The notes under the pieces: generated by a model
Database searches by the model: none
Told to the model about the DNA's origin: nothing
What the model saw: only the letters and a program-made list of their open reading frames with translations
Assembly: GCA_963745075.1 (NCBI GenBank)
Contig: CAVUWV010000031.1
Coordinates: 96,001-160,000 of the forward strand
Reading direction: 5' to 3'
Origin: Candidatus Hydrogenedentota bacterium
GTDB taxonomy: Bacteria; Hydrogenedentota; Hydrogenedentia; Hydrogenedentales; SLHB01
DNA length: 64,000 nt
Made by a program: the position numbers and the translations under genes
Shown here: piece by piece, positions 1-64,000 of the stretch
Position numbering within the stretch: the first letter of the stretch is position 1
Layout of the letters: each line of letters starts with the position of its first letter

Positions 1-292
1 GTTCCATGGCCGTATACGGCGCCACGATGCCGGCCTCGTGGAAGGGAAGGCTCGAGTCCGGTTGCAGAATACGCACGTTCACCTTGCCGCGCCGGGCCGC
101 GCGGACAGCGAGAAACGCTCCGGGCGCAACGTCAATCCGGTCGGCAGCCGCGCGATTGTTATTGATGGTGATGTTGCGGAATCGGGCGTCCCGGCCCAAT
201 TCCAGGCAGCCGGCCCCGACCCCTCCGAGCGGCACGCCTGCCGTCTGCACGCGTGCGAATCCGTTCTCGTCCTCCCGCTGTGGTGCGCTCAT
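1..292 (-). CDS. Glycoside hydrolase family 116 (non-lysosomal glucosylceramidase-like), N-terminal part; runs off window edge
   Basis: Manual translation from ATG 292 (GGGAG upstream): MSAPQREDENGFARVQTAGVPLGGVGAGCLELGRDARFRNITINNN. The G-x-PLGG-x-G-x-G motif is typical of the GH116 N-terminal domain. Not in the ORF track because it is truncated. Confidence 0.7.
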   Translation of the reverse strand, partial: MSAPQREDENGFARVQTAGVPLGGVGAGCLELGRDARFRNITINNNRAAADRIDVAPGAFLAVRAARRGKVNVRILQPDSSLPFHEAGIVAPYTAME

Positions 293-363
293 CAGCTCCC
301 AATCATTTGGAAAACGCCGGTTAGGTCACGGAGACCAACCCCGTACACCCCTGGTTCACTTCT

Positions 364-831
364 TTATGCGGAATCCAATTCTTTGAGCATGACGATCGCG
401 TCTTCGTTGCTCTTTGGATAGTAATTCTTGCGCAATCCGACCGGACGGAAACCATATTGCAGATAGAGGTTGCGCGCGGCAACATTGGATACGCGCACCT
501 CCAGCGTGGCGATGCGTGCGCCCACGTCGACGGCTTCGCGCAACAGGAATTCGACCAACCGATGACCGAATCCGCGGCCGCGATGCAGGTCCCGAATGGT
601 TACGCTGGTAATGTGGGCCTCGTCTACAACGAGCCAGAATCCGCCGTAGCCGACGAGTACATCCTCCAGCATCACCACGAAGAAGTGGGAATGCGAATTC
701 CGTATTTCATCCCGGAACATGCCTTCGGTCCAGGGTTCGGGATAGGCTTCGATTTCGATCCCCAGGATCTCGTGCACGTGCCGTGAGGCAATCGGCACGA
801 ATCGAAGTGCAATGGATTCCGATACGCTCAT
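364..831 (-). CDS. rimI: Ribosomal protein S18 alanine N-acetyltransferase
   Basis: GNAT motifs EAHITSV, HRGRGFG, LEVRVSN..A..LY..YGF..G.RKNYY, EDAIVM. ATG 831 overlaps the tsaB stop (ATGA). Confidence 0.92.
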   Translation of the reverse strand: MSVSESIALRFVPIASRHVHEILGIEIEAYPEPWTEGMFRDEIRNSHSHFFVVMLEDVLVGYGGFWLVVDEAHITSVTIRDLHRGRGFGHRLVEFLLREAVDVGARIATLEVRVSNVAARNLYLQYGFRPVGLRKNYYPKSNEDAIVMLKELDSA

Positions 832-1520
832 TTTGCGACCGCCTTTTCGCGAGCCACCTCGGCCTGGGACTTGCGTAAATACACGGGCGCCACGGCAGCG
901 GGATCCGTCGCGCAACCACCGGCTATCAATTCAATGGCCTCTTCGGCAACCGCAGACGCTCGCGGCGTTGCCAGGGCACCTGAAGGAAAGGTCGCTGACG
1001 GATTCAACTTAAGGATTCGTTCACGGTAGCGCCGGGCCCCGTCGCCCAGGCAATGGATCACGCCACTGGCCTCTTCGAATATGGATTCGACCGGACCTAC
1101 GCGATCGGCCTGGGATTTGTGCCGGACCCCGTTCTCGAAGCGATAAATTGCACCAAAGACTTCGCCCATTTTGGCGTCGATCAAGGGACAGAGCGTGCCT
1201 TCGTGCAAAGGGTATGCTCGTGCCAACGCGTCCAACGTGGAAACGCCCACGAGAGGCAAATCGGCCGCCAGGGCCAGTCCTTTCCAGGTCGCGACGCCAA
1301 CGCGTAACCCGGTAAAGGACCCGGGGCCAGCGGATATGGCGAGCATATCGACTTCCTTCAAGACGACGCCGGCCTCCGCGAGCACCCACTTCACCGTCGC
1401 AAGCAAGCGCTCGGCATGGGCGCGGCCACAATCCACCACGGTCTCTGCAAGAACCCGGTGATCCTCGCTCAGCGCCACGGTGTTGATGGAAGTGCTTGTA
1501 TCGGCAGCCAGAATCTTCAT
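828..1520 (-). CDS. tsaB: tRNA threonylcarbamoyladenosine biosynthesis protein TsaB
   Basis: MKILAADTST, GPGSFTGLRVG, IDAKMGEV, P.YLR motifs; canonical tsaB-rimI order. Confidence 0.95.
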   Translation of the reverse strand: MKILAADTSTSINTVALSEDHRVLAETVVDCGRAHAERLLATVKWVLAEAGVVLKEVDMLAISAGPGSFTGLRVGVATWKGLALAADLPLVGVSTLDALARAYPLHEGTLCPLIDAKMGEVFGAIYRFENGVRHKSQADRVGPVESIFEEASGVIHCLGDGARRYRERILKLNPSATFPSGALATPRASAVAEEAIELIAGGCATDPAAVAPVYLRKSQAEVAREKAVAK

Positions 1521-1666
1521 CGTACCCCCGATCATAGCCCCCGATTGGATAAGGCGTCAATTGTTTACCCAGAATCAGCGGGGCAATCCGGACCGGAATC
1601 GCGCTTGCGTGGGCGCATTCCCAAGCGGTCTACCAATATCTCCGCCTCATGCGTGTGGATGGTGCA

Positions 1667-1696
1667 TTGACTCAAGCGCCCGCCCGTTCGTATACT
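1667..1696 (+). promoter_or_regulatory. sigma70-type promoter for tRNA-His
   Basis: TTGACT (1667-1672), 18-nt spacer, TATACT (1691-1696), about 80 nt upstream of the tRNA. Confidence 0.6.
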
Positions 1697-1777
1697 ATGG
1701 GCCTGCGTGGAGTTGTCGGGTACGCATGCCGGCGCGGTTTTCGCGGGTATGACGACCAACCGTTACGCACCAATTTG

Positions 1778-1854
1778 GCCGGGATAGCTCAGCTGGTTAG
1801 AGCGCTGGATTGTGGATCCAGAGGCCGAGGGTTCAAGTCCCCCTCCCGGTACCA
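1778..1854 (+). tRNA. tRNA-His (GTG)
   Basis: Cloverleaf: acceptor GCCGGGA/TCCCGGT, D arm AGCTCAG..AGAGC, anticodon arm CTGGA-TTGTGGA-TCCAG, T loop TTCAAGT, encoded CCA; genomic G at -1 (1777). Confidence 0.97.
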
Positions 1855-1864
1855 TGTAACCAAC

Positions 1865-1910
1865 GACGGGCCAGTACGTTAGAAAAGGCGTACCGGCCCG
1901 TCTTCTCTTC
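1865..1910 (+). terminator. Hairpin / probable intrinsic terminator after tRNA-His
   Basis: GACGGGCCAGTACG-loop-CGTACCGGCCCGTC followed by TTCTCTTC. Confidence 0.6.
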
Positions 1911-2386
1911 ATGTATTATTCTCCTAATTGAATGCAGTCGTCCCGCAGGAGAGACCAAGGACACTTCCGGGATTTCGTTGGTCTCTGTCGACCCGGACGA
2001 TTTACTTGGCAGTTGTCACGTCGAACCGCATGAGAGTCGAACCGCGAGCGTCCGCATTCCGATTTACCTGGCGGCGGCTTGGGCCGCTATCTATTGCCGC
2101 TGGTGACGTTGTCACGCACTCGGACTTGGGCGTCTTACTCCAGGTTCAACACGAAGCGACTGTATTCCAGACTATTCTATCGCATCCGCCGGTTTTTCCC
2201 TTCCGTTTGGGGGCGTGGTGGGCTATGATTCGGAAATCTTTGGAAAGCCGTCCGGCGGGAAGGGTACCTCCGCTTTGCGTCGCCGGGTGGGCTTGAAGGG
2301 CCCAATCCACACGCCAGACGGGCCGGGAACAGGATTTCCAGCGGCGGCGACGTGCGAAATTGGGCGTTGAACTGTGAGGAGACGTG

Positions 2387-3259
2387 ATGATGAATCGACG
2401 ATTGGTGTGTTTGGCAGCCGGTTTGGCGATGGTCTTGTGCGCGGTCCCGAGTGCGCATGCGCGGTGGAAGGGGCCGAAGATCAAAGAATGGTCGCAGATG
2501 GAGAAGAACGACAAGGGGGAAATGCACGAGGTCTGGTACATGACCATCGACGGCGTCATGGTGCATGAGACCGATCCCGCCAAAAGCCCGCCCCCGCCGA
2601 TCATCACGCCGGGCACCGCCAGCACGCAGGACGTGGCCGGGACGGCGCCGTCGGATGCAATCGTACTTTTTGACGGAAAAGACCTGTCGAACTGGACGTC
2701 GACTAAGGAAGGCGAGGAAACGAAGTGGATCATGGCAAACGGCGCCATGTCCCCCACGAAAGACTCGGGCATGATCCGTTCCAAGCAGGAGTTCGGGTCC
2801 TGCCAGTTGCACGTCGAATTCGCGACGCCGACTCCGCCGGAGGGTGAAGGACAGGGCCGCGGCAACAGCGGCGTGTTCCTGATGGGTCTGTATGAAGTGC
2901 AGGTGCTTGACTCCTATGACAACACGACGTATTTCGACGGCCAGTGCGCCGCGCTGTACGGCCGTAGCAAGCCGCTGGTCAATGCATGCCGGAAGCCCGG
3001 CGAGTGGCAGACCTACGACATCATCTTTCATCGTCCCGAGTTCAAGAGAAAGAAGGTCGTCAAACCCGCTACGTTTACCGTGTTTCACAACGGCGTTCTC
3101 GTGCAAGACCACTACGAACTAAGCGGCGGCACCGGCTGGCGTGGCGGACATTCCATTACAAAATACGTGCCCCACGGCGACACGGGCCCCATCGAACTCC
3201 AGGACCACGGCAACCCCGTGTTGTTCCGGAATGTGTGGGTCCGCGAACTGGAGGATTGA
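2387..3259 (+). CDS. Secreted DUF1080 (3-keto-disaccharide hydrolase-like) protein
   Basis: GAGGAG RBS, signal peptide, PSDAIVLFDG, GQGRGNSGVF, YEVQVLD, PGEWQTYDI, LQDHGNPVxFRN motifs. Confidence 0.88.
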   Translation: MMNRRLVCLAAGLAMVLCAVPSAHARWKGPKIKEWSQMEKNDKGEMHEVWYMTIDGVMVHETDPAKSPPPPIITPGTASTQDVAGTAPSDAIVLFDGKDLSNWTSTKEGEETKWIMANGAMSPTKDSGMIRSKQEFGSCQLHVEFATPTPPEGEGQGRGNSGVFLMGLYEVQVLDSYDNTTYFDGQCAALYGRSKPLVNACRKPGEWQTYDIIFHRPEFKRKKVVKPATFTVFHNGVLVQDHYELSGGTGWRGGHSITKYVPHGDTGPIELQDHGNPVLFRNVWVRELED

Positions 3260-3314
3260 GAACAAGTCAGCGTAACTGAACTCCAGAAAAGGAGTGGGGG
3301 GATATACCGTCGTG

Positions 3315-5144
3315 ATGCGTATTGTTGCAGCGCATCTGTTTGTTGTCGTCGCAGTCTGTTCGCAGACAACTGCACCTAGTTGGACGTTCGAGCAGAGCGG
3401 CTGGACGCTCACAATCGGCGAGTGGGGAATCACCAGCTTGCGGAACGCAGCGGGCGCGGAATTCCTTGAATCCGACACCTTGACGGTTGAAACCGGAGAT
3501 AAAGTACGTGTCGGGGAGAATCCCCAGGCAACGTTGCTGAATGACGGCGTCGAGATTCGGTGCGACATCGCGGAATCACCCGGTGCTCAGTTGGATCATC
3601 GCATCGAGTTTGTATCTTTGGGCGGCTGGCCCACGATTCGCCGGACTGTGACCGTAGCCCCCGCTGAAGGCACGAAAGTCCGAGTCAACGTGAAGACGGA
3701 GTTTGCGAAAGCTACTCAGGACCTGACGCTATTCTCGCCTCGGATCGATGGTGTGGGTGTCGAATCCCCCTTTGAGACAGCCTACTGGGAATGGCCGCTG
3801 GGGCTCGATTCCGCGCGTGAGTCCGCTCCGGAGCACCAATTGGCGATTCCACAGTTGAGCGCCGCAACACCCGATTCGTCATTGCGTATCACCTTCGTTG
3901 GAGACCCATATTGGGGTACCGGATTCTCACTGGATGGGGAGGATCACGCACAGGTCACGTTGACCTCGTACCACACGGAACCGTTTAGGCGGACGTTTTG
4001 GATGGTACTTCAAAACGGTGCACCTGAGAACGCCATGAAAGCCTGGTACGCCACCGCGCTTGCGGACGTTCCGCCAGGCCCCGGCTGGTTGCACGATATC
4101 GCTTGGCAGCATTACGACTACTTGAGTCACGCGGGAAATGGTTGGTTTGAGGATCTTGACACGCTGGAACGGTTGGTCTCCCCGGAGGATCGACATAAAA
4201 TCGTCTTCACCTTGCACGGGTGGTATGACATGCTGGGCCGGTACACGTTTGACGAGAAAACCGGTCAGCTTGACGAAGCCTGGACGGCCTTCCCGAACGC
4301 GGCGGCAATGAAGGGAAATGGATTCCCAACTTCGGAGCCCGTGCCGATGACCAAAGCGGAAATGCACCGGCGCATTCAGTATGCAAAAGATCGGGGCGTA
4401 CGGGTCGCCCTCTACTTTGCCGACGGGCTCACTGCGTGTGAAGGAGCCGGGCGATTCGCCGAGGATCGCGTCTTGTATTGGGGCGGCTGGAACGGTCCCG
4501 ATACCGTTGGAAAACCATACGCACAAAACCCCGTGAATCCCGACGTTTGCCGGTGGTACGTCGATTACCTTAAAGCCTTGCTTGCGGAGTACGGTCAGGA
4601 AGTGGACGCGTTCGTATGGGACGAGACGTTTATGGTGCGCGCACGTACGATGACCCCGGAAAACGCTGCCCAACGTGTCTATGCTGCGCCTGCCATGATG
4701 AGGCTCGTGCGTGACCTTTCAAAGACCACCACGGATTATCGAAAGGACCTGGCGTTTCTTGTGAGCGATTGCATCGGCGCGACCTCGGACGAGGTCAACC
4801 GATGGACGGACGTGCCCCCCTACGCCATCATGGCACACGGGTGTTATCAAGACAGCCATAGCCGACCGTCGGTGTGGCCTTACGGCATTTTCCCAAACTA
4901 TCGGAACATTCTCTGGTCCTGTAACTGGCGGGCAGTCACGCGCTTCGACTGGACGAAATTCGGGGTCGAACACTACGACACGCCACTGGCCACGAGCAAT
5001 GGCTGGCTCGATGATAAAGGGATTGCGCGGTTGTCTGATGCGGATCGGAACGCGGTCATGCGGTTATTCGACGAACGAAAAAACCGCAAACAAGAACTCC
5101 ATTGGCTCAGCGGAACGCCTCCACAGTTTCAGGCCGTCGAGTAG
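3315..5144 (+). CDS. Secreted hypothetical protein with probable glycoside-hydrolase-like TIM barrel
   Basis: Long ORF with signal peptide; HYDYL, LHGWYD, VALYFADG and DAFVWDETF segments suggest a (beta/alpha)8 fold. Family not assignable by eye. Confidence 0.6.
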   Translation: MRIVAAHLFVVVAVCSQTTAPSWTFEQSGWTLTIGEWGITSLRNAAGAEFLESDTLTVETGDKVRVGENPQATLLNDGVEIRCDIAESPGAQLDHRIEFVSLGGWPTIRRTVTVAPAEGTKVRVNVKTEFAKATQDLTLFSPRIDGVGVESPFETAYWEWPLGLDSARESAPEHQLAIPQLSAATPDSSLRITFVGDPYWGTGFSLDGEDHAQVTLTSYHTEPFRRTFWMVLQNGAPENAMKAWYATALADVPPGPGWLHDIAWQHYDYLSHAGNGWFEDLDTLERLVSPEDRHKIVFTLHGWYDMLGRYTFDEKTGQLDEAWTAFPNAAAMKGNGFPTSEPVPMTKAEMHRRIQYAKDRGVRVALYFADGLTACEGAGRFAEDRVLYWGGWNGPDTVGKPYAQNPVNPDVCRWYVDYLKALLAEYGQEVDAFVWDETFMVRARTMTPENAAQRVYAAPAMMRLVRDLSKTTTDYRKDLAFLVSDCIGATSDEVNRWTDVPPYAIMAHGCYQDSHSRPSVWPYGIFPNYRNILWSCNWRAVTRFDWTKFGVEHYDTPLATSNGWLDDKGIARLSDADRNAVMRLFDERKNRKQELHWLSGTPPQFQAVE

Positions 5145-5161
5145 CCCAAATGATTTCGCGC

Positions 5162-7639
5162 TCAATCGCCCAGGTTCGATTCAAAGAACTTCATGAGGCT
5201 GGGCAGGTCGACTTCGTGGGCGCCGTCGTGTTTGTCGAGTTCGACCTCGTTGGGCACGCCGAAATCGGCGTAGGCGACGCGGACATCTTGGATGGCCTGA
5301 CGGGCGATGCCGATCGTGAAGTCGTTGTACGGCTCCCGCCAACCGTTTTGGCATTGCAGGGGACGGGGCGCGATCATGGAATAGATGTCGGTCCAGTCCA
5401 CCAATTCGCGCAGGCCGTCGAACTTCCAGCACATGCAATGGTTCACTTCCATGTGATCCATTGTTGTGAGGAACCCGCAACTCACGGTCGCTTTGATTCG
5501 CGGGTCCATGGCGCCGAGCCACATGGCCATTTCACCGCCGAGCGAGAGGCCCGCGCAGCCGATCCGGTCTTTGTCCACTTCGGGTCGGGTGTCGAGAAAG
5601 TCCGCGCAGCGGATGAGGTCCCACAGGCGCTCGCCCATGAGGGTTCGGCCCGGTTCGTAAACTTCGTGCTGCCCCACGTCGGCAGCGATCGTCACGTATC
5701 CCTTCCGGGCCAATGCCGTGGCGAAGCCTTTGTAAATGGATTTCAGATCGTATGTGGCAAAGCGGTCGCCGCCGTGGCCATGGATACACACGACGGCGGG
5801 GCACGGTTGTGCGGGCGTTGGATACGGAATTGCAGCCACGACAGGGATGGACCGTGTCGGTGTGGACTGAATCGTGAACTCGCACCATTTGTATCCATCT
5901 CGGGTTTCTTGTTTGACCAAAACGGGCTTCAGTGGATTCGCATCGCCCATCTCGGCCAGGTCGTCGATCTGGAGTAAGTCACGGAACTTCGTACGCAGTG
6001 TGTCCTGCCAGGCCTTCGCTTCGTCCGGGGTACCGGAATGGTAGGCCATCGTGCGCAGCGGGCTGTCCGTTTCGCGAACGGTCAAATGCGCGGTTTGCCC
6101 CTCCTCCAAATCCATGGGAAAGTTCCACAATTCTTTGCCTTCCACGACGACGGGACTTTGATCGTCGCGGGTCACCTCATACCGTCGCGCAGGTTCTACT
6201 GTAAACCACTCCGGGAACTGGTTGATGCGGGGATAGTCGAGGGGCATATGGAAGTACTCTTCGTGACGTTTGCGATCGAAACGCAGCGCACCGTGCCAGA
6301 CGTACTCTGGGGTAACGGAAACGTGAACCGTGCCGTCCTCGTCCCGCACCGCCCCGATCTTTACGTCGTCGCGCCAGGGCGCGGCGGCGATGCCCTGCGT
6401 CTTCCAGAGGGCGTACATGAGCAAGGTACGGGCCGAGTTTCCGTCGCCGTACCAGGCTTCGATGATGCCGTCGGGCTGTTGTTTGGCGAGAATGTAGGGC
6501 ACGCTCTTGTCGACCCAGTCGAAGGCGCTCGCCACGGGTATGCGATTGAGCATGTTGAGCCCACCTTCGATGGAATCCGCGTAGCCGTCGGCACTGCCGT
6601 GTTCCCAATCCGCATCGAGATATTTATGAATGTTCTCGAGGGCGTGTCGCACCGCGTCTTCGTAGCGCGTTTCTCCGTCCACCTCGGCAACGGTCAGAAA
6701 GGCATTGTACACATAGCCCCAGCCGTCGCTAATCCCACCCTGGTCCTGTTCCCCCGTTTTCGGGTTATACCAATTCGGCATCATGCCGTCTTCGTCGACG
6801 CCCTTCTCCAGGACGTTGTCGAGGATTCGGTGCATGGGGTCGCGGTACTGTGTAAATCGATCGGAATCTTCCTTCGACGCGATGAAATAGGCCTCCGACA
6901 AACCGCTGAGCACTTCGCATCCGTGATCGCGCAGGCGGATGCGGTCCTCCTGTAGGAGGTCGTGGTGCAGCAGATAGTAGTCGGACAAACGGAAGGCCCA
7001 CTCCTTCAAATCCGGATCGCCGGTCAGCCAGTACAGCCGGCTCAACACCTGCAACTGTTCTCCGTTCACCTCAACACTGTTGGACGGGATTAGTCCCACC
7101 TCCGTCTCGACAGCGGCATGTTGCCAGATGCCGCGAATCAGTTGCTCCATGCGTGACAGGTAGGGGCTCGGTCCAATCCACTCGGTGATGGGCATGAGTC
7201 CGTCTTTGGCGTATTCGGAAGCGCCGAAGATGATGCTGTCCATGTCCACGTCGGCGGAGAGGAAATCCTGCGTGGCGAAGTCGAAGGTATCCGGGAGGTC
7301 ACCGACGCGGTTGGTCAGGCGCTGCTCCTGTTCCAGCATGTACGACATGTTCCGCTTCATGAGCGTGTTGCCGGTGACGTAGGCGGTCAGGACCATGAAG
7401 GGGAAATTGTCGGCCGCGCTGTCCTTGGCGTTCCAGTACCAATCGCCCCGCAGGTTTCGCGGACTGAGGCCCGATTTTGGATCCGCCTGCGTGAGCCAAC
7501 CGTGAACGTACCGGTTACAGAACCGGATTACCTGTTGTGTCGCGTCCCCGTTCGCTTCCGCCGCAGTCCAGGGGTCTTGGGCGAGTACGGGCAATGTGAA
7601 GACTCCGACCAGAACGGCAACCCCCATGATTCTGTTCAT
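5162..7639 (-). CDS. Secreted fusion: putative (alpha/alpha)6-barrel domain plus C-terminal alpha/beta-hydrolase (acetyl-xylan-esterase / dienelactone-hydrolase-like)
   Basis: GGAG RBS, ATG 7639 overlapping the upstream TAA, signal peptide. C-terminal VCIHGHGG, GLSLGG nucleophile elbow and HDGAHE. N-terminal domain is paralogous to 59165-60806. Confidence 0.75.
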   Translation of the reverse strand: MNRIMGVAVLVGVFTLPVLAQDPWTAAEANGDATQQVIRFCNRYVHGWLTQADPKSGLSPRNLRGDWYWNAKDSAADNFPFMVLTAYVTGNTLMKRNMSYMLEQEQRLTNRVGDLPDTFDFATQDFLSADVDMDSIIFGASEYAKDGLMPITEWIGPSPYLSRMEQLIRGIWQHAAVETEVGLIPSNSVEVNGEQLQVLSRLYWLTGDPDLKEWAFRLSDYYLLHHDLLQEDRIRLRDHGCEVLSGLSEAYFIASKEDSDRFTQYRDPMHRILDNVLEKGVDEDGMMPNWYNPKTGEQDQGGISDGWGYVYNAFLTVAEVDGETRYEDAVRHALENIHKYLDADWEHGSADGYADSIEGGLNMLNRIPVASAFDWVDKSVPYILAKQQPDGIIEAWYGDGNSARTLLMYALWKTQGIAAAPWRDDVKIGAVRDEDGTVHVSVTPEYVWHGALRFDRKRHEEYFHMPLDYPRINQFPEWFTVEPARRYEVTRDDQSPVVVEGKELWNFPMDLEEGQTAHLTVRETDSPLRTMAYHSGTPDEAKAWQDTLRTKFRDLLQIDDLAEMGDANPLKPVLVKQETRDGYKWCEFTIQSTPTRSIPVVAAIPYPTPAQPCPAVVCIHGHGGDRFATYDLKSIYKGFATALARKGYVTIAADVGQHEVYEPGRTLMGERLWDLIRCADFLDTRPEVDKDRIGCAGLSLGGEMAMWLGAMDPRIKATVSCGFLTTMDHMEVNHCMCWKFDGLRELVDWTDIYSMIAPRPLQCQNGWREPYNDFTIGIARQAIQDVRVAYADFGVPNEVELDKHDGAHEVDLPSLMKFFESNLGD

Positions 7640-8520
7640 TATTTCGTCTCCTCTCCTGTCGTGGACGCAGGCGCTTTCCGTACGCAACGAAAGCCGATAG
7701 CGTCGCGCGCAAAGCACGCGTCCTGGAAGCCCGGGCTTTCAGCGATGCGCGCCGCACTTCGGCAGTTGTCCGTCGGCATGGCCCAGGCTCCGCCGCGGAG
7801 GACGTAGTCCTTGCCATCGGCAGGACCGTGCGGGTTCTTCGCGGGACTGTTCTTGTATGCATTCTCATCGTAAGGGTCATTGCACCACTCGGCGACGTTG
7901 CCGAGCATGTCGTAGAGGCCCCACGGATTCGGTTGCTTTTGTCCGACCGGATGGGTAGTTTCGCCGGCATTTTCGTCAAACCACGCATGGTCTTTGAGCT
8001 GGCGCGGATCGTTTCCGAAAGGGAAATCCGTTGTCGTACCCGCGCGGCAGGCGAATTCCCATTCGGCTTCGGTCGGCAGGCGATAGCCGTTGGCGTCGAA
8101 GTCACACTCGGCAGTGTTTTCGTCGTAGCAGGGTTCAAGCCCCTCGGCTTTGGATCGCATGTTGCAGAACAACGCGGCGTCAGTCCAATTGGTCTGTTCG
8201 ACCGGACGGTCCTGACCTTTGAAATGGGACCCGTTGGTGGGAACGAACTTGCTGTACAAATCCTGGGTTACTTCGTAGCGGTCCATGAGAAAGCCGTCGA
8301 GGGAGACCTCGTGCGCGGGCGCTTCGTCGGGCAGGTGACCTTCGCTCCCCATTGTGAAAGTCCCGGCGGGTATCGAGACCATTTCGGCGCCACTCTTCGT
8401 CGTGATGACTTCCGGCGGCGCGACAGGGGGCGCGGACTTCTGACACGCCACACCGGCGAACACGAGGGAGACGATCAACGCGGTCCAACTTGATATATTC
8501 GAAGTTACACCTCCAAGCAC
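7639..8520 (-). CDS. Formylglycine-generating enzyme (FGE-sulfatase / SUMF1) domain lipoprotein; start uncertain
   Basis: GTFTMGS, YEVTQ, RLPTEAEWEFACRAG, NPWGLYDMLGNVAEW, VLRGGAW, GFRCVR; lipoprotein-like VFAGVA-C. The ORF-track start runs through a repeat element. Confidence 0.82.
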   Translation of the reverse strand: MLGGVTSNISSWTALIVSLVFAGVACQKSAPPVAPPEVITTKSGAEMVSIPAGTFTMGSEGHLPDEAPAHEVSLDGFLMDRYEVTQDLYSKFVPTNGSHFKGQDRPVEQTNWTDAALFCNMRSKAEGLEPCYDENTAECDFDANGYRLPTEAEWEFACRAGTTTDFPFGNDPRQLKDHAWFDENAGETTHPVGQKQPNPWGLYDMLGNVAEWCNDPYDENAYKNSPAKNPHGPADGKDYVLRGGAWAMPTDNCRSAARIAESPGFQDACFARDAIGFRCVRKAPASTTGEETK

Positions 8521-8530
8521 GCCGATTCCT

Positions 8531-8696
8531 GAAGAACATCCCCCTTGATCCCCCTTCAAAGGGGGAATCGCCCAGGCGAGTTCTCTGTCAGCCTTCGTCA
8601 TACTGGTCGGGACACAGTGTCTTTGCTGATCCTGTCGCAACGCAAAGCGTTGCGATGCACTCCCCCTTTGAAGGGGGATCAAGGGGGATGTTCTTC
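8531..8696. repeat. MITE/REPIN-like element with perfect 36-bp terminal inverted repeats
   Basis: GAAGAACATCCCCCTTGATCCCCCTTCAAAGGGGGA at 8531-8566 and its exact reverse complement at 8661-8696, with a 94-bp spacer. Confidence 0.85.
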
Positions 8697-8768
8697 GCGG
8701 TTTGGCACGGTCTCCCAATTGTATCCACCATTGTCGGAGGTCGTACGTTGCCTTCGTGGGATCGGTTC

Positions 8769-9851
8769 TCATTTCGCGGTCGTCTCCGTGGCAACCCAAT
8801 CGGGTTCTTTGTTGCTCTTGCCATCGTGGGTCAGCGTCACGAAGGGGTCCGTTCCCGTGGTGGGACATACACAGATATTCCACCCTTCCGCATCGCACCC
8901 GATCATCTCGGGCGGCAAGCCCAAGCGCTTTTCATGGGGACCGCTACTGAAGGCGATATATTTCCCATCGGGCGACCAGTCGACGTGGTAGATGGCCATG
9001 GGCTCGGGACTCTTCGCGACGGGATGTTCGTTGAGAATCTTGGGTTCTGGTCCGCTCACGTCGAGATCGGCGATGTGCAGATCGAAATCGGTGCGTCCCC
9101 AGGCCAGTTTCTTCGAGTCCGGGCTGAAATCGGGCCGGCAGCCGCCGATGCCAAGGTCGAAGACCTTCATGCCGTCGGCTTCGATCAGCAGGATCGTATG
9201 GTTGTACCCCATGCCGGCATGAACCGTGGCAACGAACCATTTGGAGTCGGGCGACCAGCACAGGTTGTAGAGGTGGTGCAGACCGTGGTTGGGATGTTGC
9301 CGGTGCTCGCCGGTTTCTAGATCGTAGATGAAGACGCCGTTGGTCGCGTAATCCATCAACGTAAAGCGGGGATCGTCGACACGCGCCTCGCCGAGGGAGC
9401 CGGTTGCGGTCTCGACGACGTGGTTCTCGGAGCCGAGGTAGGCGATGGCTTTGCCGTCCGCACGCCAACATGCCTCCCGCGCATGCTTGGCCACGAGCGT
9501 GCGCCCGGTACCGTCCATGTTCATGTAGTAAATGGAACGAAACGCGGCATCCCCTTCGCCTTCATCGACGACAAAGACCACCTTGGTACCGTCGGGCGAC
9601 ACGTGCGGGTACAACTCGTTCACGTCGGGGGAATTAGTCAGATTCTTTACGCCGGTTCCGTCCGCGTTCATCATGAACAAGTCCCAGTTTCCGGTGCAGT
9701 GGCTCTCGTAGACGATGCGAGCCGGGTACGCCTGAAGCGTCGTCAGCAGCGCCGTCGTCTGCTCCTCGGTTGCCGGGCCACCCTGGGCGAAGGCCGGGAA
9801 TACGTAGAGCGCAATACACCCCAGCACCACGATTAGCGTACGTTTCCTCAT
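8769..9851 (-). CDS. Secreted TolB-like / PD40 beta-propeller protein
   Basis: Signal peptide MRKRTLIVV...AFA; repeated SPDG/WSPD motifs (VSPDGTK, WSPDSK, FSPDSK, WSPDGK), WDLFMMNADG. Confidence 0.82.
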   Translation of the reverse strand: MRKRTLIVVLGCIALYVFPAFAQGGPATEEQTTALLTTLQAYPARIVYESHCTGNWDLFMMNADGTGVKNLTNSPDVNELYPHVSPDGTKVVFVVDEGEGDAAFRSIYYMNMDGTGRTLVAKHAREACWRADGKAIAYLGSENHVVETATGSLGEARVDDPRFTLMDYATNGVFIYDLETGEHRQHPNHGLHHLYNLCWSPDSKWFVATVHAGMGYNHTILLIEADGMKVFDLGIGGCRPDFSPDSKKLAWGRTDFDLHIADLDVSGPEPKILNEHPVAKSPEPMAIYHVDWSPDGKYIAFSSGPHEKRLGLPPEMIGCDAEGWNICVCPTTGTDPFVTLTHDGKSNKEPDWVATETTAK

Positions 9852-10054
9852 GTATCCACTCCCATGCTTGGTCTGACGTGCCGGGTTTGAGCGGCAGTCC
9901 GAATTGGAAGGACTCGCGGGCATCAACCGGTAAAGGGTAGACCATTCTCGCGGCACAGTGCCAATCGGCCTCCGACATCCCGAGCGCTCGACCGCGACGT
10001 AGGCACGGCGAGTCTTGAAAGGACAGTGACGTTCGGCTGAACCGTGCATCATGC

Positions 10055-10157
10055 TCGGGATCGGGATCGGGATCGAAATCGCTATCGGGATCGAAAGCAG
10101 AACCGAAGGGCGTTGTACTTTCCATTTCGATCCCGATCCCGATTTCGATGCCGATTT
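10055..10157. repeat. Two inverted arrays of degenerate TCGGGA/TCGAAA hexamers
   Basis: Seven hexamers at 10055-10096 facing five reverse-complement hexamers at 10125-10154. Confidence 0.75.
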
Positions 10158-10283
10158 GGAGATTGATATACGTCTCAACTGACCGCAACGGTTCTTCTGC
10201 GAATCGCAGCGCCTGCGTCACGGTCGGGCGCTATCGGGATGACGGGCGCGTAGGTCTTGGGATGAATCCTTGCAATGCGCTCG

Positions 10284-11834
10284 CTACTCCCTCGCTGCCG
10301 CGAAACTATACAGTTCACCGCCGTCTTCCACCGTAAACCGAAGCCGGAATGGGCCTTGTTCACCCGGAATCCGGTGTCGCAGCGAATCGCCATGCAGCTC
10401 TTTCATGTGAAGCACGGAACCGTCGAGAGCGAGAACTTCGACGGTTACCGGACCGACGGCGTTGACCGTTAGGGCAGGCGCAGACGAAATCAGGGGCCTC
10501 GTCGTCAACGTCCCCGCGTCTACGGACACGAATCCGTCGGGTCGCAGCCGGGCCCGAAAGATTCCGCCGCCACTGATGCGTTTGTTGTCGCCGGCATTCT
10601 TGCCGTAGGAGGAGGCGCCGTAGTAGTAGATCAACTCGTCGCCGATTCGAAGCGGTCCCTGGGAGAACTCAGTCATGTAACCGCCGTCGTTGCGTCCGTT
10701 GTTGCCGCCTTCTAATCCGTTTGCCAGCCATACTTCGTCTACGCCGTCCTGATTAGGATACGATACCTTCGACCACTTCAATCCGTCGCGGCTGGAAACC
10801 AGCTTGAGAAACGCGCACCCGTTGGCTGACCACGGATAGTCGTCGGCGTGGTGATAGATCTTCAGTTCACCGAGCCATAGCGAACCGTATCGCCACGCGG
10901 CGGAGGCGTAATACTCGTCGGCGGGGAGATCGCCGTTGCGTTTTTCGCCCGCGGGCATCAATTCAATCGCCCCGATCGTGTCCGTATCGATGGGCGTATC
11001 CAGCCGGTCAAGCCATTTGTACGCGCGACTGCGCAGACGATTGCCGTTGGGAAGCGCGTCGACGGCGTAGAACTTGAAGATACCGAGGAATCGGCCCGTC
11101 TGCGTGTCGTGCGAGAAGAGCGTCACGTCGCCCGGCCCTTGCATCAGATGACCGTTAACCTCCATTCGGCGGGCACTGGGATCGTCTTTCCCGGCAACGC
11201 CGTTGACGACCATCGGGCCTCGTTCCCAGGTAATCCCGTCGCGGGATTGCATGTAATACACGCCTTCGCGTTCGTCGCCCCAGTTGGCGAAATGCTGCCA
11301 ACCCTTGTACGGCCATTTGGGGTCGGACGCGTCGTAGAAACAGGAGAACATATCGAGATACGTGGCTCGTTCACCGCTCGCCGGATCCAGCAGGTCGTCC
11401 GAGGTCCGGGGCAGAACGCACTGTGGCGTGCCGTCGTCGCCCTTCGTCCACTGCATTCCGTCCGGCGACGTGAATCGGTACAAACGGACGCAGTCCCAGG
11501 GTCGCTTCGACTTCCACTGCGGGGAGAACCCGATGCAGTACATGACGTACCGCTGCAGCTTGGCGTCGTAGACGATGGTTCCGTTTGCTTCGAGCGTACA
11601 GGGAAAGTCCTCGAATTCATCCACGAGGGCGATAACCGGCTCTTCGCCGCCGTTTTCCTTTTGCGGCGAGTGCAGCGTGCGCCTCAGGTTGTGGCTCTCC
11701 GCGATTAGATAATCGTCAACGAATAGTTGTGCGACACCGGATTCAAGTTGGATGGGTTCGTCGGCAGATACCGATCGTAAAGTTGTGACTGCAACAAGGA
11801 TCGCGACGCAAGTAGTCTTCGACAGTCGATACAT
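10284..11834 (-). CDS. Secreted hypothetical protein, probable five-bladed beta-propeller glycoside-hydrolase-like
   Basis: Signal peptide; QLFVDDYL start, Asp-box-like SPDGMQW, SRDGITW, SRDGLKW; ARLRPDGFVS near the C-terminus. Confidence 0.65.
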   Translation of the reverse strand: MYRLSKTTCVAILVAVTTLRSVSADEPIQLESGVAQLFVDDYLIAESHNLRRTLHSPQKENGGEEPVIALVDEFEDFPCTLEANGTIVYDAKLQRYVMYCIGFSPQWKSKRPWDCVRLYRFTSPDGMQWTKGDDGTPQCVLPRTSDDLLDPASGERATYLDMFSCFYDASDPKWPYKGWQHFANWGDEREGVYYMQSRDGITWERGPMVVNGVAGKDDPSARRMEVNGHLMQGPGDVTLFSHDTQTGRFLGIFKFYAVDALPNGNRLRSRAYKWLDRLDTPIDTDTIGAIELMPAGEKRNGDLPADEYYASAAWRYGSLWLGELKIYHHADDYPWSANGCAFLKLVSSRDGLKWSKVSYPNQDGVDEVWLANGLEGGNNGRNDGGYMTEFSQGPLRIGDELIYYYGASSYGKNAGDNKRISGGGIFRARLRPDGFVSVDAGTLTTRPLISSAPALTVNAVGPVTVEVLALDGSVLHMKELHGDSLRHRIPGEQGPFRLRFTVEDGGELYSFAAARE

Positions 11835-11908
11835 ATTACGTTGCTCTCTACGCCATTCTTCGACTTCGCGGGTCGGTTCGAAAAGGAGCGCGGGCGAGAT
11901 CCTCCCTC

Positions 11909-13969
11909 TTACCGACTGAACGAATAGGCGCGATCCGGATCGTGAACGGACAGATACAGGTTCCAACCGCCGCCGAGATTCTCGACTTTGACGAGAATCG
12001 CGTTCGCGCCTTCGTGGACTGGAACGGTGACTTCCGCGTCGTGTTTCGAGCCGGACCGGGGCACGTGCTCCGAATACACGAGACTCCCGTTCACCCACAT
12101 GCGCGCTCCGTCGTTGCTGCCGATGCTTAACTTGGCCTCACCATCTTTGGGAGCGATGAGATTGCATTTCGCGTAGGCGACGACGTTGTCCGTCGTGGCG
12201 AAGAGGGTGCGCAAATCCAGCAGACCCGCGATGTCGCCATCGGCGGGCCGCCAGGGTGCGGGTCCGTCGAGCGTGTCGAATACGGGCTCGGGATCCTGCT
12301 CGGTTTCCGGCGGGTATACACGTTCAAATCCGGGCGGCATGGCGCGTTCGTCCTCGGGATTCGCCTCCAGCGCGAAGGGGCCGGTCACCAGCCACGACCG
12401 ATTGTATTGCCAGGGGTCGTCCTTGGCGGGCGCGTCGCCCAGACCCGGGATGTTGTGCAGGCCGTACGGAGAAATCAGATAGCCCTGCAGGTTCGCGGGA
12501 ATCGCTTCGCGCCGGTCTTCCGCAAACTGCATGACGGTCGCCAGGAGCCCGCGGCAGTCCCGCATGACCTCCCGCCATGCCTGAAAGGCCGCGAGCGGAT
12601 CGCCGTGCACCGTCGCCGCAGCACACCGTTCCTGCGCGCGCATGGTATCCATCACGGCCGAATCCGACTGATACAGGTTATCCAGGCCTAACTGCCAGAC
12701 CACGCCGCACACTTTGCGCGTTTGTGCGACGGCCGCGGGAAGCATCAACTCGTTCAACTGGCCCGGAATCGCCGCGACTCCGGCGCGAAGGGCTTGCTCC
12801 ACATCCGCACTCGGATTCACGAGAATGAAACCGGCGAGTTCCAGGCGGGGAACGGTCACGTCAATCGTTCCGGTTTCCTTACCCGGGGACACGCTGCACT
12901 CCACAATATCCGGCGTCGCGATCAGCATGGCCCTGGCCGGAGCATTGCCGTCCCACGGGCAGGTGATCGTCACGTTCTCGATGACGCCTTCATCGACGTA
13001 ATTATTGTAGAACGGCCTGAACAGTGCAGCGGAAATCACCGTCGACCCTTCGTAGGAGAAGGCCGTCGCGTTCAGGTCCGGGTCGGAACAGAATAGGTTG
13101 AAGGTTGGTGTACCTGCCGCAAGGTGATCGCTAACCAAGCGAACCTCCCGGCAGGTCAGGCCCACCTCCCCGGCCAATTCCGGCAACCGGTGCAATTCGT
13201 GGTGGGCGAAGAAGAGCAGTCCCCGAACCCCGCGATTGACGGCGGCGAAGGCCAAGAGCCGGACTTGCTCGGGATCGGGTATCGGCCCGGGCCCTTCGGC
13301 GCCGACCTGAAGGAAGCGGCCGGTGCGTCCCCACATGAAGTTCTGGACCCAGGTCCACAGCGGATCGCCGACGAAGGCCCGCTGTTTGTCGAAGAACGCG
13401 AGGTAGTCGTCGTACGAATCGTCGGGAATCGGGTAGTTGTACTGGCAGCGAATATCGATGTACTGCGTGAAAGTCGTCCTGGCTTCGGGCGTTTCGTCGG
13501 CGATGTAGTCGGCGACGGTGGGGATGTCCGGCGTGTGCTCCCGCAGGATTGACACGGTCTGTTCGATGCCTTCCAGGTGGCGCATGGTGATGTCATCGCC
13601 CACGTACCACGTCAACAGGTTGGGTTCTGACGCCAGCTTCGCGATGGAACGAACCGCGTCCGGCGCCCACGGCGTCACGCCGGCGCCGCCGTAGGAGAGG
13701 TACGGCACGACCTGGATCCCGAGTTCGTCGCAGCGGCGCATGAAACCGCGAAACTGCTCCACCGCTTCGTCGGTGCTTGGTCCCCCCTGGAAACTGGTGT
13801 TCATGCCGAGACGCGCAATGTCTTCCGGGGTCGTGCTTGAAAAATTCCAACTCCCCAAGGGGTAGAACGGTTTACCGTCCACAAGCAGAACGCCGTCGCG
13901 AATTTCCCCGGCGCTTGCCAGCGTTACCGCCAACGCGATTATCATTACCGCCGCGTTCAACCTGCGCAT
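11909..13969 (-). CDS. Secreted hypothetical protein: N-terminal GH-like TIM barrel plus C-terminal PA14-like domain
   Basis: GGAG RBS, signal peptide, LLVDGKPFYPLG, WYVGDD; C-terminal WLVTGPF...VVAYA...IGSNDGARMWVNG. Confidence 0.65.
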   Translation of the reverse strand: MRRLNAAVMIIALAVTLASAGEIRDGVLLVDGKPFYPLGSWNFSSTTPEDIARLGMNTSFQGGPSTDEAVEQFRGFMRRCDELGIQVVPYLSYGGAGVTPWAPDAVRSIAKLASEPNLLTWYVGDDITMRHLEGIEQTVSILREHTPDIPTVADYIADETPEARTTFTQYIDIRCQYNYPIPDDSYDDYLAFFDKQRAFVGDPLWTWVQNFMWGRTGRFLQVGAEGPGPIPDPEQVRLLAFAAVNRGVRGLLFFAHHELHRLPELAGEVGLTCREVRLVSDHLAAGTPTFNLFCSDPDLNATAFSYEGSTVISAALFRPFYNNYVDEGVIENVTITCPWDGNAPARAMLIATPDIVECSVSPGKETGTIDVTVPRLELAGFILVNPSADVEQALRAGVAAIPGQLNELMLPAAVAQTRKVCGVVWQLGLDNLYQSDSAVMDTMRAQERCAAATVHGDPLAAFQAWREVMRDCRGLLATVMQFAEDRREAIPANLQGYLISPYGLHNIPGLGDAPAKDDPWQYNRSWLVTGPFALEANPEDERAMPPGFERVYPPETEQDPEPVFDTLDGPAPWRPADGDIAGLLDLRTLFATTDNVVAYAKCNLIAPKDGEAKLSIGSNDGARMWVNGSLVYSEHVPRSGSKHDAEVTVPVHEGANAILVKVENLGGGWNLYLSVHDPDRAYSFSR

Positions 13970-13993
13970 GGTGTGACTCCTCCCCGTTTGAAG

Positions 13994-14816
13994 CTACTTC
14001 GTATCGTGTTGCGGACCGCCGAGCGCGGGATCGATAACGAAATCCAGCGCCGCTCGCGCATCTTCGGGCCGCGAGGTGTGGCCCATGTCTTCGCGATATA
14101 TCAGCAGCACCGGACGTCCCATCTTCTTCAGCACATCAGCCAGCCGCATCACGCTATCGGGCGGGACGGTTGCGTCCTTCCCGGAAGCGGTAATCGCGAC
14201 GGGCATGGTAAACCGTTCCGGCCAGTACTCCGCACTTCGGTTCTTGTATTCCATCGGGATTTCCTGTTTGGTCCCGCCGAACGAAGCCCGGATCGCGTCC
14301 TGAAAATTGTCGTACTCCAAGTGGTTGGCGGTACCGTTCATGGCGGCGACGCCCGCGATGAGGTCCGGATGAAGGGCCGTGAAGGTCAGCGACGACGAGG
14401 CGCCCATGGACCCGCCGCATAGGAAGATCTTGTCCACGTGGAAATCCTTGCGTACCCTCTCGATGATTTGCAGGAGGTCCGATTCGGCCTTCGGGCCCAT
14501 CCAGGAACGTCTTGGCCCGGTAATCGGGCAGAATCAGGATCAGGTCGCGGTCGACGGCCTCGTCCCGCGCTGCTAGTCCGGTCGGGGTCGTACCTCCGGA
14601 GAACTGCCACCGATCCGATCCGTGGCCGTGCAGAGCAATGAGCACGTTGTGGGTCTTGTTCGCGTCGAAGCCATTGGGGAGCATTCGCACGTAGTGTTCG
14701 GTGCTGCCGTCGCAGGTTGCCTTAAACGACACGTCCTCGACCGTGAGCCGTGGATCGGTTTCGGCCAGCGCGATTGCAGTTAGCGCCAGGACAAGGAATA
14801 CGATCCGAAGTCGCAT
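13994..14816 (-). CDS. Secreted alpha/beta hydrolase (one apparent frameshift at ~14506)
   Basis: IALHGHGS in the 5' frame and GGSMG nucleophile, D and GH motifs in the 3' frame. Removing one A at 14506/7 restores YRAKTSWMGPKAE. Confidence 0.75.
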
Positions 14817-14934
14817 TACGCACGGCCTCCCCATCGAGGTTTGTAAAGAACATAGATTAACAGTGACTCAGCGCGAACGCCAAACGGGTATCGCGTTGGT
14901 ATCCGGCGCGGCATTGAGGCAGCGGTACGCCGAA

Positions 14935-15939
14935 CTACCGCGTGACGGGCGCGGATAGACCTTTTTCCACGCTACGTTTGGCGCGAATCGCCAGTAGTTC
15001 CCGGACGAGGGTATTCGCATTCTCGGGCGTAATACCCAATGGGCCGCAATATACTTCCGGCTCGAAGTGTTTGCTGGCGTGGGCGAGGCCGTGGTTGTCC
15101 GTCGACACCGTAAACTGCACCCCGGCTTCCACAAGCGGCCGAATGTCGGCGATGACGGCCTCGCGCACAACCGGGTCGTCCCAATACTTCGTGATTCCGT
15201 GGGAAATCTCGATATAGATGGATTTTCCGGCGAGGAGGCGGGCCACGTCCTCCTGTTCACCTGGCTGGAAGAAACGGTAGTCATCAACGGACAAGTCGCC
15301 TACGGTCTTGCCTTGTTTCTGTGCGTCACGTTGAATCCGCTCGATTCGCATGGAAAATGGATGGAAGACGATCATCGGGACCGGGAATTCCTCCTGCGCG
15401 GCGGTAATTTGCTCGATGCGATGGATCAACGTCTTGCCGCAGGGGGGAACCTCGGTATTGGGTGACATGTGCCAACCAATCACTTCCGGTAACCGCATGG
15501 CCTCCCGGTCGAGTCCTTCGTCCAACTCGAACTCACCGATCTCCCATCCACTGAAGACAATAACGTCTTCACGGTTGCGCAATTGCGCCACGTCATCCAT
15601 GAAGGCGGTCATCCCCGCGCGGCCTGCGGAGTACCACTCCTTAAACCCCTTCTCCTTGGCCCAGGCCGTCTGCTCTTCGGCCGTTCTGTCGTACAATTCA
15701 CGATGGTCGAGAGCGACGAGGACCTTGCGACCATCCGACACCGCCAGATCGATCCACTGGTCCATCGGGACCGGTCGTTCCTTGCCGCAATGGAGGTGCA
15801 TGTCCATTTCGTGGAGCGCAGACAGACCGGACTCAAGTCCACAACCAATCGGTGCTGCAGCGGATTGCGTTGGCCGATCGTCGGCACGCCCAATTGCCGC
15901 CAGCGCAAGGAATAGAAGAACCACTCGACACGTCATCAT
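14935..15939 (-). CDS. Secreted PHP-domain-like metallohydrolase
   Basis: DMHLH, ALDH, GWE, FHP and STDNH metal-binding pattern; ATGA overlap with the upstream stop. Confidence 0.7.
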   Translation of the reverse strand: MMTCRVVLLFLALAAIGRADDRPTQSAAAPIGCGLESGLSALHEMDMHLHCGKERPVPMDQWIDLAVSDGRKVLVALDHRELYDRTAEEQTAWAKEKGFKEWYSAGRAGMTAFMDDVAQLRNREDVIVFSGWEIGEFELDEGLDREAMRLPEVIGWHMSPNTEVPPCGKTLIHRIEQITAAQEEFPVPMIVFHPFSMRIERIQRDAQKQGKTVGDLSVDDYRFFQPGEQEDVARLLAGKSIYIEISHGITKYWDDPVVREAVIADIRPLVEAGVQFTVSTDNHGLAHASKHFEPEVYCGPLGITPENANTLVRELLAIRAKRSVEKGLSAPVTR

Positions 15940-16574
15940 GATCGCACTCCTGACAAAGGTCTTTCGAAGAAGTAGATGAGCAATGCCACGACGATTGCTC
16001 CAACCGTGTTGGACACCAGGTCCCACCCCGTATTGACGTAACCGCCCACGTTTGTTTCCGGGACTAACAGCGTCGCGGCGAATTCGACGACTTCATTGAG
16101 CGCGCCGAAGCCGAGTCCCGCGGCAGCGGACAAGACCATCATCCCGAATGTGGGCTGCACGGTGTCCTTGTAGGAGCGCAGGATCGCGCGCAGCCCCTGC
16201 CAACAGACCCACGTGGTGGTGCCGAATCCGTAAGCATGGACGATATGGTCGTATTTCAGCCGTCCGGGAATGAGCCAGAGACTGTAGAGCACGCGGTTCT
16301 CGCCGTTGACGGGCCACCCCTCCGGTACGATCACGAGCCCCCCCATCATGTGCGCGAGGCCCCAGATGCTGAGCGCCCACAACGCGCCGGAACTCAGTTG
16401 AACCCGCCGGTGTACGGCGAGCACGGCGCCCATCAAGAGGACTACGACACCGATGTAGAAGATGAATTCCTGGTTGCCCCGCAGCACCGCAGCGATAGCA
16501 GAAAGTACCAAATATGCCACCGTAAAAATGCCGACGGGTACAAGGGACACCGATTTGGGGGATCTTTCAGCCAT
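15936..16574 (-). CDS. DUF2238 / YjdF-like integral membrane protein
   Basis: Several TM segments; YDHIVHAYG, NEVVEF, GGYVNTGWDL motifs. Confidence 0.75.
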   Translation of the reverse strand: MAERSPKSVSLVPVGIFTVAYLVLSAIAAVLRGNQEFIFYIGVVVLLMGAVLAVHRRVQLSSGALWALSIWGLAHMMGGLVIVPEGWPVNGENRVLYSLWLIPGRLKYDHIVHAYGFGTTTWVCWQGLRAILRSYKDTVQPTFGMMVLSAAAGLGFGALNEVVEFAATLLVPETNVGGYVNTGWDLVSNTVGAIVVALLIYFFERPLSGVRS

Positions 16575-16611
16575 ACCCGGTTCCTTATCGCGTGTACGAT
16601 TGGCGACCCAC

Positions 16612-17820
16612 TCAGTCGCCTTCCATCACCCACGCTTCGTTGAAATGAACGTATTTGATGGTTTGCACATTATAACTGTATGTCGCGTGCAGCGTGCCGT
16701 CCTTGCCTTGTACGATCGAGGGATAGTCGAAGCGGCCGTCTGGCGCGTTCTCGAGATGGCGCGTCCATTTCCAGGTTTCACCACGATCGTCGGACAGGGA
16801 CACGGCGAGTTTGCTCCGGGGACCGTCCTCAACGTCGTTGTAAACCAGCAAGAGGCGCCCGCTCTTCAGAAGCAGCGCTTCAAGCCCCGAATCCGGGTTG
16901 GGTCGATCGGTGGCGGTGACCGGTCCCCAGGTCACGCCGCCGTCGCTCGAAATGCTTCGTTTAATCCGGTGCTCCGGACCGCCGTTCCGGAAGTAGCCCT
17001 GAATCTCGCCGTCGGGAAACTCGACCAGTGATGGCTGTGTCAGGCCCGCGCCGGGGACGAGTTCGGAAAAGGTCCAGGTTTCCCCGCCATCCGTTGTGAT
17101 CGCCATACATGGGATCGAGAAATTCTCGTTAGATAAGGGCACGACGACCGCGCCGTCCGATCGCACGAGCGGATGGGCGCGGGGCATCCATCCCAATCGC
17201 TGTATCAGGGGATTCTGGAACCTCTGAGCAATCCGCGCCTTCATTTGGGTTACCTGTTCCTCCGTCCAGCCGCCATCCCGGGTCATGGAATCAAGGAAGG
17301 TATCGACCTTGGAACGAAGGTCCACATGCGGGATCAGAATGTCTGACTTTTGCCACACCGGAGGTCCGGACGCATCGTAGTCAGTCGAGACGCGGTACCG
17401 GACCAAGGCGCTGCCCCAGGTCCAGTCCGGCACCCCCATCAGCGTGGGATAGATCAGCCAAAGCCGCTCCTCCCGATCAACGACCATGCAGGGATTATTG
17501 TCCGACACGCCGAACGTGTCCGCCATGACGAACGGCGTTTCCCATTTTGCCGCTCCGGCCGGACGCCGCGCGCCGCCGATGCGGACGTTGTCGCTCTTAT
17601 CGCGGTCTTTCGCATAGTAGGTATCCGGGAGCGGCGCACCGTTTTCATACCAGACGGCGCGCAGATCCCCGTTTGGGCATTCGACAATGCAGGACGCGTG
17701 GACGTGCCCGTGGTCCGCAACTTCCGGGTCGAAAATGAACGCGCTTTCCAAATAGGGTTGTTCGGCGGCCGCCGCGATTATCGCGATTGGCACGAGGCTC
17801 GCTGTCAATAGAATCTTCAT
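16612..17820 (-). CDS. Secreted BNR-repeat sialidase-family (GH33-like) protein
   Basis: Asp boxes TTDGGETW, SSDGGVTW, SDDRGETW; HASCIVE, QPSLV, PNPDSG, YPSIVQ. Confidence 0.82.
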   Translation of the reverse strand: MKILLTASLVPIAIIAAAAEQPYLESAFIFDPEVADHGHVHASCIVECPNGDLRAVWYENGAPLPDTYYAKDRDKSDNVRIGGARRPAGAAKWETPFVMADTFGVSDNNPCMVVDREERLWLIYPTLMGVPDWTWGSALVRYRVSTDYDASGPPVWQKSDILIPHVDLRSKVDTFLDSMTRDGGWTEEQVTQMKARIAQRFQNPLIQRLGWMPRAHPLVRSDGAVVVPLSNENFSIPCMAITTDGGETWTFSELVPGAGLTQPSLVEFPDGEIQGYFRNGGPEHRIKRSISSDGGVTWGPVTATDRPNPDSGLEALLLKSGRLLLVYNDVEDGPRSKLAVSLSDDRGETWKWTRHLENAPDGRFDYPSIVQGKDGTLHATYSYNVQTIKYVHFNEAWVMEGD

Positions 17821-17959
17821 GTTTGATTCCTTTCCGGAAGTGTAGCTCCGGCATGGATTCTACCCAATCGCGCCCGGGCCAAACACCCCAGGTGAAACCT
17901 CGACCGATTCTGTGCCATAATCCATGGAATTTGGGGTCCCTGAAACTGGGAGTTGAATT

Positions 17960-18916
17960 ATGAGAGCTACTATTGTTGTTTTACTTTCGATTACGTTTTT
18001 ATGGATATCCGCGCTGGCGCAGGAAGAAACCTACGCAGAGAAATTGGGCTGGCCCACGGGGGCCCGTGTGCTGATGATTCACGCCGATGACGGCGGCATG
18101 TCGCATGCCTCGAATCTGGGAATCATCTCCTCGTTGGAGGCCGGAACCGTCACGTCGGTCAGCATCATGATGCCGTGCTCGTGGGTACCGGAGTTTGCCG
18201 CGTACGTAAAGGCGCATCCACAAGTCGACGCCGGCGTTCATCTCACGTATACGGCCGAGTGGGATCCATACCGGTGGGCTCCGGTCGCGGGTCGCAGCGT
18301 CGTACCGGGTCTGGTCGATGCCATGGGATACATGCACGACAACGTCGGGGAAGTGGTCCAACACGCCACGCCGGACGAAGTCGAAACGGAACTGCGCGCG
18401 CAGATTGCGCTCGCGGAGAAGATGGGAATCCCGATCACGCATATTGATTCGCACATGGGAACGCTCTTTGCGAAACCGGAGTACTTTGAGCGCTACATGA
18501 AGGTCAGTATCGAGAAACACATCCCGCTGCTGGTAGCAGGCGGCCGCGGTGCAATTGTGCAGAAAGAAGATGCGGAATCGTACGAGCGATTGCAGCCCTT
18601 CGTGAAGCAGATTTGGGATGCGGGCCTTCCCGTTCTCGATGACATCGATACCCGGAGTTACTCCTGGAAGACGGCCGACAAGACGGCCGATTACGTCGCC
18701 ATGATCCGCGACCTGAAGCCGGGCATCACCTGGTTCAATTGTCACCCCACCGCGCCGACGGAAGAGGCGAAGACCATTACGAACAACCGTGAGTTGCTCT
18801 GGGGAGACTACAACGCGCTGAAGGACCCCGCGGTGAAAAAGGCGATTGAAGAAGAAGGGATCATTCTGACAACCTGGCGCGAACTCCAAGAGCGTCGCGA
18901 CGCGTTGGGGAAATAG
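17960..18916 (+). CDS. ChbG/YdjC-family carbohydrate deacetylase (secreted)
   Basis: IHADDGGM, GVHLT, HIDSHMG motifs; signal peptide. Confidence 0.88.
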   Translation: MRATIVVLLSITFLWISALAQEETYAEKLGWPTGARVLMIHADDGGMSHASNLGIISSLEAGTVTSVSIMMPCSWVPEFAAYVKAHPQVDAGVHLTYTAEWDPYRWAPVAGRSVVPGLVDAMGYMHDNVGEVVQHATPDEVETELRAQIALAEKMGIPITHIDSHMGTLFAKPEYFERYMKVSIEKHIPLLVAGGRGAIVQKEDAESYERLQPFVKQIWDAGLPVLDDIDTRSYSWKTADKTADYVAMIRDLKPGITWFNCHPTAPTEEAKTITNNRELLWGDYNALKDPAVKKAIEEEGIILTTWRELQERRDALGK

Positions 18917-19042
18917 CGGCAAACGCCGTTGCGCGTTTCGCCTTTCTTTGCGAGAATGGGGTGAATGGGGCTCCTGTAAATTGAACATTGAATGTACAAT
19001 TTGCAGGAGCTATAACTCCGAGCCCGGCCCGGAATCGGCGTG

Positions 19043-19465
19043 TTATTCCTGCACGTGCTTCCGAATCTCGTCGAATACCCTTCGGACGTTCCCGGCGGGA
19101 TGGGCGAGACGGCTTACGACCAGCTTTCGCCCATCTTTCAAGGCAAAATACGAGCCTATCAAATGGTTCTCACGACTCCGCGGGATATCGATTGCACTGA
19201 AGGGTACCGCTTCGGATTGAGCGATCGTGAACGGACTTCCTTTCACGGGACCGCAGATCGACGTTGCGTCGATGAAGATATCGAGCCGGTCACCGGGTCC
19301 ACGCAGCGCCGGCCAGATTGGAAAATCTGCGAATGCCCCGAACGCCAACCCCGCGAGAAGGATTGCGGCAATCGGAACGAACGGCGCCAACACTGCGAGA
19401 AACAGCACGGTACCCACTCCGGTCGCGATTAGATATCGGGCGCGGTTCGCTCGCAAATAGACCAC
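19043..19465 (-). CDS. Small hypothetical membrane protein
   Basis: GTG start with GAGG upstream, two hydrophobic segments then a soluble tail; fills the gap between neighbouring genes. Confidence 0.45.
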   Translation of the reverse strand: MVYLRANRARYLIATGVGTVLFLAVLAPFVPIAAILLAGLAFGAFADFPIWPALRGPGDRLDIFIDATSICGPVKGSPFTIAQSEAVPFSAIDIPRSRENHLIGSYFALKDGRKLVVSRLAHPAGNVRRVFDEIRKHVQE

Positions 19466-19617
19466 TGCTTTGCGTCCTCTCGACGAGGTCGAGTCGTAAC
19501 TTCGCCCCCGTGCTGCTCCGCATTTTATCAGACCCAAGCAGAAATACAATCCCCCCCCCATTCCTGCTATACTTTGTGAATCTATGCTTTTCCATGTACA
19601 GGGGATACGGTAAGACT

Positions 19618-20382
19618 ATGTCGAACATTATGCAACAACTGGTAGATATGTCTCGGTATTTGGGCGACCCGGCGAAGGGATACGCCATGCTCGGGGAGGG
19701 GAACACCTCGGCCCGGATCGACGGCGATTCCTTCTGCGTAAAAGCCTCGGGGACAACACTTTCAACCATTGACGAGAGTGGTTTTGTCGCCGTTTCGATC
19801 TCGAAAGTAACCGCCATATTGGACGATCCGTCCGCGGGCGATGAAGATGTTTCGCGGGTCTTCCAGGAGGCGTTGCTCGACCCGAGCGAGAAGCGGCGTC
19901 CGTCCGTGGAAGCCATGCTTCACGCCATCCTCTTGCAGGTGCCGGAGTACAGCTTTATCGGCCACACGCACCCTGTCTACACCAATGCCATTCTGTGCTC
20001 GAAGATGGCGGAAGAAGCGGTCGCAGGGCGCATTTTCCCGGACCAGGTCGTGTCCATGAAGCACAAGTCGGTCTGGATTCCCTATGTGGATCCCGGTTTG
20101 GTGCTCGCCCGCGAGGTGAAGCAACGGTTCGACCGGTACGTGGAAGAGGAGGGTGTGCTCCCGTCGGCGATTCTCATGCAAAACCACGGACTGATTACCA
20201 TGGGGGCTACCCCGAAAGCGGTAACCAGTTGCACGGACATGGCGGAAAAGTCGTCGCAGATTATTGTGGGAACCTATGCTCTCGGCGGACCCCGGTTTAT
20301 GGAACCGCACGACGTGGATCGTATCTTCACCCGGCCCGACGAGCATTACCGTTTGGGCAGTATTGCAGGCCGGAAATCGTAA
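19618..20382 (+). CDS. Class II aldolase/adducin family protein (rhamnulose-1-phosphate-aldolase-like)
   Basis: GEGNTSA, VKASG, PSVEAMLH, HTHP, LMQNHGLI. Confidence 0.9.
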   Translation: MSNIMQQLVDMSRYLGDPAKGYAMLGEGNTSARIDGDSFCVKASGTTLSTIDESGFVAVSISKVTAILDDPSAGDEDVSRVFQEALLDPSEKRRPSVEAMLHAILLQVPEYSFIGHTHPVYTNAILCSKMAEEAVAGRIFPDQVVSMKHKSVWIPYVDPGLVLAREVKQRFDRYVEEEGVLPSAILMQNHGLITMGATPKAVTSCTDMAEKSSQIIVGTYALGGPRFMEPHDVDRIFTRPDEHYRLGSIAGRKS

Positions 20383-20483
20383 TTCGGATCGATCGCGCGC
20401 GGATGCCCATGGTTCGAGAAACCGGTTCCGTTTTAGCGGGTGAACCGCAACGCAGCAGATTGCAAATCAACGCAGCGGAAGAT

Positions 20484-20508
20484 GGATTCCCGCGTTCGCG
20501 GGAATGAC
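20484..20508. repeat. dRS3/REP-like palindrome GGATTCCCGCGTTCGCGGGAATGAC
   Basis: ATTCCC-N8-GGGAAT core at 20486-20505, intergenic. Confidence 0.6.
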
Positions 20509-20576
20509 GGGTACTCGGCCCATTTGTGGTTGGGCGCCCGCATCTGACGCGCATCCTCGTGATAAGGAGACATCGC

Positions 20577-22195
20577 GTGTCTACATTGGAGAAGTATCGC
20601 AAAGCCGACGGCCCGATGCCCGGCAACTACGACGCCTGGCAGGTGTTCGGCGCCGGCATCGAGAATGTGGGAAGAGACGGAAAGCCCGTGAACCTGGAAC
20701 TGCGACCGCCCCAGGATAACGAGATCGTGCTGCGCGTGGACGCGTTGGGGCTCTGTCAGTCCGACATCAAGATTATCAATCAAGGCAGCAAGCACGCGCG
20801 CTTGCGGGGCCGGGACCTCGCCAAAGAACCGACGGTGCTCGGCCACGAATGCGCGGCCACGGTCGTGAAAGTCGGATCGCAGTGGAAGGGCAAGTTTAAC
20901 GTCGGCGAGCGATACATCGTTCAGGCGGACATCTACTATAAGGGACTTGGGTACGCCTTCGGATATCTTATCCCGGGGGGCCTGGCGCAGTACTGCTACC
21001 TGGATGAACGTGCCCTGGATGGCGACGAGGGATGTTATCTGCTTCCGGTGAAGCCGGAAACCGGATACAGTCAGGCCGCCTTGTCCGAACCGTGGGCCTG
21101 TGTCGAGATGTCGTACAACCTCAAGGAGCGCATGGCGCCGGCCGGCGGAAACGTCATCCTCGATCGTGACGGATGTCGATGGCGATGCATTCCGTTCGGA
21201 GTATCCGGGCGCCCAGATTCTGTCGCGGTCACTTGATGGGTTGGAGGAGGGCCAGCAGTTCGACGACATTATCGTTGCCCCTCCCGTCAGCCGACCTCGT
21301 AAACGACCTGGCTCCCCGGCTGAAGAAGGATGGGGTGATGTACCTGCTAGGGTTCCCGTCGGGTGACGGGGCCGCATCGCTGGATATTGGTCGCATACAC
21401 TATGAAGGCGTACGCTTCTACGGCGGTGGCACGGACTTGCAGGCGGTCCAGCAGGCAAACTCACGGCACGATCTGCTACCCGGCGGGGAAGCCCTATTCC
21501 TCGGTGCGGGCGGGCCGATGGGCCAAATGCACGTGCAGCGCGCTATCGAGATCTCGAGCGGTCCCAACCTCGTCGTAGTTACCGACCTGGACCGCGCGCG
21601 CCTCGACCATATCGAGCGCCGATTTGGCGACCTGGCGAAACACCGCGGGGTGAAACTGGTCACGTTGGCGCCCAGCGAGTTCGAGTCGCAAGAGGCCATG
21701 GACGAGAAGATCAACGGCTTGGCGACCGGCGGATATGACGACGTGGTGGTTATGGCGCCGGTGGCGGCGCTGGTGCCGGCGGCCATGGCGTATGCGGCGG
21801 ATAATGCCGTATTGAACGTGTTCGCGGGTGTCGGCCTAGGGAAGTGCGCGGACATTCAGCTCAAAGACCTTTGCCGGGGCATCAAGATCATCGGGTCGAG
21901 CGGTTCGCGCATCAGCGACCTGCGCAAGGTGCTGCAAATGGTCGAGGCCGGCGAACTGAATACCAACCTCAGTATTGCCGCGGTCGGCGGATTGAATGCC
22001 GCGCGCGAAGGGTTGGAAGGCGTCAATGAGGCGCGCTTCCCCGGTAAGACGGTCATCTATACACAAATCCCGGATCTTCCCCTGATGCCGGTGGAAGACG
22101 TGGAGGAGCGTGTCCCCGAATTGAAGGGCAAACTGGGGCCGCATGCGGCCTGGACCAAAGAGGCGGAAGAAGCCTTGTTGGAGAAATACGTCTGA
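20577..22195 (+). CDS. Zn-dependent alcohol dehydrogenase, L-sorbose-1-phosphate-reductase-like (apparent frameshifts at ~21160 and ~21278)
   Basis: AAGGAG RBS and GTG start; GLCQSD, GHE, GGLAQY, LSEPWAC, then GAGGPMG Rossmann motif and GKTVIY across three consecutive frames. Confidence 0.78.
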
Positions 22196-22983
22196 TGGGC
22201 CGATTGGAAAACAAGCGCGCCGTCGTGACCGGCGCCGCGCAAGGGTTGGGCGCTGCCATCGTGGAGCGATTGGCTCGGGAAGGCTGTGACGTTGTCGCAT
22301 GGGATCTGAACGCGGAAACCGTGGCGGAGACCGCATCCCGTGCCGCCAAGGTAAGCGGACGGAATGTCCTGAGCGACACGGTTGACGTGTGCGATGCGGT
22401 GGCCGTTCACGGCGCGATGGATCGCGCGGCAAAGCGAATCGGCGGCATGGACCTTCTGGTGTCCAATGCGGGGATCCTGATTTCAGGGGATTCCATTGAT
22501 ATCGACGCGGCGAAATGGCGCAAGGTCATCGATGTGAACTTGACAGGGTATTTCCTATGCGCACGCGAAGCGGCGCGGGTAATGCTCGCGGGGGGCGGCG
22601 GATCGATCGTTCAGATCAATTCCAAGTCCGGGAAGAAGGGCAGCTTCAAGAATAGCGCCTACGCCGCATCGAAGTTCGGCGGGATCGGGGTTACGCAAAG
22701 CCTGGCGCTGGAATTCGCCGACCGCGGAATCCGCGTCAACTCGATCTGCCCGGGGAACCTGCTCGATTCGCCCTTGTGGGTCAACAGCCTTTTCAAACAA
22801 TACGCGGCAAACCAAGGCATTACGGAAGCGGAAGTGCGGCAAAAATACGTGGACCAGGTCCCGATGAAGCGTGGATGCACCTATGACGACGTGACGAATG
22901 TGGTCGTATTCCTGGCTTCCGAGAATTCGTCGTATATGACCGGTCAGGCCATTAACGTAACGGGTGGCCAGGAAATGCGATAA
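22195..22983 (+). CDS. srlD: Sorbitol-6-phosphate dehydrogenase-like SDR
   Basis: TGAAQGLG, QINSKSGKKGS..NSAYAASKFGG, GNLLDSPLW, PMKRGCTYDDV, TGQAINVTGG. Confidence 0.8.
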   Translation: MGRLENKRAVVTGAAQGLGAAIVERLAREGCDVVAWDLNAETVAETASRAAKVSGRNVLSDTVDVCDAVAVHGAMDRAAKRIGGMDLLVSNAGILISGDSIDIDAAKWRKVIDVNLTGYFLCAREAARVMLAGGGGSIVQINSKSGKKGSFKNSAYAASKFGGIGVTQSLALEFADRGIRVNSICPGNLLDSPLWVNSLFKQYAANQGITEAEVRQKYVDQVPMKRGCTYDDVTNVVVFLASENSSYMTGQAINVTGGQEMR

Positions 22984-23125
22984 CCGTCGAAACAAACGTC
23001 CCAAGCGATTTCCGTTCAGTCACTTACAGACGTCCGATTCCCGCGTATTCGCCAAAATCCAAGTCCTGTGGTACCATTTGGCATGGGACCGGCTGACCGT
23101 GACACCGAAGGAGGTCACGAAGCCG

Positions 23126-24271
23126 ATGCGTGTTGAACATACTGCGCGAAAAGCTGCGCCATTTTTTCTTCAATTCCGGCCCCGGACGGGATACCACAAT
23201 GAGATCTGGACCGTTCGGATGGACGGCGACCTTCTCACCTTAATGAAGCCCGGCGACAAGTGCGTCATGCACCTGCATCGGGAAGAGGCGGCGCGGTATC
23301 TGAAGTTCTCCTACGATCTCTTCCGGGGACGAACCATTACCTTTCACGTGATCGAGGGCATGAAGAGCTACTCGTTCCCTTGCACGAAAGTGCAGATGCA
23401 CAAGCTCGTCAATTGGATGCCGCATAAAGAGACGTTGGAGATCGCCAAAGAAGTTCGCGTATCGGGTCTTGCCATCCTGCTCTTCGGCGTTCTGCATCTG
23501 TTGCTTTCCGGGAATGTCTGGTTCGGCTGGGGAATCGCCTTGCTCGGACTCGGGATCTCCGGCATCTGCGCTCCCAAGCGCGGACTGTATGGTTCCAACG
23601 GCGCACTCTTGCTCGCGGCCGGTCTGGGAGACCTTGCGGCCTCGTCGACCACGCAGGTCTCGCCCGGAAGCGCTGTTTTCGATCCCGCCCTCATTCCGAT
23701 GGCGGTGGGACTCATGCTTGTCATCTGGGGAATCCATCAATTGTCTATGCTGGGACCCAATCAACTGCTTCGCGTGGCCCGGGCGATCCGGGATCGCCGA
23801 GCGCGGGTGGCGCCGGTCCATTCCAAAGTGGTGCGGCAGATTGCGATCTGGAATCTTGTTGGGGGTTTCGGATTCGCAGGATGTGCCCTGTTGATTTGGG
23901 CGTATCAATTGGGTTCTTCCGACGGACCATTGTTTGCCACATCCGAGTGGAGTCCCGATCTGGCTATCTTCATCGGATTGGCGGCCATTTCATTTCTCTC
24001 GGCGGTCTTGCTGTTCCTTCGGTCGCGCCCGGCCTACTTCGAAGCCAAGGTTTCGGCGCAGACCTTGCTGGCCATCATCATCCTGGCGATGTGGGGATTC
24101 GCGGCCAGTTATATGGCTGACCGGCCGCTGACGGCTTTCGGCAACACGTTTTCGCTGGATCGCGTGGCCTACGCGCCCGTAGCCTGGGTGCTGCTCATTC
24201 TCTGGATCTCGGTTTTCAACCGGTGGTACGGACAAGCCGTGGACCGGGAATTGGAGGAACAACGGGACTGA
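23126..24271 (+). CDS. Hypothetical multi-pass membrane protein
   Basis: AAGGAGG upstream; soluble N-terminus followed by about eight hydrophobic segments. Confidence 0.65.
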   Translation: MRVEHTARKAAPFFLQFRPRTGYHNEIWTVRMDGDLLTLMKPGDKCVMHLHREEAARYLKFSYDLFRGRTITFHVIEGMKSYSFPCTKVQMHKLVNWMPHKETLEIAKEVRVSGLAILLFGVLHLLLSGNVWFGWGIALLGLGISGICAPKRGLYGSNGALLLAAGLGDLAASSTTQVSPGSAVFDPALIPMAVGLMLVIWGIHQLSMLGPNQLLRVARAIRDRRARVAPVHSKVVRQIAIWNLVGGFGFAGCALLIWAYQLGSSDGPLFATSEWSPDLAIFIGLAAISFLSAVLLFLRSRPAYFEAKVSAQTLLAIIILAMWGFAASYMADRPLTAFGNTFSLDRVAYAPVAWVLLILWISVFNRWYGQAVDRELEEQRD

Positions 24272-24423
24272 CCCGCTGATACGCATCGTCCGGCCAGTAC
24301 TATTCCACGGCCCCGGCGTTACTATTTGCGCCGGGGCTTGTCTTTTGCCTTCGCCGCATGCGATAACGCTTTATTGTGCGTTTTGGACGTTACGTACCCA
24401 ATCCAGGTATATGAGGTGCAATC

Positions 24424-25709
24424 ATGTGGAGAATTTCAGGAATTACAGGATGTATCGCGGTCGCGATGGTGTGTGCCATGGTGTATTCAACTGACGCGAG
24501 CGCCGAGTTGCGCGCGGGGATTGCGAGCCGCGTGGTCACGCCCGATCCATTGCTCCCCGTTTCGGGCGGGGTTGGCACGCCGGAACCGACAAACAAGAAA
24601 CTGGGCGAACTGGAGGTTCGCGCCCTGGTGCTGGATCAAGATGGCACCCGCGTGGCCATCGTGAGCGTACCGTTTCTAGGCTTTCCGGGCGTGCTCATCG
24701 ACCGGGTCCGCGCGCAAGTGGGGGGATCCCGCCCGAGAACATCATGGTCGGTTCGACGCATGCCCACAGCGCACCGGACATGTATGCGTTTCCCGACGGC
24801 AAAGGCGGCACCCACGCCGACCTCGATTACATCGACCACGTGTGCAATGAAACCGCGTCTGCGATTGACGAGGCGTTGAAGACCGCGAAGAATGCCGGTG
24901 TCAAGATCAATACGGACAAAGCAGCGGAGCACATCGCGTACAATTACTACGCGCCGAATCTTTACGACCGCCGCTGCAACGTGATGCAATTCATCGGCAA
25001 CGACGGCAAGCCCATTGCGACTTTGGTCAACTACGCTATCCATCCCGAGATAATCGGCCCGGATCAGGGCATTCTCAGCCCGGATCTCGTTGGGCCGCTG
25101 TATGACCGGATAGCCGAAAAGGGCGGTGGCGTAGGCATCTTCATGAACAGCGCCCAGGGCGGCATGGTGACGGCGGACTGTCGCGGGGAAGACGGCAAGG
25201 ACATTCAGACGTGGGAAGAATGCCACCGGATCGGTAACCTATTGGCGGACGAAGCGTTGCGCATCATTGCGGATGCGCCGGTCCAGAAGGACCCCAAGCT
25301 GTACTGTGCAGCCAAGAAGGTGACGTTTCCCATTGATTCCCCGATGATGCAGGCGATCTTCAAGAATTCGCCCTTGAACTACGGGGTGGACACGAACGTG
25401 GCGGTGACGCAAGTAAACCTGGTGAATTTGGGAAATGCGCAGATTCTGACGATCCCCGGCGAGGCCTTGCCGAATATAGGCTTTTATCTGAAGCGAAAGA
25501 TGCATGGCGAGTACAACTTCCTCTTTGGGCTGACGAACGACGCGTTTGGCTATATCCTGACACCGGAAGATTTTGACAGCTTTGACCGGTACGACTACGT
25601 TTCGCGAACGAGTCTGGGAGAAATGACGGGGGCAATTTACATCAAAGAGGCACTTGCACTTGCGGATGCCAGTCCCCGGCCGGAGGGCGCGACGGCCGCC
25701 GGAGGATGA
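24424..25709 (+). CDS. Neutral/alkaline ceramidase-like secreted protein (apparent frameshift in G-run 24720-24725)
   Basis: Signal peptide, L.VRALVL, STHAHSAPD, NYAIHP, NSAQGG, IPGE, GLTNDAFGYI. One extra G restores VGGIPPENIMV. Confidence 0.75.
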
Positions 25710-25745
25710 CCGTGGCTGATTAAGCCATTTGGCAAAAACAACTTG

Positions 25746-25778
25746 GGACCTACACGCGCGACGGGTAGGTCCTTTTTT
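25746..25778 (+). terminator. Intrinsic terminator
   Basis: GGACCTAC-loop-GTAGGTCC followed by TTTTTT. Confidence 0.8.
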
Positions 25779-25818
25779 GTACGGGTATGCCGCTGGTAGA
25801 TCCTTGCCTGTCGAAAGC

Positions 25819-25846
25819 TAAAGATCTGCCGCCGATCTTCCGATAA
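25819..25846 (+). promoter_or_regulatory. sigma28 (FliA/SigD)-type promoter
   Basis: TAAA(G) at 25819, 16-nt spacer, TCCGATAA at 25839-25846. Confidence 0.6.
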
Positions 25847-25902
25847 TAGCTTTAGAACGGATTCTACGAAGTGGCACCAGCGTCCGGATAAGGAGGTCCA
25901 CG

Positions 25903-26085
25903 ATGGCTGGTATACCTGAAATCGGCGGTGTATCCGCCCCTATCAGCCAAGTCCAGTATCAGGCTCGAGTGTACGCCCGGCAGGAACAGGCCGTAAAGGA
26001 TGTGGGAACGGCGGCGTTAAACCTGATCCGCGCACTGGTTTCCATCGATCCAGCCGTGGGCCAGAATCTGAACGTCATCGCGTAG
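25903..26085 (+). CDS. Small YjfB-like putative motility protein
   Basis: Perfect AAGGAGG RBS; 60 aa ending AALNLI...DPAVGQNLNVIA, resembling YjfB-family C-termini. Confidence 0.6.
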   Translation: MAGIPEIGGVSAPISQVQYQARVYARQEQAVKDVGTAALNLIRALVSIDPAVGQNLNVIA

Positions 26086-26203
26086 TCGAGCTTCTGACCC
26101 GTCTGCAAGCCGCGCAGCACCCCCGGCAACCTTCCATTGCGTGTCACTCTCTTTACGAATCATACTCGTGCAAGGATTGTTTACGCATGGAGCGCAAAAC
26201 ACG

Positions 26204-26572
26204 ATGTCCCGATTTGGCGTATCCCCGGAAAAGGAAGCCGAACTGCTGAGACGGATGGCGGCTTGCGGCCTAACCGAACAGGAGATTGAGGAGCAGTTCG
26301 TGCGGAGCGGCGGCGCGGGCGGTCAACACGTGAATAAGACATCGACCTGCGTATACTTACGGCATGTGCCGACGGGTCTGGAAGTTAAGATGCAGCGCAC
26401 ACGGTCCCAGGCACTGAACCGATTTTACGCGCGCAGAAGATTGTGCGAACTGCTCGAGGCGCAACAATTGGGCACGGCAAGTCCCGAAGCCCGACGCGCC
26501 GCGCGGGTTCGGAAACAGAAGGAACGCCGTAAGCGGCGGAATCGGAATGCAACGCGTCCGTCGTCGGAGTAG
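26204..26572 (+). CDS. Peptide chain release factor-like peptidyl-tRNA hydrolase (ArfB/C12orf65-like)
   Basis: FVRSGGAGGQHVNKT GGQ motif, RSQALNR, basic C-terminal tail. Confidence 0.88.
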   Translation: MSRFGVSPEKEAELLRRMAACGLTEQEIEEQFVRSGGAGGQHVNKTSTCVYLRHVPTGLEVKMQRTRSQALNRFYARRRLCELLEAQQLGTASPEARRAARVRKQKERRKRRNRNATRPSSE

Positions 26573-26578
26573 CGATTG

Positions 26579-27312
26579 CTACGACGTGGGTTCTTCGGCG
26601 GTGGGTTCCGGGGCTGATGCCGGATCCTCGGGAGAATGCCACGCCTCGCTGGGCCAGTCCTTGCTCACGAGGTCGTTGCGCTTGAGGTAGTAGGCCAACT
26701 CCGCGAGCCCCACCGAGATGTGCTCATGCCGGACGAAAACATCCTCCCGCACGGCGAGGCTGGTGGGTGCAAAGTTCCAGATGGCGCGTATTCCCGTCGC
26801 CACAAGGCGGTCCGCCAGCGCTTGTGCGGCTTCGGCGGGGACGGTCAGAATCGCCATGTTAACATCGTGTCGCTGAATAACGGCTTCCAGATTGTCCACC
26901 GACTGAACCAACACTCCGCCCATGACGGAGCCAACGCGCTTCTCGTCCGAATCAAACATCGCCACGATGTACAAACCGTATTTTGTAAATCCCGAATACG
27001 AGACGAGCGCGCCGCCGAGGCGTCCGGCGCCCACGACCACGGTCTTATACATGTCGTTGAACCCGAGGACTTCGCGGATGCGGCCTTTCAGTTCGGCGAT
27101 GCTGAACCCGACGCGGGGACGCCCACGCACCCCGATGGCAGCGAGATCCTTGCGGACCAGTGTGTCGTCCATATCGAGGAGCTGGGCGATGTGGGCGCTG
27201 GACACCCAACCGGAAGCCCGATGGGGATCTGTTCCCCGACAAGATGGTAATAGTGCATAAGCCGTTCCAAAACCAACTGGTTAAGGACCGGCCCTTTTGC
27301 CTTTTTGGACAT
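26579..27312 (-). CDS. rex: Redox-sensing transcriptional repressor Rex (apparent frameshift in C-run at 27223-27226)
   Basis: ERLMHYY, VSSAHIA, VRKDL..IG..G.P.VG, VGAGRLG.AL, ILTVP..AQ, IWNFAP. Confidence 0.88.
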
Positions 27313-27403
27313 GCCGATGAGCCTCCTACCACAACATGGTATCATCTTTGCTAGGGTCAGATACAGTCGCGATATTCCGGATGAATCGACACCTGGAATT
27401 TGC

Positions 27404-28465
27404 CTAATTGGGACCGGTTTTGAGTCTCCCGCCCGGTCCGGCGCCAAGGGAGCGGCCCAAGGCCTGAATGCGACCCTGAAGGCAGACGCGGCACTCCTCC
27501 GACGCTTCCTGAATGCAGGCTTTGGACGGATAAATTTGATACAAGACCCGGTACTTGGGAGGGGTCATGTTTGGCATGACGACATTCGCGCCTCGTTGAA
27601 GCCCCAGTTCCCGGCCGCTGGCGAGATTCAGCGTCGCCAAGGCGGTGGTGCTGGGGATATTGGCCTGAGGACACATCAAACGGGTGAGGGCGACGACTTT
27701 GTAGGTCATGAGTTCGGTGTTGGGGACTTGATGCGCGGGTTCGAGCGGCCGGACGGCCGACCCAGCACCCAACGGGGTGTCGGGATGCGAGATGTAGGGC
27801 CCGACGCCGACCATATCGAGGTCGAGGCTCCGGAACGTGTCGATATCGTTCGCGAGGCTCTCGTAGGACTGGCCCGGAATCCCGATCATGACCCCGCTGC
27901 CGGTTTCGTAACCAAGTTCCCGAAGCCGACCGAGGATTTGAAGGCGGTCGGTGGCGGGGCGCGCGGGATGGGGCGGGTGAATCAGCCCAAACAAGTCCGG
28001 GTCGGACGTCTCGAAGCGAAGGAGATAGCGGTCCGCGCCGGCCTCGCGCCACAATGCCAGGTCTTCATCGGGGCGTTCCCCCATGCTCAGTGTCACGGCA
28101 AGCGGCGTTTCGGCTTTGATGAGACGGACGATATCCGCAAGCCACTCGGCTTCGATGCCGTAATCTTCGCCCGCTTGCAGCACCGTCGTGCCGTATCCGT
28201 AACGCGCCGCTTCATGGGCACAGGCCAGGATTTCGTCGGCCGTCATCCGGTAGCGTTCGAGATCCTGGTTTGCCGCGCGGAGTCCGCAGTACCCGCATTG
28301 GCGGCTGCAATAGTTGGAGATTTCGACCAGGCCGCGCAGGTGAACCGCGTCGCCGACGTTTTCGCGCCGGACTCGGTCGGCCCAGTTCCAGAGTTCCTGG
28401 AGCTTTCCGGGGCGATCCTCGCGAAGCCAGTGGAGGATCAGGTCTCTGGTCAACGATTCAGTCAT
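27404..28465 (-). CDS. hydE: [FeFe]-hydrogenase maturation radical SAM protein HydE
   Basis: RGLVEISNYCSRQCGYC, VLQAGED, RYLLRFET, PSTTAL, GANVVMPN, YxxYP. Confidence 0.95.
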   Translation of the reverse strand: MTESLTRDLILHWLREDRPGKLQELWNWADRVRRENVGDAVHLRGLVEISNYCSRQCGYCGLRAANQDLERYRMTADEILACAHEAARYGYGTTVLQAGEDYGIEAEWLADIVRLIKAETPLAVTLSMGERPDEDLALWREAGADRYLLRFETSDPDLFGLIHPPHPARPATDRLQILGRLRELGYETGSGVMIGIPGQSYESLANDIDTFRSLDLDMVGVGPYISHPDTPLGAGSAVRPLEPAHQVPNTELMTYKVVALTRLMCPQANIPSTTALATLNLASGRELGLQRGANVVMPNMTPPKYRVLYQIYPSKACIQEASEECRVCLQGRIQALGRSLGAGPGGRLKTGPN

Positions 28466-29808
28466 GACTCGGGAGGGCTCTCCTCGGCGATGCAGACATA
28501 ATCGGACGGATCGGACCGACCAGTCGGATCGGTCGGACTCTCAGGGCGGGCCTTGAGCGCACTCTTCCCTGCAACGCTCTTTCCCGCTAATTTACGATAG
28601 GTTTCCAGCGCGGCGGGAAAGGGTTCGAGGGCGCGTTCGAAGATGCCCAGGCTGTATGCGATGGTCAGCCCGTAGTTGGTGATGGGGACACCCGCCTGAC
28701 GGCAGCGCAGAATGCGGCTGAGCATTTCCCGGCGGTTGGTGGTGCACGCGCCGCAATGGACGACCAGCTTGTACTCGGGCAGGTTTTCGGGGAAATCGTG
28801 TCCCTGAACCGTGTCGAAGTGGAGCTTGCCGCCGACGTATTGGGTCAGCCAACGGGGAATCTTGACGCGGCCGATATCTTCGGCGATGGGATGATGGCTG
28901 CACGCTTCGGCGACGAGGATGCGGTCGCCTGATTTCAGCGAGTCAATCGCCATGGTGCCGGTGACTTGGGTAATCAGGTCTCCATGGAATCGGGCGAACA
29001 GAATGGAGAAGCTGGTCAACGGGATGTCGCGTGGCGTGTCGGCGGCGACTTTCAGGAAAGCTTGCGAATCGGTGACCACGAGCTTGGGCGGGGTTTTCAA
29101 CCGGTCCAGCGCGGTGCGCAGTTCGCGTTCTTTTACCACCATGCAGAAGGCGTCCGAATCGAGCAGATCGCGGATGGACTGAACCTGCGGCATGATAAGC
29201 CGGCCCTTGGGCGCTTCCTTGTCGATCGGCACCACGAGAACCGCCATTTCGCCGGGACCGACGAGGTCGCCGAGGATGGCGGGGTTGTTCACGAAATCCT
29301 CGGGGGCGTTTTCGAGCAGGGCCTCGCGAAAATCGAGAATGCCGGTTCCCTTGGACGCTGCCGTTGCCACGTAGGACACATCCTTTGCGTCGAGCGCGGC
29401 CAACACGGCGGGGTCGGGTTGGGCCAGGTCGGCCTTGTTGAAGACGACCACGACGGGGATCTCGCGCAACGTCAGCGCGCTGAGGATTTCCGATTCGAAT
29501 TCCCCCCACTCCCCGGCTTCGGCGACGAGGACGCCCAAATCGGTGCGTTCGAACACCTGCTGCGTTCGTTGGACGCGCAAGCTGCCCAGGGCACCCACGT
29601 CATCGATGCCGGCGGTGTCGATGAAGAGCACCGGCCCTAGGGGCAACAGTTCCATGGGTTTCTCGACGGGGTCCGTGGTCGTGCCGGCCTGGTCGGACAC
29701 GATCGCGGTCTGTTGCCGCGTGATGGCATTCAACAAACTTGACTTGCCCACGTTGCGGCGTCCGAACAAGCCGATGTGCAGACGAAACGATTTTGGGGCG
29801 GATTGCAT
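28462..29808 (-). CDS. hydF: [FeFe]-hydrogenase maturation GTPase HydF
   Basis: GRRNVGKSS, GTTTDPV, DTAG, NKAD, PKGRLI, TDSQ, EACSHH, HCGAC. Confidence 0.96.
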   Translation of the reverse strand: MQSAPKSFRLHIGLFGRRNVGKSSLLNAITRQQTAIVSDQAGTTTDPVEKPMELLPLGPVLFIDTAGIDDVGALGSLRVQRTQQVFERTDLGVLVAEAGEWGEFESEILSALTLREIPVVVVFNKADLAQPDPAVLAALDAKDVSYVATAASKGTGILDFREALLENAPEDFVNNPAILGDLVGPGEMAVLVVPIDKEAPKGRLIMPQVQSIRDLLDSDAFCMVVKERELRTALDRLKTPPKLVVTDSQAFLKVAADTPRDIPLTSFSILFARFHGDLITQVTGTMAIDSLKSGDRILVAEACSHHPIAEDIGRVKIPRWLTQYVGGKLHFDTVQGHDFPENLPEYKLVVHCGACTTNRREMLSRILRCRQAGVPITNYGLTIAYSLGIFERALEPFPAALETYRKLAGKSVAGKSALKARPESPTDPTGRSDPSDYVCIAEESPPES

Positions 29809-29815
29809 AGGGAAC

Positions 29816-31239
29816 TTACGACTCCTTCGGTGGATCGGGCGTGCCGAGCCGGCAAACGGCTTCCGGGGAAATCAGCTCGTCGAATTGCTCCGCGGTCAGG
29901 ATGTTGTCGCCGAGAACGATTTCCCGAATCGACTCTCCCGTGACCTTGGCCCGGGCCGCGATTTCACAGGCGTGTTCATAGCCGATGACGGGTAGCAAAG
30001 CCGTTGCCGCGGCCGTGGACGATTCAACATGCGTGCGGCACCGGGCTTCGTCCGCTTCGATGCCCTCAACGCAGTGGCGCCGGAGGATGTCGCAACTCCG
30101 CTCCAGGAGGTCGCAACTGTCCAGAAGGCAAACCGCCACGAGGGGCAGGAAGGGATTTAGTTCGAGGCTGCCCTGGGAACAGGCGTAGGCGAGGGTCGCG
30201 TCGTGCCCCAACACCATCATGGCAGCTTGGCTGACGGCTTCAGGGATTACCGGGTTGACTTTCCCCGGCATGATGGAGGATCCGGGCTGGCGTTCCGGTA
30301 GGCGAATTTCGCCGAACCCGGCGTCGGGCCCGGAAGACAAGAGCCGCAGATCGCCGCAGGTTTTCAATAGGGACACGGCGCAGGCTTTGAGAATTCCGGA
30401 AACTTCCACAAAGACATCAGCGTTTTGGGTCGCGTCGATCAAATTCTCCGCACGTGCGAACCCGATGCCGGTCAATTCGCGCAACGTATCGACTACGCGG
30501 AAGATATATTGCCGGGGCGCGGCGATACCGGTCCCGATGGCGGTGCCGCCGAGATTCACGACGCGCAGACCGTTCCTCGCATTTGTAGATGCGCCATCGG
30601 TCGCGGTTGAAGGCTTCGGCGTAGGCCCCCATTTCGCGTCCCAGCGTGGTCAGGACGGCGTCCTGCATTTCGGTTCGCCCCACCTTGACCACATGGGCGA
30701 ATTCCTTTTCCTTGACTTGAAATGCTTCCTGGAGGGCAACGATTTTGTCTTCCAGCCGTTTCAATAACCGGATCGCCGCCAACTTCAATGCGGTCGGAAG
30801 GTGTCGTTGGTGGACTGGTGGCGGTTGATATCGTCAGCCGGAGAGACCCGGTCATAGGCGCCGTGCCGTTCGCCGCAATACTTCGAGCGCACGGTTGGCG
30901 ATGACTTCGTTGACGTTGATATTCGTGCTGGTGCCGGCGCCGCCCTGGAGTCTATCGACGATAACGTGGATCGTGAGAAGACCGTGGGCCATATCACGGC
31001 ACGCTTGGAAGTATGGCTTCGGCTTTGGGGCGATCGTCAGTCCAGACGCCGAGGGCATCGTTCGTCATGGCACAGGCCAGCTTGACCGCGCCATAGGCCC
31101 GCACGAGTTCCGGGTGCACGGGGTGTCCCGTCAAGGGGAAATTTTCGCCCGCCCGGTCGGCGTGAATACCGTAGAGCGCATCTTCGGGTAGATGACGAGC
31201 GCCCAGGGCGTCGTGTTCTGTTCGGTGTTTGTTTTTCAT
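29816..31239 (-). pseudogene. aspA: Aspartate ammonia-lyase, interrupted by about four frameshifts (~31010, ~30875, ~30797, ~30569)
   Basis: YGIH..RA.ENF, QGGAGTSTNINVNEVIAN, QSTNDT, GRTEMQDA, NLGGTAIGTG and GSSIMPGKVNP, spread over successive frames. Confidence 0.82.
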
Positions 31240-31320
31240 CGCGGCCGGATTGGGTGACACGTTCACGGCGGACCCCGAGCGGGGAATTGCCGCGGCAGCG
31301 CCGTGCGTTCGGGTTGTCCT

Positions 31321-31584
31321 TTACCGTTGGTGCTCGAAGATCATCTGCTGGACTTCGATCCCCGTCACAGCCTTGAGTGTATCACGGAGTTCGTCGCAGA
31401 TGGATTCATCCCCGAACAGTTCGAGCACGATGAGCCCATTGGGCGCGCAGTAGTCATTGTCGACTTCGTGGAGGCCGATCCGGGTCTTGATGTTACACCC
31501 GTACTTGGTCAGGACGTCCTGCACCGCGCTGGCCTTTTCGATGCGGTCGGTGACGTGTACGCCCAAAATGTAGTGCTTGTCCAT
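31321..31584 (-). CDS. TM1266-family iron-only hydrogenase system regulator (ACT-like)
   Basis: 87 aa, GGGAGG RBS; ILGV...R...A..VQ.VLT.YG..I.TRIGL pattern, directly downstream of hydG. Confidence 0.75.
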   Translation of the reverse strand: MDKHYILGVHVTDRIEKASAVQDVLTKYGCNIKTRIGLHEVDNDYCAPNGLIVLELFGDESICDELRDTLKAVTGIEVQQMIFEHQR

Positions 31585-31607
31585 AACGGATCCTCCCGTA
31601 CCCTGGT

Positions 31608-33005
31608 TTAGACGAATACGTCGCGCTCGCCGTCACGGACGCGGTCCATCAGGATCTGCGAAACGTTGCGGCGATGTTCGGCAAAGCCCTCCAACGTCTT
31701 TTTGATGCATTCCTCGCCGATGGCCTTGGTATATGGCGACCCGTAGTCTTCGAGATACTCAACGAAGGTGCTCAGCGCGTTTACGTCGCAGTGGTCCTTG
31801 ATCTTGCCCGGCTTGGCGAGGTCCATGAAGTCTTGCCCGGTGCGTCCGAGCCGGTAGCAAGCCGTGCAAAACGATGGGATATACCCTAACGACGCGATAT
31901 CCCGAATCACTTCGTCGACGGTACGATGGTCGCCCAAGGAGAATTGGCTGCCGTCATATTCCTCATCTTCCGCGTACCCGCCGGGGTTCGTGCGGCTACC
32001 GGCACTGATCTGCGATACGCCCAAGGCGAAGGTTTCGCGGCGAATGTTCGGAGTTTCGCGGGTCGACATAATGATACCCGTGTAGGGAACGGCCAGCCGG
32101 AGTATGGCGACGATCTTCCGGAAATCGATGTCGGAAACCGGGAACGGGGGCTGGCTGGCAATATCCGAGCCGTAGGCCGGTTCGAGGCGGGGTACGCTGA
32201 TCGTATGGGGTCCCACGCCGAACGCCTTTTCCAGGTGCTCGATGTGTTGCATCAACGCGAGGATTTCGAAGCGCCAGTCAAACAACCCGAAGAGAATCCC
32301 AACGCCGATATCGTCGATTCCGGCTTCCATGGCACGGTCGGGGGCCGTAATTCGCCAGTCGAAATCCGTCTTTTTCCCTTCCAGGTGCACCTTCGAGTAG
32401 GTTCCGCGGTGGTACGTTTCCTGGAAGAGCTGATACGTACCGATATGGGCCGCCTTCAACTCGTGGAACTCCTCGACGGTAAGGGGTGCGATGTTGACGT
32501 TTACCCGCCGGATTTCGCCGCGCCCGCTCTTGATGGCGTAGATGGTTTCCAGGCATTTCAAGACGTAGGAAAACCCCTCGACCGGATACGATTCGCCGGC
32601 GACCAGGAGGATACGCTTGTGTCCTTGTTCGATGATGACTTTCGTCTCACGGGCAACTTCGTCTTGCGTAAGTGCGCGGCGTTTCACCCCCTTGTTAGTC
32701 TTGCGAAAGGCGCAGTAGAGGCATTCGTTAGAGCAGAGGTTAGACACGTAGAGCGGGGCAAAGAGCACGAGGCGCCGCCCGTAAATCTCCTCTTTTGCAT
32801 GGCGGGCCGTATCGAAGACTTCGCCGAGCAGTTCGGGGTCGCTGACCGCCATGAGCACGGCGACTTCCCGGGCATCGAGGCCTTTGAGTTCGAGGGCTTT
32901 CGCGAGCACCTCGCGTACGCGGGACGCGTCTTTGTCCGCACCGTAAGCAAGCGTGGCTTCAATACGCTCTTCGTCGATGGGGACTGAGTTTCGTAGGCTT
33001 AACAT
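31608..33005 (-). CDS. hydG: [FeFe]-hydrogenase maturation radical SAM protein HydG
   Basis: FAPLYVSNLCSNECLYC, IRRVNVN, LFQETYH, GPHTISVPR, C-terminal CX2CX22C (FCTACY...DHC). Confidence 0.96.
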   Translation of the reverse strand: MLSLRNSVPIDEERIEATLAYGADKDASRVREVLAKALELKGLDAREVAVLMAVSDPELLGEVFDTARHAKEEIYGRRLVLFAPLYVSNLCSNECLYCAFRKTNKGVKRRALTQDEVARETKVIIEQGHKRILLVAGESYPVEGFSYVLKCLETIYAIKSGRGEIRRVNVNIAPLTVEEFHELKAAHIGTYQLFQETYHRGTYSKVHLEGKKTDFDWRITAPDRAMEAGIDDIGVGILFGLFDWRFEILALMQHIEHLEKAFGVGPHTISVPRLEPAYGSDIASQPPFPVSDIDFRKIVAILRLAVPYTGIIMSTRETPNIRRETFALGVSQISAGSRTNPGGYAEDEEYDGSQFSLGDHRTVDEVIRDIASLGYIPSFCTACYRLGRTGQDFMDLAKPGKIKDHCDVNALSTFVEYLEDYGSPYTKAIGEECIKKTLEGFAEHRRNVSQILMDRVRDGERDVFV

Positions 33006-34360
33006 GATAAAAGTTTCTCCATAGTCTGTTGGTCCAGGTCGGCCGGCGGCTGGGGGATATTCAGAACGAATTCCGCCCAGTGCCCAGCCTCGGACTCCGC
33101 ACGGACATCGCCGCCGTGCAGTTTGGCGATGCGCCACACCGAATACAGTCCGATACCGGTGCCGGGTATACGCTTTTTTTGGGCCGTCTGCAGCCGCGAG
33201 TACGGTCGAAACAATAAAGGCCGCTCCTCCGGCGCGAATCCAATGCCTTCGTTCCAGACAAGGATACGAATACCTGCGACAGACGGCTCCACGGTGAGGC
33301 GAACTTCGCCGCCTTTCTTTCCATACTTGACCGCGTTGGACATCAGATTGCCAACGGCGATCCGCAAGAGTTCCGGCTCGCAAATCGCATGGATTGGGGA
33401 CGACGGCACGGTCCGGGTCAACCACATATTCTTGTTTTCCAACTGGGCGCTACCGATGTCGACCGCTGGATCGAGGACGTCGACGACCAGATCCTCCACG
33501 TCGTGGAATTGTGGTTCCGCGCTCAACGTCTCAACCCGGGTCAGGTCGAGGTAGTCGCGCGCGAGCAGCAGCACGTGCTCCGATTTCGCGATAATACGCT
33601 GGACTTTTCGGCGCTGGCGCGGGGTCAAGTCGCCGAGATACCCTTCGGCAAGCACGCGCGCGTCCATGACAATCGAGGCTACGGGACTTTTGACTTCGTG
33701 GCTGACAAAGGCCAGGAGTTCACGGTATGCGTGGTTGGCGGCCTCGAGTCGTTCAATGTGATAGGCCTTTTCGACCGCCTGCCCCAATCGTTCAACCATT
33801 GCCATTTGGAGGCCCGCCTGGTGGCGGTCGTAGGTACGGGTGCGGCGAGAACTCCGAAACAGGAATCCCACGCGCCTGCCCGAAACGGTAAGGGGACAGG
33901 TCATGCTGGACCGCACGCCCTCGCGCACCAGAAGCGCCGTGGACCGGCTGGCGGGTTTTCGCTCCAAATACGTTTCGAGATCGTTGATAATCCGAATACG
34001 GCCGCGTTGAAGGATCGCCTCGAGCGAACTGCCTTTGAGGTCTTCGCCGTAGCCGCGCTCGAGGAGTAGCGGATCGTAATCCGCACGCGACCAATAGGCG
34101 GCCACGCGGGCGCCGTCTTCTTCGAGAAACGCCAACCCCATGCGGTCGCAGGGAAACAATTCGCGCGTGCTCTCGAACACGAAGTTCATGATGACGTCCA
34201 GGGATTCCCCGGCCGCGACGCGTTGGTTGACGGTATCCAAGACCGCGCGCTCCCGCTCGGAAAACGCATCGGGACTCGCCTCTTCCGCGTTCACGTCGAC
34301 GAATTGAAGGACGTCGTTACGTTCTCGTTGGCTGGAGCGCGCTGTCGTCATAGCGGTCAC
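32999..34360 (-). CDS. Cytoplasmic GAF-domain sensor histidine kinase
   Basis: GAF-like segment (GVRSSMTCPL), H-box VSHEVKSP, N-box NLMSNAVKY, WNEGIG, GTGIGL; no TM helix. Start may be ATG 34351. Confidence 0.9.
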   Translation of the reverse strand: MTAMTTARSSQRERNDVLQFVDVNAEEASPDAFSERERAVLDTVNQRVAAGESLDVIMNFVFESTRELFPCDRMGLAFLEEDGARVAAYWSRADYDPLLLERGYGEDLKGSSLEAILQRGRIRIINDLETYLERKPASRSTALLVREGVRSSMTCPLTVSGRRVGFLFRSSRRTRTYDRHQAGLQMAMVERLGQAVEKAYHIERLEAANHAYRELLAFVSHEVKSPVASIVMDARVLAEGYLGDLTPRQRRKVQRIIAKSEHVLLLARDYLDLTRVETLSAEPQFHDVEDLVVDVLDPAVDIGSAQLENKNMWLTRTVPSSPIHAICEPELLRIAVGNLMSNAVKYGKKGGEVRLTVEPSVAGIRILVWNEGIGFAPEERPLLFRPYSRLQTAQKKRIPGTGIGLYSVWRIAKLHGGDVRAESEAGHWAEFVLNIPQPPADLDQQTMEKLLSC

Positions 34361-36289
34361 CTATTCAATGAATTTCCCCCGTGGCGTGTATTGCGTATGC
34401 AACAGCTTATGGCTGAGATGGCCACAGGGCCCGTCGGTTAGAAAATCGTTGTAGACCCGGACAATTGCCGGGTTTTCATGGGACTTGCGCACGCTGTATG
34501 CGCGATCTTCCGAGTAGATTGCCTGCGCGCGCGCCGCGCGAATCGCGGGGCTGGTCGGTATCGGCTGGCCGCCGCCACCGAGGCATCCGCCGGGGCAGGC
34601 CATGAATTCGATGAAGTGGCACTCGCTGAACTTTCCGCCGGCTTTGATGTCTTCCATGACTTTCTTGGCATAGGCCGTGCCGTGCGCCACGGCCACCTTG
34701 AGCGTAGCGCCCTTCAACCACTCCCAATCGTCGATCAGCCCTTTCAACAGTTCCGGTACCGGCCCCACCTCGGTGACGGGGACTTCGGCGTACCGGATTC
34801 CTTCGAAACCACGCACCGGAATGATTTCAGCGTGGTCGAAGAAGCTTTCGACTTTCTTGCCCGTCACGAGTTCGATGACGGTACGCAACGCAGCTTCCAT
34901 GACGCCGCCGGAGGCGCCGAAAATGACGCCGGAACCGGTGGCGGTACCGAACGGATCGTCGAAATCCGATTTCGGTAAATCCGGAAGGTAGATGCCGGCT
35001 TCGCTGATCATCTTGCCCAGTTCGCGGGTCGTGAGACCGTAGTCGATGTCCTTGTACCCGCTATCGCACATTTCGGGGCGGTTGCACTCGAACTTTTTCG
35101 CCGAACACGGCATCAACGCGACAGCGACGATGTCCTTGGGGTCGATCTTGTTGAGATGGGCGTAATACGTCTTGATGAGCGCGCCAAACATCTGCTGCGG
35201 ACTCTTCGCGCTGGAGAGGTGCGTGAGGTACTCGGGGTAGAAGTGTTCGATGTACTTCACCCACCCCGGCGAACAGCTCGTAAACTGCGGGATGGCAACC
35301 GGTTCCTTGTCGACCAGCGCTTTTTTCAGGCGCAGCAGCAGTTCCGTGCCTTCCTCGATGATGGTGAGGTCCGCCGTGAAGTTGGTATCGAAGACCTTGT
35401 CAAATCCGCACAACCGAAGCGCCGTGTTCATCTCGAAGGTCAACGCCCGGCCTGGCGGGAGTCCGAAACACTCGCCAATACCGGCTCGTGGGCTCGGCGC
35501 CGTCTGCATGATGACGTGTTTCGTTGGGTCGTCGATGGCCGCCCAAACCTCGTCGGTCGGGTCGTTGGCGCGGAGCGCACCCGTGGGACAGCGATTGATG
35601 CACTGGCCGCAGTTGATGCAGATGACTTCCGCGAGCGGTTTGTCCATGAAGGTGGTAACCTTGGACTCGGCGCCGCGGCCTTCGACTTCGAGCACGCCGA
35701 CTTCCTGGAAGTCGATACAGGTGCGAATGCAGCGCCGGCACAACACGCATTTGTTCATGTCGCGCACGACCGAGTGGCTCGACGTGTCGATCTCGAACAG
35801 GGGCTTGTCGGGATGGCCGAACCGGAAGAAATCGACGCCGTATTCCTTGGCGAGGCTCTGCAGTTCGCAATTGTTGTTGCGGTTGCAGGCATAACACTCG
35901 CCGTAGTGATTTGCGAGGAGCAGGTCGAGTATGTGACGGCGCGCCAGGCGCACCTTGCGCGAATGGGTTTTTACCTTGATGGGTTGCGTGATGGGAAACG
36001 CGCATGACGCTTGCAGCGTGCGCTGGCCCTCCACCTCGACAACACACATGCGACACACGCCGGCCACGCACAGATCCTCGTGGTGGCAAAGCGTCGGAAT
36101 GCGCACGCCAAGTTCTTTGGCCGCATCAAGAATCGTGGTGCCGATAGGCACCTTGAGCTTCTTCCCGTCAATTTCTAATGAGACTTGTCCGCCGATGGCG
36201 GTCGTGTCTTTCGTCGGTTCGATCTGTTGACCTCGCTGGCTGACTGGCGCCCGCGATACATCCTTTCCAAAAGTGCTGGTCTCCGACAT
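34361..36289 (-). CDS. hydA: Group A [FeFe]-hydrogenase catalytic subunit of a multimeric NAD-linked enzyme
   Basis: 2Fe-2S, His-ligated 4Fe-4S (HYGECYAC..NNC) and 2x4Fe-4S domains; H-cluster motifs FTSCSPGW, MPCSAKKFE, EFMACPGGCLGGGGQP. Confidence 0.96.
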   Translation of the reverse strand: MSETSTFGKDVSRAPVSQRGQQIEPTKDTTAIGGQVSLEIDGKKLKVPIGTTILDAAKELGVRIPTLCHHEDLCVAGVCRMCVVEVEGQRTLQASCAFPITQPIKVKTHSRKVRLARRHILDLLLANHYGECYACNRNNNCELQSLAKEYGVDFFRFGHPDKPLFEIDTSSHSVVRDMNKCVLCRRCIRTCIDFQEVGVLEVEGRGAESKVTTFMDKPLAEVICINCGQCINRCPTGALRANDPTDEVWAAIDDPTKHVIMQTAPSPRAGIGECFGLPPGRALTFEMNTALRLCGFDKVFDTNFTADLTIIEEGTELLLRLKKALVDKEPVAIPQFTSCSPGWVKYIEHFYPEYLTHLSSAKSPQQMFGALIKTYYAHLNKIDPKDIVAVALMPCSAKKFECNRPEMCDSGYKDIDYGLTTRELGKMISEAGIYLPDLPKSDFDDPFGTATGSGVIFGASGGVMEAALRTVIELVTGKKVESFFDHAEIIPVRGFEGIRYAEVPVTEVGPVPELLKGLIDDWEWLKGATLKVAVAHGTAYAKKVMEDIKAGGKFSECHFIEFMACPGGCLGGGGQPIPTSPAIRAARAQAIYSEDRAYSVRKSHENPAIVRVYNDFLTDGPCGHLSHKLLHTQYTPRGKFIE

Positions 36290-36292
36290 GCT

Positions 36293-37525
36293 CTACTCCT
36301 TACCCGCCGCGGCGAGATCCGTGCGTCCCATGATTTCGTCCGGGAAGTGCTTCACGATGGACAGGAAGGCGTTGGGGCTCGACTGGCCCAACCCGCACTT
36401 CGAGGCCAACTGCATCGTTTCCCCGAGCGAACAGAGTTCGCGCAGGTATTTCATCGAGCAGTTACCGCTCCAAAGCAGTTCCACGCCTTCCAAGAGTTTC
36501 TGGGTGCCGGCGCGGCACGGTGTGCACTGTCCGCAGGACTCATCGACGAAGAATTCGAGGAAATTGTGGGCGACGGACAACATGTCCCGTTGGGGTCCGA
36601 ACACGATGATGGACCCGCCCGTCGGGATATCTTCAAAGGCGAGTGTTCGCGCAAATTCGCCGGCCGGAACGCAATGGCCGGATGCGCCGCCCACCTGGAC
36701 CGCTTTGGCGTCTTCTCCGCCGACTTCCTGGAGCAGTTCGGCAATGGAAATTCCCATGGGAAACTCGTAGACGCCGGGACGTTCGCAGTCGCCGGATACG
36801 CTGAACAGTTTCAGGCCGGAGGATTTGTCGGTCCCGATCCCTTTGAACCAACTCGCGCCCTTGGCGAGAATGCAGGCGGCCCAGGCCAGGGTTTCGACGT
36901 TGTTGACGATGGTGGGATGGCCCATGTAGCCGGTGTCCACCGGGAAGGGGGGACGGTTACGCGGTTCACCGCGATTGCCTTCCAAGGACTCGATCAGCGC
37001 GGTCTCTTCACCACATACATAGGCCCCGGAACCCATCCGGATCGTAATGTCGAAGGCGAACCCTTCGCGGCCGAGGATGTTTTCGCCCAGCAGGTTCTCA
37101 CTGCGCCGCCGTTCCAGCACGGCTTCCAGCAAGGGGCGCAAGTAAGTGTATTCGCCGCGGAGGTACACGATGCCGTTCTTTGCGCCGATAGCAATTGCGG
37201 CAATCGTCATCCCCTCGAATACGAGATCCGCGTATTCGGTCAGAATGACGCGATCCTTGAACGTACCGGGTTCCCCTTCGTCCGCGTTGCACACGACGTA
37301 TTTCGTGTCGTCGCGCGCGGCAGCGGCAAGATTCCACTTGACGCCGGTGGGAAACCCCGCGCCGCCGCGGCCGCGTATACCGGATGCACTAATCTCTCCG
37401 ATGGTATAGGCCCGGCTCATCTTGACAGCGTACCGGAGGCCGGCATTGGGTTTGACCGTACCAAAGGTTAACGTGCCGGTCCGGGTTGGTTGAATACTTT
37501 CTGCGTGGCTCATGGTCGCACTCAT
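36293..37525 (-). CDS. NuoF/HoxF-like NADH/FMN-binding hydrogenase subunit
   Basis: SGIRGRGGAGFPTG, NADEGEPGTFKDR, GAYVCGEE, ESCGQCTPCR...CGLG; ATG 37525 overlaps the upstream TGA. Confidence 0.92.
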   Translation of the reverse strand: MSATMSHAESIQPTRTGTLTFGTVKPNAGLRYAVKMSRAYTIGEISASGIRGRGGAGFPTGVKWNLAAAARDDTKYVVCNADEGEPGTFKDRVILTEYADLVFEGMTIAAIAIGAKNGIVYLRGEYTYLRPLLEAVLERRRSENLLGENILGREGFAFDITIRMGSGAYVCGEETALIESLEGNRGEPRNRPPFPVDTGYMGHPTIVNNVETLAWAACILAKGASWFKGIGTDKSSGLKLFSVSGDCERPGVYEFPMGISIAELLQEVGGEDAKAVQVGGASGHCVPAGEFARTLAFEDIPTGGSIIVFGPQRDMLSVAHNFLEFFVDESCGQCTPCRAGTQKLLEGVELLWSGNCSMKYLRELCSLGETMQLASKCGLGQSSPNAFLSIVKHFPDEIMGRTDLAAAGKE

Positions 37526-38043
37526 ACCAACTGCTCCTGCGTGGTTTGGGCCGCGTGCACACCGAATACCTTCCGGCATCCTTCGACGATGTCGTGCACC
37601 TTATCGGATGTGACCCGGGTAAAGACGTGGTCGTTTACCAGCAATGCCGGTCCCTGGTCGCACATGCCGATACAATTGGCCCATTCCAGGGTAAAATGGC
37701 CATCGGGCGTGGTTTCACCGAAAAAGATGCCGAGTTCGCTTTCCAGTTGCCGCGCGAGCCGGCTCTTGCCATGGATGTCGCACGAGATGGTCCGGCACAA
37801 CCGAATGACGAAGCGCCCCTTGGGGCGCCAGTCGAGGAAGCTGTAGAACGACACAACGCCGTAGACTTCGACGGGATGAATGTCAAGCACGTCGGCGACG
37901 ATCTGCATGGCAAAATCGGAAACCCGGGCGTGTTTGCGCTGGATCTCTTGGAGGATGGGGATGAGGGCGCCGCGGTCGCGACCATAGGTTTCGGCCCACG
38001 ACTGGATTTCCTTCCGGAATTGATCCTGTTCGGTCGTCAGCAT
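37522..38043 (-). CDS. NuoE-like [2Fe-2S] thioredoxin-fold hydrogenase subunit
   Basis: LIPILQEIQ, VYGVVSFY, CRTISC...CIGMC. Confidence 0.92.
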   Translation of the reverse strand: MLTTEQDQFRKEIQSWAETYGRDRGALIPILQEIQRKHARVSDFAMQIVADVLDIHPVEVYGVVSFYSFLDWRPKGRFVIRLCRTISCDIHGKSRLARQLESELGIFFGETTPDGHFTLEWANCIGMCDQGPALLVNDHVFTRVTSDKVHDIVEGCRKVFGVHAAQTTQEQLV

Positions 38044-38046
38044 CGG

Positions 38047-38427
38047 TCAACCCTCCTTCGCGGCAAGCAGGCGCTTGACCTTGCCGACGAGCGTCGCCGG
38101 GTCTACCGGTTTTTCCTGGAATTCATCGACCGGCACCACATCACTGTCGCGGTCGTACGCGAGGCCACTCACCTTGCTGATGCTCGTCAGCATGAGAATG
38201 GGTTTGTCGAACCCTTCGCGGCGGAGATCCTGCGCCATTGCCATGCCGTCGTCCGGCTGCTCCATCATGACGTCCAGAATGACGAGATCGGGCAACGAAG
38301 CCTCGATGGCTGCCATACCGGTGGCCCGGCTATTGGCACTGGTCACCTCGAACCCTTCGCGCTCGAGGAAGAGCGCACAGGCCTCGGTGATGTCCGGGTC
38401 GTCGTCGACTACGAGAATCTTGGCCAT
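38047..38427 (-). CDS. Stand-alone response regulator receiver protein
   Basis: ILVVDDD, ILDVMM (phospho-Asp), LMLTS, KP; 126 aa with no output domain. Confidence 0.92.
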   Translation of the reverse strand: MAKILVVDDDPDITEACALFLEREGFEVTSANSRATGMAAIEASLPDLVILDVMMEQPDDGMAMAQDLRREGFDKPILMLTSISKVSGLAYDRDSDVVPVDEFQEKPVDPATLVGKVKRLLAAKEG

Positions 38428-38514
38428 ACTTCTACCTCTTGTCGGTTATCGGCGCTGCCGCCGCTGATCCGGTCTCCGGAAGGCCATTCCGGAGAAGCCA
38501 CAGTTGGAACCGGG

Positions 38515-38542
38515 ATTAATCGTGATTTATTTCACGATTAAT
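38515..38542. promoter_or_regulatory. Rex-type operator
   Basis: Inverted repeat ATTAATCGTGA-TTTATT-TCACGATTAAT with perfect 11-bp arms; the 18-bp core resembles the Rex consensus TTGTGAA-N4-TTCACAA. Confidence 0.78.
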
Positions 38543-38551
38543 GTCGACACT

Positions 38552-38580
38552 CTTATACCGTGTTCTAAAAGGAAATGCAA
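38552..38580 (-). promoter_or_regulatory. sigma70 promoter of the hydrogenase operon
   Basis: Minus strand TTGCAT (38580-38575), 17-nt spacer, TATAAG (38557-38552). Confidence 0.65.
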
Positions 38581-38982
38581 ATTTTCCGTAAGACAACCAC
38601 TAAAGGGAGTGCATATTCGATGCCAACATATTCAAACTAAAGGGTTTATACATAAAACGGGCATAAGATCCTGCGGCCATGCCTGTTATGCACGAACGAG
38701 CAGGTGTGGCGATGCTATGCGGCTTATCGAAAGCCGAGAGTGTGCACACATCCGTCAAGGACATATCTGTTCAAATCGATGATTTTCGGACTCTCCCCCC
38801 GTGGATCCGGGCGGCGGACCGACACGCCACGTCCGGCTTGCGTTGGGAATCGCGAGTTGGGGCGAGTTTGCGTTGGGCAAAGACGGATGGTAGCTTGTTG
38901 CGTCGACGTGCAGGACCGCGCCGTGCACCGGGCGTGGAATCGGCTGGGACGTCGGGGACCGCACGATGGGAGGACACGACGA

Positions 38983-40074
38983 ATGGCACAGCTTGACAAG
39001 TATCTGAAGGCGATGGTCGAACATGGGGCCTCCGACCTGCATTACTGCACGGGGTGCAAACCCATATTTCGCAAAGACGGCTCGATTGCGGCGTTACGCA
39101 CCGAGGAGAATCTGGAAGCGCAGACGGTTAAGAGCGTGCTGTACGAGATCATGCCGGAGGAGAACGAGAAGCAGTTCAACGAGGTACACGACACGGACTT
39201 TGCGTACGAACTCGAAGGGTACGGCCGGTTTCGGTGCAATGTCTTTATGGACCACAAGGGAATGGGGGGGGTGTTTCGTCTGATTCCCACGGAAATCCTG
39301 ACCTGCGAACAATTGGGATTGCCCGATGCGGTGAAGAAGTTCTGCACGATGAGCAAGGGCCTGGTCCTGGTGACGGGCCCCACGGGAAGCGGGAAGTCTA
39401 CGACGCTGGCAGCCCTGATCGATCTCATTAACGCGACGCGGAGCGATCACATAATCACCATTGAAGATCCGATCGAGTTCGTGCACAAGAATAAGCGGTG
39501 TCTGATCAATCAGCGGGAGGTCCACACCCACACCAAGGGCTTCAAGGCGGCCCTGCGCGCGGCCTTACGTGAGGACCCGGACATCGTGCTGGTTGGTGAA
39601 ATGCGCGACCTGGAGACCACCCATATCGCGATCGAAACCGCGGAAACGGGGCATTTGGTGTTCGGCACGCTGCATACGACAACGGCGATTTCGACCGTCG
39701 ACCGGCTGATCGATCAATTCCCTTCCGAGCAGCAACAGCAGATCCGGACCATGCTGGCCGGTACGTTGAAGGGGGTGGTTGCCCAGAACCTGCTCAAGAA
39801 GAAGGGCGGCGGCCGGGTAGCGGCACTGGAGGTTCTCGTTGTGAACGCGGCAGTTTCGTCGCTAATCCGGGAAGCCAAGAACAATCAGATCATGAGTATT
39901 ATGCAGACCGCCAAGAAGGAGGGCATGACGCTCCTGAACGACGAATTGGCCAGATTCGTGAAGCAGGACATCGTGGAAGCCGAGGAGGCGTGGAAGAAAG
40001 CGGTCGACAAAGACGGGTTCATGAAAGCCCTCGAATCGGCCGGCGTCACGTCATTCAAACCACCGGCGGAGTAG
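38983..40074 (+). CDS. pilT: Type IV pilus retraction ATPase PilT/PilU family
   Basis: GASDLH, GPTGSGKSTT, TIEDPIE, LREDPD...GEMRD, AETGHLVFGTLHT. Confidence 0.92.
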   Translation: MAQLDKYLKAMVEHGASDLHYCTGCKPIFRKDGSIAALRTEENLEAQTVKSVLYEIMPEENEKQFNEVHDTDFAYELEGYGRFRCNVFMDHKGMGGVFRLIPTEILTCEQLGLPDAVKKFCTMSKGLVLVTGPTGSGKSTTLAALIDLINATRSDHIITIEDPIEFVHKNKRCLINQREVHTHTKGFKAALRAALREDPDIVLVGEMRDLETTHIAIETAETGHLVFGTLHTTTAISTVDRLIDQFPSEQQQQIRTMLAGTLKGVVAQNLLKKKGGGRVAALEVLVVNAAVSSLIREAKNNQIMSIMQTAKKEGMTLLNDELARFVKQDIVEAEEAWKKAVDKDGFMKALESAGVTSFKPPAE

Positions 40075-40246
40075 GATACTCGCATGGCGTTTCATGCGCC
40101 GGCAGGGTTTGTTTTGGTGTGCGCTATGGTAAATGGTGGTCCGAACGCGTTAGGCTAGGACTACTTGTGACGAACATATCGCGGAACGGCAATAATGGTT
40201 CCCGGCGACGTGTAACAGCGAATTGGGCTTGCGAGGAGAATTCACC

Positions 40247-41170
40247 ATGGATCGTAGAGATTTCTTGACTTCCGGTATCGCCGCAGCAGGCGCGACCGCC
40301 CTGGCCGCCGCCGGTCAGCAGACGGCTTCGGCCGGCGCGAATGAATCGAAAGGGTTCACGCTGAAGTACGCTCCGCACTTTGGCATGTTCAAGAACAGTG
40401 CGGGCGACGACCCGATCGATCAACTCAAGTTCATGGCGGACCAGGGGTTTACGGCCATGGAAGACAACGGTATGAAGGGTAAGCCGGTCGAGTTGCAGGA
40501 GAAGATCGCCCAGGAAATGACACGGCTTGGCATGACGATGGGGGTATTCGTTGCAACGGCGGACTTCGGCGAAGTGACTTTTGCGTCGAACGACCCAGAA
40601 ATCCGCAAGAAGCTGGTGCAAGATATGAAGGATTCCGTTGAAGTGGCCAAGCGGGTCAACGCGAAATGGTGCACGGTGGTTTGCGGACGCTACGACGTGG
40701 GCCGGGAGTGGGATTATCAGACAGCCTATGCCATCGACAATCTGAAGGCCTGCGCGGAGGTCTGCGAGCCGCACGGTCTGGTCATGGTTCTCGAAGCGCT
40801 CAACCCGTGGAAGGACCATCCGGGAATGTTTTTGTCGAAGATCCCGCAGAACTACATGATCTGTCAGTCGGTGGGGAGTCCGTCATGCAAGATTTTATTC
40901 GACATGTACCACCAGCAGATTACCGAGGGGAACATCATTCCGAATATCGACCGGGCATGGGACGAGATCGCGTACTTCCAGATCGGTGACAACCCCGGCC
41001 GGAAAGAGCCTACGACCGGCGAAGTCAACTACCGGAACATATTCAAGCACCTTCATACCAAAGGGTACGAGGGTGTCCTTGGGATGGAGCATGGCAACTC
41101 GAAGCCGGGCAAGGAAGGCGAGCAGGCCGTAATCGACGCATACCGGTATTCCGACAGCTACGACGTGTAA
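40247..41170 (+). CDS. Tat-exported hydroxypyruvate-isomerase / xylose-isomerase-like TIM barrel protein
   Basis: GAGGAG RBS, DRRDFL twin-arginine signal, LEALN, FDMYHQQITEGN, GDNPGRKEP.TGE. Confidence 0.88.
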   Translation: MDRRDFLTSGIAAAGATALAAAGQQTASAGANESKGFTLKYAPHFGMFKNSAGDDPIDQLKFMADQGFTAMEDNGMKGKPVELQEKIAQEMTRLGMTMGVFVATADFGEVTFASNDPEIRKKLVQDMKDSVEVAKRVNAKWCTVVCGRYDVGREWDYQTAYAIDNLKACAEVCEPHGLVMVLEALNPWKDHPGMFLSKIPQNYMICQSVGSPSCKILFDMYHQQITEGNIIPNIDRAWDEIAYFQIGDNPGRKEPTTGEVNYRNIFKHLHTKGYEGVLGMEHGNSKPGKEGEQAVIDAYRYSDSYDV

Positions 41171-41251
41171 CCCCGATTTACGTCGCTCATGGCCCGAACC
41201 GTTCCAGATGCGGTTCGGGCCTTTACCGTGCCGGGTCGGACTGGGGAAGTC

Positions 41252-44050
41252 TCAAACTCGTTCACGGCGCACGGCATCTTTCCAGGCCGTCTGCTGCGCC
41301 AAGAGGGCCGTCGCCTTTTCCACATCCAAGGGCTTTGCGAAGTAGTACCCCTGACCGTAGTCACAGCCGCTCTCGCAAAGGGTGGCGAGATGCTCGGGGA
41401 GTTCGATCCCTTCTGCGATGACTTTCATGCGCAGGTTCTGCGCGAGCATGAGAATCGTTCGTACGATGAGGTGATCGTCGGCCGACTTGTGCATGTCTTT
41501 AACGAAAACCTGATCGATCTTGAGGTTATTGAGGGGAAACCGGTGCAAGTAGCTCAAGGAGGAATAGCCGGTCCCGAAGTCGTCGATGGAGAGTTGGATG
41601 TGCTGCGCCCGGAGTTTCATTAAGGTGGAGGACACCAGTTCCACGTTTTCCATGACGGCGCTTTCGGTGATCTCCAACTTCAGATGATTCGGATCGAGGC
41701 CGGTATCTTGCAGGATGGACTCCACCGAATCGAGGAGGTCCGGGCGCGCGAGTTCCTTGACCGACAGATTGACGCTTACGTTCAGTTCGGCCATATGCGG
41801 GAACTCCGTTTGCCATTGGCGCGTTTGCGCACATGCGGATCGGAAGATCATCTCCCCAATCTGGACGATCATCCCGGTTTCCTCGGCGATGGGAATGAAC
41901 TTCACGGGTGGCACAATCCCCCGTTCGGGATGTTGCCAGCGGGCCAGGGCTTCGAAGGAGTCGATCTTCCCGGTTTCCAGTGAAACGATGGGTTGGTAGA
42001 AGACGCAGAACTCGTTCCGGTCAATGGCCCGGCGCAGATCGTTCTCCAGTTCCAGGCGCTCGATGGCAAGGGAATGCATGTCGAGGTCGAAGATCTCGTA
42101 GCAGGCTTTTCCCCGGCCTTTCGCTCGATACATGGCGGTATCTGCGTTGCGGAGAAACTCTTCGGGCGACTCGTAGTCGACGCCACTCAACGCGATGCCG
42201 ATGGACACCGACGTAAACACTTCGTGGTCTTCGATCTGAAACGGTTTCTTGAGGAGGTGGAGGATTCGGTCCGCGACGCGAGACGCGTCTGCGATGTCCC
42301 GGATTCCATCGAGGAGAACGACGAACTCGTCCCCCCCGAATCGGGCGATGGTGCTTTCATAGCGGGCTACCGTATCGTTGGCGCGGAGGGCGCCGGCAAG
42401 GGCGTCGGAGAAGGCCTTCAGGAGCTTGTCGCCTACGACGTGTCCGAGTCCGTCGTTCACGACTTTGAACCGATCCAGGTCGAGGAATAGCACGGCGAAC
42501 ATGTAGCCGCGCGTACGGCGGGCATGCCGCATAGCCTGACCCAGGCGGTCCAGAAAGAGTGCGCGGTTCGGGAGGCCGGTTAACGCGTCGTGGAACGCCT
42601 GGTGGGCGAGTTGTTCTTCGACTCGTTTGCGGGGCGTGATATCGGATTGCGAACCGGCCATGCGGACCAGCGCGTCATTGGAATCGCGCACGGCCAATCC
42701 GCGGCACAACACCCACAGGTAGGTACCGTCCGCATGCCGAATGCGATATTCCGATTCGACGTGTTCGGTTTCGCCTTTGAGGTGTGCGTCGAACGTTGCC
42801 CGCACGTACGATTGGTCCTCGGTGTGGATCAGCGCGAACCAGTCGTTGGGGCTCGTCCCGATTTCGGTCTCCGCGTATCCCAACATGGATTTCCAACGCG
42901 GGGAAAAATAGACCGTGTCGTTCTTCAGATCCCAATCCCACAAACCGTCGTTGGCGCCGTTCACCGCCGCGGCGAATCGCTCTTCACTGCGCTGCAACGC
43001 ATCCTGGGACTCCCGCTGAAGTTTGCGGTCGATTTCCAGTTGGGCAACCATCTCATCAAACGAACCCGCCAGCGAACCGATCTCATCCCTCCGGGATAGA
43101 TTCAACCGTTCCGAGAGATCGTTCGTCGCGGCGATCGCGGCGGTATGACGCGTCATGCGGGTGAGTGGATTTGTGATCTCGCGGCGAAAGAACAGGACCA
43201 AGGCCACCAGCCCCAGCGCGGCCAAGGCCGCTTGGACAAGTAGGCCCGTTTGCATGATGTTGCGCGCCTGACTGAAGAACCCCCGTTCGAGATCGGCGTG
43301 CAGGAGCAACCCGGCATTTCCAGTGATATCTGGATAGACGGCATAGGCGCGGAAAAGTCCATCATTCAACGGATACGCTTTTACCGATTGGCCGTTCTTT
43401 CGGTAGTCTGCAATAAGGGTCTGCGCCTCTAAAGGCGCTGCGGCATCTCCGGCGACCCAAACCTGAAACGCCAATCCGGTCTGCCGGAACAAGTTCATCA
43501 TCAAACCACGGTTCAAACGTCTCCCGACCACCAGCACGGAATCACTTTCCGCGCCCCTGGCAACGAACTTGGCTGCCACGAGGAGCGGACCGTCGCTGGA
43601 GAGCACGACCCCCTTTTTCGGCGTATTCTGAGCAACGGTGGAAAGCACGCCCTCGACCCAACCCGTATCCGGCGGAGTCGGTCCCGTCGCGGCTTCCGTG
43701 CGCACGACCGACCAGAGCGGGGCTCCGTGAGAATCGCCCAAGAGCGCAAAATCCAGCGCGTCTCCCCCGGGAAGCGCGTCCAGCAAGCGGTTGGGATTCT
43801 CGGAAGTCGCTCCGTTGGCAAGCCTTTGGAGGAAACCGATCTGGTTGGCCCAGTCCGACGCCAACGTGTCTAACCCGGATGTCGTGCGGTTGAGGGCCTC
43901 GATGCACCGCATCATGTCTTTGACGGCGGCGTCTTTTTCAGCGAGATTGAGACGGCTGCCGAGGAGAGATTGCTGAAGAAAGTAACTGAATCCGACGACG
44001 AGGGAGATGGTAACGATTAAGATTGCTTCGACCTTGAGTCGCAGCGACAC
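41252..44050 (-). CDS. Membrane sensor diguanylate cyclase/phosphodiesterase (CHASE4-like, HAMP, PAS, GGDEF, EAL)
   Basis: Two TM helices, DEIGSL HAMP, GLWDW PAS, HDALTGLPNR, RFGGDEF, FEALARW, IDDFGTGYSSL. Start is GTG 44050 or 44095. Confidence 0.92.
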   Translation of the reverse strand: MSLRLKVEAILIVTISLVVGFSYFLQQSLLGSRLNLAEKDAAVKDMMRCIEALNRTTSGLDTLASDWANQIGFLQRLANGATSENPNRLLDALPGGDALDFALLGDSHGAPLWSVVRTEAATGPTPPDTGWVEGVLSTVAQNTPKKGVVLSSDGPLLVAAKFVARGAESDSVLVVGRRLNRGLMMNLFRQTGLAFQVWVAGDAAAPLEAQTLIADYRKNGQSVKAYPLNDGLFRAYAVYPDITGNAGLLLHADLERGFFSQARNIMQTGLLVQAALAALGLVALVLFFRREITNPLTRMTRHTAAIAATNDLSERLNLSRRDEIGSLAGSFDEMVAQLEIDRKLQRESQDALQRSEERFAAAVNGANDGLWDWDLKNDTVYFSPRWKSMLGYAETEIGTSPNDWFALIHTEDQSYVRATFDAHLKGETEHVESEYRIRHADGTYLWVLCRGLAVRDSNDALVRMAGSQSDITPRKRVEEQLAHQAFHDALTGLPNRALFLDRLGQAMRHARRTRGYMFAVLFLDLDRFKVVNDGLGHVVGDKLLKAFSDALAGALRANDTVARYESTIARFGGDEFVVLLDGIRDIADASRVADRILHLLKKPFQIEDHEVFTSVSIGIALSGVDYESPEEFLRNADTAMYRAKGRGKACYEIFDLDMHSLAIERLELENDLRRAIDRNEFCVFYQPIVSLETGKIDSFEALARWQHPERGIVPPVKFIPIAEETGMIVQIGEMIFRSACAQTRQWQTEFPHMAELNVSVNLSVKELARPDLLDSVESILQDTGLDPNHLKLEITESAVMENVELVSSTLMKLRAQHIQLSIDDFGTGYSSLSYLHRFPLNNLKIDQVFVKDMHKSADDHLIVRTILMLAQNLRMKVIAEGIELPEHLATLCESGCDYGQGYYFAKPLDVEKATALLAQQTAWKDAVRRERV

Positions 44051-44289
44051 AGGTGCCTCCCGAATTCCCGCGCACCACTCAACGGCGACCGTCACAACGA
44101 ATCTGAATTCATTGCGGCTTTGGCGACCCCTGCCGGGATTCAGGATGGCATTTTTATGTTAGATTGTCAATAGTTTAGCTACTAGTATTAGCGTATCAAT
44201 GACCGGAGCTACCGAGATACCGATGCAGGGCGGGACGTGATTTGCGTTTTGCGCCGAACGCGTTTCTATGGTAGCATTCCGGCCTTGCC

Positions 44290-45972
44290 ATGATTCACGT
44301 TACGTGTACCCAATGCGGATTGACGATAGCAGTGCCTCCCACGGTTCAAGGACGTTGGGGGGTGTGTTTCGCATGCGGTGCGCGACTTCTGGTTCCCCAT
44401 ACGTCGGACGGCGAGCGGGAACTCGACCTGCAGTTTGAACCCGGACACCGAATCTCCGATCGGTATGTGATCGAAGCGCCCGTCGGAAAAGGCGGGATGG
44501 GGGTGGTGTACCGGGCCCACGATAGCCTCATGAACGAGCGGGTGGCGCTCAAATTCCTGGATCCACGTATCGTACACACGCAAAAGGGCGTCCGCTTGTT
44601 CATACAGGAGGCGCAGGTCGCCCGCCGGCTTCGACACGAAAACATCGTTGCGGTTCATGATGTGAGCGCAACGCCCGATGGCATCCTGTACATCTCGATG
44701 GAGTTCCTCCAGGGACAGTCGTTGCGGGCCTATCTCCGGGGTCATCGGAATCAACGCAAGCTGGTCAACGTACGACTCGCGGTAACCTTGACCGCCCAGG
44801 TTCTGGCGGCGCTCGATTACGCCCATCGGATTGTCATTCACCGGGACATGAAACCCGAGAACGTCATGCTACTGGCCGGCGAGCGCGTCAAGGTCCTCGA
44901 CTTCGGGCTGGCCAAGGTGGTCGATGAGGAATGCCTCTTCTCGGACAAAGGTCCGGACGGGAAGTCCACGCGGGTGGTGGGGACGGAAGCGTACGCGTCG
45001 CCCGAGCAACTCCGGCACAGCGAGGTGGATTCTCGCGCGGACCTTTACACGGTGGGTTTGCTGCTCCGGGAACTGTTGACACTTCGCACGCCGCTGGACG
45101 AGTTTGTGGAGGTGACCGCAGTCCGGGACGACGTTTCCCCGTCGTTGCTTGCGGTCTTGCAGAAAGCGGTTCAACTTCCGCGCGAAGACCGCTGGCAAAC
45201 GGCCGGAGAGTTCCGAACGCAACTGCTGAAATCATTCGAAGAGTCGTATCGATCCGTCTTGGAGCCCAACATCGAGGTCGAGCCCGGCCGCGAGGTGTCT
45301 ACCGAAGGGATGGTCTTTCTGGAGGGCGGCAGTTTCCTCATGGGGAACAAGAGCGTGCCGGACGAAGCGCCGGAGTTTGAGGCCACGGTCGAACCGTTCT
45401 TCATCGATGCGTATCCCGTGACGAACGCGCAGTATGAAGAGTTTCTGCGCGCGACCGGCCGGCCGTCACCCAAGCTTTGGGGCATTCCCGATTACCGCGG
45501 CGCCGATCAGCCAGTGATCGGGGTTACGTGGGAAGAAGCGGCGGCTTTTGCGATGTGGTCCGGGAAACAATTACCCACGGAAGCGCAGTGGGAATATGCG
45601 GCGCGGGGCAAGGAAAACCGGAAGTATCCGTGGGGCAACTATGAACCGGACGCGCACAAGGCCAATTACGGGGACTTCCTGAATATGCCGTCCATCGTTT
45701 CGATGCACGAAGAAGGGAAGACTCCGGATAACGTCTACGATTTAGCAGGGAACGTACACGAATGGACTGCGGACCTGTATCTTCCTTACGATGCAGTGCG
45801 CCGCGAGGCTGCGGCCCGTACGGGACCGCCCAAACGTGTCGTGCGGGGCGGCTCGTGGCACTCTCCGGCGTCGGAACTCCGATGCACCGCGCGCAAGGGA
45901 TTGTTTCCGGAAAGCGCGCAACCCACCGTGGGGTTTCGCTGCGTCGTACCGTTTCAAAGACCCGGGGGCTAA
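44290..45972 (+). CDS. Ser/Thr protein kinase with N-terminal Zn ribbon and C-terminal FGE-sulfatase domain
   Basis: CTQC/CFAC; GKGGMGVVY, VALK, HRDMKPEN, DFG; LPTEAQWEYAARG, DLAGNVHEW, RGGSW, GFRC. Confidence 0.92.
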   Translation: MIHVTCTQCGLTIAVPPTVQGRWGVCFACGARLLVPHTSDGERELDLQFEPGHRISDRYVIEAPVGKGGMGVVYRAHDSLMNERVALKFLDPRIVHTQKGVRLFIQEAQVARRLRHENIVAVHDVSATPDGILYISMEFLQGQSLRAYLRGHRNQRKLVNVRLAVTLTAQVLAALDYAHRIVIHRDMKPENVMLLAGERVKVLDFGLAKVVDEECLFSDKGPDGKSTRVVGTEAYASPEQLRHSEVDSRADLYTVGLLLRELLTLRTPLDEFVEVTAVRDDVSPSLLAVLQKAVQLPREDRWQTAGEFRTQLLKSFEESYRSVLEPNIEVEPGREVSTEGMVFLEGGSFLMGNKSVPDEAPEFEATVEPFFIDAYPVTNAQYEEFLRATGRPSPKLWGIPDYRGADQPVIGVTWEEAAAFAMWSGKQLPTEAQWEYAARGKENRKYPWGNYEPDAHKANYGDFLNMPSIVSMHEEGKTPDNVYDLAGNVHEWTADLYLPYDAVRREAAARTGPPKRVVRGGSWHSPASELRCTARKGLFPESAQPTVGFRCVVPFQRPGG

Positions 45973-46060
45973 TGGACCGAGGCGTCCGCACGGGCAATTG
46001 ACACGATGGGTGGTCGTGTGCTCGAATTTCACGGGCTGGAAGGAACACAGGAATTACCGT

Positions 46061-46714
46061 ATGAACAAACATGAGGCCATACGCTACTTGCTCGACAAAT
46101 GTATCGTGGCCGTCGTTCGCGCGGATTCGGGGGGAGACGATCTGGTCCGTGTAGTGGAGGCGGTGGCGGAGGGAGGCGTCCACTGTATCGAAGTCACGAT
46201 GACGACGCCGGGGGCCTTGCAGTGCATCGAGACGGCTTCCGCGACACTTGCCGGCGCGGATGTTCTGCTGGGTGTGGGCACCGTGCTCGATGCAGAAACG
46301 TGTCGAATGGCGATACTGGCCGGGGCCCAATATGTGGTCACGCCGACGCTTTCGGCGCCGGTCATTCAGATGGCCCGGCGCTACGGGAAACCGGTGGCGG
46401 CAGGCGCCTATACGCCCACGGAGATCCTGACCGCCTGGGAGCAGGGCTCGGATTTTGTGAAGGTTTTTCCGGCAAGTATCGGGGGTCCCGACTATATTAA
46501 AGCGATCAAAGGGCCGCTCCCCCAGATTCCATTGATCCCGACGGGTGGCGTAGAGGTAGATAACGTGGGTGCTTTTCTTAAGGCTGGGGCGTCCGCATTG
46601 GGGGTCGGCGGTAATCTGGTCGGCAAGAAACTGGTAGCCGCGCGGGATTTCGACGGCATTACGAAAAACGCGCGGGCGTTCGCGGAAGCGGTACACGCGG
46701 CACGGTCCGGCTAG
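46061..46714 (+). CDS. eda: KDPG/KHG aldolase
   Basis: AVVRA, IEVTM, GVGTV, TPTE, VKVFPA, PTGGV. Confidence 0.9.
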   Translation: MNKHEAIRYLLDKCIVAVVRADSGGDDLVRVVEAVAEGGVHCIEVTMTTPGALQCIETASATLAGADVLLGVGTVLDAETCRMAILAGAQYVVTPTLSAPVIQMARRYGKPVAAGAYTPTEILTAWEQGSDFVKVFPASIGGPDYIKAIKGPLPQIPLIPTGGVEVDNVGAFLKAGASALGVGGNLVGKKLVAARDFDGITKNARAFAEAVHAARSG

Positions 46715-46725
46715 CTGTCGGGTTC

Positions 46726-47670
46726 ATGAAACGACTATTGCAGGCGATCGGCCTTCGAAAACGAGACAAGGTCGCGCCGAATGCGTCGCAGCACGCCATC
46801 CAAGTCACGAGTACGGTCGACCGGCACAAACAGCCCTGCCTGTTTATCCCCTCCGATCGCGAAGGGGATCAAGCGCTCCTCGTCTACTTGCACCCGTGGC
46901 GCCACGGATACGATTTCGACTCGACCCCATGGCAACGCGAGGCAAAGGAACGGGGATGGCACTTTCTCGCACCCCATTTTCGCGGCCCGAACCGGCGGCC
47001 CCAGGCCTGCGCATCGCGGTTCGCCCGGCAGGATGTGCTGGACGCGGTTGATAGCATCTGTGCCGCGCATGCCGTGGATCGCGACCGCGTCTATGTGGGA
47101 GGGGTGTCCGGGGGCGGCCACATGGCGTTGGTGATGGCAGCGGAAGCGCCGGACCGATGGGCGGCCGTGTCGGCGTGGTGCCCGATCACTGACCTCGCCG
47201 CGTTCCACGCCGAATGTGTGGCGATGGAAGCGAAAGCGTACCGGCATGTGGAGAAGGTTGCCGGGGGCGCGCCGGGATCTTCTCCCAAGGTCGACCGTGA
47301 ACTTCAGTACCGTTCGCCGGTTTTTCACATGGCAAAGGCGGCGCGTGTCCCCGTGGAGATTGCGCACGGCATTCACGACGGCCAACCTCGCGGCATTGGG
47401 ATTCAGCACAGCGTATGGGCTTACAACGCCCTGGCTGAGTCATTGGGTGGACAGAAGGTAACGGACGGGGAACTCGAGGCCCTTCGGGGAAAGCGAATTC
47501 CGGAGACATCCGATCGGACAGATCCGACGGATGGGTCCGATCCGTCGTTTGGGCGCGGGATCTATTTCCGGAGAACGGTAGGTCAATCGCGCCTGACCAT
47601 CTTTGATGGCGGCCACGAGGACCTGCCCGCTGCGGCGTGCGCGTGGCTGGAGAATCACCGGCGCAGTTAA
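46726..47670 (+). CDS. Alpha/beta hydrolase (prolyl-oligopeptidase-like esterase)
   Basis: VYLHPW, GVSGGGH nucleophile, AHGIHDG, FDGGHE. Confidence 0.78.
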   Translation: MKRLLQAIGLRKRDKVAPNASQHAIQVTSTVDRHKQPCLFIPSDREGDQALLVYLHPWRHGYDFDSTPWQREAKERGWHFLAPHFRGPNRRPQACASRFARQDVLDAVDSICAAHAVDRDRVYVGGVSGGGHMALVMAAEAPDRWAAVSAWCPITDLAAFHAECVAMEAKAYRHVEKVAGGAPGSSPKVDRELQYRSPVFHMAKAARVPVEIAHGIHDGQPRGIGIQHSVWAYNALAESLGGQKVTDGELEALRGKRIPETSDRTDPTDGSDPSFGRGIYFRRTVGQSRLTIFDGGHEDLPAAACAWLENHRRS

Positions 47671-47683
47671 GCTTCTCATAATG

Positions 47684-47713
47684 AAAACGCCGGACGGTTT
47701 CCCGCCCGGCGTT
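47684..47713 (-). terminator. Hairpin terminator downstream of rho (possibly bidirectional)
   Basis: Minus strand AACGCCGGGCGG-GAAA-CCGTCCGGCGTT-TT between convergent genes. Confidence 0.65.
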
Positions 47714-47744
47714 CGTGACAGGGTCGCTCGATGTCCCGCCGAAA

Positions 47745-49196
47745 CTACATTTTCTGCATCATTGACAGGAAATCGGCGTTGGTCTTAGTCTTTCTCAACT
47801 TGTCGATGAGGAGTTCGGTGGCTTCCGTTACGCTGAGGGGACTGAGGACCTTGAGCAGCAGCCAGATGCGCTGCAGCTCGTCTTCGCCCACGAGCAATTC
47901 CTCTTTGCGGGTGCGGGATTTTTGCACGTCGAGCGCCGGGAACACGCGCTTCTCCATGAGGCGGCGATCCAGGTGAATCTCCATGTTGCCGGTGCCCTTG
48001 AATTCTTCGAAGATAACGTCGTCCATGCGGCTGCCGGTTTCAACCAGCGCCGTCGCGAGAATAGTCAGACTGCCGCCTTCTTCGATGTTGCGGGCGGCGC
48101 CGAAGAATCGCTTCGGACGTTGTAGCGCGTTGGCATCCACACCGCCGGAAAGGACCTTGCCGCTGGCGGGGACGATGACGTTGTACGCGCGCGCCAGGCG
48201 GGTAATGGAGTCCAGCAGAATGATCACGTCGCGCTTGTGTTCGACGAGACGCTTGGCTTTCTCGAGGACCATCTCGGCGACCTGTACGTGGCGCTCCGGC
48301 GGTTCATCGAAGGTTGATGCAATCACCTCGCCTTTGACGGAGCGCGACATGTCGGTGACTTCTTCGGGCCGTTCATCGATGAGCAACACGATGACGTGCG
48401 CTTCCGGATGGTTGATCCCGACGCTGTTGGCGATCTTCTGCAATAGCACCGTCTTACCCGTAAACGGCGCCGCCACGATGAGGCCACGCTGTCCCTTACC
48501 GATGGGAGAGATGAGGTCCATGATGCGCATGGCCACTTCTTTCTGTTCGGTTTCGAGGTTGAGGCGTTCGTTCGGGTGGAGGGGGGTCAGGTTGTCGAAG
48601 AGGATTCGTTCGCGGGCAACCTCGGGGCTTTCGTAATTGACGGCCTCGACCTTGAGCAGGGCGAAGTACCGCTCGCCTTCTTTGGGCGGCCGCACATGCC
48701 CTTGAATCGTGTCACCCGTGCGCAGGGCGAACTTGCGGATCTGGGACGGCGACACGTAGATGTCGTCGGGGCCCGGCAGGTACGAGTAGTCTCCCGAGCG
48801 CAGGAATCCGAACCCATCGGGCAGGATTTCGAGCGTGCCTTCACCGTAGAGCGATCCGGTCGCCTCGATACTCTGTTGCAGGATGCGGAAGATGAGGTCC
48901 TGCTTCTTGAGTCCGCTGTATCCGTCGACGTTGAGGTTGCGGGCCGTATCGGCCAGCTCGGTCATCGTCATGCGTTTGAGATCACCAATGGCGATTTCCG
49001 GTCCGTTGGCGTTGGCAATAGCGTTCTCGCTCTCCGGGTCGTTCGCCACGTCCACTACGGGATGAGATGGACGACGGTCGCGGCCATGGTCGCGGCCGCC
49101 TCGCGAGGGCCCTCGTCCGGGACCACCCGAGTTGGACCGTTTTGGTTTGCCGCGCGGCCTGGAGTGGGACTTGTCGTTTGCGGTTCTCTCTGCCAT
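47745..49196 (-). CDS. rho: Transcription termination factor Rho
   Basis: [55 protein letters not shown]. Confidence 0.98.
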
Positions 49197-49315
49197 TCAT
49201 CTTCCTTTCGTATCCCTGAGTTCGGGGGAGGCGCGGATGCGCCGGGCACTCGTGGCATACCTGTGTTGTATCGATTGCCATAAATTCGCCACCGCTTACG
49301 GTGCTGCGTGACGTT

Positions 49316-52012
49316 CTAGTGTATTTCCGCCCAGTTGTCTCCGATTCCAACGTCCACCTTCAGCGCGACGTCCAGTTCGACCGCTTCTTCCATGATGCGT
49401 TTCATTGTGGCGGCGGTTTCCTCGGCATTCGGCGCCGGCACTTCGACGACCAACTCGTCGTGAACCTGCAGGATCAACTGCGCATCCGTCCCCTTCAGCG
49501 CCGCATCCAGGCGAATCATGGCGAGCTTGATGATGTCCGCCGCGCTTCCCTGTACGGGGGTATTCGTGGCAATCCGCTCGGCGGCCTTTCGCATGCTGGC
49601 GTTGCGGGACGTCAATTCCGGGACGTACCGCCGCCGCTTCAGCAGCGTAGAAACGTAGCCGTCGTTCGCCGCCTGTTTCAACGTCGTATCAATCCAGGTA
49701 CGCACGCCCGGGTACTTCTGGAAATACTGATCGATAAACCGGGCGGCTTCAGCGTTCGAAATGCCCAGATTCCGGGACAGGCCGAAGGCGCTGATCCCGT
49801 AGATGACGCCGAAATTGACCGCTTTGGCCTGGCGGCGCATTTCGGAGGTGACCAACTCGGGCATGACACCGAACACCCGGGCCGCCGTTTCCTGATGGAT
49901 GTCGGCATCGTGTTCGAACGCTTCCTTGAGATGCGTGTCCCCCGAAAGATGGGCCAGAATACGCAATTCAATTTGAGAGTAATCAGCCGAAATCAGCTTC
50001 CGGTCCCGATTCCGCGGAACGAATCCTTGGCGGATGCGTTTCCCGATCTCGGTCCGTACCGGGATATTCTGCAGGTTGGGGTCGCTGCTGGATAAGCGCC
50101 CGGTTGCTGCGACGGCCTGATTGAACGATGTATGTATTCGCCCGGTACTGGGGTTCACCAGTTTGGGCAATGCTTCGATGTAGGTTCCTCGAAGTTTTTC
50201 GAGTACTCGATATTCCAACACCTTTTCCGGCAAGGGGTGCTCGTGGGCGAGCACCTCGAGCACTTCCATATCGGTGGAGTAGCCCGTTTTCGTTTTCCGG
50301 ATAGGCTTCAGCCCGAGCTTTCCGAACAGGATTTCCTGCAATTGCTTGGGCGAGTTTATTTGAAACGGCTCCCCTGCCGTTTCGTGAATATCGGCTTCCA
50401 GTGTTTTCAGACGCCCTTCGACTTCCTTCTGAAGGTCATCGAAGATGCGCAGGTTCACCCCGACGCCGGCCTGTTCCATACGGGCCAGCACTTGTATCAA
50501 AGGCCCTTCGACCTTGTCGAAGAGATCCGTCAAGCCTCGTTCGCGCAATAGCGGTTGAAACACCTCGGATAGGCGCCACGTGATATCCGCATCCTCGCAG
50601 GCATATTCACTCGCGCTCTCAACGGGAACGGTATCGAAGGTAACCGCTTTCGATCCCTTGCCGATCAGGTCGGATATGGGGATCATTTTGCGCTTGAGGT
50701 AGTGGAGACTGACTTCCTCCAGATTATGCCTCATCCGCCCGGCATCTGTCAAATACGAGGCTACCATCGTATCCAGCCCGATTCCGGTCAATGAAAGCCC
50801 CGCACGCCCCAGGACGATAAGGTCGTATTTGATATTGTGGCCGACCTTCGTGATTTCGGGGTCTTCGACCAGGGGCCGCAGGAGATCGAGGGCGGTCGAG
50901 CGGTCCAGCGGGGCGCCTTTTTGGGGCTTCGTGACGGACGCCATCGCCTCGTCCGTATGGCCGACGGGGATATAGTAGCCCTTACCCGCCGCACAACTCA
51001 GGGAGACGCCTACCAGTTCGGCGCGCATCGGGTCGGTCGAGGTGGTCTCGGTGTCGATGGCGAACGTTCCGGATTGGCGCATTTCCGCGATGGCCTTTTC
51101 GAGCGCTTCCCGTGTGAGTATGAGTTGATAGTCGGTGGTTTCGGTTTCCGCTGCGTCGGGCAGGTACTCTTCGAGCAGTGACTGGAATTCCAGGGCGTGA
51201 AATGCTTCGGCCAACTTTGACCGGTCTTCTTCGCCGCGGTGGCAATCCGCGATTGTCAGCGCCAAGTCCACGTCGGTTTTGATGGTGACCAGTTCGCGGC
51301 TCAGCATCGCGATAGCGCGGTCTTCTTCGAGTTTCTCGCGCTGTTTGCCCTTGAGTTCGTCGATGTGTTCGTAGATCCCTTCGAGGGAACCGTATTTTTC
51401 CAGAAGCGTTTTGGCGGTTTTCGGTCCGATGCCGCGCACGCCGGGGACGTTGTCGGCGGTGTCTCCCATCAGACCGAGCGCGTCGATGACGTGGGCCGGG
51501 TCGCAACCGAACCGTTCGCGAACTTCTTCGACGCCGTACCAAGCGCCACTCTCGCCCTTGCCAGGGTCATAAACCTTCACAGTGTCGTTGATGAGCTGGA
51601 GCATGTCCTTGTCGCCGGTGACCAATATGGTTTCGATGTTCTCCGATTCGGCGCGACGGGCCAAAGTCCCCATGATATCGTCCGCTTCGACCCCTGGTTG
51701 CGAGAAGATGGGGATGTTGAACGCTTTGACCAGTTCGTGGATGAGCGGGAATTGGGACGAGAGTTCTTCGGGCATGGCTTCGCGATTGGCCTTGTACTCG
51801 GGATACATGTCGTCGCGAAAGGTCTTCCCGGGGGCATCGAACACCACGGCAATATGACTGGGTTCGTGTTCGCGCAGGAGTTTGAGCAGGATTCGCGCGA
51901 AGCCGTAGACGGCGTTGGTCGGCTGGCCTTTGGAATTGGTCAGGTTGCGGATGGCGAAGAACGCGCGATACGCAAATGCGCTGGCGTCGATAAGAAACAA
52001 CCGGTCAGCCAT
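49316..52012 (-). CDS. polA: DNA polymerase I
   Basis: 5'-3' exonuclease (EADD, GDKD), 3'-5' exonuclease (DTETT, HNIKYD, YACED), TGRLSSSDPNLQNIP, DYSQIELR, QVHDEL. Confidence 0.98.
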   Translation of the reverse strand: MADRLFLIDASAFAYRAFFAIRNLTNSKGQPTNAVYGFARILLKLLREHEPSHIAVVFDAPGKTFRDDMYPEYKANREAMPEELSSQFPLIHELVKAFNIPIFSQPGVEADDIMGTLARRAESENIETILVTGDKDMLQLINDTVKVYDPGKGESGAWYGVEEVRERFGCDPAHVIDALGLMGDTADNVPGVRGIGPKTAKTLLEKYGSLEGIYEHIDELKGKQREKLEEDRAIAMLSRELVTIKTDVDLALTIADCHRGEEDRSKLAEAFHALEFQSLLEEYLPDAAETETTDYQLILTREALEKAIAEMRQSGTFAIDTETTSTDPMRAELVGVSLSCAAGKGYYIPVGHTDEAMASVTKPQKGAPLDRSTALDLLRPLVEDPEITKVGHNIKYDLIVLGRAGLSLTGIGLDTMVASYLTDAGRMRHNLEEVSLHYLKRKMIPISDLIGKGSKAVTFDTVPVESASEYACEDADITWRLSEVFQPLLRERGLTDLFDKVEGPLIQVLARMEQAGVGVNLRIFDDLQKEVEGRLKTLEADIHETAGEPFQINSPKQLQEILFGKLGLKPIRKTKTGYSTDMEVLEVLAHEHPLPEKVLEYRVLEKLRGTYIEALPKLVNPSTGRIHTSFNQAVAATGRLSSSDPNLQNIPVRTEIGKRIRQGFVPRNRDRKLISADYSQIELRILAHLSGDTHLKEAFEHDADIHQETAARVFGVMPELVTSEMRRQAKAVNFGVIYGISAFGLSRNLGISNAEAARFIDQYFQKYPGVRTWIDTTLKQAANDGYVSTLLKRRRYVPELTSRNASMRKAAERIATNTPVQGSAADIIKLAMIRLDAALKGTDAQLILQVHDELVVEVPAPNAEETAATMKRIMEEAVELDVALKVDVGIGDNWAEIH

Positions 52013-53123
52013 GGCTCCCCTTTCCGACCGCGGCCAGCACCTCCTCCGCGGCGCGTCGGCTGGCGCCGGGATCGCCGAGACGATCCCGGACAGTTTGCAG
52101 TTCGTTCACCATCTCCGTACGGGCCGGGCCGTCGTCGAGGAGTTCGAGCGCGACGGGCAAGATATTGCGGACTGTGGCCTCGTGCTGCACGAATTCCGGC
52201 ACGATGCGTTTCCCAGCAAGGATGTTCACCATTCCGATGTGATCCACCCGAACCAGCAGACGCGCCAACCAGTAGGTAATCGGCGCCACGCGATAGAGAA
52301 TCACCATGGGAACGCCAAAGAGCGTCGTTTCGACTGTGGCAGTGCCGGAGGCTACGAGACAGAACCGGGCACCATCCAGCACTTCGTAGGTCTTGCCAAT
52401 GACAGTCTCCACAGGGAAGTCACCGGCGATGCCGCGAATTTGCGCTTCACGGGCCTCGTCCACGCAGGGAACGACAAAATGCGCGTCGGGATGTTTCTCC
52501 TTAATGCCGCGCGCCACATCAATCATCGTGCCGAGCAACCGGCCAATCTCCTGTTCGCGGCTGCCGGGCAGGAGGCCGATGACCAGCCCCTCTCGGTAGA
52601 GTCCTTCGATGGGTGTCGCGGCGATATGGTCCAACAAAGGATGGCCCACAAACGTGCAATCGACGCCGACCGCTTCGTACAGCCGCTTTTCAAAGGGCAG
52701 GATTACGAGCACTTTGCGGACGATCCGGGCGATGGTGAACACCCGGCCCCGTTTCCAGGCCCAGACCTGGGGGCTGATATACCAGACCACGGGGATATCG
52801 AGCATCGCGGCCCGCTTGGCGATCTGAATGTTGAACCCGGGATAGTCGATGACCACCAGGCCGTCGGGCGCCTCGTATTCGAAGCCGCGCACGGTTTCGA
52901 CGTAGAGGCGTTTGAAGAAGGCGAAGTGTTTCACCACTTCGATGAACCCCATGATGGCGTTGCTGGCGAGGTCATGCCGCAGTTCCATGCCGGCGGCTTT
53001 CATCCGTTTCCCGCCCAGCCCGACACATTGGACCTCCGGGTCCAGTTCGCGAAGGGCGTGAATGAGGTTGGCGCCGTGAAGGTCGCCCGACGATTCGCCG
53101 GCTGAAAAGAAGATACGCGTCAC
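52005..53123 (-). CDS. lpxB: Lipid-A-disaccharide synthase
   Basis: AGESSGDLHG, IDYPGFN, SPQVWAW, FVGHPL, LPGSR, SGTAT. Confidence 0.96.
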   Translation of the reverse strand: MTRIFFSAGESSGDLHGANLIHALRELDPEVQCVGLGGKRMKAAGMELRHDLASNAIMGFIEVVKHFAFFKRLYVETVRGFEYEAPDGLVVIDYPGFNIQIAKRAAMLDIPVVWYISPQVWAWKRGRVFTIARIVRKVLVILPFEKRLYEAVGVDCTFVGHPLLDHIAATPIEGLYREGLVIGLLPGSREQEIGRLLGTMIDVARGIKEKHPDAHFVVPCVDEAREAQIRGIAGDFPVETVIGKTYEVLDGARFCLVASGTATVETTLFGVPMVILYRVAPITYWLARLLVRVDHIGMVNILAGKRIVPEFVQHEATVRNILPVALELLDDGPARTEMVNELQTVRDRLGDPGASRRAAEEVLAAVGKGSHG

Positions 53124-54073
53124 GGGTGCTCCCGGATCGAATCGACCACTTGCTGCGCGATCGTCAGTGCCTCGAGTGCGTCCTCGCCGGATACGACCGG
53201 GCGTCGCCGCTCCCGGACGCATTGAACGAACGACGCGAGTTCGAGTTTGAGCGGCTCGTCTTTATGCACGTCAAGGGGTTCGACCGTGATGAGGTCCATG
53301 GGCGTCATATCCTCTTCCAGTGGACCGGGTTTCTTGCGGTACACCAGCACTTCCTGCGCGCTGTAATCGGTGGAAACATAGCTGTCCCGCGCGAAAATCC
53401 GGATCTTTCGCATCCGCTCGACGGAGACTCGGCTGCAGGTGATGTTTGCCACGCAGCCCGAGGCGAAGCGGATCCGGGCGTTGGCGATGTCTTCGAATTT
53501 GGAAAAGACGGGCACGCCGACGGCATCTACGGCGGTTACGGGTTCTCCGACGAGGGACCGGACAATTTCGAGGTCGTGAATCATCAGGTCCAGTACGACG
53601 CTCACGTCATCACCCCGGTTCGGATAGGGGCTCAGCCGGTGACATTCGATAAACTTGGGTTCGCGTACGGAATTGAACAGGGCCACGACCGCGCCGTTAA
53701 ACCGCTCGATATGCCCCACCTGGAGGAGCCGGCCGTGCGACTCGGCGGAGGCCACCATGCGCTGGGCCTCGTCGATCGTCGTTGCGATCGGTTTCTCGAC
53801 CAAAACGTCCACGCCGGACTCGAGGAATTGGACGGTCACATCATGGTGCGCGACGGTCGGCACGACCACCGACACGGCATCGACGCCGGCGCGGATCAAT
53901 TCATTGACGGCGCCGAACGCGGGCGTGTCAAAATCCTTCGCGGCCTTTCCGCGGCGGTCCGAATCCGTATCCACAACGCCGGCGAGCGCCACATCTTCCA
54001 GTGCCGCATAGTTGCGTGCGTGATGGTAACCAAGGTGTCCAACGCCGACGACACCGACGCGTAGGGGAGTCAT
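53120..54073 (-). CDS. Gfo/Idh/MocA oxidoreductase, GnnA-like (UDP-GlcNAc 3-dehydrogenase candidate)
   Basis: GVGHLG, VEKPI, VGHIERFN, DLMIHD; located between lpxA and lpxB. Confidence 0.85.
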   Translation of the reverse strand: MTPLRVGVVGVGHLGYHHARNYAALEDVALAGVVDTDSDRRGKAAKDFDTPAFGAVNELIRAGVDAVSVVVPTVAHHDVTVQFLESGVDVLVEKPIATTIDEAQRMVASAESHGRLLQVGHIERFNGAVVALFNSVREPKFIECHRLSPYPNRGDDVSVVLDLMIHDLEIVRSLVGEPVTAVDAVGVPVFSKFEDIANARIRFASGCVANITCSRVSVERMRKIRIFARDSYVSTDYSAQEVLVYRKKPGPLEEDMTPMDLITVEPLDVHKDEPLKLELASFVQCVRERRRPVVSGEDALEALTIAQQVVDSIREHP

Positions 54074-54151
54074 GCAAGAAACCCTTCGGGATGAATGCCG
54101 GGCCATACGCCCAGGGCAATTGACGCTGCCGTATTGCTTCGTATTTGCGAA

Positions 54152-54941
54152 CTACTTCGTAATGCCACGAATGGAATTCTGAACAAAATCAATGAAGTGG
54201 GTCCGTTCCGGGCACTCGTCGACGGACGCTTCGATTTCATAGATCGCCTGCGTCGTATTCAGGGTTGACCGGAACATGATTTTGTATATGGTCTTGATAC
54301 TGGATCGCGCTTCGTCGGACACTCCGTTTCGCTGGAGCCCACGGGTGTTGGGCCCGCAACACCGGGCCGGGTTTCCATCCACGATCATGAAGGGTGCAAC
54401 GTCATGCCACACGCGACTCAGCCCGCCAATCATCGCCATCTTGCCGACGGCACAGAACTGATGGATGGCGCTGAGCCCGCCGATGATGGCGCAGTCTTCG
54501 ACCTTCACATGTCCGGCCAAGGCGACGCAGTTCGCAAGGATGACGTTGCTGCCAACGTCGCAATCATGTCCGACGTGCGCGCAGGTCATGATGAGGCAAT
54601 CGTCGCCGATGCTGGTGATACGGTGCTCGTCTTCATAGCTGCTCATCGTGCTCGCGCTGATGGTGGCGTGTTCGCGAATCACGTTGCGGTCTCCGATCTC
54701 CAGGCGCCCGACAAATTCGCTTTTCTGCTTGAGATCCTGCGAGACGACGCCGACCTGAGCGCCGGAGTAGAGGCGATTGCCCTGGCCCAAAACGGTACGG
54801 CCATCGATGACACAATGGGGACCCACCGACGGTCCCGGATCCGATACGTACCTGCGCTCCGATGATGCTGTACGCCTGAATCTCGACATCGTCGGCCAAC
54901 TCGGCGTTGCCATCGACGATCGCTGTCGGATGAATGCTCAT
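54152..54941 (-). CDS. lpxA: Acyl-ACP--UDP-N-acetylglucosamine O-acyltransferase (apparent frameshift at ~54826)
   Basis: MSIHPTAIV, hexapeptide repeats, QDLK, HVGHDC, LAGHV, IHQF. Removing one base restores GTVVGPHCVI. Confidence 0.9.
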
Positions 54942-55366
54942 GCGATGTGTCACTTCCGCCCTCGCTCCCGAGGCTTTTGGACGCACGTCACGATCCGTCG
55001 TTCACTGGATTGCCCGCAACACTGGACCCTGGCCGAGGTCGATGAACCGTGGCGAATATCGTGCGCACTTACCACCCGCCCCGTGGTACCGCGTGCGGGT
55101 TCATGGGGTTTGGTCCTCGCCGTCACTTTGTCCCGAACTCGGCATATCGTCGCTGCACCAGAAGACGATGTTCAGGATGGATGGTACCCCAGAGGTGTTA
55201 GGGATAGCACAATCGGGGTTGGAAATCAAGCGAGCCGCGCGATTTACGGGCTACGCGTCCCGGGGTGAGAGGGCGACCTCGCCCTTCAAAGCAGCGTTGG
55301 TTCGGGCATCGTGTCGAACCGACCGTGGGCCCGGGCGCCTCCATGCTTCCGGGCCCGCGGCGGTGG

Positions 55367-56518
55367 CTATTTGATGATGGGGAATTTCAGGACGAACTCG
55401 GCGCCTTCGTACTCGTTCTCACTGAGTACGACTTCGCCATTATGACGCCGCATAATGTTCTTTACCGCGGCCAACCCAAGGCCCGTACCGCCCTTGCCCT
55501 TGGTGGAGTAGAACGTATCGAAGATCTTGGTGCGGTTTTCCTCGGGAATACCCGGGCCCGTGTCTCCGACGGCGACACAAATATAGTCCGGGTCGCGCCA
55601 GGTCCGGATGAGGATCTCCCGGGGCGGGGCCTGGCCATCCATCGCCTGGCAGGCGTTGGTAATCAGATTCAATACGGCTTGCCGCATCAGTACGAAATCC
55701 CCTTCACACAGGGGGATATGCTGTTCGAGTTCGCGATTCACTTTGACCGCCATCTTTTGCATGAGCGGCATACTTACCGTGAGGCACGTTTCCACCACAT
55801 CGTTGATGTTCAGAATGGAGAACCGTTGGGTTTCGTGGCGCAGAAAGTTCATGGCGGACCGAACGATATCCGTGCAGAGACCGATTTGGCCGTGCATCAT
55901 CTGCAAACGGTCGGGAGTCGGCACGACTTCCGGGCGGTTGAGAATCATCTCGAGTTGACCGGTAATCACGGCCAACGGCGTACCCAAATCGTGAAGCATG
56001 CCGGATACAAACCTGCCCAGCGTCTCGAACCGGTTGGCTTCCATGGCCAGTTCTTCCATGCGCCGCCGTTCCAATTCCTTCTCGCGTTTGTCCAGCCCTT
56101 CTTCGACGTGCCGGAGCATGACCTTCGCGTCGAATGGTTTTACGATGTAGGCCAGCGCGCCGTACTCGACGGCGTTCATGGCCGAATCCAGTTCGCCGAA
56201 CCCGGTCAGGATAATTACTTCGGTTTCGGGGAACTTGGTCTTGGTCCAGCGCAATAATTCGACACCGGATTGTTTGGGCATGCGGAGGTCGGTGATTACG
56301 AGATCGACCGGTTCGGATCGCAGCACTTGTTGCGCTTTCGATACATCCTCCGCGATGAGAACTTCATGGTCTGCTTTCAGGAGCATTCGGAGGGCCTGCC
56401 GCGGCCCGTTTTCGTCGTCGACGATCAGAATTCTCCCGCGAATAGCCTGCTTTGAAATCGGTCCCATTTCTCTACCCATCCCCAGCGTTTCCGGAGCCGC
56501 AACCGTTAGGATACCCAT
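55367..56518 (-). CDS. Hybrid receiver-histidine kinase (REC-HisKA-HATPase)
   Basis: ILIVDDE, ITDLRMP, KPF; LHDLGTPL, NLITNA, DTGPG, GTGLGL. Start could be ATG 56467. Confidence 0.9.
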   Translation of the reverse strand: MGILTVAAPETLGMGREMGPISKQAIRGRILIVDDENGPRQALRMLLKADHEVLIAEDVSKAQQVLRSEPVDLVITDLRMPKQSGVELLRWTKTKFPETEVIILTGFGELDSAMNAVEYGALAYIVKPFDAKVMLRHVEEGLDKREKELERRRMEELAMEANRFETLGRFVSGMLHDLGTPLAVITGQLEMILNRPEVVPTPDRLQMMHGQIGLCTDIVRSAMNFLRHETQRFSILNINDVVETCLTVSMPLMQKMAVKVNRELEQHIPLCEGDFVLMRQAVLNLITNACQAMDGQAPPREILIRTWRDPDYICVAVGDTGPGIPEENRTKIFDTFYSTKGKGGTGLGLAAVKNIMRRHNGEVVLSENEYEGAEFVLKFPIIK

Positions 56519-56559
56519 GGTTTTTCAACCCCCTGCGTTACAAGTCGGGCTAGTTAGGA

Positions 56560-56574
56560 GCAAGATAGGTGCCA
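56560..56574 (-). promoter_or_regulatory. sigma54 -24/-12 promoter
   Basis: Minus strand TGGCAC-CTATC-TTGC, an exact consensus, about 40 nt upstream of the hybrid kinase. Confidence 0.75.
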
Positions 56575-56640
56575 ATGTGTCAACAATTTGTCAAGTCGGT
56601 TTATGTTAACTCTTTACAACTGTCAATTTGACGAAGAATC

Positions 56641-56696
56641 TGTACATTTTTGTACAGCAATCACCAAAACACGGATTCCCTGTACATTTTTGTACA
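56641..56696. promoter_or_regulatory. Two identical 16-bp TGT-N10-ACA sites, putative enhancer-binding-protein sites
   Basis: TGTACATTTTTGTACA at 56641-56656 and 56681-56696, 40 bp apart. Confidence 0.7.
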
Positions 56697-56837
56697 AACG
56701 AAATCGCCCGGAAGAAGTATGCATATCGGTGTAAGGGACAGGGAGCTATTACTTTTTGGGGACCACCGGTTTCCGGTTCGGGACCGGCTGCCAAAAAGAG
56801 GCTTGCAGTTTACGAAGCGCTGTGGTTAAATAGCGTC

Positions 56838-57126
56838 TTCGCCGTTCCAATGGAGCGGACGAGAAAATGCAAACAAGAGTGTTAGAACGAGAACCGACGG
56901 GAAAACGTGATATGGGCAGCATATTCAAACATGCCGACGCGCAACACGCCGTGAAGCACGGGGTAGCGTGGTGCACCATGTCCACGTTTATTCGTGGCGT
57001 GGCCCGAGTACCCGCCTGCGGTTCTCGTCTCGAGGTGCAGCTATTGACGTAGCGACTTAGAGAAAAAAGCTCAAACAAACCGAGCGCCGCAGGCGAGAAT
57101 CCACCGCCTGCGGCGCTTTTACTTTT
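56838..57126 (+). ncRNA. Candidate structured leader RNA / attenuator
   Basis: Upstream TTGCAG-N17-TTAAAT; long-range stem 56887-56896/57019-57028, internal hairpins and a strong terminator. Not recognised as a known family. Confidence 0.4.
57083..57126 (+). terminator. Intrinsic terminator
   Basis: AGCGCCGCAGGCG-9 nt-CGCCTGCGGCGCT (13 bp) followed by TTTACTTTT. Confidence 0.82.
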
Positions 57127-57328
57127 CGAGTATGCAATCTTTTTTTGGGCGGTTCCGGGTGGTCCGGGGCCGAGTCAATAACCACAAGGAGACGCAGCAT
57201 GAAATTCCGACATCACGACGCCGTGCTCATTACGGTGCCCCGCTGGGGCAAGCGAATGTGCACGAACCGATCCCAATTATCCGGTGATAACGAAAACTCA
57301 AGACGATGTAGAAAAGGAGAGTCCAGTC

Positions 57329-57760
57329 ATGGCACGGTTCAATGCGGAGTTCTGGGAGATTCCAACTCAGTCCGCCTATCTCGATAATATTCCGTCCGAG
57401 CGGGCCTTGTGGTTTGAGACAGATGAAGACCGCGAGCGGCGGTACGCACTGCACGATTTCTTCCGCAGCGTGTTGCCGTTCGTGAAAGACATCATCGATG
57501 CAAAATTGACGGCGCGACAGCGCGAGGTTTTGCGTCTGTATTACTTCTGCAACAAAACGCAGGAGGACATCGCCGCGATGCTGAACTTGTCGCAGTCGAC
57601 GGTCAGCCGGCACCTGTTCGGAACCGTCCGCAATGGGAAGAAGGTCGGCGGGGCACTTCCCAAGCTCCGGCGTGCCATTGAGGAACGGGATCATGTGCCG
57701 ATCCATTCGGCACTGGCCCAGTTGCGGACGCGCTTCGACGAAGCGACGGTCGCTGCATGA
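57329..57760 (+). CDS. Stand-alone sigma70 region-4-like HTH protein
   Basis: AAGGAG RBS; LTARQREVLRLYY...TQEDIAAMLNLSQSTVSRHL; 143 aa with no recognisable region 2. Confidence 0.8.
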   Translation: MARFNAEFWEIPTQSAYLDNIPSERALWFETDEDRERRYALHDFFRSVLPFVKDIIDAKLTARQREVLRLYYFCNKTQEDIAAMLNLSQSTVSRHLFGTVRNGKKVGGALPKLRRAIEERDHVPIHSALAQLRTRFDEATVAA

Positions 57761-58000
57761 AGCGGCTGACGGCACGCAATACGTGCGTAATGCGGATAGT
57801 GGCAGCCGGAGAAGGCGCCCGGACGTGCAGGTAACACGATACGGGACCCGCGGTACCGTAAAGTGAATGCTTGTAAGCGCCGGGCGCCTTTGATACACTG
57901 GAGTCCGGACACAAAACCGTGTACGGGTGGGGTACCGGGTGCGAGACCCCGGCGCAGGAGCCTTACACGTACAACTGTCAGTGGGTTATCGCTGCCCAAC

Positions 58001-58029
58001 TTGACAGCGTGGGGTCTTTGTGGTTAAAT
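58001..58029 (+). promoter_or_regulatory. sigma70-type promoter of the OmpA-family gene
   Basis: TTGACA, 17-nt spacer ending TGTGG, TTAAAT. Confidence 0.6.
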
Positions 58030-58076
58030 GTAGACTACCATGGATTTTAGTAAGCGGAACTAAGGAGACGACCACA

Positions 58077-58754
58077 ATGAAAAAACTACTGATTGGGGTA
58101 GTGGCGGTCATGCTGGTTGCCGGAAGCGCAACCGCTGCTACCTGCGGACCCAAGACCTGGGACGACATGTCCTGGTGGGGCAACACGGGCGCGACGCCCG
58201 AGCCGTATCCGGATCAAGGCGCGGCTGGATGCCCCGACTCGACCGCCCGGTCCTGCTATTGGTGGTGGCCGCAAGAGCCCGACACCAACAGCGGCGACAC
58301 GGAACTGTGGGGTAACCGAGGCGTTATTTATCACTGCTGGGAAAAACCCCCGATGCCGCCTCCGCCGCCACCCCCGCCGCCTCCGCCGCCTCCCGTGGTA
58401 CAGCGTACGGCGATCGTGCTCAACAACGTCTTGTTTGATTTCGACAAGGCCGTGTTGAAGCCGGAAGGCAAAGCGGAAGTGGACAAGCTGATCAATGAAA
58501 TGAAAGCCCATCCTGGCGACACGGTCGAGATCGAAGGGCATACGTGCGACCTCGGCAGTGAAGAGTACAACATGGGTCTTGGTCAGCGCCGTGCGGATGC
58601 TGTGAAGAGCTACATGGTTGAGAGCGGCATTGCCGCCGACCGCATCACGACGAAGAGCTACGGTGAAACCCAGCCGGCCGTGCCGAATGACGGGCCGGCG
58701 AACCGGAAGCTGAACCGGCGTGCGGTGTTCAACATCACGCTCGGCAGTGAATAA
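58077..58754 (+). CDS. OmpA-family peptidoglycan-binding protein with Trp/Cys-rich N-terminal domain and polyproline linker
   Basis: TAAGGAG RBS, signal peptide; VLFDFDK, IEGHTC..G...YN..L..RRA, YGE..P, NRR. Confidence 0.9.
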   Translation: MKKLLIGVVAVMLVAGSATAATCGPKTWDDMSWWGNTGATPEPYPDQGAAGCPDSTARSCYWWWPQEPDTNSGDTELWGNRGVIYHCWEKPPMPPPPPPPPPPPPPVVQRTAIVLNNVLFDFDKAVLKPEGKAEVDKLINEMKAHPGDTVEIEGHTCDLGSEEYNMGLGQRRADAVKSYMVESGIAADRITTKSYGETQPAVPNDGPANRKLNRRAVFNITLGSE

Positions 58755-58777
58755 CCCTTAGCGAACTGAAATCCTGC

Positions 58778-58816
58778 AAACCGCCCCGGTGTGCAACCCA
58801 CCGGGGCGGTTTTTTT
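58778..58816 (+). terminator. Intrinsic terminator
   Basis: AAACCGCCCCGGTG-loop-CACCGGGGCGGTTTTTTT. Confidence 0.9.
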
Positions 58817-58901
58817 GTTCGGTCGAAGGCTGGAGGTGGCTGGTTTTCTGCCTGCTGACGCAGCGACTGCAACATGAATCGAGGTTTTCGGCCGTCATTC
58901 A

Positions 58902-59038
58902 CACAGCCGGGGGCGGCTGTGCCACACAACTCACTCCAAAGATTTGGTTTCGGCCCGCACTGATCAGTTCTTCCAAGACCTGGAACGAGAAGCCTGCGGA
59001 CTGATACTAGACAAGCGAGTGTGGGATAGCCGCCCCCG
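58902..59038. repeat. Inverted pair of REP-like palindromes
   Basis: CACAGCCGGGGGCGGCTGTGCCACAC at 58902-58927 and an inverted degenerate copy GTGTGGGATAGCCGCCCCCG at 59019-59038 (18/20 match). Confidence 0.6.
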
Positions 59039-59164
59039 TCTTCTTGGGTGCCATCGCACGCGACCCTTCTATGCGTCGATCGGGACAGTCCGTTGATCCA
59101 TCGTGTCGTGAAATCGGTTACACTCGGGATCTGTGACCCGGCTTCGGACTGAAAGGAGTCCTCC

Positions 59165-60806
59165 ATGTCCCGAAGACTCATCGCAACCACCACATTGGCT
59201 ATCACTGTTGTTCTGCTTCCGGCCTACGCCGACCCCCTCGACGACGCAGCCCGAAATGGCGCGCAAGCTCAGGAAGCGTTGCAACGCAGCAAGCGCGTCA
59301 TGGACGCGTGGCTGGCCCGGGCGGACCCGATCACCGGTCTGCTTCAACGCCGGGGCACGCAGGACGTGTGGTACGTGCGGGATTCGGCAGCGGACCTGTA
59401 CCCCTTTCTCGTCATGGCGGCGTACTACACGGATCGCCCCACCTACGACACAACGATGAGCGCCATCCTGCGGAACGAATTGCGCTATTCGCGGCGCGTC
59501 GGCCAGTTGCCGGATAACGTCCCATTCGGTGGGCAAGGCTTCGAAGAATCCCGAAATCGACATGGACGAAATCCTCTTCGGCAATTGCGAGTACGTAAAG
59601 GATGGGCTGCTGCCGTTGTCGGAACTGCTCGGACATGGCCAATGGTACATTCGAATGCGAGGGATCACGGATGACATCATCGCGTACGCGCCGTACGACA
59701 CACCTTTCGGGAAGATGCCGTCGGTAAGCGCCGAAGTGAACGGAGAGCTGTTGCAGGCGTTGGTCCGTCTCGCGTACGCCACGAACGACCCTTCGTACAT
59801 CGATCAGGCCATCCGCATCGGCGATTTCTACTTCCAGGAAGTGATTCCACGGTCGAACGGTCTCCCCCATCTGTGGGACCTCGACGCGAGAAGACCCGCG
59901 TCAGACAAGTTCGTCCTCGCCGATCATGGCAATGAGATTCTCGGGGGCCTCTCCGAACTCGTCATGTATACCAAAGAGACCAAGAACCCGGCCTACGAAC
60001 GGTTCCGGGAACCCTTCACACGACTGGTCCACCAACTGCTCGATGTGGGTCTGAACGCGGACGGGCTGTTTTACACGTCCATCGCATTGGATACGTACGA
60101 ACCGGTCGATGCGCGTCACGCCCACTGCTGGGGCTACCTCTTCAATGGCGTGTATACCGCCTACCTCATCACGGGGGAGGCGCGGTTTCGCGACGCCACG
60201 CTCCACGCGCTCACGAAGGTTGTCGAGAAACCGACGACCTACCTGGACGACCCGGAGGGCAGCGGGCGCAACTATGGTTCCGATGCCTACTCGGACGCCC
60301 TGGAAAGCGCTATCGTGTTTCGCAACCGCTTCCCGGAGATCGTGGACGAGGGAGTGCTCGACACCTGCGTGAAGCGCTTCCTTGCGCGGCAGCGGGAAGA
60401 CGGCATCATCGAGGACTGGTATGGCGACGGCAACTACGTTCGCACAGCGCTGATGTACGCCCTGATGAAGTCGCAGGGCACGTGGGCGGAACCATGGCGG
60501 GACGATCTCAGATTGGGTGCGGTACCGGACGGAGACGGCGTGCTGATCGCGGTTGGCGCCGATCGGCCCTGGGAAGGCCGGATTCGCTTCGACGTGCCGC
60601 GGCACCGCTACGTCTTCAACATGCCGGTGAACTATCCGCGTCTGAACGAATGGCCGGAATGGTTCACGGTGGAGTTGGATCAACTTTATGCCGTCACCAT
60701 GGATGGCAACGAGTTCATTCGAAGCGGCGGCGAGTTGGCTCAGGGATTGCCGGTGACGATGGCCGGGCGGGCGGTCATTGCGGTACATAACGCAAAGACG
60801 CAATGA
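59165..60806 (+). CDS. Secreted putative (alpha/alpha)6-barrel protein, paralog of the 5162-7639 N-terminal domain (apparent frameshift at ~59543)
   Basis: AAGGAG RBS, signal peptide; DSAAD.YPF, EY.KDGL, EVNGE, DHG.E.L.GLSE, WYGDGN, YPR.N..PEWFTVE shared with the paralog. Confidence 0.72.
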
Positions 60807-60890
60807 CGCCAAGCCGCAAGGAGTCCACGCCATGGTGTTTTTTTGTTAAATAGCATTGTAATTTCTTGACGTTTTGAATAGAATGTCTGC

Positions 60891-61799
60891 ATGGACGATG
60901 GAGCCCCAAAAAGTGCATTAAGCCCGCTGCTGGACCGGTTTATGGAGTCGGCGGTGTTTGAGTCGGGTCTTGCCGAGGCGACACTGGCGGCGTACTCGGC
61001 GGATATTGCCACGTATCTTCAGTACCTGGAGTCGGTGGGGATTTCCGATTTGGACGCGGTAACGCGGGAACACGTGCTGGACCATCTGATCGCGCTGCGC
61101 AAAGAGGCGAAGTTGTCCGCGCGATCGGCGGCACGGCATCTCAGTGCCATTCGCGGGTTCCATGCCTTTCTACGCGGCGAACGGCTTACCAACTCGGACC
61201 CGGCCGAGGGCTTCGACGCGCCCCGCCTGACGCGGGCCCTCCCCCACGTGCTGTCGTCGACCGATATCGAACGAATGCTGGAGATGCCGGACTGCTCGAA
61301 GCCCGAGGGCGTTCGCGATGCGGCCATCCTGGAATTGTTCTACTCGTGCGGCTTGCGCATCTCCGAACTGGCAAAGCTTCCGTTGCGGGACATGTCGCTG
61401 GAGGAAGGCGCGGTGCGCGTGCACGGCAAAGGGTCGAAGGTTCGCTTGGTCCCGCTGGGCCAGCGCGCCATGGAACGCATCCGTGCCTGGATTGGCGTAC
61501 GGGGCTCCGGGAAGGTGCTGGACGATACGCTATTCCTCGGTTCCCGCGGGAAGCGGATGAGCCGAACGGGCGTCTGGCAGATCGTAAAGCGTTACGCGAG
61601 GTCTGCCAACATCCGGCAAAACGTGACGCCGCATATGTTACGGCATTCCTTCGCCACCCACTTGCTCGATAACGGCGCCGATCTCCGCGCCGTGCAGGAG
61701 ATGCTCGGGCACTCCGATATTGCCACGACCCAGATATACACGCACGTCAGCGCGGATCGATTGAGCAGGGCGCACCGCGCATTTCATCCGCGCGCGTGA
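60891..61799 (+). CDS. xerD: Site-specific tyrosine recombinase XerD
   Basis: RDAAILELFYSCGLRISEL, GKGSKVR.VP, TPHMLRHSFATHLL, LGHSDIATTQIYTHV. Confidence 0.9.
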   Translation: MDDGAPKSALSPLLDRFMESAVFESGLAEATLAAYSADIATYLQYLESVGISDLDAVTREHVLDHLIALRKEAKLSARSAARHLSAIRGFHAFLRGERLTNSDPAEGFDAPRLTRALPHVLSSTDIERMLEMPDCSKPEGVRDAAILELFYSCGLRISELAKLPLRDMSLEEGAVRVHGKGSKVRLVPLGQRAMERIRAWIGVRGSGKVLDDTLFLGSRGKRMSRTGVWQIVKRYARSANIRQNVTPHMLRHSFATHLLDNGADLRAVQEMLGHSDIATTQIYTHVSADRLSRAHRAFHPRA

Positions 61800-61872
61800 A
61801 TTGATGGGAATCGGTTCCGGACGGGTGTTGGGGGAAACACCGATCGAACGACAAGCCCGGAGACCTTTACGA

Positions 61873-63078
61873 TTAACCGAGGAGGCTCGCCACGCGGTCG
61901 ATCAGTTTTTCCGCCAACTCGTCTTTGGTCATGGTGGGAAGTTCGTCTACGTTACCTTCGCGATCGACAAAGGCTGCGCTCGTGGTGTCCGTGCCGAAGC
62001 CCGAATCGGGGGTGTTCACTTGGTTCGCGACGATGAGGTCAAGGTTTTTCTTCTTCAGCTTCGCTTTGGCATTCTTGACGAGATCCTCGGTCTCGGCGGC
62101 AAATCCCACCACAATCTGTCGCGCCGTTCGCGCGGACCCCACCGCGCTCAGCACGTCGGGATTCTCCACCAAATCAAGTTGAAGTTTCTTACCGGTCTTC
62201 TTGCGTTTGCTTTCGGTCGGTGATTCGACCCGGTAGTCGCCCACCGCCGCGGCGGCGATAAACACGTCGCATTCGGGCGCGAGTTTCGCGACGGCTTGCG
62301 CCATTTCGGTGGCGGTTTCCACTGAAATAAGCCGGGCGTTGTGGGGCGCGGCGACTTCTGACGGTCCGCTGACAACGGTCACTTCCGCGCCCCGGGCGAG
62401 GGCCTCGATGGCGACGGCGCGGCCCATCTTGCCGGAGGAGCGGTTGCCAATGAAGCGAACGGGATCGATGGATTCGTGGGTGGCGCCGCTGGTGATCAGG
62501 ACGCGTTTCCCGGCGAGGTCCTTCTGTTCCCTCAGCAACGGGACACAGGCCTCGAGGATCGTCATGGGATCGATCAAGCGGCCGGGACCGACCGTACGGC
62601 ACGCGAGGCGTCCGGAATCGGGACCAACAAAATGCGCGCCGCGCACGCGAAGCGTCGCGATGTTCTGCTGGGTTGCGGGGTGCAGATACATGTTGGTATT
62701 CATCGCCGGCGCAAAAAGGAGCGGCGCCCGGGTCGCCAGCAGCGTGGTGGTCAGCCAGTCGTCGGCGATTCCGTGGGCGGCTTTCGCGATGATGTTGGCC
62801 GTGGCGGGGGCGATGAGGTAGAGATCGGCACGCTGGGCGACGGCGATGTGTTCGACTTCCGGATTCTGCATCGGTTCGAACATCGCGGTAATCGCCCGGC
62901 GCCCGGCGATCGCCTCGAACGTCGCAGGGCCCACCAGTTCGGTTGCCGACTTGGTGAGCACGGGGGTGACGCGGGCGCCCAGTTCCACCAAACGCGACGC
63001 CAGTTCGCAGGCTTTATAGGCCGCGATGGATCCGGTGACGCCGAGGACGATTTCCTTATTCGAGAAATTCCTCTTCAT
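61873..63078 (-). CDS. coaBC: Bifunctional phosphopantothenoylcysteine decarboxylase/ligase CoaBC
   Basis: GVTGSIAAYK, APATAN, PAMNTNM, IDPVRFIGNRSSGKMG, AAVGD, GFAAET. Confidence 0.96.
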   Translation of the reverse strand: MKRNFSNKEIVLGVTGSIAAYKACELASRLVELGARVTPVLTKSATELVGPATFEAIAGRRAITAMFEPMQNPEVEHIAVAQRADLYLIAPATANIIAKAAHGIADDWLTTTLLATRAPLLFAPAMNTNMYLHPATQQNIATLRVRGAHFVGPDSGRLACRTVGPGRLIDPMTILEACVPLLREQKDLAGKRVLITSGATHESIDPVRFIGNRSSGKMGRAVAIEALARGAEVTVVSGPSEVAAPHNARLISVETATEMAQAVAKLAPECDVFIAAAAVGDYRVESPTESKRKKTGKKLQLDLVENPDVLSAVGSARTARQIVVGFAAETEDLVKNAKAKLKKKNLDLIVANQVNTPDSGFGTDTTSAAFVDREGNVDELPTMTKDELAEKLIDRVASLLG

Positions 63079-63277
63079 CCGTTCCGCCGATCCGGGCTTT
63101 GACCTTGCCCTGCAACACTTCTTCGAGGGCCACGATCGTCGGCTTCTTGGACCGCACGGGGACGAGCGGCCGCGAATCCGGCTTGGAGATCTGAGACGCA
63201 CGGCGCGCCGCCAGAATCACCAGCCGGTAGAGGCTGTCGATCTTGTCATCAAACTGTTCTACGGATATCTTGCTCAT
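63056..63277 (-). CDS. rpoZ: RNA polymerase omega subunit
   Basis: SLYRLVILAARRA..I, KPTIVALEE; between gmk and coaBC. Confidence 0.9.
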   Translation of the reverse strand: MSKISVEQFDDKIDSLYRLVILAARRASQISKPDSRPLVPVRSKKPTIVALEEVLQGKVKARIGGTDEEEFLE

Positions 63278-63335
63278 GGTTCCTCCAACTCAGGGTCTAT
63301 TGTCGTTCAATTGCGCCGGCCCACGCTTGGAGCGC

Positions 63336-63947
63336 TCAGGGCTGGCGATGGGCCCGGCATCGCTCCGCGCGAACGATTGCGGCTAAGTCCTGAACGGCTT
63401 CGTCCAGGTGCTCGTTCACGATGACGTAGTCGTATTCGCGCCGGGCGGCGATCTCCGCGTTTGCGTTGGCCAGACGCAATTCGATCACGTCCGGTTTATC
63501 CGTTCCGCGTTTCGTCAGGCGCCTTTCAAGTTCTTCCGGGGACGGCGCCATGACGAATACGCTGACCATATCCAGTCCGCGGGCTTTCAAGTTGCGCATG
63601 CCCTGCACGTCCAACTCGAGCACCGTGTCTTCTCCGGAGGCAGTGAGGCGCTCCAGCTCATCTTGCAGCGTGCCGTACAGGTTCCCGTGAACTTCGGCCC
63701 ACTCGACAAAGTCGCCCGTCGCGACCCGGCGCTCGAAGGCCTCCCGGTCCAGGAAGTAATAATCCACGCCTTCCACTTCACCGCTGCGTGGCGGCCGCGT
63801 CGTCGCAGAAACTGAATAGCCCAACCGGAGGTCCTTGTCGAAGACCCCTTTCAGGACGGTTCGTTTCCCGGCTCCCGAAGGGGCGGACAGCACGAAGACA
63901 ATGCCACGCCGCGCGGGCCCGGCGGTATTTTCTTGCGAGGGACTCAC
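63336..63947 (-). CDS. gmk: Guanylate kinase
   Basis: SAPSGAGK, SATTRPPR.GE.EGVDY, EWAEVHGNLYGT, DVQG. Confidence 0.96.
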   Translation of the reverse strand: MSPSQENTAGPARRGIVFVLSAPSGAGKRTVLKGVFDKDLRLGYSVSATTRPPRSGEVEGVDYYFLDREAFERRVATGDFVEWAEVHGNLYGTLQDELERLTASGEDTVLELDVQGMRNLKARGLDMVSVFVMAPSPEELERRLTKRGTDKPDVIELRLANANAEIAARREYDYVIVNEHLDEAVQDLAAIVRAERCRAHRQP

Positions 63948-63956
63948 CGCTGCCGC

Positions 63957-64000
63957 TCACTCGATGTTTTGAATCTGCTCGCGGATCTTCTCCAACTCGG
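63957..64000 (-). CDS. yicC: YicC/YloC family protein, C-terminal end only
   Basis: Manual translation ELEKIREQIQNIE*, the conserved YicC C-terminus, in the usual position upstream of gmk. Confidence 0.8.
   Translation of the reverse strand, partial: ELEKIREQIQNIE

Follow-up and report, generated by a model that had tools for sequence, protein, structure and literature searches.

In Actinobacteria, the leader of whiB7/wblC comprises a long upstream open reading frame (uORF), an antiterminator and an intrinsic terminator in front of a gene for a small transcription regulator, and it is reported to sense stalled ribosomes broadly (10.1101/2023.06.02.543512; 10.1101/2025.10.10.681568). Its regulon is reported to contain tRNA synthetases and amino-acid enzymes along with exporters (PMC7157823), and WhiB7/WblC serves as the model for master regulators that are induced by stalling. 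Further systems share single features with the locus studied here. In vmlR of B. subtilis (PMC9226507) and in Streptomyces ARE5 (PMC12421871), a ribosome stalled on a uORF opens an anti-antiterminator and there is more than one tier of control. In classical attenuators, i.e., ilvB1 of M. tuberculosis (PMC13236596) and his (PMC4046918), the antiterminator strand is occluded by a ribosome located at the stop of the leader. In the DUF1127 uORF attenuator of S. meliloti (PMC12218461), the ribosome-binding site (RBS) of the uORF pairs with the uORF coding sequence, the pairing being one element of a translation monitor. Finally, Sig7 (Orf7) of Tn916, found together with Sig8, is a region-4-only sigma protein that is initially made when a ribosome-sensing attenuator is read through and then activates itself (10.64898/2026.10.01.756105).

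Here, we study the leader of a gene for a sigma-region-4 protein (main gene; its product is called the 57329 protein after its start position) within a 64,000-nt stretch of DNA from a Candidatus Hydrogenedentota bacterium (assembly GCA_963745075.1, contig CAVUWV010000031.1, positions 96,001 to 160,000), which we call the window and to which all coordinates refer. We conclude that the leader is most probably a previously undescribed ribosome-sensing switch, not a metabolite-binding riboswitch, and that it probably responds to stalled protein synthesis. The element was found neither in Rfam nor in the literature on leader peptides and attenuators, which was covered mostly as open-access main text; no paper was found there that joins Hydrogenedentes and a leader peptide. 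The parts of the locus are the following.

56715..56725, + strand: box AAGT(A/G)(T/C)GCATA, a putative operator or alternative promoter element for the downstream regulator (38/48 loci)
56803..56831, + strand: sigma70-type promoter with -35 TTGCAG, 17 nt spacer and TG plus -10 TTAAAT (from the sequence, with a predicted start)
56884..56901, + strand: segment 1, purine-rich and reaching the Shine-Dalgarno (SD) sequence of the leader; 5' strand of the anti-antiterminator, i.e., of the closing stem described previously (MFE fold, species-matched pairing)
56912..57052, + strand: uORF1 of 46 codons (61 from ATG 56867) with a Trp codon at 56969 and a CGA codon at 57005 (leader ORF in 45/48 loci)
57011..57037, + strand: segment 2, the switch strand at the 3' end of uORF1, partner of either segment 1 or the terminator arm (pairing tests)
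57083..57126, + strand: intrinsic terminator with segments 3 and 4 and U tract (covariation)
57199..57387, + strand: uORF2 of 62 codons with SD AAGGAG at 57186, crossing the main start in the -1 frame (open frame, CGA bias)
57329..57760, + strand: main gene, encoding a 143-aa protein with a sigma70 region-4 helix-turn-helix (HTH) and no region 2 match (Pfam, structure model)

A preliminary description of this region had proposed a new riboswitch or attenuator with mutually exclusive terminator and antiterminator. A base-by-base check found all of its coordinates in the sequence. This holds for the promoter (TTGCAG at 56803-56808, 17 nt, TTAAAT at 56826-56831), the perfect long-range 10-bp stem between ACGAGAACCG (56887-56896) and CGGTTCTCGT (57019-57028), the antiterminator 9-mer CGCCTGCGG (57013-57021) as well as the terminator arms (57083-57096 / 57104-57117) with tail TTTACTTTT. 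The promoter sequence said to be common with ompA, TGTGGTTAAAT, indeed occurs twice in the 6.8 Mb genome, i.e., here and before ompA. A generic promoter scan made no call at 56803..56831; among the orthologues introduced below, a TTG-N16-18-T[AT]nnnT site is found 50-130 nt before the leader start in 23/33. The ORF reported at 56867-57052 is present, and the likelier start is ATG 56912 (46 codons), which aligns with the start in congeners. That ORF had been seen without being taken as the sensor, and both the second ORF and the upstream box had been missed.

In agreement with the earlier description, in which no known riboswitch or T-box was recognized, Rfam holds no family at gathering score for the leader. 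Rfam matches in the window are limited to one tRNA, and the best local match scores 24 bits given a cut-off of 45. The length of the closing stem had raised the idea of 6S RNA, which was rejected: no local match was found and the 6S RNA of the genome is located on another contig. The leader is single-copy in the genome, i.e., no second full copy was found by blastn of the leader, a terminator scan, an attenuator scan (28 candidates) or model R1.

To collect orthologous loci, the 57329 protein was searched in 61 genomes, which provided 30 loci; with 18 additional strong matches, the set totals 48 loci including the window. A fixed rule (a terminator and, ending 22-42 nt upstream of it, an ORF of 28-62 codons) is passed by 39 loci, while 5 further loci pass a looser scan and 1 more was added by inspection. 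That is, 45/48 loci show a promoter, a leader ORF of ~31-60 codons and a stop 22-42 nt ahead of a terminator. The exceptions are one locus where a hairpin is present but the leader ORF is absent, as well as two homologues that are divergent (44-46% identity) and lack the element. All statistics use 33 loci, one per genus, for which six congeners were dropped. Here, 31/33 loci pass the uORF rule compared to 1.5 in shuffles, which is partly circular. A covariance model of segment 2 and terminator identifies the orthologous site in 43/61 genomes, composed of 33 training loci, 6 congeners and 4 held-out genera (E 8e-6 to 2e-10). Natural deletions of one tier of the switch are provided by L039 (G022), which lacks uORF1, and by L011 (G013) and L022/L033, where the spacer is short and no full uORF2 is present; these are useful controls.

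The 57329 protein matches Pfam Sigma70_r4 (E 1.6e-13) along with related HTH families and no region-2 family. The best structural matches of its model (pLDDT 73.5) are sigma region 4 (Z 9.7, rmsd 3.2, 79 residues); a Foldseek search with the model returned no match at E<=0.001. The modeled fold is that of a region-4-only sigma protein, as in the region-4 subunits of split sigma factors (Sig7/Sig8, SigO/RsoA). A search for a region-2 partner gave no HTH_16 match over the cut-off, and among 54 region-2 matches, one belongs to a short frame of 132 aa. The protein's profile retrieves 228 representatives at E<=1e-10, some of them from Latescibacterota and Gemmatimonadota. Beyond the phylum, one scan gave 18 loci, and the Latescibacterota loci that were examined, 4 out of 6, carry a different leader without long uORF. 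That leader, located ~250 nt upstream of the homologue in L050-L053 (seen in L050, L051 and L052; similar in L046), contains the short hairpin motif GCCGCTAATAACGGT twice, with the second copy inside a terminator-like stem. Judged from its sequence, it is possibly a protein-binding attenuator acting on the same regulator family.

In many orthologues, the regulator adjoins ompA and a divergent receiver/histidine-kinase gene. In the window, a sigma54-type site (TGGCAC-N5-TTGC, 56559-56574, minus strand) faces this divergent gene, and two TGTACA-N4-TGTACA pairs (56640-56700) near it are candidate enhancer sites. At 59165-60806, overlapping ORFs of 169 and 425 aa without Pfam match resemble one frameshifted gene.

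Next, we consider the fold of the leader. Region 56830-57130 folds at -127 kcal/mol (z -6.4; 0/100 shuffles as good), and both the terminator and the 10-bp closing stem are part of its MFE structure. In shuffles of the leader, a perfect 10-bp stem of long range is found in 20/1000 and the 9-mer complementarity in 2/2000. Among genera, 96% of the terminator's cells are paired and 7/11 pairs show double changes, which is reached by 0/500 shuffles (sequence-only alignment). Since the stem sequence is of a common type in the phylum, terminator conservation is weak evidence alone. Among 20 non-orthologous model matches examined in relatives, two are Leu-run leaders and the others are terminators following genes or tRNAs, or lack a clear leader. 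That this stem type follows many ordinary genes is what one would expect if a constitutive terminator stood behind a small peptide gene and the complementarity were an accident of GC-rich DNA and of the phylum-wide terminator type. We consider this very improbable given the swap tests with matched controls reported below; it is also at odds with the main gene residing behind the terminator and a promoter-like site ahead of uORF1 (the scan covered the sequence ahead of uORF1 only).

In the swap test, segment 2 of each species (last 45 nt of the ORF) was paired with its own partner and with the partners of other genera. Over 33 genera, segment 2 pairs with its own terminator arm plus loop at -27.2 compared to -21.6 kcal/mol for swapped partners (z -9.7), and with its own leader start (-28..+6, start picked by SD strength) at -24.3 compared to -19.0 kcal/mol (z -8.7). 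Three control windows yield z values of 0.0, -1.0 and +0.6. A sliding version of the test (five starts hand-corrected) limits the segment 1 signal to RBS and start codon, i.e., to -28..+6 and -15..+15. At least 5 nt of -16..+2 pair with segment 2 in 26/33 loci, while 7/33 show little pairing between segments 1 and 2. The signal between segment 2 and the terminator is retained when the hairpin loop is the sole partner (z -3.4), so segment 2 does not duplicate the terminator's 3' arm.

Across genera, covariation in the preliminary pairing register is not in excess and is reached by 145/500 shuffles. The neighboring register 57020-57037 : 57085-57102 is 63% paired; among five measures, 0/500 shuffles reach its per cent paired and its score and 2/500 a third measure, while the other two show no excess. 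Within the window species, the earlier register is slightly stronger (-29.0 vs. -26.7 kcal/mol); it is also the best duplex in 5 other genera, and its 9-bp antiterminator forms with a probability of about 1 when segment 1 is removed.

We also folded transcripts ending at the loop with and without ribosome footprints (equilibrium folds; arm capture defined as P>0.5). The terminator arm is captured in 30/33 loci when the uORF1 start is covered, in 20/33 without ribosome and in 8/33 with a ribosome at the stop; the respective probabilities for the window are 0.88, 0.49 and 0.01. A lone ribosome in the middle of the ORF makes no change in this model, so a stall at that position would induce only if ribosomes queued as far back as the start. 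The role of the anti-antiterminator rests on folding order, because it does not win at equilibrium in 20/33 loci. The helix of segments 1 and 2 can form before segment 3 exists, and its effect in vivo may thus exceed that in equilibrium folds.

Given a leader ORF stop just upstream of an intrinsic terminator (45/48 loci) and an antiterminator strand that lies inside the leader ORF, excludes the terminator and covaries, we hold with high confidence that the element is a ribosome-mediated transcription attenuator, be its sensor broad or specific. The switch logic and the target gene that had been proposed are thus retained, now backed by species-matched pairing in 33 genera, while the riboswitch half of the proposal is dropped. 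Since the 5' strand of the stem is the leader's own RBS, it is the ribosome that would open the stem. That is, a ribosome keeping pace would reach the uORF1 stop and cover segment 2, such that the terminator forms. With no ribosome loaded, segment 2 would fold onto the leader's RBS and termination would be favored. With ribosomes stalled at the start or queued within the ORF, segment 1 would be covered and segment 2 could capture the terminator arm, which would result in read-through.

A ligand-binding riboswitch or protein-binding leader with incidental ORFs could account for the strong fold of the window leader and for mildly structured ORF interiors (mean z -1.5; 10/33 at -2 or below). But no interior column reaches 80% conservation among the 33 genera and no Rfam family matches, whereas the start, the stop spacing and a frame-specific codon bias are conserved. 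The domain enclosed by the stem is a reading frame and, not being conserved, is not an aptamer. We therefore give this explanation hardly any credence.

The attenuator could still have a specific sensor. uORF1 peptides vary freely, and within-genus changes show no bias to synonymous sites. ATG codons number 57, 8 and 7 in the three frames, and 37/104 CGN codons are CGA in frame compared to 35/138 and 9/108 off-frame (Fisher 5e-4). Asp and Glu are depleted, while Met, His, Arg, Trp, Thr and Ala are raised (Ala 12.8% compared to a 9.9% background). Within codons -33..-20, a window chosen post hoc, we count 26 in-frame Trp (7.3 expected) and 28 Met (8.5 expected). Trp occurs at -29..-26 from the stop in 15/33 loci, and Arg at -15 likewise in 15/33, encoded by CGA in 10/33. 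Such positions are in line with an attenuator for one amino acid (Trp, Met, or Arg via tRNA-Arg(ICG)) or with nascent-peptide arrest, where Trp would precede an Arg-Ile pair by ~12 residues. Speaking against both, no uORF1 leader shows single-codon runs, unlike the Leu-run leaders of the same phylum, 4/33 peptides are without Trp, and the within-genus changes do not favor synonymous sites. We thus rate a specific sensor as rather unlikely. A motif Arg/Lys-X-Arg/Lys near the N terminus, as in macrolide-sensing leader peptides, is not significant in uORF1, and a conserved peptide motif at its C terminus was rejected, as the frame relative to segment 2 differs among loci. The Leu-run leaders, L105 (G035:C469:2969-3085) and L120 (G009:C35:20080-20194), are classical Leu attenuators with 28-codon leaders, followed by genes that we take to be leuA/cimA-like.

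The second tier of the broad ribosome sensor that we favor would reside in uORF2. In orthologues, uORF2 is SD-led and starts ~110-150 nt before the main gene, behind the terminator. In 30/31 loci with sufficient room, the -1 frame stays open over 105 nt or more ahead of the gene, compared to 16 and 10 for the other frames. Within the first 24 codons, 54/93 CGN codons are CGA, compared to 23/99 and 8/54 off-frame (Fisher 3e-9), 134/693 at gene starts in the genome and 17-21% in non-coding DNA. At least one CGA is found in the uORF2 of 23/29 loci (in the window at codons 4, 20 and 24); of the Arg codons of the main gene, 3.6% are CGA. Among the tRNAs called in the 90% complete genome, CGA is decoded by anticodon ACG alone, with no tRNA-Arg(UCG). 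A tRNA-Leu with anticodon AAG (G000:C28:71816-71903; ARAGORN), for which no GAG isoacceptor was found, would imply inosine decoding beyond Arg. tRNA-Arg(ICG) is reported to decode CGA poorly (PMC6103715) and CGA put into the his leader raises read-through (PMC4046918), whereas rare and frequent Arg codons regulate alike in Salmonella speF (PMC6386406). The latter cautions by analogy against over-reading the CGA codon.

Arg/Lys-X-Arg/Lys occurs at residues 2-25 of uORF2 in 22/29 loci (15.3 in shuffles, p 0.003; residues 2-14: p 0.07). The fixed -1 frame across the main start and the slow CGA codons would also fit a uORF2 that acts through its product, either as an N-terminal extension that +1 frameshifting fuses to the protein or as the region-2 half that a split sigma would otherwise lack, for which the adjacent Sig7/Sig8 pair of Tn916 is a precedent (10.64898/2026.10.01.756105). 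Yet the main gene retains its own SD and start, and conservation among uORF2 peptides is poor (for 29 peptides, 16 pairs reach E<1e-3, several within the overlap), which makes a functional product very doubtful.

As a regulatory tier, uORF2 would damp the main gene: ribosomes passing through uORF2 would cross the main SD and start out of frame, and an early stall in uORF2 would free initiation of the main gene. We found no clear species-matched structure over the RBS of the main gene (best of 7 windows z -2.5) and none clearly hiding the RBS of main gene or uORF2 in 14 windows. Because no covarying structure hides the main RBS, we infer that damping works by occlusion through passing ribosomes. 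Translational coupling is an alternative by analogy, since overlapping uORFs can also activate in this way (PMC13285730).

The box upstream of the promoter is conserved in 38/48 orthologous loci, as would suit autoregulation of the whiB7/wblC type, and a related box was seen by eye before Latescibacterota homologues, whose leader differs. The 57329 protein may bind this box and thereby feed back on its own gene. A sigma54 reading was discarded, as the spacing is unfit by eye. Genome-wide, the box is not enriched (counts like a reversed control), and the first 30 box loci show no recurring gene; among 56 further matches, five precede one MATE exporter orthologue. We counted a strict motif (within ~400 nt upstream, sense strand; background 27/2154) and a looser near-palindromic one (at -125..-35, picked after seeing ilvB; background 22/878 promoter-led genes) for the best 30 loci per search, plus 7 for rtcB. 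The strict box precedes bacterial-type rtcB in 6/22 loci at nearly one offset (archaeal-type 0/14), MATE in 9/30 with three seeds and 6/27 without, and a PLP aminotransferase in 4/31 including one seed; outside the own genus, it precedes ilvB in 1/25, alaS in 2/23 and cimA in 4/24. The looser motif precedes ilvB in 9/25, rtcB in 7/18, the aminotransferase in 9/27, cimA in 6/25, alaS in 4/24, MATE in 4/25 and archaeal-type rtcB in 1/14. These counts are leads, because the target genes were picked from motif matches.

The bacterial-type rtcB at G000:C36:173624-175546 (minus strand) is frameshifted in the assembly and has a box 75 nt upstream. Single box matches are found at L086 (G042), L073 (G047), L192, L200, L202, L215, L216 and G000:C10:239638; the genes behind such matches are Cas10-like, aspartokinase-like, asd, ilvD, hisF and rpoN, along with an unnamed conserved gene in two genomes.

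Taken together, we consider it likely that the leader is a two-tier ribosome-controlled switch that senses a broad slowdown of translation and turns on the sigma-region-4 regulator. Its input would be either a shortage of charged tRNAs for Met, Trp and the slow CGA codons or the action of ribosome-targeting drugs. Controlled genes would probably include rtcB, the MATE pump and genes for amino-acid supply, and feedback would act via the upstream box. A more far-reaching and tentative reading, which we think possible though on balance doubtful, is that Hydrogenedentota evolved a translation-stress master switch without common origin with that of Actinobacteria: two serial CGA-tuned ribosome sensors would gate a self-activating region-4-only sigma subunit driving RNA repair, efflux, tRNA charging and amino-acid synthesis, and the RBS fold-back would distinguish stalled elongation from absent initiation. 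If true, the CGA codons would serve as a readout of tRNA-Arg decoding that depends on inosine.

Among the leaders compared, two features of the present one are unusual: a long-range helix closing a 40-codon ORF onto its own RBS, and a conserved out-of-frame overlapping ORF rich in slow CGA. Both make I-A wobble decoding as a bacterial physiological sensor a testable idea, and the leader, with ~500 nt, can be tested in a laboratory strain.

Each related system differs in further respects. In vmlR and ARE5, the uORF lies inside a local hairpin (3-9 codons in ARE5) and the target is an ABC-F gene; here, the uORF has 31-60 codons, the helix joins its two ends and the target is a regulator. Classical amino-acid attenuators have a run of regulatory codons and control a biosynthetic operon, whereas no cognate codon run is found here, segment 1 is the RBS and the downstream gene is a regulator. 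The S. meliloti pairing involves codons at the uORF start and blocks attenuation, while the one described here is long-range and favors the terminator (PMC12218461). Compared to Sig7 of Tn916, a likeness by analogy, the present gene is chromosomal and single-copy with no region-2 partner found.

The best reading by analogy is that the leader works like that of whiB7/wblC, yet is not homologous to it. Both share the order of parts, presumed broad stall sensing and, for whiB7/wblC, a reported regulon that resembles the candidates identified here. In contrast, the regulator is a sigma region-4 protein (Pfam finds only Sigma70_r4 and related HTH families) where the other is a WhiB protein, uORF1 contains 12.8% Ala compared to 25-40% alanine in the whiB7/wblC uORF, a second overlapping uORF is present, and the box differs and has no fixed distance from the -35 element. 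If true, a regulator in an uncultured phylum that is non-homologous to WhiB7/WblC, yet follows its input logic and has a comparable candidate regulon, would represent convergence and would give intrinsic stress resistance a new family of regulators.
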